Of a DNA stretch of 21,948 nt, positions 1 through 21,948 are shown one piece after another; the first letter of the stretch is position 1; each line of letters opens with the position of its first letter. Under the pieces are notes generated by a model that did not search any database, had not been told where the DNA came from, and worked only from the letters and a program-made list of their open reading frames with translations. The position numbers and the translations under genes are program-made. Source of the stretch: an uncultured virus (IMG/VR IMGVR_UViG_3300002158_000015) (taxonomy: Duplodnaviria > Heunggongvirae > Uroviricota > Caudoviricetes); the IMG/VR virus record IMGVR_UViG_3300002158_000015; one strand, 5' to 3'.

Positions 1-147
1 CTATTGGTTCTGCAAAGCTTTGCTTCTACCGCTCTTTTTCTACCTGTTGACTATCAGATTCCAACTTTGAATGACGCAGCAACTGACGAAGGTATGTGAT
101 TGTATCAATGTGCACTCAAGTACAACGAATCACACTCTGCTTCTCTC

Positions 148-3100
148 ATGTCACTTCTTGCCGCAACCCAGATCCCCAAGCCAGCTGACGAACAAGCTTT
201 CGAGCGCGCTTCAGTTGTGCTGTGGCGCAGCTTGCTCAACGATCGATCGGTGCAGCGGAACGGTCGACGGGGGCAACGACAGAATGGCGTCGATCTCTTC
301 GGAATTCGTGACAATGACACGGATTGGCTGGTTGGCATTCAATGCAAACTCAAAAGTGAAGGACATTTCCTCACAGAGGCAGAAGTTCGCAGTGAGGTCC
401 GGAAGGCTCTGACATTCAAGCCTCTTCTTAGAGAATTCTACATAACGACAACTGCATCGGATGATGTCGCGATGCAGGAACTCGCGCGTGTCATCACGAC
501 GGAGCTAGCGAAATCAAATCACAAACTTCGCGTCTTCGTTTGGGGGTGGAATACGCTGGAAGAAAAAATCAACGAGGATGCCGACGCCCGCAACTCGTTC
601 GATCCAACCTACGACCCGTTCAGTGGGAAACTTCTAGACGAAACGCGGGCGATGCTCGTTGCTCAGCATGAGACACGTGCGGACATGAGCGCTGGCTTCT
701 CTCGTATAGAAGCAATGATCACCGAAGTAAGCGCGCTGAGGGTTGTGCCACCAGGTGACACAACAGTCGCAATGAGCTTGCTTGAGGAGCATCTCGATGC
801 CGAGATCGACGAATATCGCGAACTGAACAACAACGGAAAAACGCTGACCGCATTACCGCTGCTGGAAAGGCTCCTGGATCGTGTCAAGACATCAGCTTCC
901 GGTCGCATCCTCTTCCGCATAAAAGCGAACATCGGCCATTGCCTGGTGGCGCTCGGCAAGGACGATGACGCCGCCGCGATGTTGCTGGCATCCTACAGCC
1001 ACGCGCCTGACGAGCCCAAAGCTGTTGCAAACAAGGCTTTCGGGCACTTGCTGAGGGAGGAATACGAGGAGGTTCTGGCATTCGGAAGCTCAATGCTGGA
1101 AGCCAATCCAACGAATGAATGGCTCGCAGGCTACGTCGTACAGGCCGCCAGGTTCGATACATCGATCAGCGATCCGCTCGGCATCGTTCCTGAACAACTG
1201 CACGCAACTGCTTCAGTTCAGATCGGAAGGATTGATTTCGTCAGACGCAATGGCAAGCCGGGTGATTGGTGGCCGATCGCTCGAAAGGTGTTTGAAGCAC
1301 ATCCCCTGGAGCCTTATGCGATGCAATTTGCAGCGGAGGCTGACCTCGAGGAAATATTAGCAAGTGAAGGCTTTCAAAACCGGCGCCTGCTCTCACCGAC
1401 GGAACGAAGTAGGCTCGAAGCTGCAGCAACAATACTCATTTCACGATGGGATCATGCGAGGGTTGCTGACGGTGCAATACGGCCAGAGGATGCAGCTGTT
1501 TGCTGCAATATCTTGGTTACGCTTCATGCCCTCGGCAACCTGAATGCAGCGATCGACATCGCACATCAAGGGCTCTCGCTAGCGCCTAATGACGTCGAGA
1601 TCATTACCCGCGCAGCCGTAGTCGCCATCGACGCCGATGACGAGCTCTTCGCTCGATCGCTCCTTGCTAAGCTACCGAGAAGTTCGGACGCAGCTGTCCT
1701 AAAGTTCCGATTTCACGCCGCACGTGGAGATTGGGAAGAAGTAGTGCGTATCGCTGAGGATGACGCTTTGTTGATCCCAGCGTCGGAAGCCCCGGCTATC
1801 TTAACGACCGGAAAGCTAGCAAAGATTAAGATCAGTCATGGTGATCAGGAAACGCTCAGGCAACAGATATCCTCTATTGCCTCCGAGGCCTCTGGCGATG
1901 CTCGCGCCAGCATTATCGTCGCTGACTTTGCGCGAAGAGAAGGAATTCAGGGCATTGCTGATGATACCTACAAAGTAGCCCTCACCCATATCAGTGATGA
2001 AAGTCACGTCGCGGACAGGTTGATGGTGGCACATCATGCGGCACGGCGCGGAGATTATTCGATCGTCGTGGACCTGTTGGACAATCATGTAGCGGAAGAC
2101 CATGACAATGACGAATTGCGGACACTTGCACGCGCATTGGTCAATGATTACCCCATCCGGCAGCGTGCCTTGGCTTTCTTCGAACGATTGTCCGTCGAGT
2201 TAAGAGCACTCCCCTTCTTCCTGAATGCTGAAGGTTTGTTGCACTTCAACCGCGGCGCCCTCTCCGAAGCAGAAGCGGCACTCAGAAAGGCCGTCCAGGT
2301 ACGACCGGACCTTGAAAACTACCTTGCGCTCATCTCGGTGCTCTACCGCTCAGATCGAAATGACGAATTGAAAGAGGTCGTTGAAGCAATCGATCTCAAG
2401 ACGGTGGATGGAACACCTGGTCAGAAGATGTTCCTAGCCCAAATCGTGCGAAAGATCGGGGAGGGAGCCAAAGCACTCGAGTACGCCTATGAAGTACTCC
2501 GATCTGCTAGAAATGACCAGAACGCAGCTCTTCGCTATTTCGGTCTCATCATGATGAATCCGGCGGACGGTCTCATCCCGCCTGTTGAAACCGTAGCAGT
2601 TGGAACATGGGTCAGCCTAGAAAGCGATAAGCACGAGACGCATGCGTTCCTCATTGAAGAAGGCAGTGATCGACCTGCCGAGGATATCTTGAGCCCAGCT
2701 CATCCGACTGTTGCGGCGGCCCTTGGTCTGAAGATCAATGACGAATTCGAGATGCCGGCTGGTTTTGGCCGGGTTCGAAAGTGGCGTGTCGTAGAGATCA
2801 AGCACAAATATCTCCACGCTTTGCACGACGTCATGGAGAATTTCGAGAAAAGATTTCCGGATACCAAGGGCTTCTACAAAGTCACGATCGAGGATGACAA
2901 TATCCAGCCAGCGCTGGATCAGGTTCGTCGCGTATCGGAGAGCAATCGAAAGCTCGCCGATCTCTATCTGGAGAACAACTATCCCATCAGCCTAGTTGTC
3001 TCGAGGGGCGACCGCGACGCCATCAGTTTTGTGGACTATATCCGCTTTCTCGACTTCGATATCCGCACGTGCGCAGGCACCGAAGCGGAGCGTGTAGCAG

Positions 3101-4095
3101 CGGAGAAAATACTAAGCGATTACAGACATACTGGCGCGGTCCTTGATACCTACACGGCATGGACAGTTGCCACGATGGATGCTTTCGCAGCACTGAAGTC
3201 GGTGGTTGGATCGGTGATAGTTCCTCAATCCGTTATTGATGAGTTAAGAACGCTAAGAGACGATCAGGAATTTGTTGGCCAAGAGGCGATGACAATCGCT
3301 TGGCATGATGGCGAATACATCAAGCAGGAATTCACTGCAGGCGATGTCGCAGTTCGTCGCAACTATATCATAGAGAAAATCGCCAGGATCGAGGCAGCTT
3401 GCGATATTCGGCCGGTCATTATTGAAAACAAGCCATCTGAGTTGGCGATCTTGACCCACCAATCCTTGGGTGCCCATGTGCTCGACGCGGCTAATCTCGC
3501 AGGAACGAAGCACATTCTCCTCTCCGAGGACATGAACTTCCGCCAGTTTGGTGAAGCAGCCTGTTCAACCAGAGGTGTATGGCTTCAGGCCGTGTTTGCA
3601 TTCGCACGCGCACTCGGAACCATCGACCAGCGTGACTATGTTGATCTTGTTGTAAAACTCGCGTGGCATCGTCACGGCCACCTCTCGTTGGACGCCGCCA
3701 CGTTGCTTGTCGCCTATGAGGACAGTCGAGAGAGAAATCTGGAAAACTTCAAGGCGCTCGCTCATTTTATGGGTACCAAAAATGCAGACATGCGATCGCA
3801 TATCAATGTAGCAGTGGAGTTCCTCAATCAGCTTTGGCTCGTAAGCGACCAGTTCGATGTCGCCTGCCAGCAGGCCACAGGCGTCCTGCTAGAACAGATG
3901 ATACGATATCACTCCACCCATTGGGCGCTTGTTCTTACTTTGATCAAAAGGGAGTGTGCTGCCCCCATCCAGCAGTATATCGGCCGCTGGCTTGTCGGCC
4001 ATTTCCTTCCTACTGAGGATGTCAGCCGCGCAGAAATTCAAATTGAGGAGCGGATGAAGCAACTAAGCGTCAGCCAAGCAAATCGTGGCATTTAG
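148..4095 (+). CDS. Large multidomain candidate defence protein: N-terminal PD-(D/E)xK (Mrr-like) endonuclease, TPR solenoid, GreA/GreB C-terminal-like domain, PIN-like nuclease (~1315 aa)
   Basis: The ORF is open from TTG100, and ATG148 (MSLLAATQIPKP) is the more likely start. Nuclease motifs: FE..GRRGQRQNGVDL (D at 292-294) and GIQCK (QCK 340-348). TPR-like helices: IKANIGHCLVALGKDDDAAAMLLASY and EGLLHFNRGALSEAEAALRKAVQVRPD. GreA/B-C-like segment VAVGTWVSL..ILSPAHPTVAAALGLKINDEFEM..VVEIK (~2593-2802). PIN-like acidic motifs AVLDT (D 3145), VPQSVIDEL, VLDA, LLSEDMNFR. GC is clearly lower than in the phage genes. Confidence 0.85.
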   Translation: MSLLAATQIPKPADEQAFERASVVLWRSLLNDRSVQRNGRRGQRQNGVDLFGIRDNDTDWLVGIQCKLKSEGHFLTEAEVRSEVRKALTFKPLLREFYITTTASDDVAMQELARVITTELAKSNHKLRVFVWGWNTLEEKINEDADARNSFDPTYDPFSGKLLDETRAMLVAQHETRADMSAGFSRIEAMITEVSALRVVPPGDTTVAMSLLEEHLDAEIDEYRELNNNGKTLTALPLLERLLDRVKTSASGRILFRIKANIGHCLVALGKDDDAAAMLLASYSHAPDEPKAVANKAFGHLLREEYEEVLAFGSSMLEANPTNEWLAGYVVQAARFDTSISDPLGIVPEQLHATASVQIGRIDFVRRNGKPGDWWPIARKVFEAHPLEPYAMQFAAEADLEEILASEGFQNRRLLSPTERSRLEAAATILISRWDHARVADGAIRPEDAAVCCNILVTLHALGNLNAAIDIAHQGLSLAPNDVEIITRAAVVAIDADDELFARSLLAKLPRSSDAAVLKFRFHAARGDWEEVVRIAEDDALLIPASEAPAILTTGKLAKIKISHGDQETLRQQISSIASEASGDARASIIVADFARREGIQGIADDTYKVALTHISDESHVADRLMVAHHAARRGDYSIVVDLLDNHVAEDHDNDELRTLARALVNDYPIRQRALAFFERLSVELRALPFFLNAEGLLHFNRGALSEAEAALRKAVQVRPDLENYLALISVLYRSDRNDELKEVVEAIDLKTVDGTPGQKMFLAQIVRKIGEGAKALEYAYEVLRSARNDQNAALRYFGLIMMNPADGLIPPVETVAVGTWVSLESDKHETHAFLIEEGSDRPAEDILSPAHPTVAAALGLKINDEFEMPAGFGRVRKWRVVEIKHKYLHALHDVMENFEKRFPDTKGFYKVTIEDDNIQPALDQVRRVSESNRKLADLYLENNYPISLVVSRGDRDAISFVDYIRFLDFDIRTCAGTEAERVAAEKILSDYRHTGAVLDTYTAWTVATMDAFAALKSVVGSVIVPQSVIDELRTLRDDQEFVGQEAMTIAWHDGEYIKQEFTAGDVAVRRNYIIEKIARIEAACDIRPVIIENKPSELAILTHQSLGAHVLDAANLAGTKHILLSEDMNFRQFGEAACSTRGVWLQAVFAFARALGTIDQRDYVDLVVKLAWHRHGHLSLDAATLLVAYEDSRERNLENFKALAHFMGTKNADMRSHINVAVEFLNQLWLVSDQFDVACQQATGVLLEQMIRYHSTHWALVLTLIKRECAAPIQQYIGRWLVGHFLPTEDVSRAEIQIEERMKQLSVSQANRGI

Positions 4096-4160
4096 TGAAA
4101 GACATAAGACGACGAAGGGAAAGGCACCGGCTGCGTCTTGCGCCGTTGAAAGACAGACAC

Positions 4161-4365
4161 GCTCAAGCAATTCAAAACGCTTTCAGCCGTGATCCCGCGC
4201 TAAGCTTGGCAACCGGAGTCCGACCGCCTCGACATTCATGTCGACACCCGGATCGATGCCAGCCGACGACTCGATCAGACGGCCGCTCTGCCATTTGACG
4301 ACAGTGCTTTGGGGCGTCGCGACTTCCACTAGCTTCCAGCCGTACCGGCGAGATAGCACTCAAAT
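4161..4365 (-). pseudogene. Diverged remnant copy of the 3' end of the Mu gpF-like gene plus its downstream flank
   Basis: The - strand at 4347->4204 reads RYGWKLVEVATPQSTVVKWQSGRLIESSAGIDPGVDMNVEAVGLRLPS, versus intact gpF RYGWSVDEDAPPERTIIKWQHGRPVEMPAGIDPGFGVNVGVVGLRLPS (29/48 identical, no gaps, offset 1029 bp). AACGCTTTCAGCCG is shared at 4176-4189 and 5205-5218. Confidence 0.88.
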
Positions 4366-4559
4366 CCATGCTTGAAGCGAAGAAGAAGCGAAGAGCATCC
4401 TCCAATATCGAGACCATCAGTCGGCGTGCCGCATTTCGCTATCGACATGGCATCCAGTCGTCACGGAAGTGGATATCGCCAAAAAGGATGTGCCCCAACC
4501 AGCGCGCCGTTAGGCACGCTGGGGGCAGTCTCGACATTGGAAAGACGTTTGCCATTGCC

Positions 4560-4856
4560 TTACTTAGCTTTCGGCTTCTTCTTCGAGACGGCCGTGATTT
4601 TCCAGTCGCCCTTGTTCAATTTCGTGATGTCGTATTTTTTCTTGGCGTCCATTTTCGCCTTGTACGAAGCCATGGCGTAAGAGCAGCTCACCGAGCCATC
4701 CGGGTTCGAAGACATCCCGCCACCCACATGTCCGCACCAGGCATCGCAGACTGCTTCCGACCCCTGTGAACAGGTAAGTTTCCCCGCCATTGCATATGAA
4801 GCACTTGCTGCAAGAATAGCCACTGCAGCAGATGCACGAATTACGTATGTAAACAT
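4560..4856 (-). CDS. Small secreted protein (98 aa) with signal peptide, 4 Cys and Lys-rich C-terminus; function unknown
   Basis: ATG4856 is preceded by GGAG (4865-4868). MFTYVIRASAAVAILAASASYAMA is a Sec-type signal peptide ending A-M-A. The mature part has C-x7-C-x3-C-x16-C, then a basic tail ending SKKKPKAK. Confidence 0.75.
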   Translation of the reverse strand: MFTYVIRASAAVAILAASASYAMAGKLTCSQGSEAVCDAWCGHVGGGMSSNPDGSVSCSYAMASYKAKMDAKKKYDITKLNKGDWKITAVSKKKPKAK

Positions 4857-5143
4857 CGCGATTGCTCCAAAATCTGATCTAAGCTTGCGTCGGCTGCCCA
4901 AGATCGGAGCGCGATCAGCATAGCCTTTGTCGAATGCGATAATTGATCCCCACCGCCTCGAAATCTCGACTTAAATCCGGTGCCGATTGGATCGGTAGCT
5001 GCACGACGCGGGCAATATTCAACGCGGCCGATAGTTTGCAACCAGGCCCGAGGCGGCTGTAATTTCCACCTCTATTCCAATGATTGAGCCTATAGGTCAT
5101 TTATTTGCGCTTTTATTATACCTCTATGATTTTGTTCACACAT

Positions 5144-5171
5144 CGAAGCCTCGTGTTATGCCGAGGTTTCG
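5144..5171. repeat. Imperfect 10-bp inverted repeat (hairpin) at the GC boundary downstream of gpF
   Basis: CGAAGCCTCG (5144-5153) / CGAGGTTTCG (5162-5171), with one G-T pair and no convincing U-tract on the - strand. Confidence 0.4.
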
Positions 5172-5229
5172 TTTCCCGATTTCCCGCATGCTAAAGCGGT
5201 TTTGAACGCTTTCAGCCGCGTTTCGGCCT

Positions 5230-5904
5230 TCAACTGGGCAACCGGAGCCCGACGACCCCAACATTCACACCAAAGCCCGGATCGATGCCGGCCGGCATCT
5301 CGACCGGACGGCCGTGTTGCCACTTGATGATGGTGCGTTCGGGCGGCGCGTCCTCATCAACCGACCAGCCGTAGCGAGCGATATCCCGCGCCGACAGGGA
5401 CTGCACGTAGCAGCGACAGTTCCAGCCGTTCGGCGGATAATGCGTTTGCCACCAGTCGTGGTCGACAGGAAGGATGACCCCATGCCAGGCGGCGTGTTCC
5501 TCGCGGCTGCCTGGTTGCGTGAGCGCCGGGTCGACATGGACGTAGCGAAGATAGGGCCTGATATGTTTCAGCCGCTGGATCTGCTGCCAGCGCCCCGCGG
5601 CATAGGCCTGCGCGGTGGCGATACGAAAGGCGAGCGCGGCGCGCCGGCCGTCGCTCTCCCAGCCGTGCCGCTCGACGATCCCGTCCCATTCGGCCAGGAA
5701 CCCCGGCAGGCCCGTGCCCTCCTCCAGCGCGTCGAGCACGGCCTGCGTGATGTCATGCACCAGCGCATCGCTCATGCCGGCGGCGCGGTCGGTTGCCCCG
5801 GCGTCGACGGCGCGCAACAGTTCGAGCCAGCGTTCGGGCGGCAGCGCCAGCCGGCGTCGCAGGAAATCGATAGCCTCGTCGAAACGCACGCCGCTAGTCG
5901 CCAC
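5230..5904 (-). CDS. Mu gpF/gp30-like minor head morphogenesis protein (short form, 224 aa)
   Basis: Motifs AYAAGRWQQ, RPYLRY, SREEHAAWHGVILPVDHDWWQTHYPPNGWNCRC, GIDPGF. Directly follows the portal gene. Confidence 0.92.
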   Translation of the reverse strand: MATSGVRFDEAIDFLRRRLALPPERWLELLRAVDAGATDRAAGMSDALVHDITQAVLDALEEGTGLPGFLAEWDGIVERHGWESDGRRAALAFRIATAQAYAAGRWQQIQRLKHIRPYLRYVHVDPALTQPGSREEHAAWHGVILPVDHDWWQTHYPPNGWNCRCYVQSLSARDIARYGWSVDEDAPPERTIIKWQHGRPVEMPAGIDPGFGVNVGVVGLRLPS

Positions 5905-7462
5905 GGTCGACCTCCGCCGCCTCGCCGGCCAGCCAGGCCAGAAGCATCGCCTGCCGCAGCGCGGTCACCAGCTCGGCCGGCGTGCGCTCGACCGCGGCAA
6001 CGCGAAACAGAACCGCCTCGGCCGCCTCCAGGCTGCCGGCGCGGCCAACCAACCCGCGCACGCGGTCGACTAACGCGGCTACAGCCGGCGCACCGAGATT
6101 CGCGCCCTGCTGCCCGATCAGCTCGTCCGGCAAGGCGGCGGCTGGCGTGTGCTGATGCTGCAGCGCAGGCTTCTCTCGGGGCTTTTCCGACCGCTCGGCC
6201 CTGCCCGGCTCTTTCGGCACCGCCGGCGCCAGCACCTCGTCCTGCGGGCCGGGTTCGGCCAGGCCGAACTTGTCGCGGATCTCCGAGGCCTGCACCCTGA
6301 GCCCGATCGGCACCAGCTGTGACAGCGCCGTCGACAATTGCGCCAGGTCCTCCTTTTCCGGCCGGGCGATGGTTAGCCGCGGATAGGCTTTCTGCGGCCC
6401 GTATTCGAGGTCGATCCACAGCCTGACCAGATCGCGGTTGAGGATCGCGGCCAGCGCGCGGGCGTCGGCGCGCTCGATGTCCTCCTGCACCTTGCGGTGT
6501 TCCTCCGACACGGCATGGCCGCCGGAGATGGCGTCTGTCGTCGTGGTCTGGCCGAGCACCGCCTTGGAGACCTGCCGGTCCAGCCAGTCGACGCGCTTTT
6601 CATAAAGGTCGATCGAGGCGCCGATCGATTTCGCCTCGACGAACTCGATCGCCATGCCGTCCGGCATGATCGCGGCGCAATCGCCAGCGATATTGGCCAC
6701 CGCCCGATAGAGCTTGCGCTTGTCGTCGTCGGTGGCGTCGGCGCCATATTTGCCGATGCGGATCGGCTGCCCATAGGTCTGGGTGAAGATCGCCCAGTCG
6801 CGGTTGGCGAAGGCCTTGAACATCCAGGCCCAGGCGGCGACGCGCGCCAGGCCGGAACGCATCGGCAGGCCGGACTTCGCCTTCATCACCGCGAAGATGA
6901 ATTCGCCGGGCGGCAGCGGCAGTTCGCGGCCGTCCTCGTCCAGCATCAGCGGCGTGGCGAGATCCTGCCTGGCGAAACGGAACCAGCGCTGGTCCCAGCG
7001 GTCGAGCCGCTTCGGCTGCCATTGCCCTTCCGATGTGTCCCATTGGATGCGGGTGAAGGAATAACCCTTGCCGACGCTGTCCAGCACGTCGAAGGTCTCG
7101 TCCTGCAATTCGTCGCGCTGCAGCCAGGCGCGGATCCGGTCCGCCTTCTCGACATCGGCGGCGGCATCGCTTGCGGCATCCACCGTCACCTCGAGCTGCG
7201 CCACCGACCGTTTGCGGGTGCCGATGACGCCGAGATAATGCAGGTCGCGTTCCTCGATCTGTTCGGCGAGCTCGAGATAGCGCACCGGGTCGCCCTGGTC
7301 GGCTTCGCGTAGGATGGCGGCGAGCCTGATCGGGTTCAGCCCGTCTGCCGGATAGCCTGACATTGGCGAGCGCACACCGGTCAGCGTCGGCCCCTCGCGT
7401 TCCTGCACCAGCGCTTTCCGGTCTATCGGCCTGCCATAGGCGTCGAGGATCTGCACCATCAC
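5894..7462 (-). CDS. Portal protein (Mu gp29 / DUF935 family)
   Basis: ILDAYGRPI N-terminus, LAEQIEERDLHY, DWAIFTQTYGQPIRIGKY, QVSKAVLGQTTTTD. Lies between terminase and gpF. Start is GTG7462 or ATG7459. Confidence 0.93.
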   Translation of the reverse strand: MMVQILDAYGRPIDRKALVQEREGPTLTGVRSPMSGYPADGLNPIRLAAILREADQGDPVRYLELAEQIEERDLHYLGVIGTRKRSVAQLEVTVDAASDAAADVEKADRIRAWLQRDELQDETFDVLDSVGKGYSFTRIQWDTSEGQWQPKRLDRWDQRWFRFARQDLATPLMLDEDGRELPLPPGEFIFAVMKAKSGLPMRSGLARVAAWAWMFKAFANRDWAIFTQTYGQPIRIGKYGADATDDDKRKLYRAVANIAGDCAAIMPDGMAIEFVEAKSIGASIDLYEKRVDWLDRQVSKAVLGQTTTTDAISGGHAVSEEHRKVQEDIERADARALAAILNRDLVRLWIDLEYGPQKAYPRLTIARPEKEDLAQLSTALSQLVPIGLRVQASEIRDKFGLAEPGPQDEVLAPAVPKEPGRAERSEKPREKPALQHQHTPAAALPDELIGQQGANLGAPAVAALVDRVRGLVGRAGSLEAAEAVLFRVAAVERTPAELVTALRQAMLLAWLAGEAAEVDRGD

Positions 7463-8841
7463 CAGGTCCCTCCCCGGATCGAGGCGCCGAGCGGCCCGCG
7501 AAAGGCATCGTCGTCGCCGAAATCATCGTCGTCCGCACGCTCGAAGCCGCGCCTGTTCAATGCCGCTTCACGGCGGCTTGAAACCGGCTCGTAGCCATAT
7601 TGGTAACGCGGGCCGGCGGCGGCATTGACCGCCAGGAAACAGGCCCAGGCGCGGTCGGCATGGTCGTCGTCGCGTTCGGCGACGAAGCGCGGCGCGCCGG
7701 TCGGACCGGCCACCTTGCGCAATTTGTGCAGGTCGGACCGCAAGGCCGGCCGCCCTTCGGGAATACGGATGGTGCGGTCCTCGAAACGTTCCTTGCCCGC
7801 CGTCGCCATCACCAGCTTGTTCGGCCCGGTAAACAGGACACCCTCGATGCGGTGTTCGCCATAACGGCGCTGCGCATCCTCGACAGGCTTTTCACCCATG
7901 CCAGTCTGGTCCATGCAGGCCCGGCCGACGCGGTAGCGCCGCATCACCTCGTCCAGCGCCTGGTCCTGCGCGGCGAAGGTGGCGCGCTTCATCTCGACGA
8001 TCTCGCGCGTCCACAAAACGTCGCCGACCTGTTCCAGCACCCAGATGACGAAGAGGTCGTTGCGGCGGCCGATGTCGACGCCGACGAAGCAAACGCCGCC
8101 CTGATAGGCTTCCGGCTCGCCGGCCCGCGCATCCTCGACCGAACTGATCAGTTCGTAGGACAACCAGCTCGACGCCTCGTCGAGATATTTCAGCTCGTAT
8201 TCCTGCGCCCAGGCATCCTCGTCGGCGAGGCCGGCGCGCAGTTCCTCGATGTCGCGCGGCAGTCCGTCGGCCACCGCCTGGTAGATATCGACGGCATGGC
8301 GCGACCAGGCGCTGTCGGTACCGGTGTCGAGCTCGTAGAACTTGCCCGACTTGCCGTTGGGCGTGGACGTGACACGCAGCTTCCAGCCGGCCGAGATCAC
8401 CGGAAACAGCGCCTTCCAGATGGCGGCGCTGTCCTTGTGGAAGGCGAATTCGTCGAGGAAGACATTGGCCGAAAAACCGCGCGCCGTATCGGGATTGGCG
8501 GGCAGCGCCAGGATACGCGAGCCGTGCGGCAACGCCACTTCGAGCGCGGTGTATCGGACCGCGCCGATATCGTAGTCCTGCTCATACTCCTGGAAAGTCA
8601 TGCCATAGGCCCTGGCATGCAGCTTGACGCCCTCGTCCATCGCCTCGCGCGCCTGGCGTTCGCCGCGCGACAGGATCACCCAGCGCGTGCGCGCCTGCCT
8701 GACTACATGTTCGAAACTGTCGTCGACGGTCTCCAGCGTCGTCGTGAAGGTCTTGCCGGTCTGTCGCGCGAACTTGCCCAGCTTGAAGCGGGAGCGGTCG
8801 TCGAACCAGCGGCGCTGGTAGCCATAGAGGATCGGCCGCAT
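7459..8841 (-). CDS. terL: Terminase large subunit (Mu gp28-like, 460 aa)
   Basis: LYGYQRRW, Walker A ARQTGKT, Walker B VFLDEFAFH, TSTPNG, nuclease GVDIGRRND and HADRAWA. ATG8841 overlaps the upstream stop (TGATG). Confidence 0.93.
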   Translation of the reverse strand: MRPILYGYQRRWFDDRSRFKLGKFARQTGKTFTTTLETVDDSFEHVVRQARTRWVILSRGERQAREAMDEGVKLHARAYGMTFQEYEQDYDIGAVRYTALEVALPHGSRILALPANPDTARGFSANVFLDEFAFHKDSAAIWKALFPVISAGWKLRVTSTPNGKSGKFYELDTGTDSAWSRHAVDIYQAVADGLPRDIEELRAGLADEDAWAQEYELKYLDEASSWLSYELISSVEDARAGEPEAYQGGVCFVGVDIGRRNDLFVIWVLEQVGDVLWTREIVEMKRATFAAQDQALDEVMRRYRVGRACMDQTGMGEKPVEDAQRRYGEHRIEGVLFTGPNKLVMATAGKERFEDRTIRIPEGRPALRSDLHKLRKVAGPTGAPRFVAERDDDHADRAWACFLAVNAAAGPRYQYGYEPVSSRREAALNRRGFERADDDDFGDDDAFRGPLGASIRGGTW

Positions 8842-9404
8842 CAGGCGCCCTCCCGGTAGGCCTTGCGGATCAGTTCGAGCACCTGCCCGGCATCGACCGG
8901 CCGTCCGGTCCTGCAGACCTCCTCGGCCACTTTTTCCACCGTGCGGTCGAGTTTTTCGGCGGCGCGGCGGTTTTCCGTCGCACGGCGGTCGGCCGAGACC
9001 TGCTGGCCGGTGACGACATTCTTGTAGGCGGCGGCAAGTTCCTGCGCCTGCTTGGTGGTCTTGGCCTCGTCGAGCAGATCGTCGATCAGCGTCTTGATCA
9101 GTTCGCCCAGCACCACATCGGCATCGCCGACCTTGTCCGGCTGCAATTGCTCGGCGATCCCGGCATAGATGGCGCTGCGTTCCTCCAGCCGGTCGCGGCG
9201 GCGCTTCAGCCGCACATTGCGGCGCGAAAAAGCGGAGCGCGACAGCGGCCCCTGCCCCTTTTCGGCGAGACGGCGGTTCAGATCGGCAAGAATGTCGACC
9301 TGGGTGCGGCTGCGCTGGTTGAGCTGGCACAGCGCCCACGCCACATCGTCCTGGCACTCTTCCGGCAACAGGTCGAGTGAGGAGAGAACCCGGCGCTCGG
9401 CCAT
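8841..9404 (-). CDS. Mu gp27-like / DUF3486 family protein (putative small terminase)
   Basis: SSLDLLPEE..LSRSAFSR motifs. Immediately upstream of the large terminase. Confidence 0.82.
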   Translation of the reverse strand: MAERRVLSSLDLLPEECQDDVAWALCQLNQRSRTQVDILADLNRRLAEKGQGPLSRSAFSRRNVRLKRRRDRLEERSAIYAGIAEQLQPDKVGDADVVLGELIKTLIDDLLDEAKTTKQAQELAAAYKNVVTGQQVSADRRATENRRAAEKLDRTVEKVAEEVCRTGRPVDAGQVLELIRKAYREGA

Positions 9405-9405
9405 C

Positions 9406-9708
9406 TCAGCGCACAGGCCGGCTGGTGCGCTTGACGCCGGCCAGAAAACGCCGGTGCGAAAGATGCTCAGTGCCGGCCGGCTGAAGCGTGGCGATGATCA
9501 CGGTTCCCGCCGGCGTCAGCCGCACCGCTTCCATCTCCTTCAGCCAGGCAAGCTCGCGCTCGACCCATTCGCGCTCGCGCACGATCATGAACATGTCGGC
9601 CAGATGTTCGCGCAGCGCGCTCGAGGTGGCGCTCTCGTTCGGTTCCTCGGCCAGCGCGCGCAGGATGATCAGGCGCGCCTCCTCGCGAATGATGCGCTCC
9701 AGGCTCAT
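9406..9708 (-). CDS. Mu gp26-like small winged-helix protein
   Basis: EEARLIILRALAE..LAWLKEMEAV..ATL..AG..AGVKR pattern, in the conserved position before gp27. Confidence 0.8.
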   Translation of the reverse strand: MSLERIIREEARLIILRALAEEPNESATSSALREHLADMFMIVREREWVERELAWLKEMEAVRLTPAGTVIIATLQPAGTEHLSHRRFLAGVKRTSRPVR

Positions 9709-10094
9709 CGTTTCCTCTCGAGTTCCAGCTCCTGCAACCGCGACGCGATCGCCTGCACCGGCTGCAACCGTTCGCTCAACGCGTCGATGCGGCCGGACAG
9801 GCGTTCGTCCATCGCCGTCATCGAACCGGTCAGCTCGACCATGGCGAGCTCCAGTCGGTGCGCCTGCTCGCGGTCGGGCAGATGTTTCAGTTCGGTCTCC
9901 AGCGCCTGGATGCGGCGCTCATGCGCATCGAGCCCCGCGTCGATGGCGGTCAGCGCCTTGGCGCTTGTCTCCTTGTGGCCGTCGAGATCCCTGGCGATCG
10001 TCTTCTCGCCGGAGGTGAACCAGCCATAGACGATGACGGCGAGCGCGATGAAGGACAGCGCGAAGGACAGCCATTCGCTCACGGTCTCCGGCAT
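9705..10094 (-). CDS. Mu gp25-like / DUF2730 protein (N-terminal TM helix plus coiled coil, 129 aa)
   Basis: ATG10094 overlaps the holin stop. TM segment WLSFALSFIALAVIVYGWF and motif RIQALETELKHLPD..HRLEL. Confidence 0.8.
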   Translation of the reverse strand: MPETVSEWLSFALSFIALAVIVYGWFTSGEKTIARDLDGHKETSAKALTAIDAGLDAHERRIQALETELKHLPDREQAHRLELAMVELTGSMTAMDERLSGRIDALSERLQPVQAIASRLQELELERKR

Positions 10095-10615
10095 CAGGCG
10101 CTCCCCGGCCTTGCGCCCCACAGGTCGCGCGCCTTGTCGGCCAGTCGCAGCACCGTGTTGCCGCCCATGTTGAGCACCTGGTAGCAGGTGGTGAGCCAGA
10201 TCAGGTCGGCGATCGACGGCCGCTCGATGGCAGCGCCGGTGGCGGCATTGACGACCGGCACCAGCACCCAGCTGTAAGCCCACAGCGCCATGATGAACCA
10301 TTGCCAGGCCGGCACCCATGCCGGCGTCGCCTTGTCCTGGACAAAGGCATGGCCGGCCTTCATGCGCGCCACCTCGGCGGCGATCAGTTCCGGCGTCTCG
10401 TCCTCGGTGGCGGCGACCGCCGCCTCGATCCTTTCGGGCGGCTGCGCCGGGATCTTGTCTGGCGGCACGCCGAGCTTTTCGGCGACGCTGTCGATGACGG
10501 CGGCGCCGATATCGGCGGCCTCGCCGCCAAGAAAACGCTCCAGCACCGATTTGACCAGCGGCGCGCCGACCTTGCGCGCTGCCTCGATGAGGACCGAGCC
10601 GACCAGCGGATCCAT
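10094..10615 (-). CDS. Putative holin (resembles the GTA/3TM holin type)
   Basis: Follows the endolysin. Hydrophobic C-terminal half WVPAWQWFIMALWAYSWVLVPVV..LIWLTTCYQVLNMGGNT. Confidence 0.7.
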   Translation of the reverse strand: MDPLVGSVLIEAARKVGAPLVKSVLERFLGGEAADIGAAVIDSVAEKLGVPPDKIPAQPPERIEAAVAATEDETPELIAAEVARMKAGHAFVQDKATPAWVPAWQWFIMALWAYSWVLVPVVNAATGAAIERPSIADLIWLTTCYQVLNMGGNTVLRLADKARDLWGARPGSA

Positions 10616-11367
10616 CAGGCATCCCCCATCGCTTCGATCTCGGCGCGATAGGCGGCGGCGCGCTGGCGATGCAGGACGGCGCGAACGGCGAAGACCAGCG
10701 CCACCAGCATGCCGGCCGCCAGAAGTGCTGCGATCGACCAGCCGGCGAGCTGCTCGGCATGACCGGGATTAAGCATGAGGTCGCCGCCTCCGCCGGCCGT
10801 CGCAGCACCGGTGCCGCCGCTACCGGCCGCGCGTGTCCTTGCCTTGGCCTGCGCCGCCCTGTGTTCGTCGGCGAGCGCCGCCTTGACCTCGTGACCGGGG
10901 AGCGAGGCGGCCAGCGCCCAGGCGACGCCCCTGGCCTCGATCGCCGCGATGCGTTTGCCCCAGCCGCCGCCGAAACTGCGCCAGATGGCGAGCGAACGCA
11001 CGAAACCGAGGCGCTTGCCGCAAAGCATCTTCACCGTCTGGTGGTCGGCGCCGCCGAGCGAGGCGGCCAGCCATTTTTTCGCCCGCCCCGGCCCGCTCAT
11101 CACGCCGGCATCGAAAGTAGCAAGATCGACGCCGGTGGCCAGCCGGTCGGCCCCGACCTTGTCCCAATAGTCGAGCCGGTAGATGCGCGCGACCATGGCC
11201 GGCGCGATGTTGCGCAGGGCGGTCTTGGTGGCGTTGGGCACGAAACGCCGATAGGTGGCGAGCGTGATGCCCTTCATGGTGGCGCCGCCGGGGTCGCGCG
11301 GATGGTCGGCCCATTCGCCCTCATGCTTCAGTGTAAGTTTGAGACTGGCCTCGAAATTCTGGCGCAT
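10615..11367 (-). CDS. Endolysin, glycoside hydrolase family 108, with C-terminal transmembrane segment (250 aa)
   Basis: LKHEGEWADHPRDPGGATMKGIT, IYRLDYWD, FDAGVMSGPGRA, FGGGWGKRI. C-terminal hydrophobic stretch WSIAALLAAGMLVALVFAVRAVL. An alternative in-frame ATG is at 11460. Confidence 0.88.
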   Translation of the reverse strand: MRQNFEASLKLTLKHEGEWADHPRDPGGATMKGITLATYRRFVPNATKTALRNIAPAMVARIYRLDYWDKVGADRLATGVDLATFDAGVMSGPGRAKKWLAASLGGADHQTVKMLCGKRLGFVRSLAIWRSFGGGWGKRIAAIEARGVAWALAASLPGHEVKAALADEHRAAQAKARTRAAGSGGTGAATAGGGGDLMLNPGHAEQLAGWSIAALLAAGMLVALVFAVRAVLHRQRAAAYRAEIEAMGDA

Positions 11368-11428
11368 GGCGGGCGGCTCCGGCGGCTGGAAACGGCCTGG
11401 AGCATGGGCGCCGCCGCGCGCGGCAGCC

Positions 11429-11448
11429 ATGCCCGCCGAGGCGGGCAT
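11429..11448. promoter_or_regulatory. Perfect 9-bp inverted repeat, candidate Mor/C-type activator site of the late (lysis) promoter
   Basis: ATGCCCGCC-GA-GGCGGGCAT lies between the activator stop (11457) and the endolysin start (11367). Confidence 0.55.
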
Positions 11449-11456
11449 CGGTATCG

Positions 11457-11825
11457 TCATCTGGGGAAAAGATCGCCCTGGCGCGGATCGCCGGAACCCT
11501 TGGCCGGCTTGTTCGGCATGGCGTAGAACAGGCGATCGACGCCGCTTTCGCTCATGCCAAGCCTGAGCGCGATTTCCGCGTTGGAGCAGCCGGCGGCGCG
11601 ATAGTGCCTGGCGCGCAATTCGCGCGCAAGCGGCACGCGGATGTAGAAACCGCCATAGCGGTCGGCGAGCCTGCCTGCGGCGGCGGCACCGATGTCGGCG
11701 GCAAGCTGGCCATTGCCTTCGGCCGGCACATAGAGCCGGGTGCCGCCGCGCCGTTCGGCGAGCCGCACCAGCCCCTCGGCGCCGAGCAGCGACAACAGCA
11801 GCGAGGAGAGCCGCGTTTCGCTCAC
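11457..11825 (-). CDS. mor: Mor/C-family transcription activator (122 aa)
   Basis: GTG11825 overlaps the upstream stop. Motifs GGTRLYVP and YGGFYIRVP, plus C-terminal HTH SNAEIALRLGMSESGVDRL. Directly precedes the lysis genes. Confidence 0.8.
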   Translation of the reverse strand: MSETRLSSLLLSLLGAEGLVRLAERRGGTRLYVPAEGNGQLAADIGAAAAGRLADRYGGFYIRVPLARELRARHYRAAGCSNAEIALRLGMSESGVDRLFYAMPNKPAKGSGDPRQGDLFPR

Positions 11826-12037
11826 AGCGTGCCCTTGAGCTGGCATTCCAGCCGCATTTGCCGGCAGCGCAGCTCACGCAGCCGCGCCTCCAGCTCGATG
11901 CGGTGATGGCAATGCGGGCGCAGCCTGGCGATGCGCCCGGCCAGCGCCTGGGCATCGCGCTCGAGCTGGTCGAGCGCCGAACGTTCGCGCCAGATCAAGA
12001 GCGGCGGCGGACCGGCCGGCAGGCGCACCCTTTGCAT
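11822..12037 (-). CDS. Small phage hypothetical protein (71 aa, helical)
   Basis: GGAG RBS upstream, stop coupled to the GTG of the activator, and phage-like codon usage. Confidence 0.7.
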   Translation of the reverse strand: MQRVRLPAGPPPLLIWRERSALDQLERDAQALAGRIARLRPHCHHRIELEARLRELRCRQMRLECQLKGTL

Positions 12038-12066
12038 CAGCGCCGCACTCCGCTAGCAAGGACGGC

Positions 12067-12357
12067 ATGGGCATCTTGTTCGCTTTCCTGATCATCGCCT
12101 CCGACGGCCACGACAACGAGGCGCGCGGCATCGGCGCCATGATGGCGGCCTCGGCCGAGTGCGGTTTCAAGCTCGACGAGGAAGTGCTCAGGCAAATTCT
12201 GCACGGCGCCGAAGACCGCTATCCCGGCTATGCCGAGGATGTCGCCTACGCTATGAGAAGGGCCGTCGAGCGCATCCGCCAGGCGCCGCCGAAATGGCGC
12301 GCCGCCCATTGCGCCGACATGCGCCAGGACGCCAAGGATAGCGACTTGGCGAAATAG
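12067..12357 (+). CDS. Counter-oriented small hypothetical protein, possibly exported (96 aa, 2 Cys)
   Basis: Exactly fills the gap between the gemA stop (12363) and the 12037 start. AAGGA upstream, strong GC3 bias, short hydrophobic N-terminus MGILFAFLIIAS. Confidence 0.62.
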   Translation: MGILFAFLIIASDGHDNEARGIGAMMAASAECGFKLDEEVLRQILHGAEDRYPGYAEDVAYAMRRAVERIRQAPPKWRAAHCADMRQDAKDSDLAK

Positions 12358-12362
12358 GTCTC

Positions 12363-12983
12363 TCATCGCCGGGTAACCTTGCGCAGCCGCGTGCCGAGCG
12401 TCGCCATAACGCCGGCCCATTCCTTCGGGCTCATCCTGTCGATCGGGTTGAAGGCATGGTCCTGGACATAGGCCGCGAAGGCCCTGAAACCCGGCTCGAC
12501 CAGGCCGGCTCTTTCCAGCGTCGACCATTGCGCGATGACGATCTTGGCGCCGGGCAGCCTTTGCCAGGCCGGCATCGAAGCGCCGAGCTTCCAGTCGACG
12601 CCGCCTTCGCGCGCCGTCCAGGCCTTCAGCGCGTCGATCGCCTTGGCCGCGTCCACCGGATCGACCAGGAAGCGTGTGTGGTCGATGCCGGTCTGGCGCC
12701 GGACGAAATCGAGCAGCGCTGCGTCTGTACGGTCGCGCACCAGGCCGAGATGCCAGGCCGAGATCCACAAGGCCTGCAGCTTGCGCGCGAACGGGCCTTC
12801 AAGCCCTCTTTTCGCGCCCTTGAAGCCGTGCCGGCGCAACGCCTCCAGAAGCCGTCCGCGCTCGGTGGCATTCATGGCGCCGGCCGAAGCTTTGCCGGTG
12901 ACGCGCAGCGCGAGTGCACGATAAGTGTCCTCGTCGAGGCCCAGCTGCCTGCGGGCGACATGGATTGCGGCAAGGGTGTTCAC
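12363..12983 (-). CDS. gemA: GemA / Mu gp16 (DUF1018) family protein
   Basis: LAAIHVARRQLGLDEDTYRAL..TGKASA..GFK, KLQALW, FVRRQTG, KAIDALKAW. Confidence 0.9.
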   Translation of the reverse strand: MNTLAAIHVARRQLGLDEDTYRALALRVTGKASAGAMNATERGRLLEALRRHGFKGAKRGLEGPFARKLQALWISAWHLGLVRDRTDAALLDFVRRQTGIDHTRFLVDPVDAAKAIDALKAWTAREGGVDWKLGASMPAWQRLPGAKIVIAQWSTLERAGLVEPGFRAFAAYVQDHAFNPIDRMSPKEWAGVMATLGTRLRKVTRR

Positions 12984-13010
12984 AACCGTGGCCCCATCGC
13001 CGTCTCAGCC

Positions 13011-13039
13011 TTGTCGTATGCGCAAGCTGTGACTAATCT
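13011..13039 (+). promoter_or_regulatory. Candidate sigma70 promoter for the two-gene moron
   Basis: TTGTCG (13011-13016), 17-nt spacer, TAATCT (13034-13039), 33 nt before ATG13073. Confidence 0.55.
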
Positions 13040-13072
13040 TCTGTTGGGATTGGGTTTTTCGGGGGGGCTACA

Positions 13073-13516
13073 ATGCGCAAGATTCTTGTGGGCATTGCTT
13101 TGGTTGTATTGGCCGGCTGTGCGACAACCAGCGAAATGCCGCTGGCGCCTAATGTGGTGCGTCTCGACACACAGGCCAGCGGCGCCCTCTTTGTAGGTTC
13201 CGCTCCATCCATAACGATGAAGAAGGCAGCCGAGGCGACGCTTGCGCGCGGCTATTCGCATTTCCGGCTTGAGCAAGCCACGATGGCCTCCGGCAGCCGG
13301 CTGGTAGGCATGCAGACCCAGACCAGCGGGGTCGGTACGGCAACTGTCTACGGCAACAACGCTTACGGCACATACAACGGCACCAGCTTCTCGACACCCG
13401 TTTATGCACGCACGGCAAACATCGGCGTCACCGTCATCATGTTCCACGCCAATGAAGCCGGAGCACGCGGCGCTTTCGATGCACAGCAGGTGTTGAAGAA
13501 GGGCGGCAAGATCTAA
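13073..13516 (+). CDS. Lipoprotein (moron), function unknown
   Basis: MRKILVGIALVVLAGC is a signal peptide II with lipobox LAGC. Has a G/T/S/Y-rich segment, is antisense to the phage operon and has lower GC. Confidence 0.85.
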   Translation: MRKILVGIALVVLAGCATTSEMPLAPNVVRLDTQASGALFVGSAPSITMKKAAEATLARGYSHFRLEQATMASGSRLVGMQTQTSGVGTATVYGNNAYGTYNGTSFSTPVYARTANIGVTVIMFHANEAGARGAFDAQQVLKKGGKI

Positions 13517-13552
13517 CTCATGGCACCCGACTGGAAGGCATGACGACAATCC

Positions 13553-14185
13553 ATGCACCGTTTCGCAGAACTGATCACCACCCTGCTGATAGGCATTTGC
13601 GCGGGTCTTGCCTTGGGAGGCATGACCGAGTTGGAATTTCGGCTGTATGACTGGCAGACCCTCATAGCAGGCATCTTGGCAGTCGGCGCAGCAGCAATCA
13701 CCCTTTTTGAGATGCGGAGGACGGAAGCAGCTCAGGGCAAGCGGCACAACGACCTTTTGCGTTTGTCTCTTCGGCAAGACCGAATGACTATCGAGCGCTG
13801 CTCTGCGCGAGCGGTTGGATGCCGAACGATGGTAGTGAGCTACAATGAATGGCTCGCTGCTGTAGCAGCGGATCCCACAAGCCTCAAACTTTGGCCCAAT
13901 CTTCGAAATATCGTCGATCGGTTCGTCTCTCTCCAGACTTTCGATGACGCAAAGAGCCTGTTTCCACCAGAGATGCATCATCGATTCTTGAGCATCAATA
14001 GATTTCACGGAAAACTGACAGACATGGTCGCGGCATACACATCCGGCGGTTCCCCAATGAGTGTTTCTCGCCAGCTGCGGCGCGCGAAAATTGTCGTCGA
14101 GCGATTGACCGATCACCTCACTGTTTTCGCGAACGAGCTTGAGGCTCTCCGGAAAGAATTTGAGATTGCAGAAGTACGTCACTGA
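13553..14185 (+). CDS. Membrane protein with two N-terminal TM helices (moron), function unknown
   Basis: Hydrophobic segments LITTLLIGICAGLALGGM and WQTLIAGILAVGAAAITLF, then a helical soluble domain. The stop lies 2 nt from the convergent DUF3164 stop. Confidence 0.75.
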   Translation: MHRFAELITTLLIGICAGLALGGMTELEFRLYDWQTLIAGILAVGAAAITLFEMRRTEAAQGKRHNDLLRLSLRQDRMTIERCSARAVGCRTMVVSYNEWLAAVAADPTSLKLWPNLRNIVDRFVSLQTFDDAKSLFPPEMHHRFLSINRFHGKLTDMVAAYTSGGSPMSVSRQLRRAKIVVERLTDHLTVFANELEALRKEFEIAEVRH

Positions 14186-14187
14186 TC

Positions 14188-14835
14188 TCAGGCTTTCGCC
14201 AGATCGATCGTTACAGCCCGCCATTCTGCGTCTAGACTGACCCGTTCATAACAGCGCACATAAGTCTTTGAACCCACTACCCGAATGGCGTCGCGGATCG
14301 CCGCCATTGCGCTCGCCCAACGCTCGTCGTCGATGTCGTGGCGCAACAGCGCAAAGATCTCGGCGCGGTTGATCTGTCCACTTTTGTCAACGTTGAAGGC
14401 GCGCGTGACGATGGTGCGGATCTCGAAGCGGCTGTCAGCCGTCCACTCGAGCAGGCAGTCGTCGATCAGCCTCTTGGCGATCTGTAGTTGCGGGCCGAAG
14501 TCGAGATGGTCCTGCACCTGAACCGAGATCTTCAGAAGTCCGTCGAAGGTCATGAAGGTCTTGTTGCCCTTCGCGCCGCCGACCTTGGCGTCATATTCTT
14601 GCGCCAGCAGTTGCTCGAAAGCCGATAGATCATCGAAGGTGTGCTGCTTGAAGCGCGCGATCCGAGCAGAAAGGTCGCGGGCATGTCCCATCACCTTACG
14701 CACGGTCTCGTCTTGAAGCTTGTCGGCGGGCTTGATGCTCTCCAGTGGCACCAGATTGCCTTTCGCGTCAGGCAGGTAGAACCGGCCTGCGACCTCAATG
14801 GTGCCATCCGGTATTTTGAGGGATGTGGGTTGCAT
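14188..14835 (-). CDS. DUF3164 family Mu-like phage protein
   Basis: DAKGNLVP..IKPADKLQDETV, GGAKGNKTFMTFDG, FGPQLQIAKRLIDDCL, AFNVDKSG, SKTYVR. Strong RBS AGGAGG. Confidence 0.88.
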   Translation of the reverse strand: MQPTSLKIPDGTIEVAGRFYLPDAKGNLVPLESIKPADKLQDETVRKVMGHARDLSARIARFKQHTFDDLSAFEQLLAQEYDAKVGGAKGNKTFMTFDGLLKISVQVQDHLDFGPQLQIAKRLIDDCLLEWTADSRFEIRTIVTRAFNVDKSGQINRAEIFALLRHDIDDERWASAMAAIRDAIRVVGSKTYVRCYERVSLDAEWRAVTIDLAKA

Positions 14836-14855
14836 GTCTTCCTCCTAGACCCTGT

Positions 14856-15197
14856 TCACCGGCTCGCATGCACGTCCTTGGCCTGGATGGCGCGGCGCAA
14901 GGTTTTCGCCGCCTGTTCCAGCCCACGTCTTGCCGCCGGCTCGGCGGCGGTGAAACGCGCCTGCTCCAGCCGGTCGACGGCGAGGCCGACGCCGCGGCAG
15001 GCCTCGAAAATGCGCTGTTCCTCGCGCTCGCGCGCTGCCCGCAACTGGCGCAACGTGTCGATCTCGGCAGCGATGGCTGCAGCAATGGCCGGTGCGATGT
15101 CGCTGGCGATCCTGGCCGCGCGGTCGCTTGCCAGCACGGCCGGCGGCAACAGGCCGGCCAACCCGGCGGCGGTCGCCAATTGACGCCCGGCGCGCAT
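14856..15197 (-). CDS. Hypothetical Ala-rich phage protein (113 aa)
   Basis: ATG15197 is coupled to the upstream stop (TGATG) after GGGG, and the ORF fills the operon gap. Confidence 0.65.
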   Translation of the reverse strand: MRAGRQLATAAGLAGLLPPAVLASDRAARIASDIAPAIAAAIAAEIDTLRQLRAAREREEQRIFEACRGVGLAVDRLEQARFTAAEPAARRGLEQAAKTLRRAIQAKDVHASR

Positions 15198-15610
15198 CAG
15201 CCACCCCCTTCCTGGCTCGGCTTCAATGCCGAATGCGGGCAGCCGGAACGGCAGGCGCGGTAGACCGCGACGCGAACCGACGAGGTGGCGGCAAAGGGTT
15301 TCTTCTGCCAGTCGAGGCAGACATTGCGGCCGATCTCGCCGAGCGCCGGGCAAAGCACCATCTGCCCCATCAGCGCGCCGCGTACTTTTTCCTCGACGCG
15401 GGCGATGTCGCCGGGATAGCGCCGCGAGATCACCGTCGACAGCGCCGAGGGCGAATAGCCGACGCGCTTTTCCGCACCGCGCAGTCCCTCGCGGTCGCAG
15501 AAGGCCGCAAGTTCGCCTACCCAGTCCGGCGCCGGCGCCCAGGCACCCTGCGCCTTGTCGGCGAAGCTGCGGCCGGGTGCGGCACCGCCGGCGCGAGGCC
15601 CGCGCTTCAT
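15197..15610 (-). CDS. HTH DNA-binding protein with C-terminal Cys cluster (137 aa)
   Basis: ATG15610 (ATGA overlap). HTH-like GAEKRVGYSPSALSTVISRRYPGD, followed by CPALGEI..C..ACRSGCPHS. Confidence 0.8.
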   Translation of the reverse strand: MKRGPRAGGAAPGRSFADKAQGAWAPAPDWVGELAAFCDREGLRGAEKRVGYSPSALSTVISRRYPGDIARVEEKVRGALMGQMVLCPALGEIGRNVCLDWQKKPFAATSSVRVAVYRACRSGCPHSALKPSQEGGG

Positions 15611-16245
15611 GGCGCCACCTCCTCGGCCAAGACCTCGCCGGCGACGCGATGGCGGTTCTGGTCGAAGACCAGTTTCGCCCGCAGCACCATCGGCGGCAGC
15701 GGGCCGCTGTTCATGGAGGGGCGCAATCGCCACAGCGCCGGTCGTCCCGGTCCGCCCGGATCGAGCCGCAGCAGATAACCAGCCTTCGACAAGGCCCCGA
15801 TGTAACTCCTCGCCGTCACGGCCGGCACGGTAAGGTCGTCGGTCGAGCCATAGGCGACGAGATCGGCGAAGGAGAAGCCGGCGCGCGCCAGCGGCCCGCG
15901 CATGACGTTCCACATCTGCTGCTGGGCGGTGGACGGACGGCGCCGGCGGCCGTCGCGCGACACGGTCGGCGCGGCTTTCGGCGCCTTGATCAGGCGCCAT
16001 TCCTTCTCGAGCTTGCCGGCGGCGCTGCGGCGCTCGCCGCAAGCCTCGACGAAACCGTCGCGTTGAAGCCGTCGCAACAGCGTCGGGATGGTGCCGCGCT
16101 GCGGCTCATCGCAGGCGCCGCGCACCTCGGCGGCGGTGAAACGGCGTCCGTCGGCGCCAAGCGCCCGGATCACCCGCCAGAAATGGTCGCGACCGCGATA
16201 GAGCAGTTCGGCCTTGGCCACCGTCAGCTTGAGGGCGGGCGGCAT
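15607..16245 (-). CDS. Conserved Mu-like phage protein downstream of B, probably tandem winged-helix (212 aa)
   Basis: ATG16245 is coupled to the B stop. Two similar units (FWRVIR..FTAAEV..LQRDGFV and MWNVMR..FSFADL..LSKAGYL), then SGPLPP..VFDQN. Confidence 0.78.
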   Translation of the reverse strand: MPPALKLTVAKAELLYRGRDHFWRVIRALGADGRRFTAAEVRGACDEPQRGTIPTLLRRLQRDGFVEACGERRSAAGKLEKEWRLIKAPKAAPTVSRDGRRRRPSTAQQQMWNVMRGPLARAGFSFADLVAYGSTDDLTVPAVTARSYIGALSKAGYLLRLDPGGPGRPALWRLRPSMNSGPLPPMVLRAKLVFDQNRHRVAGEVLAEEVAP

Positions 16246-17009
16246 CAGGCGGCCCTCCGCGCCGAAAAGCGTTTTGGCGTCTCGCCGGTGAAGACGCGGC
16301 CGCGATAATTGGCGATGGTGAGCTCGCCGACACCGGCGGTCAGCGCGAAGGAGGCGGCGGCGTTCAGCGTCGTGGCGATCTTTCGTGCCTTGCCGCCGGT
16401 CTGCTCGCGGATCAGGTCGAGCAGTTCGTCGCTGATGCCGAGACGCGGATAGAGGAAATCGGCCAGCGCGCGCGCATCGGCGAGGTCGCAGGGCTGCGCC
16501 AGCACCCATTCCAGCACGCGGTTGTGCACGCGCTCATGCTGCTCCAGTTTCTGCGGTAGCAATTCCTCGCCGACAAGCAAAACAGGTACTTGGGCCGCCT
16601 TGTTGATGTCGCGCACCAGTTCGATCATGCCCTTGTCGACCAGCTTGTCGGCCTCGTCGATGATGACGGGCCGCGCCGGGTCGTCGCCGAGGCGGGCGAT
16701 GATCTCGTCCATCATGTCGCCGATGGTGCCGCGCGGCTGCGCCACGCCGAGCTCTGCCAGCAGCGCCTGACAGAACTTCTTGCGGGTCCAGAAATCGAAC
16801 ACCTCGACGAACAGCGCGCCGGTGCGGTTCCAGCAATATTGCGCCGCCATCGACTTGCCGTAGCCGGAGAAGCCGGAAAAGACGCCGATATTGGGCAGAT
16901 GCGGCGCCCGGTGCACCAGCGTATCGACCAGCGCCAGGCACGATGCGACATTCTTGAGCGGCGCCACCGAACCCGGCCTCACCGCATGCGACACAGAATT
17001 TCCGTTCAT
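16245..17009 (-). CDS. MuB-type AAA+ transposition ATPase (254 aa)
   Basis: Walker A GFSGYGKS, Walker B VIIDEAD, LLVGEE. Directly after the transposase. ATG17009 chosen as start. Confidence 0.92.
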   Translation of the reverse strand: MNGNSVSHAVRPGSVAPLKNVASCLALVDTLVHRAPHLPNIGVFSGFSGYGKSMAAQYCWNRTGALFVEVFDFWTRKKFCQALLAELGVAQPRGTIGDMMDEIIARLGDDPARPVIIDEADKLVDKGMIELVRDINKAAQVPVLLVGEELLPQKLEQHERVHNRVLEWVLAQPCDLADARALADFLYPRLGISDELLDLIREQTGGKARKIATTLNAAASFALTAGVGELTIANYRGRVFTGETPKRFSARRAA

Positions 17010-17087
17010 TCCACACCACCCCTCGAAAGCCGATCCGCCGCATTCGCGGCCCGACGCCAACAACCCGCACGCAAGACAACTGGCCGG

Positions 17088-19217
17088 CTAAAGACTGAGC
17101 GCGGCGCGACCGAATTCATCCAGCATCTGCCGCATGGCCCGGTATTCGGAGCCCTGGCGGTAACCGCCGAGCCACACCAGATCCTGTGGCCGCGCCGGCT
17201 CGCCGCGACCGACACGCTCCTCGATGTCGAGCGCACGCCGAAAGCGCTGCTCGCGCGTTTCCGGCAAGGCGACGACCGCCGGGCTGGCATCGGCCAGAAG
17301 CCGCGCATGGATGTCAGCGGCCTCTTCGGAAAGCGCGGCGGGTTCGTTGCGCGCGCTCGCCCGCGCCGCGGCATCGAGCGCCGGCGTGACATGTGCCTGT
17401 GTCGGCCGCGGGAAGGCGACGAGATTGCCCGCCCGTTTCTCGCCGGCGCGGCGCATGGCGTCGGCCACGGCGCGCGGCCCGATGCGGCGCATCTCCTGGC
17501 GGATGTCCTTGATGCGGCCGTCGAGATGCGCCTTTTGCGCCGCCTTGACGCGGGCAATTGTCGAGACGGGGTCGAGGCCGGCGAGTTCCGGGCAGACCGC
17601 CTCGCCGAGGAAGCTGGTGCCGTCCGGTTCGAACAGGAGGATGCGACCCATATCGGCCGGGTCCATGCGGCAGAACACCGTGCGGCCGGGCATGACCGAC
17701 CCCGACAAATAATGCGCGCCGTCGATGCGGATGCCGGTCTTGGCGACGGTGCGCAAACCGTCCTTGCCAGCGACCGGCGCCAACAGGATGTCGAGCGCCG
17801 CAAGATTGTCGATGCGCCGGATCGGTCCGGAAAAGCTCGCCGCGGCCTGGAACGGGGTGCGCCGGCCGAGCCCCTCATGCGGCGTCGAGGCATAGATTGT
17901 GTCCGCCCAGTCGTCGCACCAGGCCTGGAAGTCGGCGAGGTCCATGTCGACGCCGAACAGTTCGGACGGATCGGCGCCGAGCCGCTGCGCGAACGCCTTG
18001 CGGCCTTCCAGCTTCTTGCGATCGGCGACCGAATGGCCGACGAAACCCGGCAGGCCGGCGAGATCGCGCTGGAAGGTGCCGATGGCACGTTCGACCATGC
18101 CTTTCGAACGTGGCTGATAAGGCGGCGACAGTTCCGTCTCGATGCCGAGCAGCGCGAAAAGCCGCTCCGTCGCCTGTGCGGTAAAATCCGAACCGTTGTC
18201 GGTCTTGACCTTTTCCGGCACGCCCCAGGCGAGCAGGCATTTGCGCATCAACAGACCGACGCCGGCGGCGCGTGGTGTCGGTGTCGCCAGCACCTTGATG
18301 CGGCGGGAAAAGGCGTCGATCGCCAGATAGATCGAATGGCGGCCTTCCTTCAGCATGATGTCGGCCGGCGAGGCGTCGATTTGCCAGAGCTGGTTGAGCC
18401 GCTCGGCCCTGGTCGCGCCTACCGCCGCATATTCGATGCGGCTGCGGAACCCGTCGGGATCGGTGAGCAGCATCAGCTCGTGACTGTAGTCCCGGCGCCA
18501 GATGGCGAGCTGGCGCTGCAGCGTTCTGAGCGCCGGCGCCTCGAAGGTATCGCCGAAGCGATCACGGATCAGCTCCAGCGCCCGGCCGGCCGAAAGGAAC
18601 GGCATCTTGGCGATCGCGGCCAGGAGCACACTGCGCACCTGGCCGTCCAGCGCCCGGTCGAGCTGGCTCGATCCCTTGCGCGCGACGGCCGGATCGTGGC
18701 CGAGCCGGTCGGCCTGGCCGGCGTCGCGGGCCGAGCGCCAGCGTGCCAGCGAACGACCGCTGGCACGCTTGACCTGCGTCTGCACCCAGGCCGGAAGCGC
18801 GATTGAACGACTGTTGAACAGGTTTGCCACAAGATCGTCGGCGGCGGCCAGCGATAGCCCCTGCTCGCGGCGGAAACGGTCGGCCACGGCGGTGAGCGCC
18901 AGCCTGGCGTCGCGCTCGCCGCGCGCCCGCATGGTCAAGCCATCGCCACCGGTCAGCACCGGCCGCACATCGTCCTGTTCGATGCGGCAATGGCGGCCGG
19001 CATGGGCAAGCCTGGCCGACAGCGGCAACAGGTCGAGATGGAACTCGGTGCCGCCGCCGCCTTCGCGGCCTTCGCGCCGGCGGCACAGGCTGGCGTGCCG
19101 GTCCCAGCCTTCCCGCGCGATCAGCATGTTCATGCCGCGTTTGGTCGTCGGCAGGCCGGGCAGTTCGCCGGCGGCGGCAAGGGCGGCGAATTCGGCGGCG
19201 GTGAACCAGACCTTCAT
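17088..19217 (-). CDS. MuA-type DDE transposase (709 aa)
   Basis: N-terminal Mu HTH (LPGLPTTKRG..REGW..GGGGTEFH..LP). DDE triad in WQIDASPAD, KTDNGSDF, KGMVERAI. C-terminal GIRIDGAHY..DPADMGRI. Confidence 0.95.
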   Translation of the reverse strand: MKVWFTAAEFAALAAAGELPGLPTTKRGMNMLIAREGWDRHASLCRRREGREGGGGTEFHLDLLPLSARLAHAGRHCRIEQDDVRPVLTGGDGLTMRARGERDARLALTAVADRFRREQGLSLAAADDLVANLFNSRSIALPAWVQTQVKRASGRSLARWRSARDAGQADRLGHDPAVARKGSSQLDRALDGQVRSVLLAAIAKMPFLSAGRALELIRDRFGDTFEAPALRTLQRQLAIWRRDYSHELMLLTDPDGFRSRIEYAAVGATRAERLNQLWQIDASPADIMLKEGRHSIYLAIDAFSRRIKVLATPTPRAAGVGLLMRKCLLAWGVPEKVKTDNGSDFTAQATERLFALLGIETELSPPYQPRSKGMVERAIGTFQRDLAGLPGFVGHSVADRKKLEGRKAFAQRLGADPSELFGVDMDLADFQAWCDDWADTIYASTPHEGLGRRTPFQAAASFSGPIRRIDNLAALDILLAPVAGKDGLRTVAKTGIRIDGAHYLSGSVMPGRTVFCRMDPADMGRILLFEPDGTSFLGEAVCPELAGLDPVSTIARVKAAQKAHLDGRIKDIRQEMRRIGPRAVADAMRRAGEKRAGNLVAFPRPTQAHVTPALDAAARASARNEPAALSEEAADIHARLLADASPAVVALPETREQRFRRALDIEERVGRGEPARPQDLVWLGGYRQGSEYRAMRQMLDEFGRAALSL

Positions 19218-19663
19218 CGGCCGGCCCTCCATTTCGCCTCGACCGTCTGCTTCATCCTGGCGAGGTCCTTTTCATGCTCCTCGATCAGATGCAGCTCGAT
19301 CAGCGACTGGTAACGGCCGGGCACCACGACATGGTCGAACAGGCCGGCGACGAAACCGAGCAGGTCGAGGCAGCCTGTGGCGGTGACCAGCGCCACGAAA
19401 CGTTCCAGCGTGATGCGGTGGCTTTCCTTGGCTTCGGAAGCATAGGCGTCGAGCATGTCGGCGCTGACCGGGTAGCCGAGTTCCGAACTCATCGCCTCGG
19501 CCACCTCGGCGCGGCTCTTGCCGCATTCCTTAAGAGCCAACGAGACGGCGCGGCTGATGCGCGAACCCAGCCGGTTGCCGGAAAGGTCCGCCTCGAACCC
19601 CACCGCCACTTTTGGCGGCTGCCAGTCGAACAGGTCGGCGGTGAAGCGGTCGCGGGATTTCAT
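19214..19663 (-). CDS. Conserved phage regulatory/HTH-like protein upstream of the transposase (149 aa)
   Basis: ATGA overlaps at both ends. Motif SRAEVAEAMS..VSADMLDAYASEAKESHRI. Confidence 0.78.
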   Translation of the reverse strand: MKSRDRFTADLFDWQPPKVAVGFEADLSGNRLGSRISRAVSLALKECGKSRAEVAEAMSSELGYPVSADMLDAYASEAKESHRITLERFVALVTATGCLDLLGFVAGLFDHVVVPGRYQSLIELHLIEEHEKDLARMKQTVEAKWRAGR

Positions 19664-20508
19664 CGAAACCATCCGCGCGCCCTGGCATGCACCCTGATCG
19701 CCGCTTCATGCGTATCGAGGAAGGCGCTGCGCTGGCGTTCCGACAGCCGCGACCAGTTTCCGAGTGTCGAGGCGAACAGTTTTTCGGCCGTGGTCAAAAG
19801 GCGCCGCCCTTCGACCAGGGCAAGCGCATCGGCGACGCTGGCGGCCTCGGGCGGCGAAGCGAACAAAATGTCGAGGATGCGCGCCTGCACGGCCGGTTTC
19901 TGTTCCGACAAGAGTTTCAACCCGGCCTGGTGGTCTTCCAGCCAGTTGCCGCACAGGCGGACCTTGCTGTCTTCGGAGAGCGCCGAGACGATCTGCACCG
20001 CCACCTCGATGGCGCGACGTGACAGGCCGGTCATCTCGGCGGCTTCCTGGCTGAACGCAAAGATTTCGCTTTGGCGGACCATGCCGCCGCTGTGCTGGTT
20101 GCCGCGCCGGCCGCCGCGCCTGGCCTCTGGGAAACGCGCCTCATGCGCCGATTTCAGCGCCACCAGATGTTCGGCCCGCTCCAATTTGGTCAGGTCGTGG
20201 CGATCGAGGTTCTCGACGATCTCGATCAGCCGTCGTCCGGCCTCGTCCAGCGTTCCGGCGGCGATGACGCGGGCATCGATCTCGGCCTCGCCGGCCTTCA
20301 TTAACGCCGCCAGGCGCTTGGCACCGGCGATCAGCCGGAAACGGCCATTCTTCAGAGCCTCGACATTGACCGGCTGCAGGAGACCGATGGCGCGCGATGT
20401 CTTGGCGATGGTCTCGACACGAGCGGCACGCACTGCCGACAAGCGGTCTTCCGGCACGTCGATCAGCGCGACCGCGATGCGCTGGAACGTTGCCCGCGCG
20501 CCGGCCAT
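19660..20508 (-). CDS. ParB/Srx-like N-terminal domain protein with HTH (282 aa)
   Basis: GLLQPVNV..FRLIAGAKRLAA..EIVENLDRHDL, then HTH FSQEAAEMTGLSRRAIEVAV. RBS GGAGGGG before ATG20508. Confidence 0.85.
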   Translation of the reverse strand: MAGARATFQRIAVALIDVPEDRLSAVRAARVETIAKTSRAIGLLQPVNVEALKNGRFRLIAGAKRLAALMKAGEAEIDARVIAAGTLDEAGRRLIEIVENLDRHDLTKLERAEHLVALKSAHEARFPEARRGGRRGNQHSGGMVRQSEIFAFSQEAAEMTGLSRRAIEVAVQIVSALSEDSKVRLCGNWLEDHQAGLKLLSEQKPAVQARILDILFASPPEAASVADALALVEGRRLLTTAEKLFASTLGNWSRLSERQRSAFLDTHEAAIRVHARARGWFR

Positions 20509-20539
20509 CAGCGCCCCTCCCCGGCAACTTGCCGATGCG

Positions 20540-20580
20540 AAAAAATGCGCCCGCCGCCTGGGGGTGGAGCGGCGGGCGCA
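20540..20580 (-). terminator. Intrinsic terminator within the early operon
   Basis: Perfect 12-bp GC-rich stem TGCGCCCGCCGC (20546-20557) / GCGGCGGGCGCA (20569-20580) with an 11-nt loop, followed on the - strand by 6 T (A run 20540-20545). Confidence 0.72.
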
Positions 20581-20626
20581 CCGACCGCGACCGATGGGGG
20601 GCAAACGGTCACGGATTGGAAGGCGG

Positions 20627-20878
20627 TCAAAGCGCTTTCCTCATCAGCCAGATGGCCAGCGACAGGCAGATCAGCCCGACGGTGCCGGCGACGAAATGGG
20701 CAAGCGTGGAGCCACCCATCATGAGGTCGATGGACAGCACGGCGGCGACGATGTTGGAGGCAATCAGCACCAGAGCGATTACTGTGATCGGCCAGTTGCG
20801 CCGCGGCGGCGGCTCCGGCGCGCCGAAGACGCGGTTCCTGTCGGTTTCGTCGCGATTTTCGGACCGCCGTCGCATCAT
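20627..20878 (-). CDS. Small two-TM membrane protein (83 aa)
   Basis: ATGA overlap with the ner stop, GGAGGG RBS, and two hydrophobic helices. Confidence 0.72.
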   Translation of the reverse strand: MMRRRSENRDETDRNRVFGAPEPPPRRNWPITVIALVLIASNIVAAVLSIDLMMGGSTLAHFVAGTVGLICLSLAIWLMRKAL

Positions 20879-21186
20879 CGAGCCCCCTCCTGGTCCGTAC
20901 CACTTCGAGCCTTTTGACTCGCTTCCTTTACCGGCGCGGTGCTAGGGAAAAGACGCCGCCTGCCGTTCGGCCAATAGCGGTCGGGCCATAGGGTCTGCAC
21001 CGGTATGCCGAGCGCCGCCGCGATCGCGTTCTCCGCCTTCGGGTAGGATGAGCCGAGCGCGGCCGAGATTTCCGAGGCGGAGACGGGCGTATGCCGGGCA
21101 AAGGCGCTTAAAGTGCCATACCGGCGCTTGATCTCCGCCAGGATCGCGTGTCGGTCGTATCGGGTCGTGTGCTTGCCCTTGTGCAC
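20875..21186 (-). CDS. ner: Ner-like transcriptional regulator (103 aa)
   Basis: GTG21186. DRHAILAEIKRRYGTLSAFAR..YPKAENAIAAALGIPVQTLWPDRY matches the Ner/Nlp signature. Divergent from the repressor. Confidence 0.88.
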   Translation of the reverse strand: MHKGKHTTRYDRHAILAEIKRRYGTLSAFARHTPVSASEISAALGSSYPKAENAIAAALGIPVQTLWPDRYWPNGRRRLFPSTAPVKEASQKARSGTDQEGAR

Positions 21187-21238
21187 GGCTCTACCCTGAA
21201 GTGACCGGGCGGCCCGCCGCCGAACCGGTCGAGAGCAG

Positions 21239-21293
21239 TTTCTGGTTTTCCAGATGGTCCAGAAATGGACTAAAGTCAACAGAATTGGACCAT
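21239..21293. promoter_or_regulatory. Divergent repressor/ner control region with candidate operators and early promoter
   Basis: Direct repeats CAGAAATGGACTA (21260-21272) and CAGAATTGGACCA (21280-21292). Inverted pair ATGGTCCA (21254-21261) / TGGACCAT (21286-21293). A - strand TTGACT at 21279-21274. Confidence 0.6.
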
Positions 21294-21300
21294 AGCGCCG

Positions 21301-21948
21301 GTGGATAACCAAGAAAACAACAATCACCAGTCCGAATGGCCAAGGGGCGACGAGCCGTGGCGGCGCTGGCTGAAGCGCGTGGTCGGCAGCCATGGCGGCC
21401 CGTCGGCCATCGCCCGGCTGGCCGAGATCCCGCTGCAGACACTGAAGAATTACATGAACGGCACCACGCTGAAGCCGAACCTCGATTATCTGCGCCGCAT
21501 TGCCGATAGCTGCGCCGAACCGATGGACTGGCTGCCGGAACAGGGTCGCGCCGACGCCCTGCCCGCAGACTTCATGCCCGTGAATGGTGATGGCAGCGAT
21601 GTCGCGCGCTACAGTGGCGGCACGCTCACTTTCGGGGCACGGCCACAGACCGGCCGCTCGCGCTGGCGGGTGATGAGCCGCGCCATCGAACTGGCCGGCT
21701 TTCTGCCCGGCGATATCCTGGAATTCAGCGCGACGAAGAAGCCGCGCGACGGCGAACCGGTCGTCGCCGAGATCCGCAATAGCGACGGCGATCTCGCAAC
21801 CGTCCTGCGCATCTACAAGCCGCCCTTCCTGATGATGCACACCGCCGATCTCGCCGTCGATATGCGCCCGATCCCGATCGAGGCCGAGGACATCGTCGTG
21901 CGCCTGCTCGGCGGTTTCGTCATGATGCTGCGCTACGCGGTGGATTGA
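21301..21948 (+). CDS. Prophage repressor: XRE-type HTH plus degenerate S24 peptidase-like domain
   Basis: HTH GGPSAIARLAEIPLQTLKNYMNG..PNLDYLRRIA..MDWL. C-terminal RVMSRAIELAGFLPGD..PRDGEPVVAEI..ATVLR. Divergent from ner. Confidence 0.88.
   Translation: MDNQENNNHQSEWPRGDEPWRRWLKRVVGSHGGPSAIARLAEIPLQTLKNYMNGTTLKPNLDYLRRIADSCAEPMDWLPEQGRADALPADFMPVNGDGSDVARYSGGTLTFGARPQTGRSRWRVMSRAIELAGFLPGDILEFSATKKPRDGEPVVAEIRNSDGDLATVLRIYKPPFLMMHTADLAVDMRPIPIEAEDIVVRLLGGFVMMLRYAVD

Follow-up and report, generated by a model that had tools for sequence, protein, structure and literature searches.

A Mu-like prophage carries a REase-TPR-GreA/B-C-PIN gene, a predicted DNA-cutting version of a known anti-phage sensor type, in a slot for exchangeable defence genes

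The TPR-GreA/B-C-PIN (TGP) proteins were predicted computationally to be conflict systems, in which, according to the parts of the survey considered here, a constant core encoded by a standalone gene is combined with one of 13 effectors, a REase among them (PMC8195603). The 2021 source data record the REase+TPR+GreAB-C+PIN architecture repeatedly; in source-data file 1, 'REase+TPR' is counted 1,035 times, and most of the rows shown contain it twice (PMC8195603). Binding to RNAP beta-prime has been proposed for the family, although it is unproven for any member (PMC8195603, as far as consulted; bioRxiv 2024.11.07.622273). One TGP protein, Agp of E. coli, is a proven abortive-infection sensor directed against T5 and four Drexlerviridae; in its N-terminus it carries a BASS11 amyloid motif, and it works with a separate membrane effector (bioRxiv 10.1101/2024.11.07.622273). 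Without this partner, Agp showed no activity and no protection against T5 or T145 phages, and defence is also lost in Gre-C mutants and in a PIN mutant, the latter being unstable (bioRxiv 2024.11.07.622273). Because the S124L variant of GreA retains RNAP binding, the Gre-C mutants of Agp are no proof of a contact with RNAP. The earlier note on the DNA studied here knew of no mechanistic characterisation of the REase-fused form. Our literature search, which may miss relevant work, likewise found no experiment on any REase-fused TGP protein, but the architecture had been catalogued in 2021 and genetic tests of the core exist for Agp; less is missing than that statement implied.

The window, i.e., the whole stretch of 21,948 nucleotides that we analyzed, contains an open reading frame (148..4095, plus strand) that is free of stops and encodes, as proposed before, a single polypeptide of 1315 aa, to which 174 of the 8000 candidates that were scored are homologous at E<=0.001. 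Its close homologues likewise open with MS[LA]LAA[TS]QI, which supports ATG148 as the start. The protein begins with an Mrr-like PD-(D/E)xK nuclease, continues with TPRs, the fold of the GreA/B C-terminus and a PIN domain (PF20698), and closes with a helical tail. Its TPR, Gre-C and PF20698 segments fit the published definition of the TGP family, to which the gene belongs, and its architecture does not differ in any respect from the family as described in the parts of the survey consulted (PMC8195603). Domain by domain, the predicted folds match the nuclease, Gre-C and PIN assignments; the structure models covered aa 1-351 (AlphaFold2) and aa 690-1315. PADLOC (v2.0.0) did not recognize a named system: no full-length model matched, and short matches to the PIN region alone were recorded (E at least 5e-4).

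The nuclease domain (aa 1-155; 148..612, plus strand) displays an E..D..QxK site (E19, D49, Q65, K67) on an alpha/beta core with its residues intact, in keeping with the Mrr-like D..QxK motif noticed previously, and the codons named for D49 (292-294), K67 (346-348) and the PIN residue D1000 (3145-3147) are correctly placed. D49, Q65 and K67 are present in 50/50 aligned homologues and E19 in 48/50. VIA aligned 118 residues of the model (14-155) with 1y88 (Z 12.2, rmsd 2.7). In the AlphaFold2 model of aa 1-351, the nuclease is joined to the TPR array by a 41-residue helix (aa 157-197; 616..738, plus strand) and, after it, a linker of low confidence (aa 198-204). A weak Pfam match to Mrr_cat_2 (aa 38-103, E 0.036) and the best Foldseek row, MspJI (4f0p), would suit an enzyme that directly cuts modified or foreign phage DNA while the cell survives. 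The MspJI match is weak and partial, however (E 1.5e-3, TMq 0.27), and no modified-base reader domain was found in the Pfam scan or in fold searches covering aa 1-351 and 690-1315. Moreover, the same TGP core bears non-nuclease outputs in the parts of the survey consulted (PMC8195603), and Agp works by abortive infection (bioRxiv 2024.11.07.622273). We consider direct restriction quite improbable.

The helices that had been described as TPR-like are TPR repeats placed ahead of the Gre domain (aa about 205-802; 760..2553, plus strand), with Pfam matches to several TPR families at aa 450-512 and 684-795 and TPR-type fold matches for aa 205-351 and aa 690-802. The following GreA/B C-terminal-like domain (aa 809-887; 2572..2808, plus strand) was likewise identified correctly in the earlier note: PF01272 is matched at aa 814-885 just below its cut-off (E 1.5e-5; 25.3 versus 26.9 bits), VIA aligned 72 residues with GreA (1grj; Z 11.3, rmsd 1.6), and 2pn0 is the top Foldseek match. 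In the model this domain is apparently looped out from the helical array. The C-terminal globular fold is common to GreA, GreB, Gfh1, Rnk and the 1315-aa protein, but here its motif is eroded, it sits in a TPR array and no N-terminal coiled coil was detected. H852 replaces S124 of GreA and A858 replaces L130; among 103 homologues, the signature P is retained in 42, the S124 position is mostly H (62), and the R is kept in 23 (K in 22), versus 22/25 motif-selected Gre factors.

A PIN-like domain with retained acidic residues had also been claimed, and this is borne out by a PF20698 (PIN-TPR-GreABC) match at aa 998-1136 (E 4e-20; 72.9 bits, cut-off 27.8), by VIA rows for 2mdt, 1y82, 1o4w and VapC 5k8j (Z 9.0-9.2), and by the acids D1000, E1032, D1113 and D1128 (aa about 994-1165; 3127..3642, plus strand). 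Across the homologues, D1000 is found in 103/103 and D1128 in 100/103 sequences, and together with R1132 they are the best-conserved residues of the TGP core. The helical domain that ends the protein (3643..4092, plus strand) has conserved H1176 (99/103) and H1218 (94/103) and matched unnamed clusters alone in the Atlas.

The conservation of D1000, D1128 and R1132 argues that PIN catalysis matters. It thereby speaks for the scheme put forward in the parts of the survey consulted (PMC8195603) and in the earlier note, in which Gre-C attaches to the beta-prime coiled coil and PIN, as the first line of defence, cleaves phage transcripts, the REase being either held in reserve or set free along with PIN. 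The genuine Gre-C fold, the prediction of aa 690-1315 as one folded unit (pTM 0.83), and the loss of defence in the Agp Gre-C and PIN mutants are in line with this scheme as well. Against it stand the degenerate Gre motif, the variable second and third PIN acids (position 1032 is E in 40 and D in 21 sequences; D1113 is kept in 68 of 103), the instability of the Agp PIN mutant, and the failure of Agp to protect by itself (bioRxiv 2024.11.07.622273). Since Agp, a PIN-bearing core without a REase, is inactive without its partner effector, the independent release of two nucleases, a DNase and an RNase, is unsupported, and we regard this scheme as unlikely. With its catalytic acids kept, the PIN domain probably contributes to sensing, has a structural role or adds a minor second activity, and is not the main killer.

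The TGP core matches 1,738 clusters (50% identity) at E<=0.001. N-termini of 103 near-full-length sequences fell into 60 REase, 36 short (a class that includes fragments) and seven others, among them HNH-like and SMEK. When we looked for shorter REase relatives, most of the records retrieved were short or truncated. When the N-terminus labels were placed on an unrooted core tree of 101 sequences, 17 changes were counted versus a shuffled mean of 35.5. Judged from these sequences, the N-terminus is a swappable output on a constant TGP core. In one short-N-terminus clade (24-31% identity to the 1315-aa protein), an amyloid-like motif recurs at the end of a small membrane-type ORF that lies upstream, at 5/5 loci inspected, two of them near-duplicates; this is the Bab/Agp layout. 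The 1315-aa protein resembles Bab/Agp of E. coli ECOR25 in its TGP core with Gre-C and PIN, its prophage defence-island location and the expected abortive infection (bioRxiv 10.1101/2024.11.07.622273). The two differ, when compared by description rather than by sequence, in that an enzyme is fused in place of the amyloid motif and a partner gene is missing: the N-terminus is a folded nuclease in the model, and the upstream neighbour is gpI instead of a Bab gene.

Contrary to the earlier placement of the gene beside a Mu-like prophage, it is cargo inside the prophage, between gpF and the protease gene gpI. Upstream of window base 1, the late region runs on with gpI, capsid gpT, gpG and tail genes; the gene therefore lies amid the late genes and on the strand opposite to theirs, with gpI as its divergent neighbour and gpF as its convergent one, in agreement with the proposed convergence on the late genes. 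Its lower GC was also confirmed (0.533 versus 0.677 for the late genes). The Mu gpF-like gene (5230..5904, minus strand; PF04233, E 3e-15) forms one flank of the slot and is followed by Mu-like portal and large terminase genes (5894..8841, minus strand; PF06074, PF03237, PF17289). The region from a Mu-like transposase to a repressor-like HTH gene (17088..21948), assigned by Pfam and matching the sister element at 93% of nucleotides, is the early end of the same prophage. Four contig sets span the stretch, with no differences listed.

The sequence becomes homologous to the sister phage again at about window -8, the cassette boundary thus lying about 8 bases ahead of base 1, and bases 1..147 (plus strand) are the upstream part of the swapped cassette. 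At its other edge lies a diverged second gpF 3' end (4176..4354, minus strand; relative to the C-terminus of the resident gpF, 74% of nucleotides and 29/48 aa are identical), which from its sequence appears to be a recombination scar from another Mu-like phage. Outside the cassette, a 98-aa ORF with a signal-peptide-like start (4560..4856, minus strand) is common to the sister phage and gave no meaningful match in family profile scans. The sister phage, 93-94% identical on either side of the slot, has a different, NACHT-like gene there, and other relatives carry PD-Lambda-4, PD-Lambda-5, PifA-like or AriAB-like genes, or Cas13a with an array whose spacers had no convincing target among the loci compared. 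Defence-type cargo was present in 6/12 distinct relatives with gpI at least 60% identical. The gpF-gpI slot is thus a spot at which related viruses swap many different defence genes, a fresher result than the gene itself. Pseudomonas Mu-like phages hold counter-defence genes in an anti-CRISPR locus between gene G and the protease; both are low-GC accessory regions directly upstream of the protease/scaffold gene (PMC3993853, PMC4378225). In the prophage studied here, however, gene G follows the capsid genes, and the cargo consists of host-protecting systems.

Homologues were absent from 50,697 GenBank phage records, from E. coli genomes searched by blastn and, at E<=0.001, from a viral fold library. 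Because just one non-self viral contig, with integrase, capsid and portal genes nearby, holds a homologue, phage carriage is unusual for the gene's clade; section 7 of the survey, as far as available, does not mention Mu-like prophages for TGP genes (PMC8195603). The gene is patchily distributed (3/150 family genomes). A PADLOC match at E<=1e-40 lay within about 6.5 kb in 16/46 homologue loci versus 0/14 random windows; the 30/46 loci without a strong defence match among the neighbours scanned include four near-duplicates of positive loci and several short contigs. The gene is standalone and has no conserved neighbours. A conserved partner gene was ruled out, the tightly spaced upstream genes belonging to unrelated groups. 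Many homologues reside on repABC plasmids or ICE-like DNA, as would suit a toxin that acts against plasmids or stabilises its element, or a gene that is carried silently. Such a reading would also fit the promoter scan, which found no sigma-70 site in 1..147, where the gene's own promoter is presumed to lie, and one site in all, inside the gene, versus 3.5 expected. Yet the 1315-codon frame is intact, its active sites are conserved, a partner gene is missing, anti-phage systems otherwise fill the slot, and Agp is anti-phage (bioRxiv 2024.11.07.622273). A role other than anti-phage defence therefore strikes us as very unlikely.

Together with the slot and the homologue neighbourhoods, the proven action of Agp favours the anti-phage role and abortive infection suggested in the earlier note, and we think it reasonably probable that the gene encodes a prophage-carried, single-gene receptor-effector of this kind. 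The lysogen would make the protein from its own promoter, opposite the late operon, and hold it off until the TPR-GreC-PIN core senses that another phage has infected the cell, a step that requires an intact Gre-C domain in Agp and would do so here. The most likely trigger, proposed with some reserve, is a phage-altered or hijacked RNA polymerase, whose sensing by the 1315-aa protein is plausible; otherwise a phage protein or RNA may be bound by TPR, Gre-C or PIN. Sensing would cluster the core and bring the N-terminal modules together, and the clustered Mrr-like nuclease would degrade DNA and kill the infected cell. Its death would protect the lysogen population and therefore the prophage.

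Clustering and DNase activation are analogies. In Avs3/Avs4 and CBASS Cap4, an Mrr-like D..QxK nuclease is coupled to a ligand sensor or a repeat sensor, and oligomerisation activates it. Unlike these, the 1315-aa protein lacks a STAND NTPase in Pfam, PADLOC and NCBIfam scans, other domains filling its length, and a SAVED domain in the Pfam scan.

Judging by its sequence, the gene would be a DNA-cutting version of a known anti-phage sensor type. TGP proteins are widespread. Compared with the two-gene amyloid system, one gene whose output is a DNase is easier to experiment on; it makes it possible to examine directly if RNA polymerase is what the protein guards and which of the two roles, effector or sensor, falls to PIN. 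Several uncharacterised genes of related prophages gain guilt-by-location from the gpF-gpI slot. More speculatively, as a joint reading that we hold to be possible but rather less than probable, the REase-TGP protein would be an NTPase-free counterpart of NLRs, in which a recycled Gre domain watches RNA polymerase and phage take-over leads to clustering and DNA destruction. It would ride in an exchangeable defence cassette of alphaproteobacterial Mu-like siphophages that is positionally equivalent to the Pseudomonas anti-CRISPR locus and takes up NACHT, PD-Lambda-4/5, KAP NTPases or Cas13a with an array. If this holds true, the slot could be mined for new systems.

The REase-TGP gene (window 148-4095, + strand; TGP, TPR-GreA/B-C-PIN) is a single open frame of 1315 aa, and ATG148 is its likely start codon because 14 close homologues begin with nearly the same residues. 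Pfam scanning placed PF20698 (PIN-TPR-GreABC) at aa 998-1136 (E 4e-20, above the cut-off), the GreA_GreB C-terminal domain at aa 814-885 (E 1.5e-5, slightly below the cut-off) and a weak Mrr_cat_2 match at aa 38-103, together with TPR families; PADLOC and NCBIfam scans of the protein gave no specific match. AlphaFold2 models cover aa 1-351 and aa 690-1315. The first model (pLDDT 92) starts with an alpha/beta domain, which a 41-residue helix and a floppy linker connect to TPRs; its alpha/beta domain aligned with 1y88 (Z 12.2, rmsd 2.7, 118 residues aligned), and MspJI was the top Foldseek row, with a weak match. In the second (pLDDT 89, pTM 0.83), aa 809-887 align with GreA (Z 11.3, rmsd 1.6, 72 aligned), while about aa 994-1165 match PIN/VapC proteins (Z 9.0-9.2). 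Several TPR alignments cross the Gre domain and reach the next helix, which suggests that, in the predicted fold, this domain is looped out of the TPR solenoid. The Pfam and fold matches bear out the Mrr-like, TPR, Gre-C and PIN domains read in the earlier note, and the codon positions it assigned to catalytic residues are correct on this ORF.

All of 50 homologues (41-71% identity) share D49, Q65, K67, D1000, D1113 and D1128; 48 keep E19 and 43 keep E1032. A second set of 103 more distant sequences retains D1000 throughout, D1128 and R1132 in 100 each, H1176 in 99 and H1218 in 94, and is variable at E1032 (40 E, 21 D) and D1113 (68/103). The Gre signature is eroded in the TGP set, with the Ser position occupied by S in 34/103 and by H in 62/103, the motif P kept in 42/103 and R in 23/103 (K in 22). 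The 25 Gre-type comparison sequences were chosen by the Gre motif from 34 loci, so that the contrast is inflated at the columns constrained by this choice; the Arg column, which it did not constrain, holds R in 22/25 Gre-type versus 23/103 TGP sequences.

The gene had been described as lying beside a Mu-like prophage, a placement that needs correction: upstream of the window the prophage runs on through protease gpI, capsid gpT, gpG, a GTA-type tail and a D12 methyltransferase. The gene is therefore internal, located between gpF and gpI on the strand opposite to theirs, with a GC content of 0.533 versus 0.677 in the late genes. The flanks on either side of this cassette are 93-94% identical in a sister provirus (L060/G211), in which the segment from about -8 to 4348 of the window is exchanged for a NACHT/DUF8371-like gene (L060:4698-8735; Atlas NACHT-domain clusters, score 0.99). 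Its 1346-aa product had no Pfam or PADLOC match; by eye, the C-terminus appears PD-(D/E)xK-like. A diverged copy of the gpF 3'-end (74% nt, 29/48 aa) closes the REase-TGP cassette, suggesting that the cassette was captured from a different Mu-like phage.

Searches with gpI or portal yielded 129 loci, of which 102, a set that was not dereplicated, contain both genes in order; gpG-gpI spacing is only about 200 bases in most of them. PADLOC was run on 30 selected proteins and Pfam on 42; 26 and 25 of these, respectively, belong to the 84 ORFs of the gpF-gpI slot. Defence-type cargo occupies the slot in 6 of 12 distinct relatives whose gpI is at least 60% identical: the NACHT-like gene of the sister, PD-Lambda-4A (L061, E 6e-304), Cas13a (L066), PD-Lambda-5 (L067), a PifA-like gene (L074) and PDC-S49 (L081). 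The remaining six slots are empty or contain phage genes, small unknown genes or a possible PIN gene, and those of more distant relatives carry PDC-S20, AriAB-like, PLD and HNH genes. The Cas13a (1225 aa, PADLOC E 3e-251; L066:4556-8700, identical to L182, a Chelativorans alearense record) lies inside the slot of a Mu-like prophage, and after it comes an array of 7 repeats (36 nt) and six spacers (29-30 nt). No cas1 or cas2 was present among the ORFs called in this slot, no spacer target was found among the loci compared, and a narrow literature search returned no publication on a slot-borne Cas13a with an array. By their location, further slot genes (DUF2806, possible PIN, HNH, PLD and unknown; L074:6213-8676, L079:7315-8694, L081:5812-6837, L170:13079-14212 and L118:7341-8684) are defence candidates. 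In Pseudomonas Mu-like phages, the anti-CRISPR locus is flanked by gene G and the protease gene (PMC3993853, PMC4378225).

A second swap slot, past the tail-end methyltransferase, holds an MrcB_N-HNH gene in the target prophage (L001:16059-17000) and a KAP NTPase (PDC-S20) in the sister (L256:8440-9936). Past the repressor, a third variable region carries a type VI retron RT and an HTH gene in the sister (L255:1-1354) and a low-GC block of other genes in the target prophage (L002:7847-12966). Both elements share a tyrosine integrase (96% nt; L001:16974-19723), which adjoins tRNA-Val in the target prophage; short direct repeats lie about 47 kb apart (window-relative about -19,400 and +28,050 to +28,240), and the Mu-like element may belong to an integrase-bounded island. 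Two lower-GC genes of the early-middle region (window 13073-14185, on the opposite, + strand), one lipoprotein-like (NF047637, below cut-off) and one a 210-aa membrane-type ORF, are possibly further morons.

With E<=0.001 as threshold, 1,738 clusters match the TGP core; with 1e-30, 319 do. Among 150 genomes of the same family, three contain PF20698, two of them scoring above the cut-off. Matches were also seen in 35 plasmid records, 12 of them along most of the length. Around near-full-length homologues in 46 loci, a home-made caller found 351 ORFs within 6.5 kb, of which 261 were scanned by Pfam and 101 chosen ones by PADLOC. A PADLOC match at E<=1e-40 was present in 16/46 loci, four more being near-duplicates of these, and in 0/14 random 13-kb windows (145 proteins; 18 windows drawn, 4 dropped for size). 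The neighbouring systems include CBASS, BREX, type I RM, Septu, IetAS, short Argonaute, AbiE, Upx, GajB-like and ShosTA; many of the remaining loci are plasmid-like or unremarkable, and no conserved partner gene was seen in the neighbourhoods compared. The N-terminus of TGP proteins is exchangeable (60 REase, 36 short, 7 other, some short ones being fragments or mis-called starts). Side observations are a fusion of a TGP C-terminal half with an S46 peptidase annotation (P0121, locus L006) and a REase-TGP of 2467 aa with a long extension (P0163).

One short-N-terminus clade carries an SVAxxGDNxGxI-type motif, which, judged by residues quoted in bioRxiv 10.1101/2024.11.07.622273 rather than by a profile, may be BASS11, the amyloid motif of the E. 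coli TGP protein Agp. In 5/5 loci inspected (L275-L279; six found, two near-duplicates), the TGP gene is preceded by a 62-83 aa ORF that contains a hydrophobic stretch and has a similar motif at its C-terminus; the two genes possibly form an amyloid-signalling pair in which the membrane effector is simple and differs from Bab, the partner effector of Agp. In three plasmid-like loci (L008, L011, L021), an HTH gene and an Abi_2/PD-T4-5-like gene precede the TGP gene, with a gap of 12 bases to the TGP start that suggests co-transcription.

REase-TGP is less new than first thought: PMC8195603 defines TGP systems, names REase among 13 effectors and proposes that Gre-C docks on beta-prime, that PIN cleaves the transcript and that killing serves as a back-up. 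According to bioRxiv 10.1101/2024.11.07.622273, Bab/Agp sits in prophage defence islands and stops T5 and four Drexlerviridae by Abi; Agp has no Bab-independent activity, its Gre-C mutations S628L and L634P abolish function, and PIN D762N loses function with an unstable protein. GreA S121P loses RNAP binding and S124L retains it (PMC7527559). No TGP system was found in the accessible part of PMC13092281, supplement included. Our search returned no published test of a REase-fused TGP, a provisional result since subscription literature lay largely outside it and relevant work could be missed.

An anti-phage role of REase-TGP is very likely. By analogy with Agp, it would act through Abi and need its Gre-C domain. 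The simplest reading that fits all the evidence, and towards which we lean for the whole chain with the ligand left open, is a receptor and effector in one polypeptide. The TGP core would sense infection and cluster, and clustering would turn on the N-terminal module, an amyloid seed in Agp and a DNase in REase-TGP. Such a scheme would entail expression of the gene, clustering of its product and DNA degradation; the REase is probably the main killer, and RNAP is a tentative candidate for the signal sensed. The nucleases of Avs3/4 and Cap4 resemble this arrangement. REase-TGP is a further member of an already described, partly validated family; it is of value as a candidate one-gene form of the TGP system and as the marker of a defence hotspot in alphaproteobacterial Mu-like prophages.
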